Positions 1-64,000 of a DNA stretch of 64,000 nucleotides are shown in pieces; within the stretch, counting starts at the first letter, position 1, and every line of letters starts with the position of its first letter. Location of the stretch: the NCBI GenBank assembly GCA_963765575.1, contig CAVXWZ010000005.1, positions 64,001-128,000 on the forward strand, in the 5' to 3' direction. Made by a program: the position numbers and the translations under genes. The DNA is from an uncultured cyanobacterium (GTDB lineage Bacteria > Cyanobacteriota > Cyanobacteriia > PCC-6307 > Cyanobiaceae). The notes beneath the pieces were generated by a model. That model searched no databases and had not been told where the DNA came from. It was given only the letters and a program-made list of their open reading frames with translations.

Positions 1-891
1 GGCGGGCTGGATGGATCCCTTCAGCCCCTGCGTGAGCGGCTCGGCGCTGCGCTGGCCGAACTCCAGGACCTGGCCCGTGATCTCGATCGCTACGGCGGTG
101 GCCTGGAGAGCGACCCCGAGAGCCTCGATCAGCTGCAGCAGCGCATCGCCGATCTGCGTGCCCTGGAGCGGCGCCAAGGCCTGGAGCTGCCGCAGCTGAT
201 CGCCCTGCGCGATCGCCTGCGGGAGCAGCTGGCCCCGGGCGGCCCCGCCGCCGAGCTGGAGCAGCTGCAGGCCGAGGAGGTCCGCTGCCGCACCCGCCTG
301 GACCAGCTCCAGGCCTCCCTCAGCGCGGCCCGGACAGCGGCCGCCGCCGTCCTCCAGGGCCAGTTGATGGCGGCCCTGCGGCCCATGGGCCTGGCCCAGG
401 TGCGCTTCGCGGTGGCGATCGAGCCCTGCGACCCCGGCCCGGAGGGGGCTGATGCCGTGCAGTTTCTGTTCTCCGCCAACCCCGGTCAGCCGCTGGCGCC
501 GCTGGTGGAGGTGGCCTCGGGGGGGGAGATGAGCCGCTTTCTGCTGGCGCTGAAAACCTGCCTGGCCGAGGCGGACCCGCACGTCACCCTGCTGTTCGAC
601 GAGATCGATGCCGGCGTCAGTGGCCGGGTGAGTGGGGCAATGGCGGCCCTGTTGCAGCGCCTGGCCCAGCGTCGCCAGGTGTTCTGCGTCACCCACCAGC
701 CCCTGGTGGCCGCGGCGGCCGACCACCATTTCCAGGTGTCCAAGCAGGTGCTGGATGGCGTCACCCACATGCGGGTGTCCCACCTGCGGGACACCCGCGC
801 CCGCCAGGCGGAGCTGGCGGAGCTGGCCGGTGGCGATGCCGACGCCGTGCACTCCTATGCCGCCAGCCTGCTGGCGCGTCAGCCGAGCTGA
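1..891 (+). CDS. recN: DNA repair protein RecN, 3' part (truncated by window edge)
   Basis: Frame open from base 1; C-terminal ABC motifs SANPGQPLAPL..VASGGEMSRFLLALK, LLFDEIDAGVSG, CVTHQP. Confidence 0.95.
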   Translation, partial: GGLDGSLQPLRERLGAALAELQDLARDLDRYGGGLESDPESLDQLQQRIADLRALERRQGLELPQLIALRDRLREQLAPGGPAAELEQLQAEEVRCRTRLDQLQASLSAARTAAAAVLQGQLMAALRPMGLAQVRFAVAIEPCDPGPEGADAVQFLFSANPGQPLAPLVEVASGGEMSRFLLALKTCLAEADPHVTLLFDEIDAGVSGRVSGAMAALLQRLAQRRQVFCVTHQPLVAAAADHHFQVSKQVLDGVTHMRVSHLRDTRARQAELAELAGGDADAVHSYAASLLARQPS

Positions 892-1619
892 TCGAGGTCC
901 ACGAACCGGTAGCCGCGCCGGCGCAGCTCAGGGATCAGCTCGCGCAGGGTGAGCAGGGTGGCCGCGATCGTGTCGGGCCGGTCGTGCAGCACCAGGATCG
1001 CTCCGGGGTGCACGTTGGCGAGCAGGAAGCGGCGCACAAACCACAGCGGCGGCTGGTTGGTGTCAAAGGGAAACACCGACCCCAGCACCAGCCGGTAGCC
1101 GGCGGCGCTGAGGCTCTCGAGCATCGCCCTGTGGAACCAACCGCCACCAGGCCGGAACCAGCGCAGCGGCAGCTGGCGGGGAGCGGCGGCTGCCCGCAGG
1201 GCGGCCTCGGTGCGCTGCAGCTGAGCAGCGAACGCCTCTGGCGGCAGCCGGGCCGAGACGCTGTCGGTGGCCATGTGGTTGCCGATCTGGTGGCCCTCGG
1301 CCAGGGCCCGGGCCACGAAGCCCTCGCCGGCCCGCGGCAGGTGCTCGCCGATCAGAAACAGGGTGGCCGGCACCTCCAGCTCCCGCAGCAGGTCGAGCAG
1401 CGCCAGGCTGCCGGGCCCGCTGGGACCGTCATCGAGGGTGAGGGCCAGCCGCCGGCATCCCGGCTCCCCTGCGTCGCCGGCGCAGAACAGCACCTGCGGG
1501 GCGAGCGGCACCAGCAGCCGACGGATCAGCCAGGAGAGTCGCAACGTGAGCAGCAGCGCCAGCCCCCAGCCAGCCCAGTGCAGCAGCCGCAGTGGCGAGG
1601 GGGGTGCGGGGCGGGCCAT
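879..1619 (-). CDS. Polysaccharide deacetylase (NodB/CE4) with N-terminal membrane anchor
   Basis: ALTLDDGP, GHQIGNH, WFRPGGG, ILVLHD motifs; ATG at 1619 chosen. Confidence 0.85.
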   Translation of the reverse strand: MARPAPPSPLRLLHWAGWGLALLLTLRLSWLIRRLLVPLAPQVLFCAGDAGEPGCRRLALTLDDGPSGPGSLALLDLLRELEVPATLFLIGEHLPRAGEGFVARALAEGHQIGNHMATDSVSARLPPEAFAAQLQRTEAALRAAAAPRQLPLRWFRPGGGWFHRAMLESLSAAGYRLVLGSVFPFDTNQPPLWFVRRFLLANVHPGAILVLHDRPDTIAATLLTLRELIPELRRRGYRFVDLDQLG

Positions 1620-1696
1620 GGGGCGATCCTGGCGCCGCCAGCCCCAACCGCCCTTCATACACCGTTACATTTGGCGACCTTGCGCTCGCGGCCGTT

Positions 1697-2657
1697 ATGC
1701 CCTGGTCCGCTGCCGACATCCCCGACCAGTCCGGTCGCCTGGTGCTGATCACCGGCGCCAGCAGTGGTCTGGGCCTGGAGAGCGCCCGCGCCCTGCTGGC
1801 CAGGGGTGCCACGGTGATTCTCGGCTGCCGCTCCGCCGCCAAGGGCGAGCGGGCCCGCCAGGAGCTGCTCCCCGCCGCCGCCGCTGGTGGCGCGGTGGAT
1901 CTGCTCGACCTCGACCTCGCTGACCTCGGCTCGGTGCTCAGGGCCAGCAACGAACTGGGTGAGCGCTACGGACGGCTCGATCTGCTGATCAACAACGCCG
2001 GTGTGATGGGGTTGCCCCGGACCCTCAGCCGCGACGGTTTCGAGCTCCAGTTCGGCACCAACCACCTGGGCCATTTCGCCCTCACCTGCTGCCCTCCTGC
2101 CGCTGTTGCGCGGCCGGCCCGACGCCCGGGTGGTCACCGTGACCTCCGGAGCCCAGTATTTCGGCCGCATCGACTACGACGACCTCCAGGGGGAGCACGG
2201 CTATGACCGCTGGAAGGCCTATGGCCAGAGCAAGCTCGCCAACGTGATGTTCGCCCTCGAGCTCCAGCGGCGCCTGGATGCCGACGATGCCGGTGTGCGC
2301 TCGCTGGCGGCCCATCCGGGGGTGGCGCGCACCAACCTGCAGCCGGCCTCGGTGGCCGCCAGCGGCTCCTGGGTCGAGCCCCTCGCCTATCGGCTGATGG
2401 CGCCGCTGTTCCAGAGCGCCGCCATGGGCGCCCTGCCCCAGCTCTACGCGGCCACGGCGCCCCAGGCCCAACCCGGCGGTCACTACGGTCCCGACCAGTG
2501 GGGTGGCATGCGCGGCTGGCCCACAGACGTCCGTGTGGCCCCGGCCGCCCTCGATCCGGCGGAGCGGGGGCGACTGTGGCAGCTGAGTGAGGAGCTCTGC
2601 GCTGCGGCCAGCGAGCGGCGGGCGGCAGAACGGGGGGATGCCACCGTGGCGGCCTGA
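1697..2657 (+). pseudogene. Short-chain dehydrogenase/reductase (retinol-dehydrogenase-like), frameshifted at ~2087
   Basis: TGASSGLG, NNAG, FGTNHLGHF in one frame; YGQSKLAN and HPG in the +1 frame. Removing one T at 2087 restores HFALT-AALLPLLRG. Confidence 0.8.
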
Positions 2658-2699
2658 GGAGCCCAGTCAGACAGCCCCATCAGCGCAGTAGCAGCGCTG

Positions 2700-3200
2700 C
2701 GCGGCTCCGCGCTCGAGAGCGGGGACGGCAGCCACAGTTTTGTCGCTCAGGTGACGCTCTACGCCCGTGCCCTCGGCGTTGCCCTGGCCCAGAAGGCCTA
2801 CGACACAGGTGAATCGAGCGAGCGTGCAGCCCTCAAGGAGCTGCTCAGCACCCTTGAGCTGGAGGGTGTGCTGATCCAGGCGGATGCGCTGCACACCACC
2901 CAGGCGTTTTTCACTGGTGCCTCTCCCAGGGGGCCGACCTCCTCCTGACCGTCAAGGGCAACCAACGCACCCTCCATCGCCAGATCCGCAGCCTGTTTCA
3001 GGGTAAGCGCAGGATCCCTTTCACCGCAATGGATCACGAGAAACGGCATGGGCGCGACACCACCTGGATCCTGCGGGCCAGGGAAGCACCGGCGCACATC
3101 AAGGAGAACTGGCCCGGCTGCAGCTGGATCGTCGAGGTGGTCACCACCGTGATCAGCAAGGGCAAGCGGACCGAGCGTGCCCACCACTTCCTCACCAGTG
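2700..3200 (+). mobile_element. ISAs1-family transposase remnant, truncated at both ends, -1 shift at TTTTT ~2907-2911
   Basis: ELLSTLELEGVLIQADALHT then GADLLLTVKGNQRTL..DHEKRHGR..WPG..HHFLTS, typical ISAs1 motifs; no start and no C-terminus. Confidence 0.8.
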
Positions 3201-3440
3201 GCAGCAGTGGCGATTGGCCTGACACCGAATCCCCATTCATCCTGGATCAGCATTCAATTTATTGGATGATTATTCAACTGCTCTGATCATTATCAGTGAG
3301 CTGCTGTAAGGATAATTTCATCTGATCAAACAGCATCAAATACATGGGCGTTGGCCAGGGTCGAGATGAACTTCCCTGGTAACACCTACCAGCTCCCTCC
3401 GGGCCCGTATACTTCAGTATTACCAATTTTCACGAATTCA

Positions 3441-3962
3441 GTGATTCGCCAGATTCTGATCTCAGCTGTATTGCTGGGCACCGGTTTGTTCGATGCGGCG
3501 CTTTCCCAGGACCTTTTCATTTATCCCTCCAAGGGGCAGAGTGCTGAACAGCTGCGCCAGGATCGGCTCCAGTGCCAGCTGTGGGCGATCGATCAGACCG
3601 GCTTCGATCCCACCGATCCATCCCAGGGATCCCAGGCCAGTAGGCCTCCGGCGCCCCAGGTGCAGCGCCAGGGGCCGGGAACGGCCCGCTCCACCGCCCG
3701 TGGTGCGCTGATCGGCACGGCCGGTGGAGCCATCGCCGGCAACACCGGCCGGGGTGCCTTGGTGGGAGCGACCAGCGGCAGCCTCATTGGAGCGGGCCGC
3801 CAGGTTGATCAACGCCGGGCCCAGCAGCAGGCGAGTGAGGATTGGCTCCGGCAGCAACAGGCCGAGGACGCCGAACGACAGCTGCTGCAGCACTACCGGC
3901 GCCAGGGCTTCAACCGCGCCGTGACGGCCTGCATGGAGGGCCGGGGTTACGCCGTGAGCTGA
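3441..3962 (+). CDS. Exported glycine-zipper protein
   Basis: Signal-like N-terminus, IYPSKGQS..Q..D..QC..WA, GALIGTAGGAIAG..GALVGA..G zipper, C-terminal ACMEGRGY; start may be 3351. Confidence 0.75.
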   Translation: MIRQILISAVLLGTGLFDAALSQDLFIYPSKGQSAEQLRQDRLQCQLWAIDQTGFDPTDPSQGSQASRPPAPQVQRQGPGTARSTARGALIGTAGGAIAGNTGRGALVGATSGSLIGAGRQVDQRRAQQQASEDWLRQQQAEDAERQLLQHYRRQGFNRAVTACMEGRGYAVS

Positions 3963-4002
3963 GCTCAGCTCGCCAGCAGGACGCGCCGCAGCTCCAGGCC
4001 GA

Positions 4003-4848
4003 TCATCCCAGCTGCAGCCGGGGATGGCGCAGCCGGTAGCCGAGGCGGTGCAGACGCCGGTTGGCGATGCGGCGATTGGCGCGGGAGCCGGCGGATTCAG
4101 CTTCAGGATCCCAGCGCACCGGCTCCAGGCCGGCGGCTGTGAGCACCCGATCGAAGAGATCGCGCACCCGCAGGGGCTCATCGTCCACCAGGTTCACGAT
4201 CCCCTCCACGCTCTGCTCCACGGCCCAGGCCAGGGCGGCCACCACGTCGTCGCGGTGGATCCAGCTGCAGTAGCTGGCCCCATCCCCCGGCCGCGTGCTC
4301 CCCGCCAGGGGCCCCAGGCGGGCCGCGAGCTCCCGGCCCGGCCCGTAGATCGCCCCCAGCCGCAGGATGGCCACGCGGCGCTGAGCATCGGCGCAGGCCA
4401 GCAGCCGCTGCTCGCTGGCCTGCAGGATCTCGCCGTGGCGATCGCTTGGCTGGACCGGCGTGGTCTCATCCACCCAGCCACCGCCGGCGTCGCCATACAC
4501 CGAGCAGCTGCCGGTGTAGAGCACTTGGCGCAGCTGCGGCAGCCGCGGCAGCACCCGCTCCAGGGCCTCAAAGGTGCGTAGGTAGGTGGCCTCATAACCC
4601 TCCGTGCCCACCTGCCGGTTGCCTGTGGGGGCGAGGGTGAACACCGCCACCTCACTGCCGCCCAGGGCCGCCTCCAGTCCCTGGTCATCGGCGCCCTCGA
4701 GCACATGCACCGCGTCGGCCCAGGGCGCCAGCTCGGCCCGTCGTGACGCCCTGGTGGTGGTGACGCCTACGTGGTGATCACGGCCCGCCCGCCAGTGCCG
4801 GGCCAGGGCTGAGCCCACGTAGCCACAGCCGAGAATGGTGATTCGCAT
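4003..4848 (-). CDS. NAD-dependent epimerase/dehydratase (atypical SDR)
   Basis: ILGCGYVG Rossmann motif, SCSVYGD, LRLGAIYGPGR, WIHRDD. Confidence 0.85.
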   Translation of the reverse strand: MRITILGCGYVGSALARHWRAGRDHHVGVTTTRASRRAELAPWADAVHVLEGADDQGLEAALGGSEVAVFTLAPTGNRQVGTEGYEATYLRTFEALERVLPRLPQLRQVLYTGSCSVYGDAGGGWVDETTPVQPSDRHGEILQASEQRLLACADAQRRVAILRLGAIYGPGRELAARLGPLAGSTRPGDGASYCSWIHRDDVVAALAWAVEQSVEGIVNLVDDEPLRVRDLFDRVLTAAGLEPVRWDPEAESAGSRANRRIANRRLHRLGYRLRHPRLQLG

Positions 4849-4974
4849 CGACGCCCGGCGCCGCAGGGACGACCCTAGGAATTCTGTCAGCGTGACGCGC
4901 CTGGCTGGCTGGCCTGTCGGCTCGCATTCCTACACTCCACGCCAGCACTACGGCTGAGCGGGTTGGGAAACTCC

Positions 4975-6528
4975 ATGAGACTGTGGCTTGTTGCTCTGCT
5001 GATGGCGGTCAGTGTGCTTCTGATCGGTCCGGTTGCTGCTGTGCCGTCTGGTGCGCCAGTGATTCTGGGGGATGAAACCCTGTTTCGGATCGAGGCCCAG
5101 GTGGCCTCGTTTGCTCCGGATTTTCGGGCTCAGGTGATTTCCGATCGCATCACAAAACTGGCAAAGAATACAGATATCAGCGTCGATACAATCACGGTTG
5201 TTGACAATCCAAAAGTTGGTTCAACCGATCTGCGAGCTGGGGACCTGACGCTCATCACGATCGTGGATGCGGATGCATTGGCGGCCACGAGAGAACGCGA
5301 TGAATTGGCACGTGACTATGCCGAAAAAATCAAGAATGCGATCAATCAATTTCGCAAATCCTATAGCTTCAATAGCATTATCATCGGCATTGTCAGCACT
5401 CTCGGCCTGACGGTGGCGTTTGTTGCCAGTTTGATTGGCATTTCCAGGTCCACACCATTGATTTCGGGGCGTCTGAGGCGCTGGTGTGGCGTGCGTATTG
5501 GTGGCTTGCGCCTGTTCAACACCCAGATCCTCTCGGCTGATCGTGTTGCTGATCTGATCACCGAGATTCTGCGGATCGTGCGCTTTACTCTCTATCTGAT
5601 TCTTGTTTATATCTATATAAATCTGGTGCTTAGTTTCTTTCCCTGGACCATGGGATTGGCACGGCTTCTAATTGGCTACTTGAAAACTGCTGTGACGACA
5701 GTGGGAGCTGGAGTTGTTGACTATCTTCCCAGCTTCTCTTTTCTGATTGTGATCATTGTGATCACCACGTATTTTTTGAAGCTGATCCGCTTCTTTTTTG
5801 CCGAAATTGAATCTGGCGATATCGTGATCGAATGGTTTTATCAGGAATGGGCCAAGCCCACCTATAAGCTCATCCAGTTTCTTGTGCTGGCATTTGCTGT
5901 CACAGTTTCTTTCCCCTATCTGCCAGGCTCCAGCACCCCAGCTTTCCAGGGGGTTTCGATCTTTCTTGGGGTTTTGGTTTCACTGGGTTCTTCCTCGGCG
6001 ATCTCCAACATCTTTGCGGGCATCATTCTCACGTACACCCGCGGCTTTCTAGTTGGAGACCGGGTGCAGATCGCCGACACAGTGGGTGATGTGGTCGACA
6101 AAACCCTCTTTGTCACGCGTGTGAGGACGATCAAGAATGTGGTGATTACTATTCCAAATTCGGCTGTTCTCAGCAGTCACATCATCAACTTCAGTGCCGC
6201 TGGTGCTGCCCCGCACGCGGCCCCCCTGCTGCTGCACACCACCGTCACCCTGGGCTACGACATTCCCTGGCGAACCGTGTATGACGTGCTCATCCGGGCT
6301 GCCGAGGGCACCTCGGCGATCCTGGGCCAGCCCGCCCCGTTCGTGCTGCAAACGTCCCTGGACGACTTCTATGTGCACTACGAACTGAATGCCTACACCG
6401 AGGATCCCGGTGTGATGGCGCGCACCTATTCCGAGCTTTTCGAACGCATCCAGGATCTCTGCCAGGAGGCTGGGATTGAGATCCTCTCCCCCCATTTCCG
6501 CGCCCTGCGCGATGGCAGCCCACCATGA
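4975..6528 (+). CDS. Small-conductance mechanosensitive channel (MscS family) with exported N-terminal domain
   Basis: SLGSSSAISNIFAG, GDRVQI, ITIPNS, LGYDIPW, GIEILSPH; several TM helices. Confidence 0.9.
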   Translation: MRLWLVALLMAVSVLLIGPVAAVPSGAPVILGDETLFRIEAQVASFAPDFRAQVISDRITKLAKNTDISVDTITVVDNPKVGSTDLRAGDLTLITIVDADALAATRERDELARDYAEKIKNAINQFRKSYSFNSIIIGIVSTLGLTVAFVASLIGISRSTPLISGRLRRWCGVRIGGLRLFNTQILSADRVADLITEILRIVRFTLYLILVYIYINLVLSFFPWTMGLARLLIGYLKTAVTTVGAGVVDYLPSFSFLIVIIVITTYFLKLIRFFFAEIESGDIVIEWFYQEWAKPTYKLIQFLVLAFAVTVSFPYLPGSSTPAFQGVSIFLGVLVSLGSSSAISNIFAGIILTYTRGFLVGDRVQIADTVGDVVDKTLFVTRVRTIKNVVITIPNSAVLSSHIINFSAAGAAPHAAPLLLHTTVTLGYDIPWRTVYDVLIRAAEGTSAILGQPAPFVLQTSLDDFYVHYELNAYTEDPGVMARTYSELFERIQDLCQEAGIEILSPHFRALRDGSPP

Positions 6529-7370
6529 GCAACGTTGTCCGTGGTGATGGCAGTGACCGGCAGTGGCGCCTTAATCGGCGCAACTTCGAGGGTCGCTGGT
6601 GCGGTGTCAGTCACTGGTATCTGCGCCCGCAGCAGGACGCCGGCGCGCCGCATCGCCTCGATCTCAGCCAGCCCAGCCGGACCATCGCTGACACCTGCTA
6701 TGCCATCAGCTTCGACGATGGCGACCACGGCCTCTGGGATGGCAGCGGCCTGCTGATGGCCCCGGGCGGGCGACGCCAGTTGCCCCTCAGCCGGCACACC
6801 TACAACCGCGGCGGCTCCTGCTGGCAGTTCGCCGGTGCCGGTGGCCAGTCGAGCCTGGCCGTGGACCCCTCCCAGCCCCGGTTCGGCCATGAGGTGAACC
6901 TGTTCTGGCGGCGTTCGCGCTCCATGCTCGTGCTGCTGTACGCGCCGTTGCCCACGGCCCAGGGACCTCGCTGGCAGCTCGATGCGGTGGCGGCCGTGCC
7001 GTTCCGCTGTCAGCTGGCGGGCCCGCTGGATCCCCCGCGCCCCGCCGCCACTGACTGGCGGCGCCTGCTGGCGGAGCAGCAGGGCTGGGAGGGTTCGCTG
7101 CAGCGGCTGGAGCCGGGCGCCTGGCCTGGCGAGGATCGAGAGTCCCTGGGCTGTGCCCCCTTCCGCAGCGCAGACTTCGCCCGCCATCAGCTCACGGCCG
7201 GCTTCGCCGATGGCCTGGTCTGTTCGCTGCCGGAGGTGCTGCCAGCTGGGGAGTTTGTGCTGGAGGTGGGCTGCCGCCTCGACGCCGGCCGTTTTCACCA
7301 GCTGAGCCTGCGGTTCAACGCCGCCCAGCGGCTCACGGCCTGGGAGCTGCGCCGCTTTCTGCGCCCCTAG
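6525..7370 (+). CDS. Hypothetical protein (DUF3598-like)
   Basis: Long ORF with native codon use, ATGA overlap with the MscS stop; W..N..NF.G.W.G N-terminus recalls DUF3598. Confidence 0.6.
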   Translation: MSNVVRGDGSDRQWRLNRRNFEGRWCGVSHWYLRPQQDAGAPHRLDLSQPSRTIADTCYAISFDDGDHGLWDGSGLLMAPGGRRQLPLSRHTYNRGGSCWQFAGAGGQSSLAVDPSQPRFGHEVNLFWRRSRSMLVLLYAPLPTAQGPRWQLDAVAAVPFRCQLAGPLDPPRPAATDWRRLLAEQQGWEGSLQRLEPGAWPGEDRESLGCAPFRSADFARHQLTAGFADGLVCSLPEVLPAGEFVLEVGCRLDAGRFHQLSLRFNAAQRLTAWELRRFLRP

Positions 7371-7427
7371 GCCCTCCCCGGCCTCCCTGCTCCGCACCCG
7401 TCCTCTGTCCCGTTCTCCCCTGCCGCC

Positions 7428-8231
7428 ATGGCCGCCAGCAGCGCTCCCAGTGCCTACGCCGAGCTCCAGGCGGTGGAGGCCTGGCTGGGCCCGCGGCCGG
7501 TGTTCCGCGAGCTCAGCCTGGCCCTGCAGCGGGGGGAGCACACGGTGATCCTGGGTCCCAACGGCTCCGGCAAGAGTGCCCTGGTGAAGCTGCTCAGCCG
7601 TGAGCTCTACCCGGTGGTGAAGCCGGGCTCCTGGCTGCGGCTCTTCGGCAGCACCACGGTCAACCTCTGGGAGCTGCGCGGGCGCATCGGGCTGGTGTCG
7701 CAGGACCTGCAGGCGGGCTACCGCCCCCAGGTGCGGGCCGCCGATGTGGTGCTGTCGGGCTGTTTCGGATCGGTGGGCATCGGCCGCAGCCAGCAGCCCA
7801 GCGCCGCCATGGTCGAGCGGGTCACGGCCCTGATGGCGCAGCTGGGGCTGGCGGATCTGGCCGAGCGGCCCTTCGGCCAGCTCTCCGATGGCCAGCGCCG
7901 CCGGCTGCTGCTGGCGCGGGCCCTGGTGCACGGGCCCGAGGTGCTGGTGCTCGATGAACCCACCAATGGCCTCGACCTGCAGGCCCGGCACCAGCTGCTG
8001 GCGATCCTGCGGGAGCTGGCCCGCTCCGGCACCACCCTGCTGGTGGTGACCCACCAGATCGAGTCGATCATTCCGGAGATCAGCCGCGCCGTGCTCTTGC
8101 GCCAGGGTCAGGTGGTGGGCGATGGGCCGGTGGCGGAGCTGCTGCAGGACGGACCCCTGAGCGACCTCTTTGCCACACCGCTGCGGGTGTGCAGCGCCAA
8201 CGGCTACCGCCAGGTGCTGCCGGCGGACTGA
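7428..8231 (+). CDS. ABC transporter ATP-binding protein (ModF-like, no adjacent permease)
   Basis: GPNGSGKS, LSDGQRRR, LVLDEP, VTH. Confidence 0.9.
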   Translation: MAASSAPSAYAELQAVEAWLGPRPVFRELSLALQRGEHTVILGPNGSGKSALVKLLSRELYPVVKPGSWLRLFGSTTVNLWELRGRIGLVSQDLQAGYRPQVRAADVVLSGCFGSVGIGRSQQPSAAMVERVTALMAQLGLADLAERPFGQLSDGQRRRLLLARALVHGPEVLVLDEPTNGLDLQARHQLLAILRELARSGTTLLVVTHQIESIIPEISRAVLLRQGQVVGDGPVAELLQDGPLSDLFATPLRVCSANGYRQVLPAD

Positions 8232-8366
8232 GGGCCAGGGGCAATGAGCACAAGTGCGCACCACCGCGGTACGCGCTTATCGCTATTCAACGCTACCGTT
8301 ATGAACGAACGCGCCAGGGCCCACCAGGCTCTCGCCCGTTCCCTGTCCTCCGTCCCCTTTCCTGTC

Positions 8367-9449
8367 ATGGCGTCAACGTCCCTGGCTCCCACCCGGAGCC
8401 ACCCCTGGGAGTCCTTCAAGGACTGGATCACCAGCACCGACAACCGCCTCTACATCGGCTGGTTCGGGGTGCTGATGATCCCCACCCTGCTGGCGGCGGC
8501 CAGCTGCTTCATGATCGCTTTCATCGCCGCTCCCCCCGTCGACATCGACGGCATCCGCGAACCGGTGACCGGCAGCCTGCTCTACGGCAACAACATCATC
8601 ACCGCCGCGGTGGTGCCCAGCTCCAACGCCATCGGCCTGCACTTCTATCCGATCTGGGAGGCCAGCAGCCTCGATGAGTGGCTCTACAACGGCGGCCCCT
8701 ACCAGCTGATCATCTTCCACTTCCTGATCGGTATCTATGCCTATCTGGGCCGCGAGTGGGAGCTGAGCTACCGCCTGGGCATGCGTCCCTGGATCGCCGT
8801 GGCCTACAGCGCTCCGGTGGGCGCCGCCACCGCCGTGCTGCTGGTGTACGCCATCGGCCAGGGCAGCTTCTCCGACCCCATGCCCCTGGGTATTTCCGGC
8901 ACCTTCAACTTCATGCTTGTGCTCCAGGCTGAGCACAACGTGCTCATGCACCCCTTCCACATGCTCGGTGTGGCCGGTGTTTTCGGCGGCAGCCTGTTCT
9001 CGGCCATGCACGGTTCTTTGGTGACCAGCTCGCTGGTGCGGGAGACCACCGAAGCCGAGAGCCAGAACCGCGGCTACAAGTTTGGTCAGGAGGAGGAGAC
9101 TTACAACATCGTGGCCGCCCATGGCTATTTCGGCCGGCTGATCTTTCAGTACGCCTCCTTCAACAACAGCCGCAGCCTGCACTTCTTCCTGGCCGCCTGG
9201 CCGGTGGTGGGGATCTGGTTCGCCACCCTGGCGGTGATCAGCTTCTCCTTCAATGTCAACGGCTTCAACTTCAACCACTCGGTGCTCGATCACCAGGGCC
9301 GGGTGATCAACACCTGGGCCGACGTGCTCAACCGCGGTGGTCTGGGCATTGAGGCCATGCACGAGCGCAACACCCACAACTTCCCCCTCGATCTGGCGGC
9401 CGTGCCGTCGGAGCTCATGCCCCTCAGCGCCCCCTCGATCCCTGCGTGA
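8367..9449 (+). CDS. psbA: Photosystem II D1 protein, low-oxygen D1' isoform
   Basis: 360 aa; D1' signature A80, L158, L186, A286; Y161, D170, E189, H190, H332, E333, H337, D342, A344 retained; E130. Confidence 0.95.
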
Positions 9450-9533
9450 GGCTTTGAACCTCGCCCAGGCGGGGCCCGGTTCCACACCGGGCCCATGTCC
9501 CCTGTCCATCGTCAACCCATTGCCGGCCGCGTC

Positions 9534-10202
9534 ATGACCCAGCTCTTGTTCACGCTCAGGGCCAGCAACTGGCCGCCGGCAGCACGGCTGGCGCTTGCCG
9601 CGCTGGGCGCCCTGCTCGCTGGGGCGCTGCTGAGCCTGCAGCCCGCAGCCGCCCTGGCTGCCACCACACCAGCACCCGCCACAGCGCCGGTGGATCCAGC
9701 CAGCCTGGCCCGGGCGGTGGACCAGATGGAGCAGCTCGACCGCATGCGCATCTCCCTGGCCTCCAGCCTGGAGGGCAGCAGCGAGGAGCCCACCATGGAC
9801 ACCATGCGTGAGGTGTGCATGCCCGTGGGCAAGCGGGCGATGGCCATCGGCAAGCAGAACGGCTGGAGCGTGCGCCAGGTGGCCAGCAAGGCCCGCAACC
9901 CCGACCATGTCCCCGCCGGCGCCCAGGAGAGCCAGGTGATCGATCTCTTCGCCAGACACCCCGAGATCACCGGCCTGTGGGAGCCTGCCAGCGCCGACCA
10001 GGCAGCCGGTGTGACCTACTACCGCCGCATCGACGTGCAGCCCAGCTGCCTGGCCTGCCATGGCAGCAAGGACAGCCGACCCGCCTTCGTCAAGGACAAG
10101 TACCCCGCGGACAAGGCCTTCGACTTCAAACCCGGTGACCTGCGCGGCATGTACGCCGTGTTCATCCCCGAGGTGCAGGAGGTTCTGCGGCAGGCCGGCT
10201 GA
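9534..10202 (+). CDS. Tll0287-like (DUF3365) exported c-type heme protein
   Basis: Signal peptide, EPT..TM.EVC.PVG, K.RNP, CLACHG heme motif, YPAD.AF.F.PGDLRG. Confidence 0.85.
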   Translation: MTQLLFTLRASNWPPAARLALAALGALLAGALLSLQPAAALAATTPAPATAPVDPASLARAVDQMEQLDRMRISLASSLEGSSEEPTMDTMREVCMPVGKRAMAIGKQNGWSVRQVASKARNPDHVPAGAQESQVIDLFARHPEITGLWEPASADQAAGVTYYRRIDVQPSCLACHGSKDSRPAFVKDKYPADKAFDFKPGDLRGMYAVFIPEVQEVLRQAG

Positions 10203-10276
10203 CGCCCCGCGGCCAGGATCGGCTCAGGCCGCCGTCCAGCCGCAGGGCTGCAGCCCTGGGTTCAGGTGGTTCAGCA

Positions 10277-10969
10277 TCAGGCGTGCCCTCGCTGGCGGGA
10301 TGGGTGGGCCGGGCCAGGCCGGCGCCAGAGGCCCAGCCACTCATCGCGGCGCTGGGCGATCGAGCCCCTGGCTGGCTCCCAGATCTCCACCACCAGTCCG
10401 GCCTGCTGCGCCAGGTCGATGAGTTCGTGGGGATCGCTGCCCCAGGGCGGGCCACCGGCCCGGCCGTGGCACCAGAACAGGCCCAGCAGCCAGCCGCCGG
10501 GCTGCAACAGCGCCGCCACCGTGGCCATGTAGGCCGCCCGCAGGTGGGGATCGATGGCGCAGAAGCAGGTGTGCTCCACCACCCCCTGCAGACTCCCGGG
10601 CCCGAGCCCCGCGGCCTCCAGTGCCGCCGGATCGAACAGGTCGGCCTGCAGCCAGCGCAGCCCGGGGTGCTCGCGGCCGTGCAGCCGCTGGGCCTCCCCC
10701 ACGGCTTCGCCGCTGAAATCCAGGCCTACCGCGGCGAAGCCCAGCTCCGCCAGCAGGGCGGCTTCATGGCCGCGGCCGCAGCCGGGCACCAGCACCGGGC
10801 CGCCCGGTGCCGGGGAGCGGCCGTCGTGGCGCAGGAACTCCGCCAGGGGCGGTGTCGGCTGGCCCAGTTCCCAGCCATCGCCGCCCTCGCGGTAGCGCCG
10901 GTCCCAGCGCTCCGGTTCCGCTTGCGGCCCCGCAGCGGGCGCACCAGGGGGAAGCGGACGGGGCGACAT
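10277..10969 (-). CDS. TPMT/HOL-family SAM-dependent thiol/halide methyltransferase
   Basis: W..RY..G..GWELGQPTPPL, LVPGCGRGHE, GLDFS, EHTCFCAI, GGPPW. Confidence 0.85.
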   Translation of the reverse strand: MSPRPLPPGAPAAGPQAEPERWDRRYREGGDGWELGQPTPPLAEFLRHDGRSPAPGGPVLVPGCGRGHEAALLAELGFAAVGLDFSGEAVGEAQRLHGREHPGLRWLQADLFDPAALEAAGLGPGSLQGVVEHTCFCAIDPHLRAAYMATVAALLQPGGWLLGLFWCHGRAGGPPWGSDPHELIDLAQQAGLVVEIWEPARGSIAQRRDEWLGLWRRPGPAHPSRQRGHA

Positions 10970-11011
10970 CGCAGCTAGTGTGTAATGACGCAACCATTCT
11001 ATGCCGAAACA

Positions 11012-11025
11012 CTCATGACCATGAG
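11012..11025. promoter_or_regulatory. Palindrome CTCATG-AC-CATGAG in the divergent methyltransferase/sqr promoter, candidate operator
   Basis: Perfect 6-2-6 inverted repeat in the AT-richer intergenic gap. Confidence 0.35.
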
Positions 11026-11082
11026 ATCCCGGCCCCCTGCCCGCGTCCGTCTCGGCGGCTCCCGCCCCCCCAGGTGCTGGCC

Positions 11083-12393
11083 ATGACCCTCCCTTCCCGG
11101 GGCCACCTGCCGGTGCTGATCGCCGGCGGTGGCACCGCTGGCATCACCCTGGCCAGCTGGCTGCGCAAGCTCGACCCCGAGCTCGAGATCGCCATCATCG
11201 AGCCCTCACCCTTCCACGACTACCAGTCGGGCTGGGTTCTGGTGGCCGGTGGATTCATGGCCGCCGACGCCACCCGGCGCCGCGAACGGGATGTGCTGCC
11301 CGCCGGCGTGGACCTGATCCACAGCAAGGTGGTGGGGTTCGATCCCGAGCACAACGCCGTCGAGCTGATCGGCGGCCAGCGCCTCAGCTACGGGGTGCTG
11401 GTGGTGGCCCTGGGCATCGAGCTCAACTGGACCGCCGTCGAGGGTCTGGCCCAGACCCTGGGCCATCACCATGTCACCAGCATCTACAGCCGCCGCACGG
11501 CCCGTTACAGCCGCCGCTGTTTCGAGGAGTTCCAGGGCGGCACGGCCGTGTTCACCCAGCCGGCCACGGCGATCAAGTGCGGCGGGGCGCCCCAGAAGAT
11601 CATGCACCTGGCCCACCAGCAGTTCCAGGCCCGCAGCGGCGTGGGGGTCAACAGCCGCACCCTGTTCTGCACCGCCCAGGCCAGCCTGTTCCCGGTGCAG
11701 GCCTACAGCGACAAGATGGTGGAGATCGCCCAGCGCCACCATTCCGAGGTGCGCTACCACCACGACCTGGTGGCCGTGGACGGCGAGGCCGGCCTGGCCA
11801 CGTTTTGCGTCCAGGAGCCGGGGCAGCGCCAGCGCCTGGAGACGCTTCACTTCGACCTGCTGCATGTGGTGCCGCCGATGTCGGCGCCGCCGGTGGTGGC
11901 CGCCAGCTCCCTGGCCGTTCAGCCCAGCGGCGACCAGCCGGCGGCCGCCACTGGTGGTTGGGTGGAGGTGGACCCCCGCACGGCCCGCCACGTGCGCTAC
12001 GGCAATGTGTTCGCCATCGGTGATGTGGGCTCCTTCCCCACCGCCAAGACGGCGGCGGCGGTGCGCAAGCAGGCGCCCGTGGTGGCGGCCAACGTGCTGG
12101 CGGCACTCCGGGGTCGGGCCCCCGATTGCGCTTACGACGGCTATAGCGCCTGCCCGCTGATCACCAGCGACCACACGGTGATGATGATGGAGTTCGACTA
12201 CAGCAAGCAGCCGGTCAGCAGTTTTCTGGTCAATCCGGTCAAGGAGCGCTGGTTTGCCTGGCTGCTCGAGCGCTTTGGCTTCCCCTGGATCTACTGGCAC
12301 CGCATGCTCAAGGCCAAACCCCATGAGGCGATCTATCTCCAGCCGTTCCAGGGTCTGGCCCGGCGCCTGGGCCTGATGCGTTGGCAGGCCTGA
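11083..12393 (+). CDS. sqr: Sulfide:quinone oxidoreductase, type II-like
   Basis: GGGTAG FAD motif, IKCGGAPQK and YSACPLIT catalytic cysteines, LLHVVPPM, FAIGD..PTAKTAAA. Confidence 0.88.
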   Translation: MTLPSRGHLPVLIAGGGTAGITLASWLRKLDPELEIAIIEPSPFHDYQSGWVLVAGGFMAADATRRRERDVLPAGVDLIHSKVVGFDPEHNAVELIGGQRLSYGVLVVALGIELNWTAVEGLAQTLGHHHVTSIYSRRTARYSRRCFEEFQGGTAVFTQPATAIKCGGAPQKIMHLAHQQFQARSGVGVNSRTLFCTAQASLFPVQAYSDKMVEIAQRHHSEVRYHHDLVAVDGEAGLATFCVQEPGQRQRLETLHFDLLHVVPPMSAPPVVAASSLAVQPSGDQPAAATGGWVEVDPRTARHVRYGNVFAIGDVGSFPTAKTAAAVRKQAPVVAANVLAALRGRAPDCAYDGYSACPLITSDHTVMMMEFDYSKQPVSSFLVNPVKERWFAWLLERFGFPWIYWHRMLKAKPHEAIYLQPFQGLARRLGLMRWQA

Positions 12394-12935
12394 GATCCCC
12401 GCTGCGATCGTTGGCCGTCGCCGGGGCCCTGCTGGCGGTGGTGGGCTGCGGCCCCCGCCTGCCCCGGGCGGCCTCCGATCAACAGCTGGCCGCCGAGGTG
12501 GAGCGCCGCTATGCCGGCTTCCGCCAGCGCCTGTTCCCCGCCGTGCCCGACATCAGCGTGGCCGCATGGGACGCCGCCGCAGCACCAGCAGGGCCTGGTC
12601 AGCCGCTCCTGCTGGTGGATGTGCGCGCTGCCCACGAGCAGGCGGTGTCGATGCTGCCGGGGGCGATCGGCCGCCAGGCCTTCGAGCGCGAGCGCGAGCG
12701 CTACCGCGAGCACCTGATCGTGCCTTACTGCACCATCGGCCTGCGCAGCGGTCTCTATGCCCGGCAGTTGATCGAGGAGGGCTTTGCGGCTCGCAATCTG
12801 GCCGGCAGCGCCCTGGCCTGGGCCCACGCCGGCTTGGCCTTCGAGGCTGACGGCAAGCCCACCCGGCGGGTGCATGTCTACGGAGCCGACTGGAATCTGC
12901 TGCCGGCTGGCTACGAGCCCGTGCTGGGCCGTTGA
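12381..12935 (+). CDS. Rhodanese-domain protein, putative lipoprotein
   Basis: LLVDVR..E..VSMLPGA, YCTIGLRS active loop, NLAGS..AW; lipobox-like LAVVGC; start uncertain. Confidence 0.8.
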   Translation: MAGLRSPLRSLAVAGALLAVVGCGPRLPRAASDQQLAAEVERRYAGFRQRLFPAVPDISVAAWDAAAAPAGPGQPLLLVDVRAAHEQAVSMLPGAIGRQAFERERERYREHLIVPYCTIGLRSGLYARQLIEEGFAARNLAGSALAWAHAGLAFEADGKPTRRVHVYGADWNLLPAGYEPVLGR

Positions 12936-13343
12936 TCAGGCCTGCCCCGGCAGCCAGCGGCGCAGCAACTGCTCCTGCTGCACCAGCCGCAGCCGGTTGG
13001 CCTCGCTGGGATCGCTGGCGTAGCGCTGCTGCAGGTCGTTGAGCAGGTGACGCATGCTCCTCTGTTCCAGGGGGTGGTGGGGCAGGGGTACCGGTTCGAG
13101 GCGCAGCTCCTCCAGGGGCACCGTCTCCAGCAACTCCATCCCTCCCGCGCCCGGCCCGTGGATGCGCACGTCCGCTGTCGGGGGTGCCAGGAAGGAGAGC
13201 AGTTCGAAGGGGAACACCACCCGTTCGAGGAAGAACTGATCGGGTCCGCAGCAGCGGAGCACGACCATCACATCCCTGGCGTTGCGGTAGCCATAGGCCG
13301 TGTACGGGTCGCTGGGGGGCTCGGGGCTGGTCCGGCGCGTCAT
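12936..13343 (-). CDS. DUF1830-domain protein with a C-terminal helical extension
   Basis: YRN....VVLRC.G...FFLERVVFPFE.L.F.AP pattern. Confidence 0.7.
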   Translation of the reverse strand: MTRRTSPEPPSDPYTAYGYRNARDVMVVLRCCGPDQFFLERVVFPFELLSFLAPPTADVRIHGPGAGGMELLETVPLEELRLEPVPLPHHPLEQRSMRHLLNDLQQRYASDPSEANRLRLVQQEQLLRRWLPGQA

Positions 13344-13443
13344 GGCGGATTCTGGCGAGGGGCCCGGACCCCTGATCCTGTGGCTGCCCGCTGGAGAGAA
13401 CGGTGTCGCCGGCCACCGCTGCGGTCGAATGAGTGTTCTTACC

Positions 13444-14313
13444 TCAGCCCAGCTCCAGGCAGGCCAGTCCGTAGACGTCGCGGAGGGGCGCCGTCGGTGG
13501 CCGGCCGCGGTACATGCGCTGGGTGCGGGCGACGGGCTGGAAGCCCAGCCCCTCAAACAGCGCCGCCGCCGCCGGGTTGGCCCCTGGGGCATCGATCAGC
13601 ACCACCCCCGGATGGCGGTGGATCAGTCCGCTCAGCAGCTGGGTCGCCAGGGCCGGGCTGTCGGCCAGCAGCGGGCCGATGCGCCAGCCCTCCCCCCGGC
13701 GCAGCAGGCAGGGGCGGATCCGTCCGAAGCCCTGGCACTGCCCGCCGCCGTCCACCAGGGTCAGCACCGTGCCGGCCGGGTGCTGGAGCCAGTCGGCCAG
13801 GAAGTGGGGCCGGGGACTGGCTGCGCGCTGGGCGTCGTAGGCCTGCACCGCCGCCGTGGGGGTCGCCGCTCCCTGCAACAGCCGCGCCGGCCCGTGCGCT
13901 GACGGGGGGCCGAGGCCGTGGCCATCGCTGAGCAGCTGCCAGCGGCTGGTGGTGGAGGCCGGTTCGAACCCCCACTCGGCGTAGTCGTCCACCCGGTCCA
14001 GGGCCGCCTCCAGGCCGATGCAGGGGAGGTCGGCCAGGTGCTCAAGGGCGTGCCGCCAGAGCGCCACGCCATAGCCCCGGCCGCGCTGCTCTGGCCGCAC
14101 CAGAAACAGGCCGACGAAGCCGTAGGCGGCGTTGTAGCGAACGCCGGCGATGCAGCCCACGGGCTCCTGGTCCAGCCAGCCCAGCCACAGCCCCTGGCGG
14201 TCGGTGTGGCGGTAGATGGCCACGTCGCCCGCCCCAGGGGTGAAGCCCTCGGCCCGGGCCCAGGCGGTCACCAGCGGGATGTGACGTCGCTGCAGCGCTC
14301 GGATGGTCAGCAC
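13444..14313 (-). CDS. GNAT-family N-acetyltransferase
   Basis: FVGLFLVRPEQRGRGYG acetyl-CoA motif, RIGPLLAD, C-terminal ACLELG. Confidence 0.85.
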   Translation of the reverse strand: MLTIRALQRRHIPLVTAWARAEGFTPGAGDVAIYRHTDRQGLWLGWLDQEPVGCIAGVRYNAAYGFVGLFLVRPEQRGRGYGVALWRHALEHLADLPCIGLEAALDRVDDYAEWGFEPASTTSRWQLLSDGHGLGPPSAHGPARLLQGAATPTAAVQAYDAQRAASPRPHFLADWLQHPAGTVLTLVDGGGQCQGFGRIRPCLLRRGEGWRIGPLLADSPALATQLLSGLIHRHPGVVLIDAPGANPAAAALFEGLGFQPVARTQRMYRGRPPTAPLRDVYGLACLELG

Positions 14314-14437
14314 CGAGCCCAGCCGCCAGCGCCTCGCCCCTGCCCCATGGCCTTTGCCCCCACGGCCGCTCCCGGTCTAGCGCTGCTCCCGGGCCCTGAG
14401 GACCACTCCTAGAATTCATCGTTCCTCAGGCAGCCGC

Positions 14438-17485
<3,048 letters not shown>

Positions 17486-17598
17486 GGCCGTTGGGCCAGG
17501 GCTGGTGTGATGCTCAAGGTGAGCACTCCACCACTGGTGGCGGCGCTTAACGTTTGCCGTAGACGGGTCCACCGTGCGCCCCCGACACCACCCTGCCG

Positions 17599-18135
17599 AT
17601 GCCTGCCGGTTCTTCAGCCCATCCAACGGCCCATCCAACGGTGCGCCTACCGGCCCACACCCAGAGCTCCCGGCCTGCCGCGGCGCCGCTCGCACCCCCC
17701 CCGCTCCGGCCCAGTGCCCCAGGCCCCCAGGCCCCCAGGCCCGCGTCCCCGGCGGCGACTCCGGGGCCCGACTCCCTGCTCGGCAGGCTGCGTCGGCTGG
17801 CCGACCTGCTGGTGTTTGAGCCGGTGGCGGCCCCGGACCCCGGCCCCTACGTGCACACCGCCGCTCTGCACACCAAGGCTGATCTGACCGCCTCCCTGGC
17901 CGGCATCACCCAGCTCACCCGCGAGCAGGGCTTCTGCCGTGACCCCGAAACCCACTACGGCGATGGTGGCCGCAGTGCTGTGTACCACGTCGATCACCGC
18001 GACCTGCCGGTGTCCCTGAGCGTCAGCTGCAACCCCCTGCGCCAGACAGTGTCCATTGCCGTCAGCGGTCTGGAATGCGATGACGCCTACCGCTGCTTCC
18101 AGGCCCTGGAGGCCGCCCTGTTCGGCAACTGCTGA
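17599..18135 (+). CDS. Hypothetical protein with Pro/Ala-rich N-terminus
   Basis: C-terminal half has native codon bias; start uncertain. Confidence 0.5.
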   Translation: MPAGSSAHPTAHPTVRLPAHTQSSRPAAAPLAPPPLRPSAPGPQAPRPASPAATPGPDSLLGRLRRLADLLVFEPVAAPDPGPYVHTAALHTKADLTASLAGITQLTREQGFCRDPETHYGDGGRSAVYHVDHRDLPVSLSVSCNPLRQTVSIAVSGLECDDAYRCFQALEAALFGNC

Positions 18136-18169
18136 GCGCTGCCACCGGTGGCGGTGATGTGGGGAAATG

Positions 18170-18329
18170 TCAACACGGGGCTGCGCAGCTCCGGAGCTGT
18201 CGGGTTGTCTCAAACCCCTTGACAACAGGCCTGTTGGCCGCTGCCACTGACGGCGCAGTTCGGTGATCCCGTGGCTCGGGAGGGGACGCAGGGCCCTTTC
18301 CGGGCTAAGACCAACCCAGTTCGTGTTGA
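18170..18329. ncRNA. Candidate structured RNA or leader (long imperfect rod) upstream of sps
   Basis: TCAACACG (18170) pairs with CGTGTTGA (18322); GGGTTGTCT pairs with AGACCAACCC; internal palindromes CAGCTCCGGAGCTG and AACAGGCCTGTT. Confidence 0.3.
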
Positions 18330-18373
18330 TCCAGCGGCCCCGGCCCCCAGCCCCTGCTCCCCGCCCCCTGCCT

Positions 18374-20575
18374 ATGGACAGCACCGCTAAGGCCGGCCTC
18401 TACGTTCTCCATCTGCATCTGCACGGCCTGTTCCGGTCGCGAAATCTGGAGCTCGGCCACGACCCCGACACCGGCGGCCAGACGACCTACGTTTTGGAGC
18501 TGGCGCGGGCTCTGGCGGCACGGCCGGAGGTGGAGCGGGTGGAGGTGGTCACCCGTTTGATCCGCGACCGGCGGCTGTCCGGCGACTACGGCCGCTCCGA
18601 GGAGCTGATCGTTCCCGGGGCCAGCATCTGCCGCTTGCCCTTCGGGCCCAACCGCTACCTGCGCAAGGAGCTGCTCTGGCCCCACCTCGACGAACTGGCC
18701 GATGCCCTGGCCCAGCGGCTGCTGGCCCAGCCGCGCCGGCCGGACTGGATCCATGCCCACTACGCCGACGCCGGCTATGTGGGGGCGCTGCTGCAGCGCC
18801 GGCTGGGGATTCCGCTGGTCTTCACCGGCCATTCCCTGGGCCGGGAGAAGCGCCGCCGGCTGCTGGCCGCCGGCCTGGATGTCGCCAGGATCGAGGCCCA
18901 GTTCTCCATGGTCCAGCGCATCGACGCCGAGGAACTGGCCCTGGCCCACGCCCAGCTGGTGGTGACCAGCACGCCCCAGGAGTGTGAGCGGCAGTACGCC
19001 CGCTATGGCCGTTTTCTGGCCGATCGGGCCCGGGTGATCCCCCCCGGCGTGGACAGCCTGCAGTTCTTTCCGGCCCAGCCCGGCGAACGGCAGGCGGCCG
19101 TGGAGGAGCTGATGGCACCGTTTCTGCGCGAGCCTGCCAAGCCGCCGGTGCTGGCCATCTGCCGCGCCGACCACCGCAAGAACATCCCCGCCCTGGTGGA
19201 GGTCTTCGGTCGCTCCGAGCACCTGCGCCGCCACCACAACCTGGTGTTGGTGCTGGGCTGCCGCGACGACCCCCGCCAGCTGGACCGGCAGCAGCGGGAG
19301 GTGTTCCAGCAGGTGTTCGAGCGGGTGGATCGCTTCGATCTCTACGGCCAGATTGCCTACCCCAAGCAGCACCAGCGCGACCAGATCCCGGAGATCTACC
19401 GCTGGGCGGCGCGGCTCGGCGGCGTGTTCGTGAACCCGGCGCTCACCGAGCCCTTCGGCCTCACCCTGCTGGAGGCGGCCGCCTGCGGCCTGCCGGTGGT
19501 GGCCACCGATGACGGCGGCCCTCGCGACATCCTCGGCCGCTGTCGCAACGGCCTGCTGGTTGACGTGTCCGATCTCGACGCCCTCCAGACCGGCCTGGAG
19601 GACGCCCTGGCCCAACCCGAGCGCTGGCGCCGCTGGCGCGACAACGGCATCGAGGCCGTGAGCCGCTTCTTCAGCTGGGACGCCCATGCCACCCACTACC
19701 TGGGCGTGGCCCTGGCCTCCACCCGCGAGGCCCCAGGGCAGGGACCGCCGTTCTGGTTCCAGCAGGCAGTGGGCAGCCCCGGCCCCGCAAGTCCGGCCGA
19801 GCCCGGCGCGGAACCGGAATTTCCCAGGGCGCCGCAGCGGCTGCTGGTGCTCGATCTCGACGCCAGCCTGGCGTCGGCCGACGACCACAGCCTGGCGGAA
19901 CTGCGCCGGCGCCTGGGCGCCGATCCCGAGCTGGCCATCGGCGTGGTTTCCGGGCGGGGGTTCGCCGCGGCCCGGCTGGCCTACGACGCCCTGCACCTGC
20001 CCAGGCCCAGCGTGTGGATCAGCGAAGCGGGCACGGACATCCACTACAGCAGCGAGCGTGCCCACTGGCCAGATCGCCACTGGCAGAGCCACATCGCCCG
20101 GGAGTGGGACCGCCAAGGGGTGGAATCGGCCATGGCGGCGCTCGAGCCGCGTCTGCGCCGTCAGGACGATCGCGACCAGGGCCCCTTCAAGGTGAGCTAC
20201 CTGCTCGACGAACCCGATGCCGGCATCCTCACCCTGGTGCGTCAGGTGCTGCGCAGCCACGGGCTGATGGCCCGCCCCCACCTGTTCCACCACTGGTTCC
20301 TCGATGTGCTGCCGCTGACGGCTTCCAAGACCGAAGCCCTGCGCTATCTGGCGCTGCGCTGGCAGCTGCCGCTCCATGCCCTGCTGGTGGAGGCCAGCCA
20401 GCAGGGGGATGGCGATCTGCTGCGGGGCCTGTCCCTGGGGGTGGTCCCCCAGGACCACGACCCCTCACTGGATCGGCTGCGCAGTCACCGGCGGGTGTTC
20501 TTCTCCAGCCGCCCCCAGGCCTGGGGACTGCTGGAGGGCCTCGATCACCACCGCTTCCTGCGGCGTCCTCAGTAG
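18374..20575 (+). CDS. spsA: Sucrose-phosphate synthase (GT4 plus degenerate SPP-like HAD domain)
   Basis: HGLFR..LELGHDPDTGGQ..YV, HAHYADAG, FTGHSLG, NPALTEPFGLTLLEA. Confidence 0.92.
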   Translation: MDSTAKAGLYVLHLHLHGLFRSRNLELGHDPDTGGQTTYVLELARALAARPEVERVEVVTRLIRDRRLSGDYGRSEELIVPGASICRLPFGPNRYLRKELLWPHLDELADALAQRLLAQPRRPDWIHAHYADAGYVGALLQRRLGIPLVFTGHSLGREKRRRLLAAGLDVARIEAQFSMVQRIDAEELALAHAQLVVTSTPQECERQYARYGRFLADRARVIPPGVDSLQFFPAQPGERQAAVEELMAPFLREPAKPPVLAICRADHRKNIPALVEVFGRSEHLRRHHNLVLVLGCRDDPRQLDRQQREVFQQVFERVDRFDLYGQIAYPKQHQRDQIPEIYRWAARLGGVFVNPALTEPFGLTLLEAAACGLPVVATDDGGPRDILGRCRNGLLVDVSDLDALQTGLEDALAQPERWRRWRDNGIEAVSRFFSWDAHATHYLGVALASTREAPGQGPPFWFQQAVGSPGPASPAEPGAEPEFPRAPQRLLVLDLDASLASADDHSLAELRRRLGADPELAIGVVSGRGFAAARLAYDALHLPRPSVWISEAGTDIHYSSERAHWPDRHWQSHIAREWDRQGVESAMAALEPRLRRQDDRDQGPFKVSYLLDEPDAGILTLVRQVLRSHGLMARPHLFHHWFLDVLPLTASKTEALRYLALRWQLPLHALLVEASQQGDGDLLRGLSLGVVPQDHDPSLDRLRSHRRVFFSSRPQAWGLLEGLDHHRFLRRPQ

Positions 20576-21760
20576 AGGCGGTAGGCCGGCTGGCTCTGGG
20601 CTTCGAGACCACCCTCCTCACCGCTGCCGGAGTCTTCATCACTCCAGGAGTTGCCGGTCAACCCCTCGTTTCTCCAGGATTCATCGCTCAAGGAGTCGTC
20701 ACGCCAGCGCTCGTCGCTCCACTGACGGCCCGGAAGCGACTCCGCCTCCCACGGTTCGCCGGCCTCCTCGGCGGCGATCTGGTCCGGGTCGCGGCCGTAG
20801 TCGGGGTTGCTGTCGGGCATCCAGAAACTGAGGTCGTTGTACCAATACAGACGCCCCGGTACCTGGTCGGCGATCAGCTGGGTCTTGGCCATGGCCGAGA
20901 TCAGCTGACCGAACTCCAGCGCCGTGAGGTCGGTCTGGATGTCTTCTCCGGCGATCCTCAGCAGCTCCGGCAAGCGGGTGACCATGCTGGGCTGCGACAG
21001 CTTCCTGAACACCTGATCGAGCACCAGCCGCTGGCGCTGCATCCGGCCCAGATCGCCCTCGGGGTCGTGACGGAAGCGCAGGAAGCCCTCCAGCTCCTCA
21101 CCCTTCAGCAGCTGGGGCCCGGGGTAGAGGTCGATGTAGAGATCCTGGGCGGTGTCGACGTAGTAGAGGCGCTTGGGCACATCCACCTGCACCCCGCCCA
21201 GGGCGTCAGCCACGCGCTGCACCGCCCGCAGATTCACCAGCAGATAGCGCTGGATCGGATCTCCCAGCAGGCCGCTCAATTCACGGCGGGCACCATCCAT
21301 GCCGCCGAAGGCATAGAGGGCGTTGGCCTTGAGCACCCCGAAATGCTCGGATTCCACATAGGTGTCGCGGGGCACCTGGACCATGCGGGTGTCACCGTCC
21401 TGGATCTCCAGCGTGAAGATCACATCGGTGTTGTCCCCCACCTTGTCGATCCCCATCACCAGGATCGACTTCTCGCTGAGGGGGCTGATGGACTTCGGAG
21501 AGATAGCTCGAACCGCCCTTCAGGCCGGCCACCGCCCCGTTCACAAGGCCCGGCAGCGGGCCCGACAGTCCGTAACCGAGTGCCAGACCGAGGGCGAAGG
21601 TCACGAGGGTGAGGCCGCGCGGCCTGCCTGGGCCCTGCTCCTGCCCCGGCTGCTGCGCACCACGCCCGCCAAGACAGCCGACCAGACGCCGTGCACCGGA
21701 GCCTGGGGTTGGCTGTGGTGGCTGTCGCTGGCCCATGCCGTCTCCTGGTCGGCGAACCAT
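20569..21760 (-). pseudogene. LCP (LytR-CpsA-Psr) family protein, frameshifted at ~21497
   Basis: TM helix (LVTFALGLALGYGL) in one frame; ILVMGID..NTD, VPRDT, FLRFRHD..GD.GR.QRQ in another; one extra base separates them. Confidence 0.8.
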
Positions 21761-21788
21761 AACGGGCTGAGGGCCTTGGTACCAGGGG

Positions 21789-22958
21789 TCAGGTGGCCAG
21801 CACGCGGACCTGACCAGCGGCGGCGTCGGCGCGTCGGCGCGCCTCAGCCTCGCTGGCGCCCCGGGCCAGGGCCACCCCCAGACGCCGACGCGGCCGGGCG
21901 TCCGGCTTGCCGAACAGCAGCACCTGGGTGTCGGCTTCGCGCAGCGCTGCCGCCAGCCCCTCGAACGCCACCCGCTCGGCGGCCCGCTCGGCCAGGATCA
22001 CGCGGCTGGCGGCGGGTCCCAGGCTGTCGATGCGGGGAATCGGTAGCCCCAGCACCGCCCGCAGGTGCAGCTCGAACTGGTGCAGGTTCTGGCCCAGCAG
22101 GGTCACCAGGCCGGTGTCGTGGGGGCGGGGCGAGAGCTCGGAGAACACCACCTCCTGGCCGCAGACGAAGAATTCCACCCCGAACAGGCCGGCGCCGCCC
22201 AGGTTGTCGGTGACCGTGCGCGCCATCGCCTGGGCCGCCGCCAGCTGGGCGGCGCCGAGGGCGGCCGGCTGCCAGCTGCACTGGTAGTCGCCCCGCTCCT
22301 GAATGTGGCCGATGGGCGGACAGAACAGCGTGGGCCCATGCCACTGCCTCACCGTGAGCAGGGTGATCTCCAGATCGAAGTGCAGGAAGCCCTCCACGAT
22401 CACCCGCGCTCCCTCGCCGCGGGCCCCGGCCAGCGCCGTCTCCCAGGCCGCGGCGATGCCCTCGGGCCCCCGCACCACGCTCTGACCCTTGCCCGAGGAG
22501 CTCATCACCGGCTTGACCACCACGGGCCAGCCCAGGGGGGCGGCGACCGCGGCCAGTTCCTCGGCGCTGCTGGCGTAGGCGAAGCGGGCGGTGCGCAGGC
22601 CCAGCTGCGTGGCGGCCAGATCGCGGATGCGATCGCGATTCATGGTCACGGCCGTGGCCCGGGCCGTGGGGATCACCGTGATGCCCTCGGCCTCCAGCTC
22701 CGCCAGGGCGTCCACCGCCAGGGCCTCGATCTCCGGAATCACCAGATCGGGCCGATGCCGCCGCACCACCGCCTTGAGGGCGTGAGCATCGGTCATGGCG
22801 ATCACCTCCGAGGCGTCGGCCACCTGCATTGCCGGCGCTCCGGCGTAGCGGTCCACGGCGATCACCCGGCAGCCCAGGCGCTGGGCCGCGATCGCCACCT
22901 CCTTGCCCAGCTCGCCGCTGCCCAGCAGCATCAGGGTGCGGGGGAAGACGGTGTCCAT
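21789..22958 (-). CDS. purT: Formate-dependent phosphoribosylglycinamide formyltransferase
   Basis: LLGSGELGKEV, VKPVMSSSGKGQS, SELSPRPHDTG. Confidence 0.96.
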   Translation of the reverse strand: MDTVFPRTLMLLGSGELGKEVAIAAQRLGCRVIAVDRYAGAPAMQVADASEVIAMTDAHALKAVVRRHRPDLVIPEIEALAVDALAELEAEGITVIPTARATAVTMNRDRIRDLAATQLGLRTARFAYASSAEELAAVAAPLGWPVVVKPVMSSSGKGQSVVRGPEGIAAAWETALAGARGEGARVIVEGFLHFDLEITLLTVRQWHGPTLFCPPIGHIQERGDYQCSWQPAALGAAQLAAAQAMARTVTDNLGGAGLFGVEFFVCGQEVVFSELSPRPHDTGLVTLLGQNLHQFELHLRAVLGLPIPRIDSLGPAASRVILAERAAERVAFEGLAAALREADTQVLLFGKPDARPRRRLGVALARGASEAEARRRADAAAGQVRVLAT

Positions 22959-23056
22959 GGCGGGCGGCGAGGCGGCAGCGGCGATCCTCCCGCAGTCCCT
23001 TGCGCCCCGCCGCCGCACCAACCTGCTAAACCAGGCCCGATCGCAGCGGAGCGCAG

Positions 23057-23251
23057 ATGCCAGGGCTGATGGATCGGTGCCTGCCGGCGGCGGGCCGGCT
23101 GCTGGCCCTGAGCACCGCCGGCGATGCGGCCGAGGGCCTGCCCTTCGGGCTGGACATCGCCAGCCTGCAGACCTACGTGCTGCTCTATCTCGGCCTCTCG
23201 TCGCTGGCCTTCGTGCTGGTGTGGGTGGTGGGCTATCTGCGCAGCCGCTGA
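23057..23251 (+). CDS. Small single-TM membrane protein
   Basis: 64 aa with hydrophobic C-terminal helix; fills the gap between two minus-strand genes. Confidence 0.5.
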   Translation: MPGLMDRCLPAAGRLLALSTAGDAAEGLPFGLDIASLQTYVLLYLGLSSLAFVLVWVVGYLRSR

Positions 23252-23253
23252 CC

Positions 23254-23511
23254 TCAGGTTGAGGCGTCGCCGGCTTCGCTGAGCAGGGTGAGCTGACGCA
23301 CGGGCGCCTCCTCGCTCACAAACCCGTAGGCCTCAAACACCGCCGGGTCGGGGTGGGTGATGCGTTGGCCACCGCTGCCGCGCTCGACGCGAAAGCCCTC
23401 GTCGGCCATGCGCCGCATCAGCGCCGCCGCCTCCTCAAAGCGGGCCGCCATCGCCTCCAGGCTGGCGCAGTCGGAGGTGAGGCCGGTTTCCCTCCAGGTG
23501 AAGTGGGCCAT
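23254..23511 (-). CDS. Hypothetical protein
   Basis: 85-aa ORF, native codon usage, downstream of mraY. Confidence 0.6.
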   Translation of the reverse strand: MAHFTWRETGLTSDCASLEAMAARFEEAAALMRRMADEGFRVERGSGGQRITHPDPAVFEAYGFVSEEAPVRQLTLLSEAGDAST

Positions 23512-23560
23512 GGGGCGGGGGATGGGGTGATTCGGGTGCCGGGGCAGCCGGGAGGAGGGA

Positions 23561-24670
23561 TCAGGGCAGCAGCACCAGACCCAGCACTACCAGTATCAGG
23601 CTGGCGATCCAGAAGCGGTTCACCACCTGACCCTCCTGCAGCCCGCCCAGTTCCAGGTGGTGGTGCAGCGGTGCCATGCGGAACACCCGCCGGCCCACGC
23701 CGTCGGCTCCCTTGGTGGCCTTGAACACCCACACCTGCACGATCACCGAGAGGGATTCGGCCAGAAACACCCCGCCCATCACCAGCAGCGGCCAGAGGCT
23801 GTTGGAGAGCAGGGCCACCGCGCTCAGCGCTGCCCCCATCGCCAGCGAGCCGGTGTCGCCCATGAACAGCCGAGCGGGGTTGCGGTTGTGGGCCAGAAAC
23901 CCCAGCCAGCAGCCGGCCATGGCGGCGCAGAAGGCGGCCAGGGCCGGGTCGCCGCTGTGGCCCCGCAGCATCAGCTGCAGCCCCATGCCGGTGAACACCA
24001 CGGCGCCGCAGCCGGCCGCCAGGCCGTCGAGGCCATCGGTGAGGTTGGTGGCGTTGCTCTCAGCCAGGAACACGAACAGTCCCAGGGGCCAGATCAGCAG
24101 GCCCAGGGGCAGCAGCCAGCCCAGGGGCAGGGCCACAGCACCCGGGGTTGCGCCACCGAGCCACTGGCCCTGGGCCGCCCAGACCAGGAACAGCAGGGCG
24201 GCACCGGCCTGCAGCAGCAGCTTGCCCCGGGGGGTCAGGCCGGTGTTGGTGCGGCGGGTGAGGCTGCGCCAGTCATCCACCGCCCCCACGGCCATGTAGG
24301 CCAGGGTCACGGCCGCCACCGCCAGCAGGCGCGGATCGGAGGGACTGATCAGCCCTCCCACGATCACCCCCACCGGCACCACCAGCAGGCCGCCCATGGT
24401 GGGGGTACCGGCCTTGCTGTGGTGGCCCTGGGGGCCGTCCTCGCGGATCACCTGGCCCAGCTTCAGCTGCCGCAGCCTGGGCACTCCCCAGGCCGTCACC
24501 ACAGCACTCACCAGGGCCGCCACCAGCAGTGGCAGGGTGAGCATCGAGTTGGCCACCAGCCAGTCGCTCAGCAGACACACCGCCAGCAGCGCCACGGCCA
24601 GCAGCCCAGCCGCCACACGGGCATTCCGGGGCTGCTCCTTGGCGTCCGTCGGCATCGCGGCCCGCACCAC
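23561..24670 (-). CDS. mraY: Phospho-N-acetylmuramoyl-pentapeptide transferase
   Basis: [35 protein letters not shown]. Confidence 0.97.
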
Positions 24671-24673
24671 CGC

Positions 24674-24949
24674 TCAGTCTTCCCAGGCTTCGTCCTGCTG
24701 CTCGTCGTCCTTGTTGTAGTCCTCCTTCTCACCCATCAGCGCCGAGAGTTCCTCCTCTTCCACGGTGCTGACATCGGTGCTGGCGCTCTCCTCATCGGCC
24801 ACCAGACGGCCGCTGCTCTCCAGCCAGCTGAGCAGGTCGGGCTCATCGCGCAGGGGCAGCACCGGCGCCGGCTCGTTGCGGTCGTAGCGGGTGAGGGAGG
24901 GATTGATGCTCTCCAGGCGGCTGAGGCTGGAGGAGGAGAGCTTGCTCAT
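24674..24949 (-). CDS. DUF3134-like cyanobacterial protein
   Basis: NPSL.R..R.EPAPVLPL..EPDLLSWLE.SGRL and acidic tail; located upstream of mraY. Confidence 0.7.
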   Translation of the reverse strand: MSKLSSSSLSRLESINPSLTRYDRNEPAPVLPLRDEPDLLSWLESSGRLVADEESASTDVSTVEEEELSALMGEKEDYNKDDEQQDEAWED

Positions 24950-25134
24950 GGGGTCGGGCGGTTCGTCAGGCTGGTCGGGGCTGTGGTCTTGGCTGGGGCT
25001 GGGGGCGCCGGCTTGTGGCTCAGGGCGCGCCCCGCTGGGATCGAATCGCCATGATTCGGCATCGCCGGGTTGATCGGTGAGCAGATCCAGGCCGACCCCA
25101 CACTCTACCGGCCAGCAGTCCTTCCCCTCCACCC

Positions 25135-25409
25135 ATGTCCGAGCAGCCCCCCGTCCCCGTTCCCGTAGCCGGCCTGGTGCGCGGGGTGCTGGGCCTGTGG
25201 GCCCTGGCCCTGGCCCTCAGTGCCGCGCTGGCGGCTGCCGGTGAGCGCTGGCCCGCCCCCCTCGCCCTTGACGGCGGGCTGGTGTGGGCCCTGGTGCTCG
25301 GTCCGCCGCTGCTGATGGCCCTCTGGCTGCTGGCCAACTGGCGCCTGGAACCTGCCGCCGGCACCGCTGACAGGGGAGAATCGGGCGATCGAGCACAAGG
25401 ACTGCGTTG

Positions 25410-25410
<1 letters not shown>
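25135..25410 (+). CDS. Small two-TM hypothetical protein
   Basis: Two hydrophobic helices; stop overlaps the argG start. Confidence 0.55.
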
Positions 25411-26612
<1,202 letters not shown>

Positions 26613-26613
26613 C

Positions 26614-27024
26614 TCAGTCGCGGCGCCTGGCCGCCAGGCCGAAGGCATGGCGCAGGCTGCGGGTCCAGCGCCCCCGCCCGTCTGATCGCTCTGGGTTGGC
26701 AGGGTTGTCCGAGCTCTCCGGGTCCGCCGCCGCCATCAGGCGGCCCGCTGGAGCCAGGGCAGCGGCCTGGAGGCTGCTGAGTTGCTCACGCAGGCCCTGA
26801 TTGCCTGCCATCAGCCGTTGTTTCTGCTCCAGCAGCGGCTGCATCCTGGCGGCGAACTTGCCCTCAAAGATGTCGGGCAGGTCGTTGATCAGGGCCTGCA
26901 TCGAGGCCAGCTCCTGGCGGCAGGCGGTGAGCTCCTGCTGCAGCGAATCCCGTTTCCAGCTCTGCTGGTGGGAGGCGAACAGCGACGCTGCTGTCTCCGG
27001 CGCGGGGGGCTGATCCGGTGCCAT
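26614..27024 (-). CDS. Coiled-coil hypothetical protein
   Basis: Heptad-rich segment with L..LP.IFE.KF..R..PL motif. Confidence 0.55.
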   Translation of the reverse strand: MAPDQPPAPETAASLFASHQQSWKRDSLQQELTACRQELASMQALINDLPDIFEGKFAARMQPLLEQKQRLMAGNQGLREQLSSLQAAALAPAGRLMAAADPESSDNPANPERSDGRGRWTRSLRHAFGLAARRRD

Positions 27025-27079
27025 GGAAACGACCCTAGAGCCGGATGGCGGTTCCAGGTGGTGGGCCGCCAGGGCCGTT

Positions 27080-27436
27080 TCAGGCCGGCTGGCCCTGGGC
27101 TGCGGCGGTGGCGCTGGCGGGCACGCTGCGGGGAGGGGGCATCGGTCCGTCCTGCTTGACGGTGAGATAGCGGATCACGTCCTCCGACAGCCGCATCGCC
27201 CGCTCCAGGGGATCGACCTGCTGGCCGTCGCCGTCGTGGTTGAGCTGCACGTAGATGCCTTCGCGGTGCTTGGCGATCGAATAGGCCAGGCGGCGCTTGC
27301 CCCGCATCTGGCAGTCGAGCACCTCACCACCGGCTTCGATCACCAGGTCGCGGTAGCGGTTGATGTGGGTCTCCACCTCCTCCTCCGGGATGTCCGGTCG
27401 AAGGATGTACATCGTTTCGTAGTAGGGCTGCGTCAT
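27080..27436 (-). CDS. rpsF: 30S ribosomal protein S6
   Basis: [27 protein letters not shown]. Confidence 0.97.
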
Positions 27437-27552
27437 GGTCGCCTGTGTGAAGGGCCGCCCTGGGATGCCGCGCGGCGGCGACAGGGGGCGGGGGCCGATG
27501 GGCGAAGCCCACCAGCGACGGATCGATCAACTTATCCCAGCGCCGGAAGGCT

Positions 27553-28044
27553 TCAGTAGAGCTGCATGCGCACCGCCTGGGAGAGGCTGGGGATGTCGGC
27601 CTCCTGGCCGCGCAGGCTCTGCACCACGCCGAAGCTCACCAGCAGCAGGGCACCGAGGAAGACGGTGTTGCTGAGGGTGCGCAGGGCGAAACCGCCGGCC
27701 AGCGGCGCCAGCAGCACGCTGAAGGCCAGGGTCAGCAGGATCAGCAGGATGTCGATCAGGATCGCCTGGAGCACGTTGAAGCGGATCAGGTAGGGCACCC
27801 GGGCGTTGCGCACCACGGCCAGGAACAGCACCAGGAACAGCACGAAGCCGCCGAAGGGCACCGCCTGCTGCAGCAGCACCAGGGGCAGGGCCGGCAGGGT
27901 CAGCCACTGCAGGGCGGGGAACAGCCCGAAGAGGCTGCGGCCGAAGCCGATCGCATCGCTCCAGGGCAGCATGTAGGCGAGGGCGGCGAGCAGCCGCTGC
28001 CAGATCGGAGGTCCCTGCATCGCTGCCGGCGTCGTGGAGGTCAA
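27553..28044 (-). CDS. Tic20/Ycf60-family membrane protein
   Basis: RLLAALAYMLP, VVRN..V...IRFN.LQAIL.DI, IP.LS.AV..Q. Confidence 0.85.
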   Translation of the reverse strand: MTSTTPAAMQGPPIWQRLLAALAYMLPWSDAIGFGRSLFGLFPALQWLTLPALPLVLLQQAVPFGGFVLFLVLFLAVVRNARVPYLIRFNVLQAILIDILLILLTLAFSVLLAPLAGGFALRTLSNTVFLGALLLVSFGVVQSLRGQEADIPSLSQAVRMQLY

Positions 28045-28069
28045 GGGTAGGCAGCCCGGGGGGCCGCCC

Positions 28070-28957
28070 TCAGGCGGCCAGCGCCGTTTCGGCGGCGGCG
28101 CGCATCGCCGCCACCGGCACCGCCGCCGCGCCGCTCCACAGGCGCAGGGCGGCGGCCCCCTGCTGCACCAGCATCTCCAGCCCGTCCAGGCCGCGGCAGC
28201 CGCGCTCAGCCGCGGCCCGCAGCAGCGCCGTGGGCCGCGGCGTGTAGATGAGGTCGTAGACGCAGGCGGCGACCGGCAGGGCGTCGAGCTGGGCCGGGCT
28301 CAGCGGGCAGCGCCCGGCGGCGGCGGGATCGCCGGCGGCGGCCATGCCCAGCGGGGTGGTGTTCACCACCAGGGCGGCGCTGGCCAGGGCCCCTTCGAGG
28401 TGCTCCCAGGCCAGGCCGCGCAGCTGCGGCGCCCAGCCGTGGCAGGCGGCCACGAACTCAGCCACCGCCTCGGCCCGCCGGCCGGCCACGGCGATCCTCC
28501 CCAGGCCCAGCTCCACCAGCCCGGCCACCACGGCCCGGGCGCTGCCGCCGCAGCCCAGCACCACGGCCCGGCGCTCGCTCCAGGGCGCCCCGCCGGCGCT
28601 GCGCAGGGGGGCCAGGAAGCCCTCCACGTCGGTGTTGCTGCCCAACCAGCCGCCGTCGGCATGGGGCACCAGGGTGTTCACGGCCCCGAGGCGTTGGGCC
28701 AGGGGGCTGAGTTGCCGGCAGAGCGGCACCACCGCCTGCTTGTGGGGGATGGTCACGTTGAGGCCCCGGCAGCCCAGCGCCGCCAGTGCCTCAAGCGCCG
28801 CCGCCAGCCGGGCGGCCGGAACCGGCAGGGCCAGGTACACCCAGTCGAGCCCCAGGGCGGCGAGGGCGGCGTTGTGCATCACCGGCGAGAGGGAATGGCG
28901 CACCGGATCCCCCAGCACCCCCACCAGGGCCGTGGTGGCGGTGATCGGCGGGGCCAT
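28070..28957 (-). CDS. aroE: Shikimate dehydrogenase
   Basis: GDPVRHSLSPVMHN, NVTIPHK, GAVNT, NTD, DGLEMLVQQG. Confidence 0.96.
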   Translation of the reverse strand: MAPPITATTALVGVLGDPVRHSLSPVMHNAALAALGLDWVYLALPVPAARLAAALEALAALGCRGLNVTIPHKQAVVPLCRQLSPLAQRLGAVNTLVPHADGGWLGSNTDVEGFLAPLRSAGGAPWSERRAVVLGCGGSARAVVAGLVELGLGRIAVAGRRAEAVAEFVAACHGWAPQLRGLAWEHLEGALASAALVVNTTPLGMAAAGDPAAAGRCPLSPAQLDALPVAACVYDLIYTPRPTALLRAAAERGCRGLDGLEMLVQQGAAALRLWSGAAAVPVAAMRAAAETALAA

Positions 28958-28977
28958 GGCGGCACGGCTGCGGAGAG

Positions 28978-29020
28978 CCGAACCGTAGGCCGTGGTTCGG
29001 CAGCTGTTCGGGAACCACAC
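28978..29020 (+). promoter_or_regulatory. dnaK upstream element: inverted repeat CCGAACC-N9-GGTTCGG plus K-box-like GTTCGGGAACCACAC
   Basis: Repeat read directly. The second element resembles the cyanobacterial K-box as I recall it (GTTCGG-NNAN-CCNNAC), with a spacer one base shorter. Confidence 0.45.
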
Positions 29021-29092
29021 CTCGCCCGGCAAGGGCCCCACTGCTGAGGATGCAGCAATCAAATCTCAGTGACCACAAGGAGGACGTAACCC

Positions 29093-31018
<1,926 letters not shown>

Positions 31019-31023
31019 GACCC

Positions 31024-31066
31024 AGCCCCCGGTCAGGGGGCCAGCCCCCAGCCGGGGGCTTTTTTC
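31024..31066 (+). terminator. Rho-independent terminator of dnaK
   Basis: AGCCCCCGG...CCGGGGGCT stem followed by a T run. Confidence 0.7.
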
Positions 31067-32184
31067 ATGGGCCAGGAGCGGCTTCGATCTGCGCCACCAC
31101 CCACTCGGCACTGGCCGGGGCCAGCAGCACCCCGTTGCGGTAATGGCCGCTGGCCACCACCAGCCCCGGTTCGACGACCTCCAGCACCGGTGCCGGCCGC
31201 CCGCAGGGCCTGCAAGCGTTCGCCCTGCCAGCGGCGTACCTCGCGGGCAGCCGCCAGCCAGCCGAGCCCCGCATTCCCCCAGGTCCTCAGCTCCGCCAGG
31301 GCGGCTGGATCTGCCCGCTGGCCGGGCTCCAGGGTGGCCCCCAGCCAGAGTCGCCGGCGGCCGGGCAGGTCCGGCCGGGGCACCAGGTTGATGCCGCGCC
31401 AGGCCACCACCCCGGGCCAGCCCCTGCCGGGGCCACCGCCGTCGGGCTGGCTCCAGCCGGGCTCGATGTCCAGTTCCAGCTCCAGCGCCTGACCCAGCAC
31501 CGGTTCCATGGGGATGGCGTGGCCCAGGCCCTGCAGCAGCGCCGGCGTGGCCACACCGGCGCAGACCACCAGCCAGGGAGCCTCCAGGACGGTGCCGGCG
31601 CTGCCGATCAGCCGCCAGTGCTGGCCCCGGCCCGCTCCCTGCCCGCGGCGTTCGAGCCGCTCGGCCGCCTCGCCGAGGCAGCGCAGCCCCCCTTGGCGGG
31701 CGCTGGCCAGCAGGGCTGCCATGGTCTGGCCGGGATCCAGCTGGCCATCGCCCTCGGCGTGCAGGCCGCCGAGGGCGGCGGCCGGAACCCGGGGCTGCAG
31801 CTCCTGCAGCTGCTGCGGTGTCCACAGGCTCAGGGCCAGCCCGCGCCGCTGGCGTTCGGCGGCGAGCCGCTGCTGGTGGGCCAGCTGGGCCTCGTCCGAG
31901 GCGAGCAGCAGCAACCCCTGGCGTCGGGCGACACCATGGCCCTCGGCCTCCAGTGCGGCGATCCACTGCGGCCAGAGGACGTGGCTGCGTTGGCGCAGCC
32001 GCCAGCCCCGGCCGCTGGAGCGGTGGAACACCTGGGCCATCAGCACGCCCAGGGCGGCCCAGCTCCCCCCCGTCGGTGCCGGCGGCCCATCCAGGCCAGG
32101 ATCCACCAGCACCACGCGGTGGCCGTGGCGCTGCAGCAGCCAGGCGGTGGCGAGACCCACCAGGCCGGCCCCCACCACCAGCAC
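31065..32184 (-). pseudogene. FAD-dependent oxidoreductase (ThiO/DadA family), frameshifted at ~31215
   Basis: VVGAGLVG, DGQLDP; conserved C-terminus RPAPVL..ASGHYRNGVLLAPASA lies in a shifted frame. Confidence 0.8.
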
Positions 32185-32277
32185 CTGGGCGGGGCAAGCG
32201 GCGGTGGTGTCGCTGGTGGTGGTGCTGGGGTTGGCGATCAGCTCAGCCGGGGGGCAGCGGGGAAGCGCCCAAGGCGC

Positions 32278-32757
32278 TCAGAGCTGCTTGAGGTCTTCCT
32301 GCACCTGCACCGGCAGGACCTGGGCGTACTTGCCGAAGCCGCTGGCCACGGCGATGTAGGTCTTGCGCAGGGCGTCGGCGTCCTGCAGGCGGGCGGCCTC
32401 ATCGAGCTGGGCCAGGGAGCGCTTGAGCTGATTGGCCAGCCGTCCGGCCTCAGCCTGATCGTCGGGGAGCAGGCGCTGGTTGATGTAGAGCATCTGGCGG
32501 CCCACTTCCTGCATCGGCCCGTGAATCAGGTTGCGGGTGAAGATCCAGTCGCGCTTGTTCACCAGATCGGCCAGTTCGGGCAAGCGATCGCGGGCGGCCA
32601 GGAAGCCCACCGCCTGGCGTTCGATCGCGGCAATGTCGTCGCTGCTGAGGGTGGGTGGCTGGGCCTGGGCGCCGCCGCAGGCGGCGAGGTTGAAGCAGAG
32701 CATGGCCGCCAGGGCGACCATCAACAGCCGGCGCAGGGACTGCCGCAGGGCCGACAT
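32278..32757 (-). CDS. psbQ: Photosystem II extrinsic lipoprotein CyanoQ
   Basis: Lipobox LAAC, DWIFTRNLIHGPM. Confidence 0.9.
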   Translation of the reverse strand: MSALRQSLRRLLMVALAAMLCFNLAACGGAQAQPPTLSSDDIAAIERQAVGFLAARDRLPELADLVNKRDWIFTRNLIHGPMQEVGRQMLYINQRLLPDDQAEAGRLANQLKRSLAQLDEAARLQDADALRKTYIAVASGFGKYAQVLPVQVQEDLKQL

Positions 32758-33000
32758 GGGCGCAACGGACTCACCGGTGGCAGGTGCGGCGGCAGCCGTG
32801 GTGGCAAAAGGGGTGGGGTCGAGCACGGAAGACATCTCGGGAGCCATCACGGTGGCCATCGGCGGCGCGCAGCAACGGCTGCAGGGCCTGACTGTATCGG
32901 TGTGGGCCGGGCCGTCCGGCGTGGTTGTCGCCTCCCGCAACCTGCCCACCCCTTGCGCGGCGCCAGGGAGCTACAACAGAAAGCCGTTGCGGCTTGAGCC

Positions 33001-33261
33001 ATGCGGCACGCCGTGTTGCCCCTGGCCGCCATCCGCCGGCCCCTGGAGCGGGTCCTTGATGAAGCCAAGGTGCGCAGCCTGATGGCGGCGATTGCGGCCG
33101 ACGGTCAGCAGGAGCCCATCGACGTGCTTGAAGTGGAGGGCGAGTTGTGGGGCTTCAACGGTTGCCACCGCGTGGCGGCCCATGAGCGTCTCGGCCTCAC
33201 CACGATCCGCGCCCGGGTGCGGCGGGCCAACCGCGAGGTGCTACGCATGCATATGCGCTGA
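33001..33261 (+). CDS. Sulfiredoxin (ParB/Srx fold)
   Basis: IRRPL.R.LDEAKV.SLM..I, EPIDVLEV, GFNGCHR. Confidence 0.85.
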   Translation: MRHAVLPLAAIRRPLERVLDEAKVRSLMAAIAADGQQEPIDVLEVEGELWGFNGCHRVAAHERLGLTTIRARVRRANREVLRMHMR

Positions 33262-33283
33262 GCGCCCCTGCGGCCGCTGATCG

Positions 33284-34156
33284 ATGCCGCCTGCCACCGC
33301 CATCCTCCAGGTGATCTGTCCGGATCGGCCGGCGCTGGTGAGCGAGCTCTCGGGCTGGGTGGCCGCCAACGGCGGCAACATCCGCCACGCCGACCACCAC
33401 ACCGATGCCGGCGCCGGCCTGTTCCTGAGCCGCATCGAATGGCAACTGCAGGGCTTCGGCCTGCCGCGCGCCGCCATCGCCCCGGCCGTGGCGGCCCTGG
33501 CCGAGCGCCTCGGCGGCGAGGGCCAGGTGCATTTCTCCGATGAGCTGCCGCGGGTGGCGATCTTCGTGAGCCGCCAGGAGCACTGTCTGGTGGACCTGCT
33601 CTGGCGCACCCGCGCCGGTGAGCTGCCGATGACCGTGCCGCTGGTGGTGTCCAACCACCCGCAGCTGCGCTCCACGGCCGAGGACTTCGGCGCCAGCTAC
33701 GTGCATCTGCCCGTGACTGCCGCCACCAAGGCGGAGGTGGAAGAGACGCAGCTGCAAGTGCTGGCCCAGCACGACATCGAGCTGGTGGTGCTGGCCAAGT
33801 ACATGCAGGTGCTCAGCGGCGACTTCCTGGAGCGTTTCCACGCGGCCGCCGCAGATCACGGTGTGATCAACATCCACCACTCGTTCCTGCCCGCTTTTCA
33901 GGGAGCCCAGCCCTATCACCGGGCCTGGGAACGGGGGGTGAAGCTGATCGGCGCCACCGCCCACTACGTGAGTGAGGAGCTCGACGCCGGACCGATCATC
34001 GAGCAGGCCACCGTGCACGTGGGCCACCGCGACGAGGTGGACGACCTGATCCGCAAGGGCCGCGACACCGAGCGCCTGGCCCTGGCCCGGGCCCTGCGCC
34101 TGCACCTGCGCCGCCAGGTGATGGTGTACCGAGGCCGCACGGCGGTGTTCGACTGA
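33284..34156 (+). CDS. purU: Formyltetrahydrofolate deformylase
   Basis: ACT domain CPDR, INIHHSFLPAF.GA.PY, GATAHYV, LD.GPII.Q. Confidence 0.96.
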   Translation: MPPATAILQVICPDRPALVSELSGWVAANGGNIRHADHHTDAGAGLFLSRIEWQLQGFGLPRAAIAPAVAALAERLGGEGQVHFSDELPRVAIFVSRQEHCLVDLLWRTRAGELPMTVPLVVSNHPQLRSTAEDFGASYVHLPVTAATKAEVEETQLQVLAQHDIELVVLAKYMQVLSGDFLERFHAAAADHGVINIHHSFLPAFQGAQPYHRAWERGVKLIGATAHYVSEELDAGPIIEQATVHVGHRDEVDDLIRKGRDTERLALARALRLHLRRQVMVYRGRTAVFD

Positions 34157-34173
34157 GGCTCAGGCCATGGGGT

Positions 34174-35832
34174 TCAGGCCACGGCTGTGGGGACGCCTGC
34201 CGCCAGGGCCTCCTGGGCGTGCTTGAGCAGGGTGGCCGGGGGCAGCGGCCCCTCCAGGTGCTGCCAGGGCAGCACGCGCTCCGGGCTCCAGGTGGCGTGG
34301 ATCACCTCCTCCCAGGGGGGTGGCGGCGGCAGCGCAGTGTCCGCGCTGCAGGACGGCGCCGGATCGTGCTCGCCGGCCAGCACGGCCCGGTAGGCCTGCT
34401 TCCAGCCCCCGAGGCTTTCGTGACGGCTGCGGGCGGCGGCGATCACCGGTGCCAGGCGCCGGTCGCTGCGCGAGATCAGGGCCTGGATCACGCTCCAGCC
34501 ATAGCTCTCGGGCCGCAGTTCGATGCCTTTGGGCCTGAGCCGTTTGGCCAGCAGTTTGAGGCGCTTGTCGGCCTCCGGTCGCACCCCCTGCCACTGGAAG
34601 GGGGTATGGGCCTTCGGCACAAAGGTGCTCACCCCCAGTGACAGCCGCAGACCCGGCGTGGCTTTCTTCAGAGCCAGCAGCAGGGCGGCGGTGGCCTCCA
34701 CATCGGCCTCCTCTTCGGTGGGCAGGCCCACCATGCCGTAGAGCTTCAGGCCGCTGAGACCTCCCTCCTTGGCATAGCGGGCGGCGGCGTAGATCTCCTC
34801 GCTGGCGAGCTTCTTGTTCACCACCTGGCGCATGCGTTCGCTGCCGCTTTCGATAGCGATGGTGAGCGACTTACTGCCCCGTTTGGCCAGGATCCGGCCC
34901 AGTTCGGGGGTCACGGTGGCGGCGCGCACCGAGCTCACGCTCACCCGCGTGTCCTCGAAGCGGTCCTGGTCGAGCCAGCCCAGCAGCTCCGCGAACTGGG
35001 GGTGCTGGGTCACCGACGCCCCCAGCAGCCCCAGGCGCTGGGTGGCGGCCAGGCCCTTCTCCACTGCCGGGATCAGACCGTCATCGAGGCTGGGGGTGCG
35101 GAAGGGCAGGGTGAGGTAGCTGGCCAGGCAGAAGCGGCACAGCTCCGGACAGCTGCGCACCACCTCCACCATGTGGATCGACGGCCAGGCCGCCGCCGGG
35201 GTGATCACCGCCGAGTGGCTGAGGGTGTTGCCCCGCCAGGTCTGCTTGGCCACGGTGGCCGGGATGCCCGGCTCTTTGGGCTCCACGGCCAGCAGTTCGC
35301 CCTCGCTGCCGTAGCGGGGGGCGTAGAGGCTGGGCACATACACGCCCGGCACCTGGGCCAGTTGGCGCAGCCGTTCAGGGCGCGGGGCCTCCCGGCAGGC
35401 CTGGAGGGCATCGAGGAAGGCGGGCAGCAGCAGTTCGCCATCGCCGAGCAGCACCACGTCGAAGAAGGGCGCCAGCGGTTCGGGGTTGGCGGTCAGCACC
35501 GGGCCCCCACCGAACACGATCGGGTCGCCGTCGCCCCGTTGCTGGCTCCACAGGGGGATGTGCTGGCGCTCCAGCAGCTCCAGCAGCACCGGTCCGTCGA
35601 GCTCCCAGCTCAGGGACAGGCCGAACAGATCGAGCCTGCGGTGGGGCGGATCGCCCTGGTCGGTGAACAGACGGCGCACATCCACATCGGGCCGCTGGGC
35701 CAGGGTGGCCCACACCACCTGGTAGCCCAGGCTGGTGATGCCCACCGAATAGGTGCTGGGGAAGGCCAGCACGGTGCGCAGTGCCCAGGGCTGGGGCACT
35801 GCGGGCGTGAACAGCAGCGTTTCCTGATCCAG
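34174..35832 (-). CDS. Radical SAM protein (B12-binding-like N-terminus)
   Basis: RSCPELCRFC, FVPKAHTPFQ; no in-frame ATG, so the start is uncertain (35799-35832). Confidence 0.88.
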   Translation of the reverse strand: MDQETLLFTPAVPQPWALRTVLAFPSTYSVGITSLGYQVVWATLAQRPDVDVRRLFTDQGDPPHRRLDLFGLSLSWELDGPVLLELLERQHIPLWSQQRGDGDPIVFGGGPVLTANPEPLAPFFDVVLLGDGELLLPAFLDALQACREAPRPERLRQLAQVPGVYVPSLYAPRYGSEGELLAVEPKEPGIPATVAKQTWRGNTLSHSAVITPAAAWPSIHMVEVVRSCPELCRFCLASYLTLPFRTPSLDDGLIPAVEKGLAATQRLGLLGASVTQHPQFAELLGWLDQDRFEDTRVSVSSVRAATVTPELGRILAKRGSKSLTIAIESGSERMRQVVNKKLASEEIYAAARYAKEGGLSGLKLYGMVGLPTEEEADVEATAALLLALKKATPGLRLSLGVSTFVPKAHTPFQWQGVRPEADKRLKLLAKRLRPKGIELRPESYGWSVIQALISRSDRRLAPVIAAARSRHESLGGWKQAYRAVLAGEHDPAPSCSADTALPPPPPWEEVIHATWSPERVLPWQHLEGPLPPATLLKHAQEALAAGVPTAVA

Positions 35833-35880
35833 GGCAAGGCTGGGGGCGGTGTCGCCCCCAGCGTGTCACCCAGGGCAGGT

Positions 35881-36348
35881 CTACTGACCGATGAGGCCGC
35901 TGAGGGGACCGATGAGGCCGCTGATCGCCGAGCTGGCGGCGCCCGCCGCCGGAGTGCCACCGTCGAAGGTGCTGATCACGGTGTTGGCGGCCGACTCAAT
36001 CGCGGGCCACTTGTCACCGGCCAGGGGGCGGATCACCGGGGCGGAGCGGTCCCAGAGCGACTTGAAGCCACCCATCGTGACGTCGGCGGTTTCGAGATTG
36101 CCGTCCTCCACCTGTGCCTGGCCTTTCTTCAGCAGATCGAGCACGGGATTGACAGCCTGGGCCAGTGCGGCTTGGCCAGTGGCCGTAGCGGCGTCCTGGG
36201 CGGCATCGCCCATACCGGTAGCGGCATCGTCCACGGTCTGCTTAGCCTGCTGGCAGCCACTGAGGGTGAGCCCACCGGCCACCGTCAGGGCCATGGCGGC
36301 GCCGAGAAAGCGGCTGCTGCGCCAGCGGCGAGGGTGTTGTGAAATCAT
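35881..36348 (-). CDS. Hypothetical lipoprotein
   Basis: Basic N-terminus, hydrophobic stretch and LSGC lipobox. Confidence 0.7.
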   Translation of the reverse strand: MISQHPRRWRSSRFLGAAMALTVAGGLTLSGCQQAKQTVDDAATGMGDAAQDAATATGQAALAQAVNPVLDLLKKGQAQVEDGNLETADVTMGGFKSLWDRSAPVIRPLAGDKWPAIESAANTVISTFDGGTPAAGAASSAISGLIGPLSGLIGQ

Positions 36349-36430
36349 CACGATGATCCTTGGTTTCTCGTAAAAGGTAGCCCTGGACACCAGTCCTGCC
36401 CATGGCCGGTGCGCCCGCCCGCCCGCCCCT

Positions 36431-37903
36431 TCAGGGCTGACCGCTCTCGGGGCCTGCTCCAGCGGCATTGGCATGTCCCAGCCGCGGCCGCAGCGGCACC
36501 GAGCTGGGGGCCGGCCCTGGGGAGGGGGCATCGCCCGCCCAGGCCTGGTGGCCGGGGGGAGCCAGCTGGATCAGCCGCTCGAACAGCGACTCGCTGGCCA
36601 GCAGCCGCGACACCACGATGCTGCCGAGGCAGGCACTGAGCACTGGCTTGAGCAGCAGCCACTCCTTGCTGAGGGCGAACACCAGAAACAGGGCCGTGAT
36701 CGGCGTGCGGGCCGTGGCGGCGAGAAAGGCTCCCATGCCGGCGAACACGGCAGTGCTGGGGGCCTGGATGCCAACCAGCTCCACGAGTTTCACGGCCACC
36801 AGCCCAAGGGCGCCACCGAGGGTGAGCATGGGGGCGAACAGGCCCCCCGGTGCCCCCACCGCCGCGGCCAGCCCGGTGGTGAGGAACAGCACCACGGCCA
36901 CGCTCACTGCCATGGCCACGTCCACATCACCACTGGCCACCGCCAGGCGGATGCCGGCGTCGTTCACGAAGGCATCGGGCAGAGCGGCGTCGATCAGGCC
37001 CAGCACCGCCCCGGCCAGGGCCAGCTTCACGGCCAGGGAGCTGCGCCAGATGTTGGTGAGCCGCTGAAGAGCCAGCAGGAAGCGGCAGTAGGCCTCGGCC
37101 ACCACTGCCACCAGGCCGCCGAGACCGAACAACAGGATCAGATCAATGGGCAGCACCTGCACGAACACCGACACGGTGCGTTTGAGCTGCAGGGCCCCGC
37201 TGTCGATCACCTGGGTGCTGTCCACGCCCAGGCCTGCCAGCCCCAGCAGGTCGGCCCAGATGTCGGCCCAGAAGGTGAGCGTCAGCACGATCAACATCAC
37301 CACCGGTCTGCCGCCGCGCAGCAGCGACTCCAGGGTGTAGAAGAAGCCGGCGATCGGAGCGTTGAACACGGCGGTGATCCCGGCGCCACCGCCGGCGGCC
37401 ACCAGCACACGCACGAAGGCCCGCGGCGCCTTCAACAGCCGTCCCAGGCTCCAACCCATCGAGCTGCCCATCTGGATGGCCGGGCCGGAGGGGCCGAGGG
37501 GAAAGCCGCTGCCGATGGCCAGGATGCCGGCCACCAGCTTCACCACGGCGATGCGCAGGCCGATCGGCACCCCCCGCCTGCGCAGAAACAGCATCACCTG
37601 GGTGATGCCGGACCCCGATGCTGCCGGTGCCAGGGTCTGAATCAGCAGCCCCGCCAGCAGGCCGCCGGCGCTGCCGAAGGCGGGAAGCAACAGCCAGGCC
37701 GGGCCGGTGGTCAGCAGCCGGATGCGCCAGCTGCCCAGGGCGTCGATGCCGACGGCGAACACCAGCACGGTGGTGGCCACCGCCAGGCCCGTGAGGGCCA
37801 GGCCCAGCACCACCCCCCCACCGCGCTGCTCGAGCAGCTGGCGGATGGCCCGCAGCTGCAGCCATTCGTCGTGATGGATCGGGGTGCCGGCCTTCTTGAC
37901 CAC
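36431..37903 (-). CDS. ClC-family anion channel/transporter, non-canonical
   Basis: GSGIT, GPSGP, FNAPIAG, GGLFAP, RTPITA motifs; no CBS domains. Confidence 0.88.
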   Translation of the reverse strand: MVKKAGTPIHHDEWLQLRAIRQLLEQRGGGVVLGLALTGLAVATTVLVFAVGIDALGSWRIRLLTTGPAWLLLPAFGSAGGLLAGLLIQTLAPAASGSGITQVMLFLRRRGVPIGLRIAVVKLVAGILAIGSGFPLGPSGPAIQMGSSMGWSLGRLLKAPRAFVRVLVAAGGGAGITAVFNAPIAGFFYTLESLLRGGRPVVMLIVLTLTFWADIWADLLGLAGLGVDSTQVIDSGALQLKRTVSVFVQVLPIDLILLFGLGGLVAVVAEAYCRFLLALQRLTNIWRSSLAVKLALAGAVLGLIDAALPDAFVNDAGIRLAVASGDVDVAMAVSVAVVLFLTTGLAAAVGAPGGLFAPMLTLGGALGLVAVKLVELVGIQAPSTAVFAGMGAFLAATARTPITALFLVFALSKEWLLLKPVLSACLGSIVVSRLLASESLFERLIQLAPPGHQAWAGDAPSPGPAPSSVPLRPRLGHANAAGAGPESGQP

Positions 37904-37910
37904 CCCCGGC

Positions 37911-40532
37911 TCAGCCCACTTCCGCCAGCATCCGGGCCTCCTCCTCGGCGCTCACCACCCGACCCTGATCCTCGAAGCCCTCGATCTGATCGAAGTTGAG
38001 GTAGCGGTAGAGCTCCTCGCCGAAGGGATCGATCTTCTCGGCGGCGATGGCCAGATACTCCTGCTTGCTGGGGATGCGGCCCAGCTGGGCGCACACCGCC
38101 GCCAGTTCAGCGCTGCCCAGGTACACCTGGGCGCCGTTGCCGAGGCGGTTGTTGAAGTTGCGGGTGCTGGTGGAGAACACGGTGGTGTTGTCGTCGACCC
38201 GGGCCTGGTTGCCCATGCACAGGGAGCAGCCCGGCATCTCCATGCGTGCGTCGGTGGACTCGAAGATGGCGTAGTAGCCCTCCTCCTTGAGCTTCTCCTC
38301 GTCCATGCGGGTGGGCGGACACACCCACAGACGCGCCTTGTTGCTGCCCTGCCCCTTGAGCACGTTGGCGGCGGCGCGGTAGTGGCCGATGTTGGTCATG
38401 CAGGAGCCGATGAACACCTCATCGACGCGATCACCGGCCACCTCGCTGAGGGCCTTGACGTTGTCGGGGTCATTGGGGCAGGCCAGGATTGGCTCGCCGA
38501 TGTCATCAAGGTTGATGTCGATGATCTCCGCATACTCGGCATCGGCGTCGGCCACCATCAGCTGCGGGTCGGCCAGCCAGGCCTCCATCGCCTGGATGCG
38601 GCGGGCCAGGGTGCGGGCATCGCCGTAGCCGCGGGCGATCATGTTTCTGAGCAGGGCCACGTTGCTGCGCAGGTATTCGCTCACGGTGTCGACGCTGAGC
38701 TTGATCGTGCAGCCGGCACAGGAGCGTTCGGCGGTCGCGTCTGTCAGTTCAAAAGCCTGCTCCAGCTTCAGGTCCGGCAGGCCCTCAATCTCCATGATGC
38801 GGCCGTTGAACACATTCTTCTTGCCCTCCTTGGCCACGGTGAGCAGTCCCTGCTGGATGGCCACCCAGGGAATCGCGTTGACCACATCGCGCAGGGTGAC
38901 CCCGGGCTGCAGGGAGCCGCTGAAGCGCACCAGCACCGATTCGGGCATGTCCAGGGGCATGGCGCCGATGGCGGCGGCGAAGGCCACCAGCCCGGAGCCG
39001 CCCGGGAACGAAATCCCCAGGGGGAAGCGGGTGTGGCTGTCGCCGCCTGTGCCCACCGTGTCGGGCAGCAGCATGCGGTTGAGCCAGCTGTGGATGATGC
39101 CGTCGCCCGGTTGCAGGGCCACGCCACCACGGGAGGCCATGAAGTCGGGCAGTTCGGCGTGGGTCTTGAGGTCGACGGGCTTGGGATAGGCGGCGGTGTG
39201 GCAGAAGCTCTGCATCACCAGATCGGCGGAGAAGCCCAGGCAGGCCAGCTCCTTCATCTCGTCGCGGGTCATTGGCCCGGTGGTGTCCTGGGAGCCCACG
39301 GTGGTCATCAGCGGCTCGCAGCTGGTGCCCGGGCGCACGCCGGCCAGCCCGCAGGCCTTGCCCACCATCTTCTGGGCCAGGGTGAAGCCCTTGCCGGTGT
39401 CTGTCGGCGGGGTGGGGCGGATGAACAGCTGCGAGGCCGGCAGGTCCAGCTGGGCCCGCACCTTGTCGGTGAGGGCGCGGCCGATCATCAGGGGGATGCG
39501 GCCGCCGGCGCGCACCTCATCGGCGATGGTGCTGGGCTTGAGCTCGAAGCGGGCCACGATCTCGCCGGCACCGGGCTCGCCGGCGGCGCGCTCGATCGTG
39601 CCCGCGGCGGGACGGATCGTGATCACGTCGCCGCTGGCCAGGCCGGTGACGTCGCACTCGATCGGCAGGGCACCGGAATCCTCGGCGGTGTTGAAGAAGA
39701 TCGGCGCGATCTTGCCGCCCAGAATCACACCGCCGCTGCGCTTGTTGGGCACGTGGGGGATGTCGGTGCCGATGTGCCAGAGCACCGAATTGATGGCGGA
39801 TTTCCGCGAACTGCCGGTGCCCACCACATCGCCCACGTAGGCCAGCGGATGCCCCTTGCCCTTGAGCTGCTCGATCAGCTCCAGGCCACCCGGCATGCGG
39901 GTCTCCAGCATCGCCATGGCGTGCAGGGGGATGTCGGGTCGGGTGGTGGCGTGGGTGGCGGGGGAGAGGTCGTCGGTGTTGGTCTCGCCCTCCAGCTTGA
40001 ACACCGTCACGGTGATCTCCTCGGCCAGGCCGGGACGGGCGGTGAACCATTCGGCGGCGGCCCAGCTGTCCACCACCTGCTGGGCCCAGGGGTTGGTCTC
40101 GGCCAGCTCGAGCACGTCGTGGAAGGCGTCGTAGACCAGCAGGGTGCGGCTGAGGCCGGCGGCGGCCGCACCGGCCACGGCGGCATCGGCATGGCCCAGC
40201 AGCTCGATCAGGGCGCCGACGTTGTAGCCGCCGATCATGGTGGCCAGCAGTCGCACCGCCTCAAGGGCATCCACCAGGGGGCTGGTGACCTCGCCCTTGG
40301 CCACGGCCAGCAGCCAGCCCGCCTTCACGTAGGCCGCCTCGTCGACCCCGGGCGGGATGCGCTCGCGCAGGAGGTGCAGCAGAAACGCCTCCTCGCCGGC
40401 CGGCGGTGCCGCCAGCAGTTCGCTGAGGGCTGAGGTCTGAGCGGCCGTGAGCGGCAGGGCCGGAACTCCCAGGGCCTCGCGCTCGGCGGCGGCGGCGCGG
40501 TAGTCGGCAAGGACGGTGGTGGTGGCACACAT
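37911..40532 (-). CDS. acnB: Aconitate hydratase B
   Basis: PPGVDEAAYVKA, GTGSSRKSA, QSFCHTAAYPKP, FIGSCMTNIGH, GCSLCMGNQ. Confidence 0.98.
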   Translation of the reverse strand: MCATTTVLADYRAAAAEREALGVPALPLTAAQTSALSELLAAPPAGEEAFLLHLLRERIPPGVDEAAYVKAGWLLAVAKGEVTSPLVDALEAVRLLATMIGGYNVGALIELLGHADAAVAGAAAAGLSRTLLVYDAFHDVLELAETNPWAQQVVDSWAAAEWFTARPGLAEEITVTVFKLEGETNTDDLSPATHATTRPDIPLHAMAMLETRMPGGLELIEQLKGKGHPLAYVGDVVGTGSSRKSAINSVLWHIGTDIPHVPNKRSGGVILGGKIAPIFFNTAEDSGALPIECDVTGLASGDVITIRPAAGTIERAAGEPGAGEIVARFELKPSTIADEVRAGGRIPLMIGRALTDKVRAQLDLPASQLFIRPTPPTDTGKGFTLAQKMVGKACGLAGVRPGTSCEPLMTTVGSQDTTGPMTRDEMKELACLGFSADLVMQSFCHTAAYPKPVDLKTHAELPDFMASRGGVALQPGDGIIHSWLNRMLLPDTVGTGGDSHTRFPLGISFPGGSGLVAFAAAIGAMPLDMPESVLVRFSGSLQPGVTLRDVVNAIPWVAIQQGLLTVAKEGKKNVFNGRIMEIEGLPDLKLEQAFELTDATAERSCAGCTIKLSVDTVSEYLRSNVALLRNMIARGYGDARTLARRIQAMEAWLADPQLMVADADAEYAEIIDINLDDIGEPILACPNDPDNVKALSEVAGDRVDEVFIGSCMTNIGHYRAAANVLKGQGSNKARLWVCPPTRMDEEKLKEEGYYAIFESTDARMEMPGCSLCMGNQARVDDNTTVFSTSTRNFNNRLGNGAQVYLGSAELAAVCAQLGRIPSKQEYLAIAAEKIDPFGEELYRYLNFDQIEGFEDQGRVVSAEEEARMLAEVG

Positions 40533-40692
40533 CGCGATTCGTTGCACAGTTCACCCATTGTTCTTGGCCAGGGGCCTGGTTGGTGGTGACAATCGCTGCC
40601 ATCACCCGATCCGCCGGGTTGCGGCCAGGTGGCGATGGCGCTCTGATTAGGGTGAAAGGCTGAGCGCGGCACCCGACGGCAGCCTGTTTCCC

Positions 40693-41817
40693 ATGCACGC
40701 CACCACCAGCGACCTCCATGTGGTGGAGACACGGCCGCTGGTGCCGCCTGTCGTGTTGCACCGCGACCTGCCGATCAGTGAGCGTGCCACCGCCATCGTT
40801 CAGCAGACCCGCCAGCGCATCCAGGAGATCCTGCACGGCCGCGATCAGCGCCTGCTGGTGATCGTGGGCCCCTGTTCGGTACACGACGTGGCAGCGGCCA
40901 AGGACTACGCCAGCTTCATCGCCGAGGCCCGGCAGCGTCACGCCGGCGAACTCGAATTGGTGATGCGGGTGTACTTCGAGAAGCCCCGCACCACCGTGGG
41001 TTGGAAGGGTCTGATCAACGACCCCCACCTGGACGGCAGCTACGACATCAACACCGGCCTGCGGCTGGCCCGCTCGCTGCTGTTGCACGTGTCGGAACTG
41101 GGCCTGCCGGCGGCTACGGAGCTGCTCGATCCGGTGGTGCCCCAGTACATCGCCGACCTGATCAGCTGGACGGCCATCGGCGCCCGCACCACCGAGAGCC
41201 AGACCCACCGCGAGATGGCCTCGGGCCTGTCGATGCCGATCGGCTTCAAGAACGGCACCGACGGCAGCGTCGCCACAGCGGTGAATGCCATGGAGGCCGC
41301 GGCGCGGCCCCACCATTTCCTGGGCATCAACAGTGACGGCCACGCCGCGATCGTGACCACCAGCGGCAACCCCGATGGCCACCTGGTGCTGCGGGGTGGC
41401 AAGCACGGCACCAATTACCACCCGGAGGCGATCGAGGCGGCGGCCGCGGCCCTGGAGAAGGCTGGCCTGCCCTCACGGCTGATGGTGGACTGCAGCCACG
41501 GCAACTCCAACAAGGACTACCGCCGCCAGAGCGAGGTGGTCGGCCAGGTGGCGGAGCAGGTGCGGACCGGGTCGCGCCAGGTGATGGGGGTGATGCTCGA
41601 AAGCCACCTGGTGGCGGGGAACCAGAAGCTGCCCGCCGACCTCAGCCAGCTCCGCTACGGCCAGAGCATCACCGATGCCTGCATCGATCTGGCCACCACC
41701 GCCGAGGCGCTGGCCACCCTGGCCGAGGCGGTGCGGGCCACGGCCGCCGGGCCCGATGGCAGGACTGCTGATGGAGCTGCCGCCGACTCTGGCGGCCGCC
41801 CGGCCCTGACGGTGTGA
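40693..41817 (+). CDS. aroG: 3-deoxy-7-phosphoheptulonate (DAHP) synthase, class I-alpha
   Basis: GPCSVHD, YFEKPRTTVGWKGL, IGARTTESQ, DCSHGNS, SITDAC. Confidence 0.93.
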   Translation: MHATTSDLHVVETRPLVPPVVLHRDLPISERATAIVQQTRQRIQEILHGRDQRLLVIVGPCSVHDVAAAKDYASFIAEARQRHAGELELVMRVYFEKPRTTVGWKGLINDPHLDGSYDINTGLRLARSLLLHVSELGLPAATELLDPVVPQYIADLISWTAIGARTTESQTHREMASGLSMPIGFKNGTDGSVATAVNAMEAAARPHHFLGINSDGHAAIVTTSGNPDGHLVLRGGKHGTNYHPEAIEAAAAALEKAGLPSRLMVDCSHGNSNKDYRRQSEVVGQVAEQVRTGSRQVMGVMLESHLVAGNQKLPADLSQLRYGQSITDACIDLATTAEALATLAEAVRATAAGPDGRTADGAAADSGGRPALTV

Positions 41818-41872
41818 GCCCTGGGGGATCGGCACCACGACGATGGCGATCGCAGGCCAATGCCTGTGCCGA

Positions 41873-41899
41873 TTGGCACTCGAGTAGCAAGAGTGCCAG
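41873..41899. promoter_or_regulatory. CIRCE-like operator TTGGCACTC-N9-GAGTGCCAG
   Basis: Exact 9-9-9 geometry; 3 mismatches to TTAGCACTC-N9-GAGTGCTAA, two of them symmetric. Confidence 0.7.
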
Positions 41900-41993
41900 T
41901 CAACGAATACGGCAACATCGTGCAACGAACTGTTCTTCATGAACAGCTTTATTTGGCTGGCCCCATAACGTGCGCCCATCTCACGCGAGCTGG

Positions 41994-42320
41994 ATGATGA
42001 GTTATCTGCTGCAGTTCTGCGGGCTATCTGATCCCTTGCAGCTCTTTTATCTTGAGCAGAGCGAGGGCCCCGCGTTCGCGGGCTTCCGCCCCGTGCAACT
42101 CGATGGACTGCTGGGCTGGGCCCAGGCCATCGGACATCAGCGCCACTGGGATCTGGAGGTGATCCACCAGGCCGTGATCGAGGTCTGGATGGAGCGCGCC
42201 GATGTGATCCGGCAGTGGCAGTTGCGCCTCCGTCACGAACCTGACGATTGGCTGCTGGTGGCAGGCCTGGGCACGCCCCGGGACTGGGAGCGCCGTTGTG
42301 AGCAGCTGCTGCGGGCCTAG
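41994..42320 (+). CDS. Hypothetical Trp-rich protein
   Basis: 108-aa ORF, about 95 bp downstream of the CIRCE-like site. Confidence 0.65.
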   Translation: MMSYLLQFCGLSDPLQLFYLEQSEGPAFAGFRPVQLDGLLGWAQAIGHQRHWDLEVIHQAVIEVWMERADVIRQWQLRLRHEPDDWLLVAGLGTPRDWERRCEQLLRA

Positions 42321-42341
42321 GGCGGTCGCCAAGGTGGCGGC

Positions 42342-43046
42342 TCAGCTGAGTTGCTGCCAGAGCCAGGCCACCCCCAGCGGCACGCTGAGGTTGTCGATGC
42401 CGCCGATGCCCACCTGCTCCAGCGCGGTGGCGGCGGCGGCGATGCTCACCAGGGTGGGCCAGGAAGGTGCTCCCGTCTCCACACCCAGCCCCATCAGCAC
42501 CAGGCGCAGCAGCACCAGCACCAGCAGGCTGGAGCCGCCCATCACGGCCGTGCCCAGCAGCGAGCGGCGCTGGCCCAGCACCCGCCAGCTGGGACTCTCC
42601 AGCAGCGGCCCCACCAAGCCGGCCAGGCCGTCGCCAACGGCCATCACCAGCACTCCGGCGCAGACGGGGGCTGGCTGCAGCGGCCAGTACTGCCACAGCA
42701 ACAGCGTGATCGAGGCGCCATAGGCCACGGTGCCGTAGCTGGCGCGGCCCACGTCCTCCACCGCCGGCAGCAGCCGCAGCCTGTGGTTCAGGGCCGCCAC
42801 CACGGTGATGGCAGCGGCGGCCGGCACGGCGATCAGGCGATCGATGCCCACCATCCAGGCCAACGGCACCACGGCGCCGCTGCCGATGTGCACCAGCTTG
42901 CGACTCCATTCCCGTTGGGACGGGCTGGACGATCCGTCCCAGCGCCGGCGCAGCGCCACCGCCAGGGCCGCCAGCAGGGCGAGCCAGCAGGCGATCACGG
43001 CCACCGCCAGAGCCTGCTGGGGCCAGTTCAGCCCGGGCCAGGTCAA
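42342..43046 (-). CDS. Diacylglycerol/polyprenol (phytol/dolichol) kinase family protein
   Basis: SRKLVHIG.G, GDGLAGLVG, G.DNL.VP. Confidence 0.85.
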   Translation of the reverse strand: MTWPGLNWPQQALAVAVIACWLALLAALAVALRRRWDGSSSPSQREWSRKLVHIGSGAVVPLAWMVGIDRLIAVPAAAAITVVAALNHRLRLLPAVEDVGRASYGTVAYGASITLLLWQYWPLQPAPVCAGVLVMAVGDGLAGLVGPLLESPSWRVLGQRRSLLGTAVMGGSSLLVLVLLRLVLMGLGVETGAPSWPTLVSIAAAATALEQVGIGGIDNLSVPLGVAWLWQQLS

Positions 43047-43065
43047 CGCTGCAACCAGGTGACGT

Positions 43066-44100
43066 TCAGGCCGCTTTGTGCACGTTACTGAGCAGCCTCA
43101 GCTTCATGATCGCCTTGGCCTCCAGCTGCCGTACCCGTTCCCGGGAGACATGGATCAGCCGTCCGATCTCGGCCAGGGTGAGCGGTTCGCTGCCCTCCAG
43201 GCCGAAGCGCAGCCTGATGATCGTCTGCTCGCGCTCATTGAGCTGGGACAGCCACGTCCCCAGGTGCTCCTTCTGCAGATGGCGATCCATCGCGTCGAAG
43301 TGCTGATTGCTGGCGGGATCGGCAATCAGCTCGCCCAGGGTGCTGCGGTCCTCTTCGCCGCGGGCGTGGGCGTCGAGGGAGGTGCAGGGGGCGCTCTGGG
43401 TGATCAGGTCATCCAGTTCCTCCGGTTTCATGCCCAGGGCATGGGCCAGTTCCAGGCGGTTGGGCTGGCGGCCGAGGCGGTGGGAGAGTTCCCGGCTCAC
43501 GCGCCGCATCTTCGAGAGCTTCTCGCTCACGTGGATCGGCAGGCGGATGGTGCGGGCGCTGTTGTCGATCGCCCGGGTCATGCCCTGGCGAATCCACCAG
43601 TAGGCATAGGTGGAAAACTTGTAGCCCATGGCCGGATCAAACTTGTCGACCGCCCGCTCCAGGCCGATGGCCCCTTCCTGAACCAGATCCAACAGTTCCA
43701 GGCCCTGATGTTGGTATTTCTTGGCCACGCTCACCACCAGCCGCAGGTTGGCGGACATCATCCGCTCGCGGGCCCGCCGGGCCATGCGCAGCTGTCGCTG
43801 CTGCTGGGGTTTGAGCTGTTCGGCCGGCAGTTCCTGCAGCCGCTTGCCGGCCTGAACATGGTGGGCCAGCTCGATTTCCTCGGCCGGGGTGAGCAGCGGC
43901 ACGCGGCCGATGTTGCTCAGATACCAGCCGATCGAGTCGGCGTTGATGCGGGTGGTGGGCCGGGAGGCGCTGCGGGCTCGACTGGAGCTTGATCGAGCCG
44001 TGGTCGAACTGCCGGTTTTTGATCTGGCTGTCTTGGATGGCTTCATAACGTCACTGGAAGCAACGTCGGAAGCGGATTGCGAAGGCGTCCCCACACCCAT
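43066..44100 (-). CDS. Group 2 sigma-70 factor
   Basis: Lacks region 1.1; ANLRLVVSVAKKY, DLVQEG, KFSTYAYWWIRQ, SRERVRQ.E. Confidence 0.93.
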   Translation of the reverse strand: MGVGTPSQSASDVASSDVMKPSKTARSKTGSSTTARSSSSRARSASRPTTRINADSIGWYLSNIGRVPLLTPAEEIELAHHVQAGKRLQELPAEQLKPQQQRQLRMARRARERMMSANLRLVVSVAKKYQHQGLELLDLVQEGAIGLERAVDKFDPAMGYKFSTYAYWWIRQGMTRAIDNSARTIRLPIHVSEKLSKMRRVSRELSHRLGRQPNRLELAHALGMKPEELDDLITQSAPCTSLDAHARGEEDRSTLGELIADPASNQHFDAMDRHLQKEHLGTWLSQLNEREQTIIRLRFGLEGSEPLTLAEIGRLIHVSRERVRQLEAKAIMKLRLLSNVHKAA

Positions 44101-44260
44101 GCCCTCCGAAATTAATTGTGCGCGGAATGTAGCACCAGGGTGATCGGTTCAGAGGCTTGATCTTGACGATTTTCTGGATTGGAGATGCGCTGTGATGATC
44201 TTCGCCATCAACAACGTCAATCTGGTGTCAACTGATGCCAAGAGTCCAAGGGTGGGGGCT

Positions 44261-44280
44261 TTTGTGGCGAAAGCCACAAA
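44261..44280. other. Perfect hairpin TTTGTGGC-GAAA-GCCACAAA between ppk1 and the sigma gene
   Basis: 8-bp stem with a GNRA loop on the + strand. Confidence 0.6.
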
Positions 44281-44322
44281 CCCGCAGCGCCAACGCCCGG
44301 CAGCCATCCCGAGCAACAGCCA

Positions 44323-44380
44323 TGACCAAGCAACTGGTTGACCAGGTCTCGGGTTGACCAAGTCTTGGGTTGACCAAGAA
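44323..44380. repeat. Four TGACCA(A/G)G units at exact 16-bp spacing
   Basis: TGACCA starts at 44323, 44339, 44355, 44371. Confidence 0.8.
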
Positions 44381-44422
44381 GTCCATGGGACTTGATCGTG
44401 CAGCCCTGGTGTTGTAGCCCGT

Positions 44423-46561
44423 TTAGCCCGCCACTGGCAGCCCGCCCCGCCAGCGCTCCATCAGCTCCTGCTGCACCAGCTGTTGCTCCCCCCCGTGCTG
44501 GGGCTGGCTGAAGCGGCCGTCCGCGCCCATGTGCCAGGCCCCGGTGTCGCTGAAGTACACATCCAGAAGGCTCTCGAGCTGCTGACGCAGCACCGGATCA
44601 TCCACCGGCGCCACGGCCTCCACCCGGCGGTCGAGGTTGCGCGGCATCCAGTCAGCGCTGCCCAGGAAGATCTCCGGCTCACCGCCGTTGGCGAACCAGA
44701 ACAGCCGCGAATGCTCCAGGAAACGGCCGATCACGCTGACCACGCGGATGTGGTCGCTGATGCCCTCCACCCCCGGCCGCAGGCAGCACATGCCACGCAC
44801 CACCAGATCGATCTGCACTCCGGCCTGGGAGGCCTGGTAGAGCAGGGCGATGATCGCCGGATCCACCAGGGCATTCATCTTCGCCCGGATCTGGCCGCCG
44901 CGACCCGCCTCGGCATGGCTGATCTCCCGGCGGATGAGATCCTCCATGCCCTTGCGCAGGGTGACCGGAGCCACCAGCAGACGCCGGAAGCTCTGCTGTT
45001 TGGAGAAGCCGGTGAGGTAGTTGAACAGCTCCACCAGGTCGGCGCCGAATTCGGGGCGGGCGGTGAGCAGACCGATGTCGGTGTAGAGGCTGGAGGTCTT
45101 GGAGTTGTAGTTGCCCGTGCCGATGTGCACATAGCTGTTGAGACCCTTTTTTTCGCGCCGAACCACCAGCAGGATCTTGGTGTGGGTCTTGAGACCGATC
45201 ACCCCGTAGACCACATGCACGCCGGAGCTTTCCAGCTGCCGGGCCCATTGGATGTTGTTGTCCTCATCGAAGCGGGCCTTGAGTTCCACCAGGGCCATCA
45301 CCTGTTTGCCGTTCTCGGCCGCCCGGATCAGGGCCGCGACCACCGGTGAATCCTTGGAGGTGCGGTAGAGGGTCATCTTGATGGCCAGCACCGAGGGGTC
45401 GTCGGCGGCCTGGTTGAGAAACTCCTCCACCGAAGCGGCGAAGTGGTCGTAGGGGTGGTGCAGCAGCACATCCCCGCGCCGCAGCACCGAGAAGATGCTC
45501 TCGAATTCCTCCTCCTTGATTGAGCCGTCCTGCAGCTGGCTTTTCTGGGTGCGGGCCAGGGCAGGTGGGGTGCGGCCCTTGAAGGACGGGTCCTTGAGCT
45601 GGGGCAGGGGGACGGCCAGCAGGCCCATGAGGTCGTCAAGGCCGAGGGGGCCGTTGACGCGGTAGACGTCCTCAACTTCCACATTGGCGCCCTCCATCAG
45701 CTGGTGCAGCACCGCTTCAGGCATCTCGTCGGTCACCTCCAGACGCACCACTTCGCCACCACGGCGGCGCTTGCGCAGGCCCGCTTCCAGGGCCTCCATG
45801 AGGTCGTCGGCCTCGAGATCACGCAGTTCCAGGTCGGCGTCGCGGGTGACGCGGAAGAAGTAGTGACCCTCCACGCTCATGCCCGGGAACAGCAGGCCGA
45901 GGTTGAAGGCCACCACCTGCTCCAGGGGTACCGCCGTGAACACGGGCACCGGACTCCTGCCGCCCAGGGCCTTGGGGATGGGCACGAAGCGGGGCAGGAT
46001 CTTCTGGGGAACCTTCACCCGGGCGAACTGCTGCCGGCCGCTCTCGGGGTCGCGCACCAGCACCGCCACATTGAGGCTGAGGTTGCTGATGTAGGGGAAG
46101 GGGTGGGAGGGATCCACCGCCAGCGGCGTGAGCACCGGGAAGACGGCGTTGCGGAAGTAGTCGTCCAGCCACTGGCGCTGCTCCTGGTGGAGGTTGGCGT
46201 AGTCGATCAGGTGAACGCCATGCTCGGCCAGCTGGCCCTTGAGCGAATGGCGGTAGTGCTGTTGCTGCAGATCCAGCAGGGGCCTCAGCTTCTCCTGGAT
46301 CGCCTCCAGTTGCTGCAGGGGGGCGAGGCCGTCGTCGCTGAGGGCGGAGACACCGGCCTCCAGCTGGCTCTTGAGGGAGGCCACCCTCACCATGAAAAAT
46401 TCGTCGAGGTTGTTGCTGAAGATGGCGCTGAACTTCGCCTGCTCCAGCAGCGGGGTGTGCTCGTCGAGGGCCTGGGCCAGCACCCGGTAGTTGAAGTCGA
46501 TCCAGCTGAGCTCCCGGTTGATGTAGAGCTCGGGGGAGACCTTGGGTGCGGCTTTGCTCAT
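44423..46561 (-). CDS. ppk1: Polyphosphate kinase 1
   Basis: NRELSW, SNNLDEFFMVRVA, LHHPY, ELKARFDE, RFLEHSR. Confidence 0.98.
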   Translation of the reverse strand: MSKAAPKVSPELYINRELSWIDFNYRVLAQALDEHTPLLEQAKFSAIFSNNLDEFFMVRVASLKSQLEAGVSALSDDGLAPLQQLEAIQEKLRPLLDLQQQHYRHSLKGQLAEHGVHLIDYANLHQEQRQWLDDYFRNAVFPVLTPLAVDPSHPFPYISNLSLNVAVLVRDPESGRQQFARVKVPQKILPRFVPIPKALGGRSPVPVFTAVPLEQVVAFNLGLLFPGMSVEGHYFFRVTRDADLELRDLEADDLMEALEAGLRKRRRGGEVVRLEVTDEMPEAVLHQLMEGANVEVEDVYRVNGPLGLDDLMGLLAVPLPQLKDPSFKGRTPPALARTQKSQLQDGSIKEEEFESIFSVLRRGDVLLHHPYDHFAASVEEFLNQAADDPSVLAIKMTLYRTSKDSPVVAALIRAAENGKQVMALVELKARFDEDNNIQWARQLESSGVHVVYGVIGLKTHTKILLVVRREKKGLNSYVHIGTGNYNSKTSSLYTDIGLLTARPEFGADLVELFNYLTGFSKQQSFRRLLVAPVTLRKGMEDLIRREISHAEAGRGGQIRAKMNALVDPAIIALLYQASQAGVQIDLVVRGMCCLRPGVEGISDHIRVVSVIGRFLEHSRLFWFANGGEPEIFLGSADWMPRNLDRRVEAVAPVDDPVLRQQLESLLDVYFSDTGAWHMGADGRFSQPQHGGEQQLVQQELMERWRGGLPVAG

Positions 46562-46633
46562 TGTTGAACCGTAGCAATCACAGGGGAACTCCCCTGTGCC
46601 GGGTTTGCTTGACGCCCCCTGGGCAGCCTGCCT

Positions 46634-47890
46634 TCAGGTGCCGGCATTCATGCGCCGGGCACCGCCTGCCACCACCGCGGCCACGCCCAGCAGCAGGCTG
46701 AGGCCAAGCCAGAAGGGACTGGTGCGGCCGAGGGTCTCGTAGGCCAGCCCCGCCAGGGCGGGGCCGATGAAACTGCCCAGGCTCTGCAACCCCTGCAGGC
46801 TGCCCAGGGCGGCCCCCTGGCCGCTGTCGTCGAGGCGGCGCGACACCTGGGCGCGCAGGCAGGGGGTGACCAGGCCGGTACCCAGGGCCAGGATCGCCAC
46901 CGCTGGAAACACCACGCTGCGGGAATTTTCGGCCGTGGCCAGGAGGATCAGGCTGCAGCCGCTGATCACGAAGCCGATGCCCGCCAGGGTGAGACGCCAC
47001 TCCCCGAAGCGTGCCACCAGCGGACCGATCAGGCCCCCCTGCACCAGCGTGGCCACCACCCCCACGACCACGAAGGCGGCCCCGGCCAGCCCCGGCCCCC
47101 ACCCGAACTCCTGTTTGAAGTAGAGGATCAGCACGGCAGCGAAGCCGTTGAAGGCGAGGAAGAAGAGAAAGAAGGCCGCGCACAGACGCCGCACCTGGGG
47201 ATTGGCAAACACCCGGGACAGCTGGGTGAAGGGCTGCAGTTCGCGCTTGCGGGGCAGTGGGATGCGGGACTCGATCGGGTGGGTTTCCGGCAGCAGGGTG
47301 ATCACCAGCACCAGATTGAGCACCGCGATGGCCACCGCCACCAGCATCGGCAGGTTCACGTTCAGCTGCCCCAGCAGACCGCCGAGGGCGGGGCCGAGGA
47401 TGAAGCCGAGCCCGAAGGCCACACCGATCAGGCCGAAGGCCTTCGCCCGCTGCTGCGGTGGCGACACGTCGGCCAGCACGGCGCCGGCGGTGGCGGCCGT
47501 GCCGCCGCTGACGCCGTCGATCAGCCGGGCGACGAACAGCAGGGCCAGGGGCAGGCTGGAGCCGGCGGCCCAGGGCAGGCGTTGCCAGTCGGTGGCGATC
47601 GTGAGCGCGAACAGCCCCAGACCCACGACCGAGCCGGCCACGCACAGGGCGATCACCGGCCGGCGTCCGTAGCGATCACTGAGGGCGCCGATCAAGGGGG
47701 TGGCGGCGAACTGGGCGAAGGCATAGCTGCCGGTGAGCAGGCCCAGCACACGCCCGTCGCCGGTGAAGCCAGCCAACAGGAACGGCAGCAGCGGAAAAAT
47801 CAGCGTTTCGCTCAAGCGGTCGTTGAGCAGGGTGAAAAAGGCGCAGAGGAAGGCCGCGCGGCGACGGGCCGGGCTGATCTGGGGCTGCAC
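46634..47890 (-). CDS. MFS transporter (TetA/DHA1-like)
   Basis: GALSDRYGRRPV motif A, GFILGPALGG motif C; GTG start at 47890. Confidence 0.9.
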   Translation of the reverse strand: MQPQISPARRRAAFLCAFFTLLNDRLSETLIFPLLPFLLAGFTGDGRVLGLLTGSYAFAQFAATPLIGALSDRYGRRPVIALCVAGSVVGLGLFALTIATDWQRLPWAAGSSLPLALLFVARLIDGVSGGTAATAGAVLADVSPPQQRAKAFGLIGVAFGLGFILGPALGGLLGQLNVNLPMLVAVAIAVLNLVLVITLLPETHPIESRIPLPRKRELQPFTQLSRVFANPQVRRLCAAFFLFFLAFNGFAAVLILYFKQEFGWGPGLAGAAFVVVGVVATLVQGGLIGPLVARFGEWRLTLAGIGFVISGCSLILLATAENSRSVVFPAVAILALGTGLVTPCLRAQVSRRLDDSGQGAALGSLQGLQSLGSFIGPALAGLAYETLGRTSPFWLGLSLLLGVAAVVAGGARRMNAGT

Positions 47891-47892
47891 GG

Positions 47893-48861
47893 TCAATGGG
47901 CCACCAGCACGCGGTGGCGGTGGTCGGAGGCGACGCAACGGATGTGGCTGAAGCCCGCCTGGCGCAGGGCGGCCTCCATATCGAGGGCGAAATAGTCGCC
48001 CAGGTAGGGCTCGGTGCTCTTGAGCAGGGTGGCCAGGGGGGCCGGCATGGCGCGGATGCTGGGCGAGCGGGGATCCTGGTCGACCATGGCCAGCACCCCA
48101 CCGGGACGCAGCAGCCTGGCGGCCTCCTGGAGCACGGCGATGGTGGCTCCGGCCGGCAGCTCGTGGCACACGAACTGCAGGGTGATCAGGTCCACACTGG
48201 CGTCCGCCAGGCCGCTGGCCTCGGCCGCGGCATGGTGCCAGCTGGCGATACGGCCCTGGCGGTCGCGCACCCTGGCCACCGCCAGCATGTGGGGGGAGAG
48301 GTCGAGGCCGCTGACGCGCACGGGATGGCCCTGGTGGGCCTCGATCCAGTCCTTGAGCAGCAGGGTGCTGATGCCCACCGAGCAGCCCAGATCGAGGGCC
48401 TCGTGCACCGGCCCCGTGAGGCTGGGCTCGATCGCCGCGAAGATGGCGTCGCGCATGCGGGCCTGGGCAGCCTCGGGGCTCAGCGGCTCCTCCTTCCACA
48501 CCCGCAGCGCCACCGAGGCCGTGGCCTGCTCCGCCTCGCAGGCCGCCTGCCAGCAGAGGTTGCCCTCGTCGTAGGCGTGGAAGCGGGCCCGGTAGTAGGC
48601 CGGGGTGGTGGTGAGCGGATTGATGCAGGCAGCCAGCAGCGGTTCGGCCCGGCGCTGCAGTTCATCGCGGCGGGCCCGCCAGGGGATGCCCCGCTGCTCG
48701 GCCGTGCGGATCATCATCCGCCGCGCCTGCTGGAACAGCAGCTGGCGCAGGGGCTCCACCGCCAGCACGGCGGCGATCAGCCGTCCCAGGGGGCTGGCAT
48801 CGTTGGCCCAGTTGGGCGGGGCGGCGACGGTGGCTGCGGGCGGGGTGCCGGCGGCGGGCAT
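47893..48861 (-). CDS. Class I SAM-dependent methyltransferase
   Basis: YY...FHAYDEGNL.W.AA, LDLGCSVG.ST, LDLSP.ML, HELP, LRPGG. Confidence 0.88.
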   Translation of the reverse strand: MPAAGTPPAATVAAPPNWANDASPLGRLIAAVLAVEPLRQLLFQQARRMMIRTAEQRGIPWRARRDELQRRAEPLLAACINPLTTTPAYYRARFHAYDEGNLCWQAACEAEQATASVALRVWKEEPLSPEAAQARMRDAIFAAIEPSLTGPVHEALDLGCSVGISTLLLKDWIEAHQGHPVRVSGLDLSPHMLAVARVRDRQGRIASWHHAAAEASGLADASVDLITLQFVCHELPAGATIAVLQEAARLLRPGGVLAMVDQDPRSPSIRAMPAPLATLLKSTEPYLGDYFALDMEAALRQAGFSHIRCVASDHRHRVLVAH

Positions 48862-49064
48862 GGGGTGGCGCTGACTGGGGGAGCAGGGGGCATCATCGCG
48901 CCGCCGCCCAGGGCCTGAGGGCTGCAGGCTGAGGCCGAAGGGCTGATCGCCATGGCGCCGCAGACCCTGGCGCTGGTGCTCGCCAGGGAGGCCCCGAAGG
49001 GTGATGGGCTCGGTTCTCTCGCCGGAGCCGATCTGCTCCCGGGGAGCGCGGCCGCGCCGGGGCC

Positions 49065-49230
49065 GCTGGAGGCCGCCGCCATCGGCCAGCCACGCCCGAT
49101 TCCAGAAGGGCGCCCGGGGGACGCGTAACAGGTTGTGCCAGGTCTCCAGAGCCTGCAGCGGCTGGGAGGGCCCTGGTCCCAGCCGGACCGCTCGGGCAGG
49201 GCGGCGCACAGCAGCACGCGCAGCTCCGGG
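49065..49230 (-). pseudogene. Fused remnants of molybdopterin synthase subunits (moaD N-terminus; moaE N- and C-terminal scraps)
   Basis: ELRVLLCAALPERSGW resembles the MoaD start (VLLFA.LRE.AGW); APFWNRAWLADGG resembles the MoaE end (APFWK.E). Confidence 0.5.
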
Positions 49231-49299
49231 GTGTGGCCCGTGGCCCGTGGCGGCAGGGGTGGCGGTGGCCTCCACAATGGCTGCAGCGTCCGCGAAGCG

Positions 49300-49430
49300 G
49301 TGGCAGTGGCGGTGGCGTTGCTCACGGTGTCGGACAGGCGCACCCGGGCCATCGCGGGGTTGGGCGAGCTGTCCCTGCTGCTGTCGTTCGAGACGGTCGG
49401 CACGAGCAGTCTGCGGAGCCGCGGCTGCCG
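49300..49430 (+). pseudogene. moaB: Internally deleted moaB remnant
   Basis: VALLTVSDRRT joined directly to IAGLGEL..LLSFETVGTSSLRSR; the central GGTG region is absent. Confidence 0.7.
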
Positions 49431-49508
49431 CGGCTGGGAGAGCCTGTGGATCAGCCGGCGGGACGGGGTTGATCCAGGGCCTCGTTTGCGGCTGGAGCCC
49501 GAGGGCCG

Positions 49509-50783
49509 ATGAACCCCGTCGTCTCGCTCACAACCATGGCCCTCTCCCTGCGCCGCAGACTTGCTGTGGTGCTGGTCGGCGTTGGGCTGGCCCTGGCCCT
49601 TGCGCTTCCCAGCCCCGCTCCTGCGCAGACTGAAACCCCGGGAAACGACCCGGTGCTGCATGTGTTCTGGAGCCTCGGCTGCCCGGTGTGCATCCGGCAG
49701 AAGCCGTGGATCGAGGAGCTGGAAGCACGCTTCCCCGGCCTGGAGGTGGAGCAGATGGAGTTGTCACAGACGCCGCGTTTTCGGGCGCGGTTTGAGGAGA
49801 TGGCCGCAGAGCGGGGCGTGAGCGCCAGCTATGTGCCCACGCTGATGCTCGGTCCGCGCGCCTGGGTGGGGGACACCCCCGCCCAGCGCGCCGAGATCGA
49901 GACGGCGATTGCGGCGCTGCTGGCGGGCCAGGACCCAGCGCCCGACGCGCGCGAAAGCCTCACCCTGCCCCTGCTGGGCGAGGTCGACCCTGCCGCCGCC
50001 TCGCTGCTGGGGCTCACCGCGCTGATCGCCGTGGTGGATGGCTTCAACCCCTGCTCACTCTGGGTGCTCACCCTGCTGCTGGGCATGGTCCTCGCCTCGG
50101 GGTCGCGTCAGCGGCTGGCCGTTGTGGGCATCACCTTTCTGCTCACCACCGCCCTGATCTACGGCGCGTTCATCGCCGGGCTGTTCAGCGTGCTGGCTTT
50201 TGCCTTTGCCCTGCCCTGGGTGCGCTGGATGGTGGCCCTGTTCGCGCTTGGCTTCGGGCTGGTGAACATCAAGGATTACGTCTGGTATGGGCGAGGGGTC
50301 AGCTTTTCGATTCCCGAGCGCGAGAAATCCGGCATCTATCAGCGCCTGCGCCGCCTGCGGCAGCAGCCGATGACCATGCCCGTGCTGATTGGCACCACCG
50401 TGGCCATGGCGGCGGGCATTTCGCTGGTTGAACTGCCCTGTACGGCGGGATTTCCCGTGCTCTGGTCGGGGATCCTGGCCGAGCGGGATGTGAGCCGGGC
50501 GGGGTTTGTGGCCCTGCTGGCGGTGTATGTGCTGATCTATCTGATCGACGAGTTGGCGATCTTTGCGATCGCCGTCACCACCATGAGCCTGGGGCGGATG
50601 GGCGAGCGCCATGGCCGGGCGCTGAAGCTGGTGGGTGGCACGGTGATGGTGGCCCTGGCCGGGGCGCTGGCGCTGCGGCCCGAGCTGATGGACGATCTGG
50701 GCGGGACGCTGGGGCTGTTCGGTTCAGCCCTCGCCCTGGCGGCGCTGATCCTGATCGCACAACGCCCCACGACAGCGGCCTGA
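49509..50783 (+). CDS. Exported thioredoxin-fold (CPVC) domain fused to a DsbD/CcdA-like membrane domain
   Basis: Signal peptide, FWSLGCPVC, YVPT cis-Pro, DGFNPCS and ELPCTAG membrane cysteines. Confidence 0.8.
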   Translation: MNPVVSLTTMALSLRRRLAVVLVGVGLALALALPSPAPAQTETPGNDPVLHVFWSLGCPVCIRQKPWIEELEARFPGLEVEQMELSQTPRFRARFEEMAAERGVSASYVPTLMLGPRAWVGDTPAQRAEIETAIAALLAGQDPAPDARESLTLPLLGEVDPAAASLLGLTALIAVVDGFNPCSLWVLTLLLGMVLASGSRQRLAVVGITFLLTTALIYGAFIAGLFSVLAFAFALPWVRWMVALFALGFGLVNIKDYVWYGRGVSFSIPEREKSGIYQRLRRLRQQPMTMPVLIGTTVAMAAGISLVELPCTAGFPVLWSGILAERDVSRAGFVALLAVYVLIYLIDELAIFAIAVTTMSLGRMGERHGRALKLVGGTVMVALAGALALRPELMDDLGGTLGLFGSALALAALILIAQRPTTAA

Positions 50784-50843
50784 GGGGCCCCTCACCCCTC
50801 CCCTCCTCCAGGCAGGACCCTGCCCGACCTGCCGAGGCGGTGG

Positions 50844-51090
50844 TGGCTGCGTGCGCATGTTTTTCGCGAGGACCGGAGCCGCGCGGAGCGGAGCACCCGC
50901 ATCGTGATGCTGTCACCGCGGTCACGATGGTTGCCGGGATCGTGGCCGGCAGCGTCTACGGCTCCACGGCCCTGCCAGCCATCGGCATCACGATCGTCGC
51001 CTACCGCTGAGAGCGCCGGCACGCCGCCGATCCGCGCTTCAGCTTCGGCACCGGCAAGGTGGGCGTTCCGGGCGGCTACACCAGCGCAGC
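50844..51090 (+). pseudogene. dmeF: CDF-family Co/Ni efflux transporter (DmeF-like) remnant
   Basis: HVF....RAERSTRIV / TAVTMVAGIVAGSVYGSTAL / AYR*ERRHAADPRFSFGTGKVGVPGGYTSA, with a frameshift, a deletion and an in-frame stop. Confidence 0.75.
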
Positions 51091-51173
51091 AGCAGGCTCA
51101 CTACAAGGCCCTGCCGCGGCGCCGGCTCACGCCCGCAAGCCCTGGCCGCATCGCGATCCGGCTCGGGGTGGCA

Positions 51174-52274
51174 TCAGCGATCCACGTCTTCGCCACCGGC
51201 CATGAGCCCCTGGCGCCAGGTCAGCAGCTTCAGCAGCGTGGCCTTCACCGCTCCAGTGGCGATCAGCTGCCGGGCCTGCTGCACAGCTTCCGCCTGCGTG
51301 CAGCTGCGATCGCTGAACCAGAGGTAGCAGCCGCCATTCCAGATCAGTTGCTTGGCCAGCGGGCCGTTGCCTTCGAGTGCCTCGGCGGCCGCGCCAACCC
51401 AGGCCCGTTCACTCTCCCAGGCCAGATCAGGGCCGTAGCAGTCGTGGTCGCGGGGGTGCAGGATCAGCCGCTGGCTGCCGCTGTTGTCCACCATGGCGGT
51501 CACACAGGCACGGCTGGTGGGCAGGTCGGTGCTGCCCTCGAGGCCCTTCACCGTGACGATCTGATCTTCGCCCGCGAGCTGCAGGGCCTGCCAGGCCCGG
51601 GCTTCGGTGGGTGGGTGAACGAAGCCGCTGATCAGAAGATGCTCGCCCTGGTGTGCTGTCCAGAGCAGCTCCAGGCTGGCCACCGGCGGCCGTTTGCCCA
51701 GATCCTCCCGGTAGGGGATCAGTGACTGGGCCAGGGGGAAGTGATCGGGCTGGTGCAGCAGGGCCAGGCCGTGGGTCTGGAAACCCTCCTGCACCCTCTC
51801 GATCGGCAGGCCACCGAGATCGAGACCGAGCGCGGCGAACAGCTCCCGTGCCGTGACGCCGTATTTCACGGGCATGCGCTCGCCGCCGGAGAGCACCACC
51901 GGCCGCCCGGCCGCCAGCAACAGCAGCGCCGTGAGCGGAAACACCGGCGCGGTGCGGCTGCGCCCATCGAAGGGCATCCCGAAGCACAGGGGCGGGGACG
52001 ACGCTCCTGCAGGGCCGGCGCCAGTGAGCTGGGGGCCCAGCAGCCGGTAAGTGTCGAGCATGCCCGCCAGCTCCTGCGGCTCGGGCCGGCGGATGCGATG
52101 GGCGATCAGAAAAGCGCCGATCTGGGCTGGGGTGGCGCCACCGTTGAGCATCAGGTCCAGCGACTCGGCCGCCTCCTGGCGGCTGAGGCCCTTGCTGGTG
52201 TGTTCGCCACTGCCGATCTTGCGCAGCAGCTGCTTGAAGCGTTGCCGTTGGTCGTCGCTGACGGCCACCGCCAT
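51174..52274 (-). CDS. Anthranilate phosphoribosyltransferase-like protein (CnaT/YbiB type)
   Basis: [49 protein letters not shown]. Confidence 0.8.
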
Positions 52275-52480
52275 GGCCGCCGGCAGGGGGAACGTCCCGG
52301 GCAGCGACCCGACGGAGCCCTGGCCTGTCTGCGCTGTTGAGGGCCCCATGGTCAACGCTGACGCTCCCGAAATCCAGGCAATGCGGTGGCCATGACCTCC
52401 TGGGGCCAGCCTGGCTTGCCGGACTGGAGTTTCGCGGAAAGCACCGAATTCATCGTGGACCAGCGCCCGCCCGGCATCCT

Positions 52481-52494
52481 GTAGCGGTTGCTGC
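52481..52494 (+). promoter_or_regulatory. NtcA-like box GTA-N8-TGC upstream of cynS
   Basis: TGTAGCGGTTGCTGC; one mismatch to GTA-N8-TAC. Confidence 0.4.
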
Positions 52495-52549
52495 CGGAAG
52501 GCCTGGCCTGCCGGGGAAGACTCCTGTTCGCACCTTGAACACCTCTTCG

Positions 52550-53008
52550 ATGGCCGACTCCCTTCCCTCCTCCCAGGCTGTGACAGCTGCCCTGATGGCC
52601 GCCAAGAAGAGTCGTGGCCTCAGCTTTGTTGAGCTGGGGGAAGCGCTGGGCCGCCATGAGGTGTGGGTGGCCTCGCTGTTCTATCAACAGGCGACCGCCT
52701 CCGCCGATGAGGCCGCCCGGCTGGCGGAGGTCCTGGGTCTCGATGCCGGCACCACCGCAGCCATTCAGGAGTTTCCCACCAAAGGATCCCTCGATCCCGT
52801 GATCCCCACCGACCCGCTGATCTACCGCTTCTACGAGATCATGCAGGTGTATGGCATGCCGATGAAAGATGTGATTCAGGAGAAGTTTGGCGATGGCATC
52901 ATGAGCGCTATTGATTTCACCCTTGCTGTGGACAAGGAATCGAATCCTGCTGGTGACCGCGTGAAGATCACGATGTGCGGGAAGTTCCTTCCCTACAAGA
53001 AATGGTGA
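52550..53008 (+). CDS. cynS: Cyanase
   Basis: [30 protein letters not shown]. Confidence 0.97.
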
Positions 53009-53055
53009 TCCAGCTCTGAGTTTCTCTCAAGTCTGAGTTTGCCACAGATGGCAGA

Positions 53056-53084
53056 AGCCGGACCCAGCATGACTGGATCCGGCT
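53056..53084. terminator. Hairpin between convergent cynS and focA
   Basis: AGCCGGA...TCCGGCT stem; no clear U tract. Confidence 0.35.
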
Positions 53085-53181
53085 GACAGACGATCCATGA
53101 TCGCTAGGGATATCGAGGAGTATGGGAAACGGCATGGCGGAAAGCCCACTTCAGGGGGCCCCAGCTTGAGCCGGCCCAGCC

Positions 53182-54063
53182 TCAGCGGGCACCCAGCTCT
53201 GCAGCCAGTTCCCGCTCCAGCTTTTCATCATGCTTCAGAGGCAGCACGTTGCTCATCGGTGAGCGGTGCGTGCTGTAGAAGAGCATGCCGATGAAGACCA
53301 TTCCACCCACGATGTTGCCGAGGGTGACGGGAAGATAATTCCAGAAGACGATCTGTCCGAACCCCACCCCGGAGCCCAGCAGTGGCCCAGTGGTGTGCAG
53401 AAACATGTTGACAACGATGTGCTCCATGCCGAGGGCTTGGAAGGCGGTGATCGGTAGCCAGCAGGCCATGATCTTGCCGGGGACACTCTTGCTCACCAGA
53501 GCCAGGGTGACGCCGAGGCAGACCAGCCAGTTGGCGATTACGCCGCGCAGGAAGGCTAGGAAAAAACCCAGTACGCCCAGGTCCTGATACTTGACAATCA
53601 CGTTGGCCTTGTTGAGGCCAATGATCTTGTTGGCAACGGCGACCCAGTCTCCTGTGCCGGCAGCCAGGTCTGCTGTGCCGCCACTGGTGAGGCTGATGGC
53701 AAAGAGGATGCCCACAAGGCCGGTGCCGAGAAAATTACCGATCCACACCCAGATCCAGTTGCGGATGGTTTTGCTCCAGGTGGTCTTTCCGGCCCAGACC
53801 GCCATGGGAAGCAGGGCAAAATTGCCGGTGACCAGCTCCATGCCGAAGAGCACAATGCTGGCGAATCCAAATGGGAAGATGAAGGATCCGATCCACGGAA
53901 TCCCGGTCTGATGCATGATTGTGAGGGCCAGGCACAAGGCCAGCCCAAGGGCTGATCCAGAGTAAAAACCGCGAATCAATAGATTCTTGGTGCTGACACT
54001 GGACTTCTTGCCGCCGGCGGCAATCATGCCCTCGACAAGCTCATTGGGTAAAACGTAATCCAT
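53182..54063 (-). CDS. focA: Formate/nitrite transporter (nitrite uptake)
   Basis: FPFG, ELVTGN, W.GN..G, ANWLVCL, EHIVVNM, TLGNIVGG. Confidence 0.92.
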   Translation of the reverse strand: MDYVLPNELVEGMIAAGGKKSSVSTKNLLIRGFYSGSALGLALCLALTIMHQTGIPWIGSFIFPFGFASIVLFGMELVTGNFALLPMAVWAGKTTWSKTIRNWIWVWIGNFLGTGLVGILFAISLTSGGTADLAAGTGDWVAVANKIIGLNKANVIVKYQDLGVLGFFLAFLRGVIANWLVCLGVTLALVSKSVPGKIMACWLPITAFQALGMEHIVVNMFLHTTGPLLGSGVGFGQIVFWNYLPVTLGNIVGGMVFIGMLFYSTHRSPMSNVLPLKHDEKLERELAAELGAR

Positions 54064-54108
54064 CAAACAGGAGGGGAAGAGGTTGCTGGCTGTGTCGCTG
54101 GTTCAGCC

Positions 54109-54279
54109 TTAACGGCTGATGCGATTCATGAATCGGCTGAAAGGATCGTCCTGGCGTGCTTCCAGGGGCTGCAGGCGATCTGAGACCGTGGCTGATGGCG
54201 GCGCGTCAGGTTGGTCGCTGCCCTGGGTGCTCAGCCAGTTCATGAGGCGAGAAAAGGAATCCTGTTTTGGTGGGGTCAT
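54109..54279 (-). CDS. 56-aa small protein with an internal FSR(L/F)MN repeat
   Basis: MTPPKQDSFSRLMNWLS...QDDPFSRFMNRISR directly upstream of focA. Confidence 0.6.
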   Translation of the reverse strand: MTPPKQDSFSRLMNWLSTQGSDQPDAPPSATVSDRLQPLEARQDDPFSRFMNRISR

Positions 54280-54486
54280 GGTGGGTGCGCTGTGCTGGCA
54301 ACGGTGCGATCGCAGGCCAAGCGATCCGTCCCTGTGGACAAGGGATGGGTGGCAGGGGTGCTGGATGGGGTCAACCGATGCGGCAGGAACAAGCGGCGCG
54401 ACGGTCAACGGGAGACTGACTCAGCGCTTCAAAAGAACAGCGTCGCTGAGTGTGTCTATTGATGGCTGAAAGGTCACGACGTTGTT

Positions 54487-54500
54487 GTGCTGACCGTTAC
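54487..54500 (-). promoter_or_regulatory. NtcA-like box GTA-N8-CAC for the small ORF-focA unit
   Basis: Minus strand GTAACGGTCAGCAC. Confidence 0.5.
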
Positions 54501-54859
54501 GAAACTCCGAATTCCCGTGGCTGCCAGCCCTCAGCCGGCGCCCACCAGCGTTTTCCACCAGCGCCGGGCCCCCTGGCGCAGCATCCGACCCACGATTGTC
54601 ATGGCTTGGACATCACGCTCGATCCCCTCGCCGCGGGGCACGTTGGCTGCACGGCTGCGCGGCGCCGGGCCGGGACCGAGTGGACAGCTCGCCTGCAATT
54701 CGGGGTGGCCTGCCCGTCTGGAGCGGGGCAGAACGCGATCAGGCGGTGCCATTGATGGGATCGGGACAGAGGCAAGCCTGACTACAGCAGCTCTGGGTGA
54801 GATGCTGGGGTGATCGTTGTAACCGCTGGGTCCACCGGCGGGCGGCCTTGAAGGGCATT

Positions 54860-54895
54860 CCGGCGCTGTTGCCGGTGCTGTTGCCGGCGCTGTTG
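54860..54895. repeat. 12-bp tandem repeat CCGG(C/T)GCTGTTG x3
   Basis: Read directly; abuts the nirA NtcA-like box. Confidence 0.8.
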
Positions 54896-54909
54896 GTAGT
54901 GCTTGCCAC
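54896..54909 (+). promoter_or_regulatory. NtcA-like box GTA-N8-CAC upstream of nirA
   Basis: GTAGTGCTTGCCAC with CAGCAT 22 nt downstream. Confidence 0.55.
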
Positions 54910-54969
54910 ACGGAAGCGCAGCAGCCCCGATCAGCATCAGTGCCCGCTTCCCGTGCTCGGAACCTCCCC

Positions 54970-56529
54970 ATGGACGACAAGACGCTGCCGGTCCCGGGCA
55001 CCCCGGCCCTGAGCAAGGTTGAGCAGGCCAAGGCCGAGCTCTGTGGCCTGGACCTGGAGCCCAGGCTGGCGAATCTGGCCGCCCAGGGCTGGCAGGCCCT
55101 CGATGAGGCCACCCTCACCATCCGCCTGAAGTGGTTGGGAATCTTCTTCCGTCCCGTGACACCCGGGCGGTTCATGCTGCGGCTGCGGACGGCCAACGGT
55201 GTGATCCGATCCGAGCAGTTGGCGGTGCTGGCTGAGGCCGTGGACCGCTGCGGGGAGCATGGCAGCGCCGACATCACCACCCGTCAGAACCTCCAGCTGC
55301 GGGGCCTGTTGCTGGAGGACATGCCTCCCCTGCTGGCGGAGATGGAGCGGGTGGGGCTCACCTCACGGCAGTCGGGCCACGACAACCCGCGCAACATCAC
55401 GGGCAATCCCCTGGCGGGCATCGACCCGGAGGAGATCGTGGACACCCGGCCGCTGGTGCAGGCGATCCAGAACACCCTGCTCGGCGCCGGCGGGCCCCGC
55501 AACCTGCCTCGCAAGTTCAATGTGGCGGTGGGCGGAGCTGCCGACAGCTTCCTGCTGCACAACGACCTGGCCTTCCTCCCCGCCGAGCGCGATGGAGAGC
55601 AGGGCTTCACGGTGATGGTGGGCGGCTTTTTCTCCGCCCAGCGCAGTGAGCTGGCCATCCCCTTGGGCCTGTGGCTGCGGGCTGAGCAGTTGCCAGGGTT
55701 CACCCTGGCGTTGCTGTTGCACTACCAGGAGCACGGCAACCGCCAGCAGCGCAACAAGAGCCGTCTGATGTATCTCATCGACCAGCTCGGCCTGGAGAGC
55801 TACCGCGAAGCCGTGCTGGCGGCCTGGCGGCAGCAGGTGGGTGACGGGGCCGTGGCGCCTGCCCATGACGGCTCCCACCGGGTGAATCGCGCCCCGCGGG
55901 ATGGCCTGGGGGTGAACGCCCAGAAACAGGCGGGCCTGCACTGGCTGGGGCTGCACGTGCCGATGGGACGGCTGGATGCCGCCGCCATGGCGGAGTTGGC
56001 GCGCCTGGCCCGCACCTACGGCAGCGGCGAACTGCGCTTCACCGAGGCCCAGAACGCCCTGATCGTGGACGTGCCCAGCGAGCAGCTGGGCGCATTGCTG
56101 GCGGAGCCCCTGCTGCAGGGTCTGCGGCCCGAACCGTCCGCCCTGCAGGCGGAGGCGGTGAGCTGCACCGGGAATGCCTACTGCGGCTTTGCCCTGATCC
56201 CCACCAAGGGGAAGGCCCAGGAGGTGCTGGAGCAGCTGGAGCAGCGGGTCGAGCTGCCCCATGCCGTGCGCATGCACTGGACCGGCTGCCCCAATGCCTG
56301 CGGCCAGCCCTTCATGGGCCAGATCGGACTGATGGGCGCCAAGGCACGCAAGGACGGCGAGATGGTGGAGGCCGCCAAGATCTTTCTGGGCGGATCGATG
56401 GGAGCCGAGCCGAAGCTCGCTGAACTCCATGGCCAGGCGGTGCCCCTCAGCGACCTGCCCGATGTGCTCGAAGCGTTGCTGGTGGAGCGCTTCGGGGCAC
56501 GGCGCCTGATCAGCGCTCCCGTCAGCTGA
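54970..56529 (+). CDS. nirA: Ferredoxin-nitrite reductase
   Basis: DITTRQNLQLR, NLPRKFN, SCTGNAYC and WTGCPNACGQ siroheme/4Fe-4S ligands. Confidence 0.96.
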   Translation: MDDKTLPVPGTPALSKVEQAKAELCGLDLEPRLANLAAQGWQALDEATLTIRLKWLGIFFRPVTPGRFMLRLRTANGVIRSEQLAVLAEAVDRCGEHGSADITTRQNLQLRGLLLEDMPPLLAEMERVGLTSRQSGHDNPRNITGNPLAGIDPEEIVDTRPLVQAIQNTLLGAGGPRNLPRKFNVAVGGAADSFLLHNDLAFLPAERDGEQGFTVMVGGFFSAQRSELAIPLGLWLRAEQLPGFTLALLLHYQEHGNRQQRNKSRLMYLIDQLGLESYREAVLAAWRQQVGDGAVAPAHDGSHRVNRAPRDGLGVNAQKQAGLHWLGLHVPMGRLDAAAMAELARLARTYGSGELRFTEAQNALIVDVPSEQLGALLAEPLLQGLRPEPSALQAEAVSCTGNAYCGFALIPTKGKAQEVLEQLEQRVELPHAVRMHWTGCPNACGQPFMGQIGLMGAKARKDGEMVEAAKIFLGGSMGAEPKLAELHGQAVPLSDLPDVLEALLVERFGARRLISAPVS

Positions 56530-56571
56530 GGTCCCTTGTCCGCCAGGCTGGCCTGGCTGGAGCTTTCGAGC

Positions 56572-58012
56572 ATGGCCATCGGCCCCCACCCTGATTGCCG
56601 TGGTTCGAGGCTCAAGCCCGCACCGACAGCCCCCGCCGTCCCCCTCCAACACCCCGCCCCCCCCGGTGTGGACCCCGGTGATCTGCCCAGCGGCACCGAT
56701 CCCTTGCGCTGGCCGTGGCTGCAGCGGCTCAGACGCTGCGAGAACCTCGATCTCGAATCCTGGCTGCAGGCGCTGGAAACCGGGACGCTGGAGCTGCAGA
56801 GCGATCTGCTGGCGGTCCTGGCCGAGCGCCTCGATGGTCCGGCCGAGCTGAGGCTGCTGCGCTGCTGGGCCCGCCAGGCGGACTCCGACCCCGGGCTGCT
56901 GGCTCTGCTCGGCCGCCATCGCCATCCGGCCACCGCCGCCTGGCTGCTGGAGCAGCTCAGCCCCGGCCCGGCAGCTCAGGCCGGCGGCTTCCGCCCGCAG
57001 AGCGCCGCAGCCCTGCTGCCACTGCTGGGCCATCAGCGCCGGCGCGAGGCCTGGCCGGTGCTGAACAGCTGGCTGCAGGCCCCCCTGGCCCGTGGCCTGC
57101 GGCGCTCGGCCCTGGAGGGCCTGGCCGTGGGCCTGCCGGCCTGGCCCCGGCGCCCCCTGGCCCTCTGTCTCGAACGGCTGGCCGGCGACCTCGATGGACA
57201 GTTGGCGGCAGCGGCGGTGGATCTGCTGGCACGGCTGCCCCGGGCGCGCCGGCACCTGGTGCCACTGGCCCGTCGCCCGCTCGAGCCGGCGGTGGAGCTG
57301 CGCCTGCGGCGCCGCCTGGCCGCCACACCGGCCCAGCCCCTGCTGCTCGTGGTGCATGGCCGGGCCGGTGGCGAGATTCCCGCCGAGCTGGCCGACCTGG
57401 CCGCTGCGCTGGAACAGCGGCGCCGGGCAGCGGTGAGGATCCAGGCGCTGACCGCGGCGGCACCGCCCGCCAGCCGCTGAGCTGCTGGGGGCCTCCCGAG
57501 GCCTCACCCTGGTGCCCCTGCTGCTGCTGCCGGGCGGCCACGTGCGCCAGGACCTGCCCGCCATCGTGGGCCACTGGTGCGGTCTCACCGCCGTGCAGCG
57601 TCTGCCCTTTCTGGGGGCGTGGCCCAGCTGGCAGCGAGCGCTGCGGGGGGAGCTGCAGGCTCTGGCCACAGCCACCTCCACAGCCACCTCCACAGCCACA
57701 AACAACGCCACCGGAGCCCCATCAGCCGCGACGCAGAAGCCGCCGCTGCTGCTGCACCACCCCATCGAAGGTCGCCTGGCCGAGCGCTTCCTGGCCCAGC
57801 TGGAGCGGGCCGTGGGCGGTCGCTGCCTCGCCACTCCATACAGTGCCGACCACCTCGCGGAACTGGCGCTGACCCTCGCGGCCCCGGCCCTGCCCCTGGC
57901 GCTGGCGACCAACCGGCTCACGGATCGGCTCTCCTCTCTGGTGGGGCCGCCGCTGCTGCAGCGGCCCAGCCTGCGTCAGCTGCTCCTCGATGAGCTGGAG
58001 GCCCTGCCGTGA
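56572..58012 (+). pseudogene. HEAT-repeat plus CbiX/SirB chelatase fusion, frameshifted at ~57469
   Basis: Leu-rich helical repeats, then LLLVVHGRAGG; VPLLLLPGGHVRQD and LLHHP continue in the +1 frame. Confidence 0.7.
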
Positions 58013-58833
58013 CCAACGGCCTCGGCCCGGCTGGCCTGGCGTCCCTTGGCACTCTGGAGCCTGTGGGCACGGTGTATCTGGTGGGCGCCGGCCCCGGCGA
58101 TCCGGAGCTGCTCACACTGCGGGCCCATCGCCTGCTCACCCAGTGCGACGCCCTGGTGCACGATGCCCTGGTGCCCCCGGTCCTGCTCAACCTGGTGCCC
58201 GCCGGCTGTGAGCGGCACTTCGTGGGCAAGCGCCGCGGCCACCATGCGTCACCCCAGCCCAGCACCAACGCCGTGCTGGTGGCGTTGGCCCGTCGCCACC
58301 GCTGCGTCGTGCGCCTCAAGGGTGGCGACCCCTTCCTGTTCGGCCGCGGCGGCGAGGAGGCCGCCCACCTGGCTGCCAATGGTGTGCCGGTGGAGGTGGT
58401 GCCGGGGGTCACGGCGGGCATCGCCGCCCCCGCCTACGCCGGCATCCCGGTCACCCACCGCAGCGCCGGCTCCAGTGTCACCTTCGTGACCGGCCATGAG
58501 GAGGTCGACAAGCAACGTCCCGGTGTCGACTGGCGCGGGCTGGCCCGCAGCAGCGACGGTCTGGTGATCTACATGGGTCTGCACAACCTGCGCCGCATCG
58601 CCGAGGAGCTGTTGGCGGGGGGACTGGCCGACGACACGCCGGCCGCGATCATCCAGCAGGGCACGGTGCAGGGCCAGCGGCTGCTGCTCAGCCCCCTGGC
58701 CCAGCTGGCCGAGCGGGCGCTGGCGGGGGGGTTCGCCTCCCCCTCGATTGTGGTGGTGGGCAAGGTGGTGGCCCAGCGGGTGGGCGCCTGCGCCCCCGTG
58801 CCGGCGACGGTGGAGATGCCGATTCCTCTCTGA
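58009..58833 (+). CDS. cobA: Uroporphyrinogen-III C-methyltransferase
   Basis: LVGAGPGDPELLT, RLKGGDPFLFGRGGEE, VPGVTA, FVTGH, IYMG. Confidence 0.95.
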   Translation: MTNGLGPAGLASLGTLEPVGTVYLVGAGPGDPELLTLRAHRLLTQCDALVHDALVPPVLLNLVPAGCERHFVGKRRGHHASPQPSTNAVLVALARRHRCVVRLKGGDPFLFGRGGEEAAHLAANGVPVEVVPGVTAGIAAPAYAGIPVTHRSAGSSVTFVTGHEEVDKQRPGVDWRGLARSSDGLVIYMGLHNLRRIAEELLAGGLADDTPAAIIQQGTVQGQRLLLSPLAQLAERALAGGFASPSIVVVGKVVAQRVGACAPVPATVEMPIPL

Positions 58834-58958
58834 ATGCCGCCCGATGCCGCCCGCGCTGAATCGTCCTCGCTGTGGCGCTGAGCGCCGTTGAGCAACCAGG
58901 GCCTGATGAACAGAACCTGATCACGACAGTGAAATACGCTGGACCAGTGTCGGCTTTG

Positions 58959-58972
58959 GTAGTTCTTGCCAC
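58959..58972 (+). promoter_or_regulatory. NtcA-like box GTA-N8-CAC upstream of the cupin gene
   Basis: GTAGTTCTTGCCAC, one base different from the nirA box. Confidence 0.55.
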
Positions 58973-59036
58973 GGTCGCAGAGGCCGGCTCTTCGGTTCAC
59001 TTAGGTATCTCCACCCACGGCTTCCGGGCCTCCCCC

Positions 59037-59594
59037 ATGGCTGCCATCCCCCTGCGCCGCAACCCCGAGTTGGGCGACAGTCAACCTCCGGCGCCGGCCC
59101 ACCCCGTGCGGCCGGCGCCGATGTTCGAGTTGATTCCCTACGAGCGCTTCCGCGATACCCCCAGCGTGCGCTTCTTCGACATCACCGTGGCCGCGTCCAA
59201 CGCCCGCGACCTGGTGGTGCATTCCGGCCCGGCCGTCTCCCCCCCTGACGCCGACACCGGGGCCTGGCAGTTCTATCTGCATCCCCACCAGGAGGACAAC
59301 CTGCTGGCCCTGCATGGCGGCCGCACCTTTTTCCTGGTGAACTTCGGCTGGAACTACCCGTTCCACATCGTGAGGCTGGACACCGGCGGCGACATCCTGC
59401 GCATCCCCCCCGGCACCTTCCACCGCTCCGTGTCCGACCCGGAGGGTTCGGTGGTGCTCAACCAGGCGGTGCGGGAGGAGAACGCCAGCCTGGTGCGGGA
59501 ATTCCGGGTGTACAACAGCAGCCGCATCCCGCGGCTGTTCGCCACCACCTGCAACACCGCGCCGCTGCCGAAGCTGCACGGGCTCAACTGGTAA
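59037..59594 (+). CDS. Cupin-fold hypothetical protein
   Basis: FYLHPHQED and LRIPPGTFHR cupin motifs; alternative start at 59121. Confidence 0.75.
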   Translation: MAAIPLRRNPELGDSQPPAPAHPVRPAPMFELIPYERFRDTPSVRFFDITVAASNARDLVVHSGPAVSPPDADTGAWQFYLHPHQEDNLLALHGGRTFFLVNFGWNYPFHIVRLDTGGDILRIPPGTFHRSVSDPEGSVVLNQAVREENASLVREFRVYNSSRIPRLFATTCNTAPLPKLHGLNW

Positions 59595-59622
59595 GACCCC
59601 CGCGACTTCAGGGGCCGGGCGT

Positions 59623-60552
59623 TCAGGGGCTGGTCTGGAAGGCCGTGACGTCCACCCCATGACCTGCCGACACCACACCGGTGACGTTGTGGGCGGCATC
59701 GAGCATGTCGGCTTCGATCGTCCAGTCGAGCGTGCTGTGCACCCCCGGTGGCCCGGAGAAGCTGCCGGTGACCGCGGCGGTGAGCTCGGGCTTGGATGAG
59801 GTGGCCAGGGTGATGTAGCGGTCGTCAATGATGCCGATGCCGCTGGGGTCGACCCCGCGCCAGCCGGCGCCTGGCAGGTACACCTCGGCCCAGGCATGCA
59901 GGTCGTAGCGCTGCGGCTTGGGCTCCACCAGGTGGTAGCCACTCACGAAGCGGGCGGGCAGCCCCACACAGCGGCAGGCTTCCACCATCAGCATCGCCAG
60001 GTCGCGGCAGGAGCCCACCCGCTCTTTCAGGGTGCGGCCGGCGGGCCAGGCCGGACCGGTATGGCGCTGGGTGTACTTGACCCGATCCTTAATCATCTCC
60101 ACCAGCTGTTGCAGGAACAGCAGGGCCCGCTGATCGCTGCCCATCAGCGCCTCCTGGGCCAGGTCCACGGCCGCCGGATCGTGCTGGCCGTTGGGTAGCC
60201 AGCCGTTCAGGGATCCCATCAGGTCACCGTTGAGGTGGCCCACCGGATAGGGCAGATGGGGTTCGTTCTCCTCCAGGCAGGCCTGCAGCAACGGCGGCGT
60301 GTCCGTCTCCACCACGCTGGTGGAGCGCACCTGGAAATCCTGGTTGTCGCCCTGGAAGCGGGCCCGCAGGATCTCGTCACCGCTGGCGGCCACCAGCGGA
60401 TAGAGGCGTGACGGCTCTGGGCTGATCTGCAGCTGGAAGTCCACCAGCTTCTGGAAGCCATGGCCGCGGGGCTTGAGGCAGAAGCGGTGGGGGCCGAGCA
60501 GCACCGGGGCGCTGTAGTGGTAGGTGAAGGTGTGGGTTACGCGAGCACGCAT
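59623..60552 (-). CDS. Transglutaminase-family protein with N-terminal domain
   Basis: GSCRDLA, PARFVSGY, LHAWAEVYLPGAGW.G.DP. Confidence 0.92.
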   Translation of the reverse strand: MRARVTHTFTYHYSAPVLLGPHRFCLKPRGHGFQKLVDFQLQISPEPSRLYPLVAASGDEILRARFQGDNQDFQVRSTSVVETDTPPLLQACLEENEPHLPYPVGHLNGDLMGSLNGWLPNGQHDPAAVDLAQEALMGSDQRALLFLQQLVEMIKDRVKYTQRHTGPAWPAGRTLKERVGSCRDLAMLMVEACRCVGLPARFVSGYHLVEPKPQRYDLHAWAEVYLPGAGWRGVDPSGIGIIDDRYITLATSSKPELTAAVTGSFSGPPGVHSTLDWTIEADMLDAAHNVTGVVSAGHGVDVTAFQTSP

Positions 60553-61538
60553 GCCGGATCGGTACTGGCCGGTTGGAGGGAGACCAAGTCGTCGTCGCCG
60601 GTGGCGATGAAGTAGCGCCGCTCAATCAGTTCATGCAGCCGGTTGAGGTCGCCCTGGAGGGCATCGATCGACTCGTGCAGACCGCTGGCGATCAGATCCT
60701 CAATGTGGGTGTAGCTCCAGCGGCCCAGGGTGATGCCGCTGAGGCATTCCAGGTCGTCGGGCACCGCCGGCACCGCCTGCCCGCGCACGATGTGCAGGGT
60801 TTCGTGGATGCGCTGCAGGCAGTAGCGCACCGAGCGGGGGAAGATCGGATTGAGCAGCAGGAAGGCGGCCACCTCCTGCGGTTCGATCGCCTGCTGGCGG
60901 GCCTGCCGGAACATCTGGTAAGCGCCGGCGCTGCGCAGCAGGGAGATCCATTGCAGTTCATCCAGCACGCCACCCACCTCATCGGGGGAGGGCAGCAGCA
61001 GGAAGTACTTCACATCCAGGATCCGGGTGGTCTTGTCGGCCCGCTCCAGCAATCGCCCCAGGCGGCTGAACTGCCAGGAGAGGTCGCGGCTGAGGGTGGC
61101 ATCGGTGATGCCGTAGAAGAGCTGGCAGGCCCGGCGGATCTCGCGCAGCACCTCCTGGGGCTGCTGGCGCCAGAAGCCCTCGTTCTCCTGCAGGGTCCAG
61201 TAGATGTCGTTGATCTGCTCCCACATCTCCGTGGTGATCACCTCACGGATCTGGCGGGCGTTCTCGCGGGCGTGACGGATGCAGTTCATCACGCTGCTGG
61301 GGTTGGCTTCCGCCGACACCAGGAACTCCACCACCTCGTCGGGCGTGCCGCGGGGATAGAGGGTGTCGAACAGTTCGCGGTCGCCGCTGGCATCGATCAG
61401 TGGCAGCCAGGGCTCGGCGCTGCCCGGTGGGCAGTCGAGGGCCATGGCCTCGCTCACCTCCACGAAGCGGGAGATGTTCTCAGCCCGCTCCACATAGCGG
61501 TTGATCCAGTAGAGCGAATCGGCGACGCGGCTCAGCAT
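60537..61538 (-). CDS. Alpha-E domain protein
   Basis: MLSRVADSLYW..RY.ERAEN, ARENAR, LERAD.T.R.L, FPRSV. Confidence 0.92.
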   Translation of the reverse strand: MLSRVADSLYWINRYVERAENISRFVEVSEAMALDCPPGSAEPWLPLIDASGDRELFDTLYPRGTPDEVVEFLVSAEANPSSVMNCIRHARENARQIREVITTEMWEQINDIYWTLQENEGFWRQQPQEVLREIRRACQLFYGITDATLSRDLSWQFSRLGRLLERADKTTRILDVKYFLLLPSPDEVGGVLDELQWISLLRSAGAYQMFRQARQQAIEPQEVAAFLLLNPIFPRSVRYCLQRIHETLHIVRGQAVPAVPDDLECLSGITLGRWSYTHIEDLIASGLHESIDALQGDLNRLHELIERRYFIATGDDDLVSLQPASTDPACVLA

Positions 61539-62971
61539 GAGGGCTCTCCCACGATCCAGGTGTCCTTGCAGCCTCCGCCCTGGGAGGAGTTCACCACCAG
61601 TGAACCGCGCCGCAGGGCCACCCGGGTGAGGCCCCCCGGGCTGACCCACGACCCCTTGCCCCGCAGCACGTAGGGCCGCAGGTCCACGTGGCAGGGGAAC
61701 AGCTCGCCCTCGCTCAGGGATGGCACGGTGGAGAGCTCCAGGGTGGGTTGGGCGATGTAGTTGCGCGGCCGGGCCTTGATCTTCTCAGCAAACTCGGCGA
61801 TCTCCTCCGCTGCGGCATGGGGGCCGATCAGCATCCCGTAGCCGCCGGCCTCCGCCACCGCCTTCACCACCAGGTCCTTGAGGTGGGCCAGCACGTAGGC
61901 CTGGTCGTCGGGCCTGGAGCAGATGTAGGTGGGCACGTTCTCGATGATCGGCTCCTGGCCCAGGTAGTAGCGGATCATCTCCGGCACATAGGCGTAGATG
62001 AGCTTGTCGTCGGCCACGCCGGTGCCGGGGGCGTTGGCGATCGCCACCCGGCCGGTGCGGTAGGTCTCCATCAGCCCCGCCACCCCCAGCACCGAGTCGC
62101 TGCGGAACACGGTGGGATCGAGGAAGTCGTCGTCGATGCGCCGGTAGATCACATCCACCAGCTCCAGGCCGGTGGTGCTGCGCAGCCACACGCGGCCGTC
62201 CTGCACCACCAGGTCACGGCCCTCCACCAGCTGGATGCCCATCTGCTGGGCCAGGTAGCTGTGCTCGAAGTAGGCGCTGTTGTAGACCCCGGGGGTGAGC
62301 AGCACCACGTTGGGGGTTTCGGTCCAGGGGGCCAGCTCGCGCAGGGACTGCAGCAGGTGCGAGGGGTAGTCGTCGATCGGCTGCACCGTGCGCCCGGTGA
62401 ACAGGCTGGGGAACATGCGCTTCATCACGCGCCGGTTCTCCAGGAAGTAGGCGACTCCCGAGGGGCAGCGCAGGTTGTCCTCCAGCACCCGCCAGGTGCC
62501 CTGGCCGTCGCGCACCAGGTCGAGGCCGGAGACGTGGCACCACTTGCCCAGGGGCGGCTTGAACCCCAGCAGCTGGGGACGCCAGCCCTGGGAGCTGACC
62601 ACGTCCTCCCGCGGCAGTACGCCGTCGTTGAGGATGCGCTGATTGCCGTAGACGTCAGCCAGGAACAGGTCGATGGCCTCCAGTCGCTGGACCAGGCCGC
62701 GCTCGAGGGTCTGCCAGTCGGCGCTGCTGATCAGGCGCGGCAGCGGATCGAAGGGCAGGATCCGCTCCACCCCCCGCTCGTCGGAGTCGTTGAGGCGGAA
62801 GGTGGCCCCCAGCCGCTTGAGCAGGTTGCTGGCCGCGGCGTGGTTGCGGTTGAGCTCGGCCAGCCCCAGCTGGCCGAGGGAGGTGAGCAGTGGCCGCAGG
62901 GTGCTGCGCGGCTCGTCGAAGGCGCTGAAGTACTCGTCGTAGCCGCGGCGGGGGCGATAGTCGGTGAACAT
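61532..62971 (-). CDS. Circularly permuted type 2 ATP-grasp protein
   Basis: PFDPLPR, LEDNLRCPSG, SAYFEH, YRRIDDDFLDP, GGLTRVAL, VNSSQGGG.KDTW. Confidence 0.93.
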   Translation of the reverse strand: MFTDYRPRRGYDEYFSAFDEPRSTLRPLLTSLGQLGLAELNRNHAAASNLLKRLGATFRLNDSDERGVERILPFDPLPRLISSADWQTLERGLVQRLEAIDLFLADVYGNQRILNDGVLPREDVVSSQGWRPQLLGFKPPLGKWCHVSGLDLVRDGQGTWRVLEDNLRCPSGVAYFLENRRVMKRMFPSLFTGRTVQPIDDYPSHLLQSLRELAPWTETPNVVLLTPGVYNSAYFEHSYLAQQMGIQLVEGRDLVVQDGRVWLRSTTGLELVDVIYRRIDDDFLDPTVFRSDSVLGVAGLMETYRTGRVAIANAPGTGVADDKLIYAYVPEMIRYYLGQEPIIENVPTYICSRPDDQAYVLAHLKDLVVKAVAEAGGYGMLIGPHAAAEEIAEFAEKIKARPRNYIAQPTLELSTVPSLSEGELFPCHVDLRPYVLRGKGSWVSPGGLTRVALRRGSLVVNSSQGGGCKDTWIVGEPSC

Positions 62972-63024
62972 GGCTGGCCAGGGCGGCACCTGGGGATCAT
63001 CCGAGAGCGGCCGGGGGCCGACTG

Positions 63025-63038
63025 GTGTGGGTTGTTAC
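63025..63038 (-). promoter_or_regulatory. NtcA-like box GTA-N8-CAC upstream of the ATP-grasp operon
   Basis: Minus strand GTAACAACCCACAC with GATGAT about 23 nt downstream. Confidence 0.5.
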
Positions 63039-63054
63039 GAAACCCGCATCCCCC

Positions 63055-64000
<946 letters not shown>

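Follow-up and report, generated by a model that had tools for sequence, protein, structure and literature searches.

A psbA gene for a low-oxygen D1 protein lies within a few genes of sqr, which encodes sulfide:quinone oxidoreductase (SQR), in 15 of 44 genomes (Grim and Dick, 2016, PMC5061849), with psbA-proximal sqr genes of types I, II and VI reported. The main text of that study does not use the name Cyanobium, nor does it (section 18) discuss Tll0287 or a methyltransferase. Type I is the class of the SQRs that have been validated in anoxygenic photosynthesis of cyanobacteria (PMC5061849; PMC11304991). PCC 7002 detoxifies sulfide with an SQR (PMC7042703) and responds to polysulfide by inducing a psbA and petC (PMC12466478). 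In Synechocystis PCC 6803, the D1' gene psbA1 (slr1181) is followed by the rhodanese gene slr1184 and petC2 in a microoxia-induced cluster, and AM1_0448-0451 of Acaryochloris is described alongside it; the account of these clusters names neither Tll0287 nor SQR (PMC5295598). The Tll0287 protein of Thermosynechococcus is likewise tied to a Group 3 D1, in PsbA2-PSII (10.1101/2023.02.13.528314; 10.64898/2026.02.01.703092). Sulfide can also be methylated: halide/thiol methyltransferases, a promiscuous family (PMC8453949), act on halides, HS- and SCN- (PMC8453949; PMC2752461), and the sulfide-induced MddA, MddH and MddM1/2 are proposed to detoxify H2S by S-methylation (PMC12904073).

The locus analysed here comes from an uncultured member of the Cyanobiaceae (contig CAVXWZ010000005.1). 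The window, meaning the whole stretch of DNA that was analysed, is 64,000 nucleotides long, and the features of interest within it are the following.

1..891, + strand: 3' part of recN, left marker of the insertion interval; the gene begins before the window (C5:63203-64891)
8243..8262, - strand: relic of a divergent DUF3122 gene now deleted (its opening 6-7 codons); bounds the moved D1' unit on the left
8290..8299, no strand: conserved promoter core ACGCTACCGT, putatively two -10 hexamers placed back to back
8367..9449, + strand: psbA for D1' (Group 3 D1), 360 aa, with A80, L158, A286, E130 and all Mn4CaO5 ligands
9534..10202, + strand: Tll0287-type (sCache_heme) exported c-type haem protein, PF11845; alternative start at 9495
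10277..10969, - strand: SAM-dependent halide/thiol (anion) methyltransferase, 230 aa, PF05724, named from sequence and fold relatives
10998..11017, no strand: predicted ArsR-type operator TATG-N10-CATG in the 113-bp divergent methyltransferase/SQR spacer
11083..12393, + strand: type II SQR, 436 aa, with C166 and C357
12381..12935, + strand: single-domain rhodanese lipoprotein, lipobox C23, active-site loop C117-TIGLR
12936..13343, - strand: DUF1830 protein with C-terminal extension, PF08865; a passenger, with a paralog at C4
13444..14313, - strand: GNAT acetyltransferase, travelling with DUF1830 and not with the D1' core
14438..17485, + strand: uvrA, right marker of the insertion interval

The original prediction of six contiguous genes of named families was borne out: all six ORFs across 8367-13343 are real, intact and correctly named, and their GC3 of 0.85-0.90 compares with a genome median of 0.89. 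Near-identical pieces, some spanning gene junctions, occur in all four public DNA runs examined (0-4 differences over 150-750 bp), so the locus is no assembly artefact. With the orientation ++-++-, and the methyltransferase and SQR genes divergent, the six do not form one transcription unit; a sigma-70 scan between the genes found neither a promoter-like site nor a terminator. Their placement in a core backbone between recN and uvrA had to be given up. The left-hand gene, which we take to be recN from its recognisable N-terminus, ends 7.5 kb and about seven genes upstream of the D1' module, and the genes between include an IS scrap and a low-GC MscS gene. In three congeners only some 2-3.5 kb separate recN from uvrA, and D1'-Tll-SQR is found about 1.1-1.3 Mb away from them (contig coordinates); the interval is an insertion site. 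Plasmid matches to the SQR were all below 60% identity, mostly from heterotrophs, so a plasmid origin is not indicated.

D1' is recognised by A80, L158 and A286 (Sicora, 2009, cited in PMC4408414). The product of the psbA gene carries all three, where the standard D1s of this genome have G80, F158 and T286, and the signature recurs in 15 of 15 aligned family sequences. Its Mn4CaO5 ligands are complete (D170, E189, H332, E333, D342, A344, plus H337 and D61) and the TyrZ pair Y161 and H190 is present; further substitutions are G171P, F186L, M293F and A336T, the G171P/A exchange adjoining the Mn ligand D170 while P173 is kept. In a FastTree analysis of 22 rows the family D1' sequences form one clade (98%) apart from the standard D1s of the genome and join three non-picocyanobacterial D1' (93% SH-like, in a tree without a named reference), a fourth D1'-like row falling outside the D1' grouping. 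The promoter core ACGCTACCGT may be read as TACCGT for psbA and TAGCGT for the lost DUF3122 gene, and at the relic upstream 15 of 24 anchored relatives have the ATG of an opposite-strand DUF3122-type ORF of 128-187 aa. A palindrome, TGAGCA-N4-TGCTCA, sits at a constant distance of 31 nt ahead of the D1' -10 box in 11 of 14 promoters; it occurs in 8 of 15 test loci, compared with 15 of 2572 controls. It was rejected as a D1' operator because its right half is that divergent start codon in the same 15 of 24 loci; decayed in the clade members lacking DUF3122 (L031, L093, L099, L104), it is retained as a sequence relic that marks the move of the D1' unit.

The neighbouring haem protein is a standalone sCache_heme protein, scoring above the PF11845 cut-off, with a CXXCH motif (CLACH), a distal Cys, a signal peptide (read by eye) and no signalling domain. 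These traits are shared with the standalone exported haem-c protein Tll0287 of Thermosynechococcus (PDB 5B82; E 8.6e-58). As for the SQR, the hallmarks of type II, as we take them, are closest relationship to eukaryotic SQOR, two redox cysteines and a Tyr replacing the FAD-linked Cys of type I. Among solved structures it is closest to human SQOR (E 4e-84), with whose cysteine pair C166 and C357 align, and the motif at the FAD-linked position is SIY/SNY, against SVC in type-I-like enzymes. The Aquifex type I enzyme gives only a partial match at E 8e-10, where a true type-I-like enzyme reaches E 3.5e-98. By sequence, the enzyme is a type II SQR.

The methyltransferase carries the LVPGCGxG, FCA and GPP motifs and two N-terminal Trp residues of the halide/thiol family, and its best sequence and fold relatives are HMT/TMT enzymes (TM about 0.75), namely Arabidopsis HOL1 3LCC, Tulasnella HMT 9H04, Paraburkholderia HMT 8AJP and radish HTMT. 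It differs from these known members in sharing only 27-30% identity, in the His of its DY/EH motif and in a Trp at the position of 3LCC Y172; it is of a kind that could convert sulfide, a putative substrate, to a volatile gas. A thiopurine S-methyltransferase identity was not supported, scores lying far below the curated cut-offs (TIGR03840, 27 against 223 bits; PRK13255, 26 against 213 bits). The Mdd enzymes appear to belong to different families, and a scan with NCBIfam models showed an Mdd match to neither the methyltransferase nor its frequent ICMT-family neighbour.

Across the family, 20 loci around full-length Tll0287 hold psbA in 17, DUF3122 in 15, SQR in 11 (plus one fragment), ArsR in 11, persulfide dioxygenase (PDO) in nine, the methyltransferase in five, and DUF1830 and GNAT in one. 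D1' thus recurs within a few genes of sqr across genomes, and by this synteny the conserved core is D1'-Tll0287-SQR, not a six-gene cassette. Other family genomes contain 21 full-length Tll0287 copies, the D1' codon pattern occurs in 31 of 151 genomes, and between about one sixth and one fifth of the family sample has the D1'-Tll0287-type II SQR unit. In two clade members (L031, L093) the SQR gene at the same site has been lost or survives as a remnant, which argues that its linkage is dispensable. The rhodanese, which reaches the PF00581 cut-off exactly (22.2 bits) and has a six-residue Cys loop, YCTIG[LV]RS in 15 of 15 close copies, lies directly before uvrA without the module in three congeners and is the ancestral resident gene there, and DUF1830 arrived with GNAT from elsewhere.

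A possible regulatory link was sought with an ArsR-type motif trained solely on the PDO promoters of other genomes. Among 2572 upstream regions of this genome the top scores belong to pdo (twice), arsR (twice), DUF3122 and cydA, and 16 of 16 arsR upstream regions exceed the 99th percentile, five being sites outside the training set. The site in the methyltransferase/SQR spacer scores 11.5 bits, also above the 99th percentile, with same-place sites of 17.4 and 19.9 bits in L095 and L099; the sqr site is modest here and absent in L091 and L093. An operator common to this spacer and the PDO and cydAB promoters is therefore predicted, while the D1' promoter scores 1.4 bits, so the motif gives no support for co-regulation of D1' with sqr. 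A loose IUPAC form of the box was discarded as uninformative: it matched 122 of 151 genomes, among them AT-rich ones in which the system is absent. Persulfide-sensing ArsR proteins of the BigR/SqrR kind have one Cys in alpha2 and another at the alpha5 end. The ArsR encoded in trans scores 37 bits with the BigR model, far below the model's cut-off of 155; its alpha2 Cys aligns with that of YgaV and a second conserved Cys lies beyond the aligned part. A ChlR label for the ArsR beside acsF2 was dropped, its relatives scoring as ArsR/SmtB.

The combination of type II SQR, PDO, rhodanese and TauE is the heterotrophic and mitochondrial sulfide oxidation pathway (PMC11304991). Related loci likewise combine type II SQR with PDO, rhodaneses, TauE and ArsR, and the present genome encodes PDOs, rhodaneses, TauE, two cydAB sets and acsF2-ho2-hemN2; the locus differs from that pathway in that its SQR is joined to a photosystem II gene, with PDO, TauE and ArsR on other contigs. 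The reading we consider probable, on gene content and synteny, is that the variable recN-uvrA interval of one Cyanobium clade has taken in a picocyanobacterial copy of the known low-oxygen cluster of D1', Tll0287 and SQR, that this copy would now be flanked by a recruited methyltransferase, the resident rhodanese and two passengers, and that it most likely serves microoxic sulfide detoxification. Expression, regulation and chemistry we infer from observed gene identities, residues, synteny and motif statistics. D1' would be made at oxic/sulfidic interfaces with water splitting retained, as all ligands are kept, and the exported haem protein could be a redox partner. The SQR would oxidise HS- to persulfide and reduce plastoquinone, and products of genes located elsewhere (persulfide dioxygenases, rhodaneses, TauE and a cytochrome bd that tolerates sulfide) would complete an O2-requiring, mitochondria-like detoxification. 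The ArsR/SmtB repressor would, by prediction, act in trans on sqr, pdo, cydAB and its own gene by way of one operator. The methyltransferase, head-to-head with SQR, probably provides a further outlet for sulfide or thiols (HS- to methanethiol), and the whole would protect oxygenic photosynthesis under microoxia.

Sulfide-driven anoxygenic photosynthesis is improbable. In that scheme the SQR would hand sulfide electrons to plastoquinone, from which they would reach PSI via cytochrome b6f and sustain growth; D1' would throttle PSII, and Tll0287 would serve the sulfide-oxidising system as a cytochrome. In its favour, any SQR reduces the quinone pool, many related loci hold a second petC, PCC 7002 fixes CO2 on sulfide via SQR (PMC12466478) and a role of Tll0287 in an H2S-oxidising system has been proposed (10.1101/2023.02.13.528314). 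The SQR here is, however, of type II and not of the validated type I, which makes detoxification more likely; type-I-like SQRs adjoin Tll0287 in eight of 18 non-picocyanobacterial loci, D1' retains every Mn ligand, and the PDO and cytochrome bd partners in related loci require O2. A low-oxygen, sulfide-related role for D1'-Tll0287-SQR is supported by signature residues and synteny, yet its extension to all six genes as one co-regulated, selected cassette with working rhodanese and DUF1830 members is very unlikely. The complete order is found in two of 24 named loci, L095 and L099, both of which carry an ICMT-family gene in addition, and variants occur in L031, L091, L093 and L102; the 13-nt overlap of the SQR end with the rhodanese start (GTG, TTG or ATG) is kept in six of six clade members examined, so the rhodanese is probably now co-transcribed with sqr. 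Against a cassette, all these loci belong to one clade and none of the 20 family loci is complete, transcription runs in three opposed directions, and the rhodanese lies within 1.5 kb of SQR in none of 14 other family genomes having it. In the motif scan no upstream region of DUF1830 or GNAT rises above the 95th percentile (0/6, 0/9), and the lipoprotein would face the periplasm or lumen while the signal-less type II SQR would make persulfide on the cytoplasmic side.

It is a doubtful but serious proposition that only D1'-Tll0287(-SQR) is a functional unit and that the methyltransferase, like the rhodanese, DUF1830 and GNAT, is a chance neighbour at an insertion hotspot, with halide, thiocyanate, selenide or organic thiols, unconnected with sulfide stress, as its natural substrates. 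Enzymes of this kind are promiscuous, no low-O2/sulfide gene adjoins 24 of the 35 family copies, the interval gathers unrelated genes such as MscS and the IS scrap, and L102 has no methyltransferase at this site. Yet 11 of the 35 copies (kin included) have a low-O2/sulfide marker no more than 6 kb away, where the baseline among the genome's own genes is 144 of 2553 (5.6%); they do so on several branches of the tree and in different gene orders, next to Tll0287, PDO, acsF2-ho2-hemN2 or cydAB, a linkage needing seven label changes on a quick methyltransferase tree, at least four forced by well-supported branches. Both copies in this genome sit in low-O2/sulfide islands, and the predicted operator lies within the methyltransferase promoter spacer.

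Beyond the detoxification reading, we tentatively entertain a bolder one, with rather modest odds, in which benthic and chemocline picocyanobacteria would possess a sulfide-responsive ArsR regulon, the type II SQR acting with a divergent methyltransferase that makes methanethiol from part of the sulfide, the ICMT-family membrane enzyme often next to it perhaps making dimethylsulfide, and a D1' whose 171-173 loop is remodelled next to D170 keeping PSII running. If true, this would represent an undescribed H2S methyltransferase family and a new volatile-sulfur source from oxygenic phototrophs. Small cells of the Cyanobium type are dominant in many chemoclines, soda lakes and sediments, and if the enzyme methylates HS-, picocyanobacteria would add a methanethiol source that has not yet been counted. 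Naturally occurring variants that lack SQR at this site make it possible to test by comparison whether D1' is an adaptation to sulfide.

Set against the described systems, the psbA-sqr link is already published, the pairing of D1' and SQR here being the same as in PMC5061849, and the association of the D1'-Tll0287-SQR core is itself not new. The version with methyltransferase and rhodanese, put forward as undescribed, has a partial precedent in the Synechocystis psbA1 cluster with Slr1184 and Slr1183. The latter is a class I SAM methyltransferase (PDB 2kw5) but not an ortholog, since the profile of the present enzyme hits it weakly, at E 2.6e-8, and reaches 1e-29 to 1e-17 with halide/thiol methyltransferases, and the Synechocystis and Acaryochloris genes are co-oriented whereas those here are opposed. 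Compared with Thermosynechococcus, the Tll0287-type gene here is directly downstream of psbA and D1' keeps P173 but has G171P. A literature search found no link of halide/thiol methyltransferases to sqr or psbA, and none of 18 non-picocyanobacterial loci has the methyltransferase near Tll0287. By sequence, the real differences from the described clusters are the type II rather than type I SQR, the G171P/A exchange and, as the new element beside a known core, a methyltransferase adjoining low-O2/sulfide genes.

All six open reading frames of the 8367–13343 stretch are present and intact, and were assigned by Pfam and NCBIfam scans as follows, in gene order.

+ strand: psbA, encoding D1' (TIGR01151, above cut-off)
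+ strand: Tll0287-like haem protein gene (PF11845, 90.8 bits)
− strand: methyltransferase gene (TPMT family, PF05724)
+ strand: sulfide:quinone oxidoreductase (SQR) gene, named a Pyr_redox_2 flavoprotein
+ strand: rhodanese lipoprotein gene, with a family score exactly at the cut-off
− strand: DUF1830 gene, followed by GNAT (− strand, 13444–14313) and uvrA (+ strand, 14438–17485)

Their GC3 of 0.85–0.90, against a genome median of 0.89, indicates that they were not recently acquired from a foreign source. Nearly identical pieces of the contig occur in 4/4 public runs examined, whose labels are marine, freshwater sediment, macroalgae and marine sediment metagenome; several of these pieces cross the psbA/Tll0287, SQR/rhodanese or rhodanese/DUF1830 junctions and none covers the whole stretch. 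The run with the best coverage may be the sample from which the contig itself came. Elsewhere in the window, an MscS-family channel gene at 4963–6528 (GC3 0.62, local GC 0.50), not seen at this site in mapped relatives, is a recent insertion. A frameshifted transposase scrap, ISAs1-like by its motifs, also lies at 2697–3286 (GC3 0.65).

The D1 protein of the window carries A80, L158 and A286, the defining residues of D1' (PMC4408414), and retains all Mn ligands, E130 and P173, while the other three psbA copies of the genome are all standard. In a FastTree phylogeny of 22 rows, without named references, the 15 D1' sequences of the family group together in a single clade (98%) beside three non-picocyanobacterial D1' proteins (93%). 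Position 171, adjoining the Mn ligand D170, is proline in the window; it is P in 2, A in 3 and G in 9 of 14 family loci, and P in 8, A in 4, G in 1 and unread in 1 of 14 further named loci. P173M, in the same loop of Thermosynechococcus PsbA2, is reported as a main functional determinant (10.1101/2023.02.13.528314), and by analogy G171P may have a parallel effect.

The haem protein, which has a CLACH motif and the distal Cys, matches PDB 5B82 (E 8.6e-58). Tll0287 has been tied to PsbA2, with a proposed part in H2S oxidation (10.1101/2023.02.13.528314), and standalone members of this type are thought to be redox proteins (10.64898/2026.02.01.703092). The closest solved structures to the SQR are human SQOR chains (E 4e-84, both cysteines present), whereas Aquifex type I SQR matches at only 8e-10, which places the enzyme in type II. 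The rhodanese carries a lipobox as well as a CTIGLR loop. In both sequence and fold the methyltransferase (model pLDDT 85) is closest to halide/thiol methyltransferases (E 3e-29 to 2e-17, TM ~0.75), with TPMT well behind; enzymes of this kind transfer methyl groups to halides, HS- and SCN- (PMC8453949, PMC2752461). Two 319-residue homologs, P0022 and P0097, carry an extra PF14833 domain, which may reflect a fusion or a chimeric gene call.

The original prediction of a compact low-oxygen and sulfide module was mostly right as an observation. The six-gene unit proved to be a clade-level mosaic. Tll0287 was found in 24/151 family genomes, and 20 kb was surveyed around 20 hits in other genomes, after a split copy and six hits that were short or weak had been set aside. 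These 20 loci hold psbA in 17, DUF3122 in 15, SQR in 11 plus a fragment, ArsR in 11, persulfide dioxygenase (PDO) in 9, the methyltransferase in 5, and the rhodanese lipoprotein, DUF1830, GNAT and uvrA in 1. Three congeners have a contiguous D1'–Tll0287–SQR unit ~1.1–1.3 Mb from recN–uvrA by coordinates, where the interval reads recN–SDR–(glycine zipper)–rhodanese lipoprotein–uvrA; GNAT and DUF1830 lie elsewhere, ~6 kb apart in two of the three. The rhodanese lipoprotein occurs in 14 other family genomes, with SQR within 1.5 kb in 0/14.

Among 24 named loci compared, 23 of them cyanobacterial, the complete order recurs only in L095 and L099, both of which carry an additional ICMT-family gene. 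L093 retains an SQR remnant, L031 lacks SQR, and L091 and L102 show no psbA within the stretch examined, L102 also lacking the methyltransferase; the six-gene order is therefore a trait of one clade. L098 and L101 share the recN interval and Tll0287 with no psbA hit past the ABC gene, which shows that the site can lack D1' as well. The order arose when a D1' unit was separated from the divergent DUF3122 gene that usually accompanies it, leaving that gene's first codons at 8243–8262, and settled before the resident rhodanese. An SQR/rhodanese overlap kept in 6/6 clade members examined suggests that the rhodanese is now probably co-transcribed with sqr. Judging by the sample codes in their record titles, the closest loci may derive from sediments, mats, wetlands and lakes.

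Outside picocyanobacteria, Tll0287 was found in 17/250 phylum genomes, and the 18 loci there contain a DUF3122-like gene in 11, a type-I-like SQR in 8, D1' in 4 and the methyltransferase in 0. The gene found most consistently beside D1'/Tll0287 is that of the secreted DUF3122 protein (15/20 family and 11/18 phylum loci; L031–L050, L091–L132); it and psbA share a back-to-back promoter, and its product is a candidate Tll0287 partner. An inward-rectifier K+ channel gene (PF17655) is divergent from SQR in 7/20 family loci (L032, L037, L038, L040, L041, L043 and L048). A Bdellovibrionia record, L113, has a Tll0287-like gene (46%) and none of the cluster genes.

With regards to regulation, an ArsR-type motif was derived from 17 PDO promoters belonging to other genomes (consensus TTTATGCGGCTATGCTCATA); it is a dyad, TATG-N10-CATA, that encloses a -10 hexamer. 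Among 2572 upstream regions of the genome, the pdo, arsR, DUF3122 and cydA promoters rank at the top, and the methyltransferase/sqr spacer scores 11.5 bits against a 99th percentile of 10.4. That percentile is exceeded by 16/16 arsR and 6/23 sqr upstream regions, and by 5/29 D1 promoters, a mixed group in which the window's D1' promoter scores 1.4; none of the rhodanese lipoprotein (0/10), DUF1830 (0/6), GNAT (0/9) or uvrA (0/10) regions exceeds the 95th. As a prediction, the PDO-trained motif held up, but a palindrome upstream of D1' was rejected on test, 8243–8262 being relic DUF3122 codons. The binder is probably an ArsR/SmtB protein, whose Cys aligns with that of YgaV and whose score falls below the BigR cut-off.

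For a picocyanobacterium of 2.7 Mb, the genome (G000, contigs prefixed C) has an unusually large number of genes for handling sulfide. A second low-oxygen/sulfide island, outside the window, occupies a contig start, G000:C8:1-17000, and contains:

part 1: DUF4079, a Tll0287 paralog (73%), petC and the inward-rectifier K+ channel (PF17655; G000:C8:1868-2812)
part 2: an SQR broken by several frameshifts, ArsR (C8:4214-4567), a frameshifted PDO, rhodaneses and TauE
part 3: DUF3122, cydAB, an ICMT-family gene and a second halide/thiol methyltransferase (69%)

The SQR and PDO breaks may reflect decay or assembly errors. A third, intact type II SQR (G000:C1:195585-196787, 44% to that of the window, no predicted operator) is probably a housekeeping copy, since similar DNA occurs in 5/5 relatives searched. 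Also present are acsF2-ho2-hemN2 with a divergent ArsR/SmtB-like gene (G000:C1:155195-158982) and a second sqr-type ArsR gene, which stands alone and has the predicted operator (G000:C1:166242-166583). Additional PDO-rhodanese(-TauE) sets, and a second cydAB accompanied by rhodanese and a fragment of DUF3122, lie at G000:C8:318564-322181, C2:603081-604190 and C11:796019-799500.

From the observed identities, residues and linkage we infer, as fairly probable, a role in microoxic sulfide detoxification. Under microoxia and sulfide, D1' would replace D1 while water oxidation would go on, SQR would oxidise HS- and reduce plastoquinone, and PDO, rhodaneses, TauE and cytochrome bd, encoded elsewhere in the genome, would finish the O2-requiring detoxification, with the methyltransferase converting HS- or thiols into volatile methyl compounds. 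Growth by anoxygenic photosynthesis is quite unlikely, and less probable than detoxification, because validated SQRs of that process are type I (PMC5061849; PMC11304991) while that of the window is type II.

A serious rival to a detoxifying role for the methyltransferase, although a somewhat doubtful one, is that it is a bystander. All 35 full-length family copies outside the genome (E < 1e-70) were examined, several neighbourhoods ending early at contig ends, and 11 lie within 6 kb of D1', Tll0287, SQR, PDO, rhodanese, cydAB or acsF2-ho2-hemN2, one via rhodanese only. The genome's own baseline is 144/2553 genes (5.6%), giving a binomial P of 2e-6, an overstatement because kin are not independent; more distant copies are linked in 0/5. 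Linked copies have varied gene orders and require 7 label changes, at least 4 of them forced, against 16.2 in shuffles, on a quick tree containing Tll0287-selected rows. Both copies of the genome lie in low-oxygen/sulfide islands, and in 14/50 rows a membrane methyltransferase of the ICMT/PEMT family is found no more than 600 bp away.

Clusters like the D1'–Tll0287–SQR core are already known. Low-oxygen psbA was reported close to sqr in 15/44 genomes (PMC5061849), and D1' clusters of Synechocystis and Acaryochloris contain rhodanese and petC (PMC5295598). That of Synechocystis likewise has a SAM methyltransferase, Slr1183, which is however not an ortholog of the one in the window. No description of a picocyanobacterial D1' cluster, a type II swap or a halide/thiol methyltransferase link was found in the main texts searched, although supplements may bear on this novelty; 'psbA' is absent from the main text of two picocyanobacterial genomics papers (PMC13588713, PMC9361551). 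The present cluster is set apart from known ones by its type II SQR, the substitution at 171, the predicted operator at 10998–11017 and, most of all, the anion methyltransferase, which has been recruited repeatedly.
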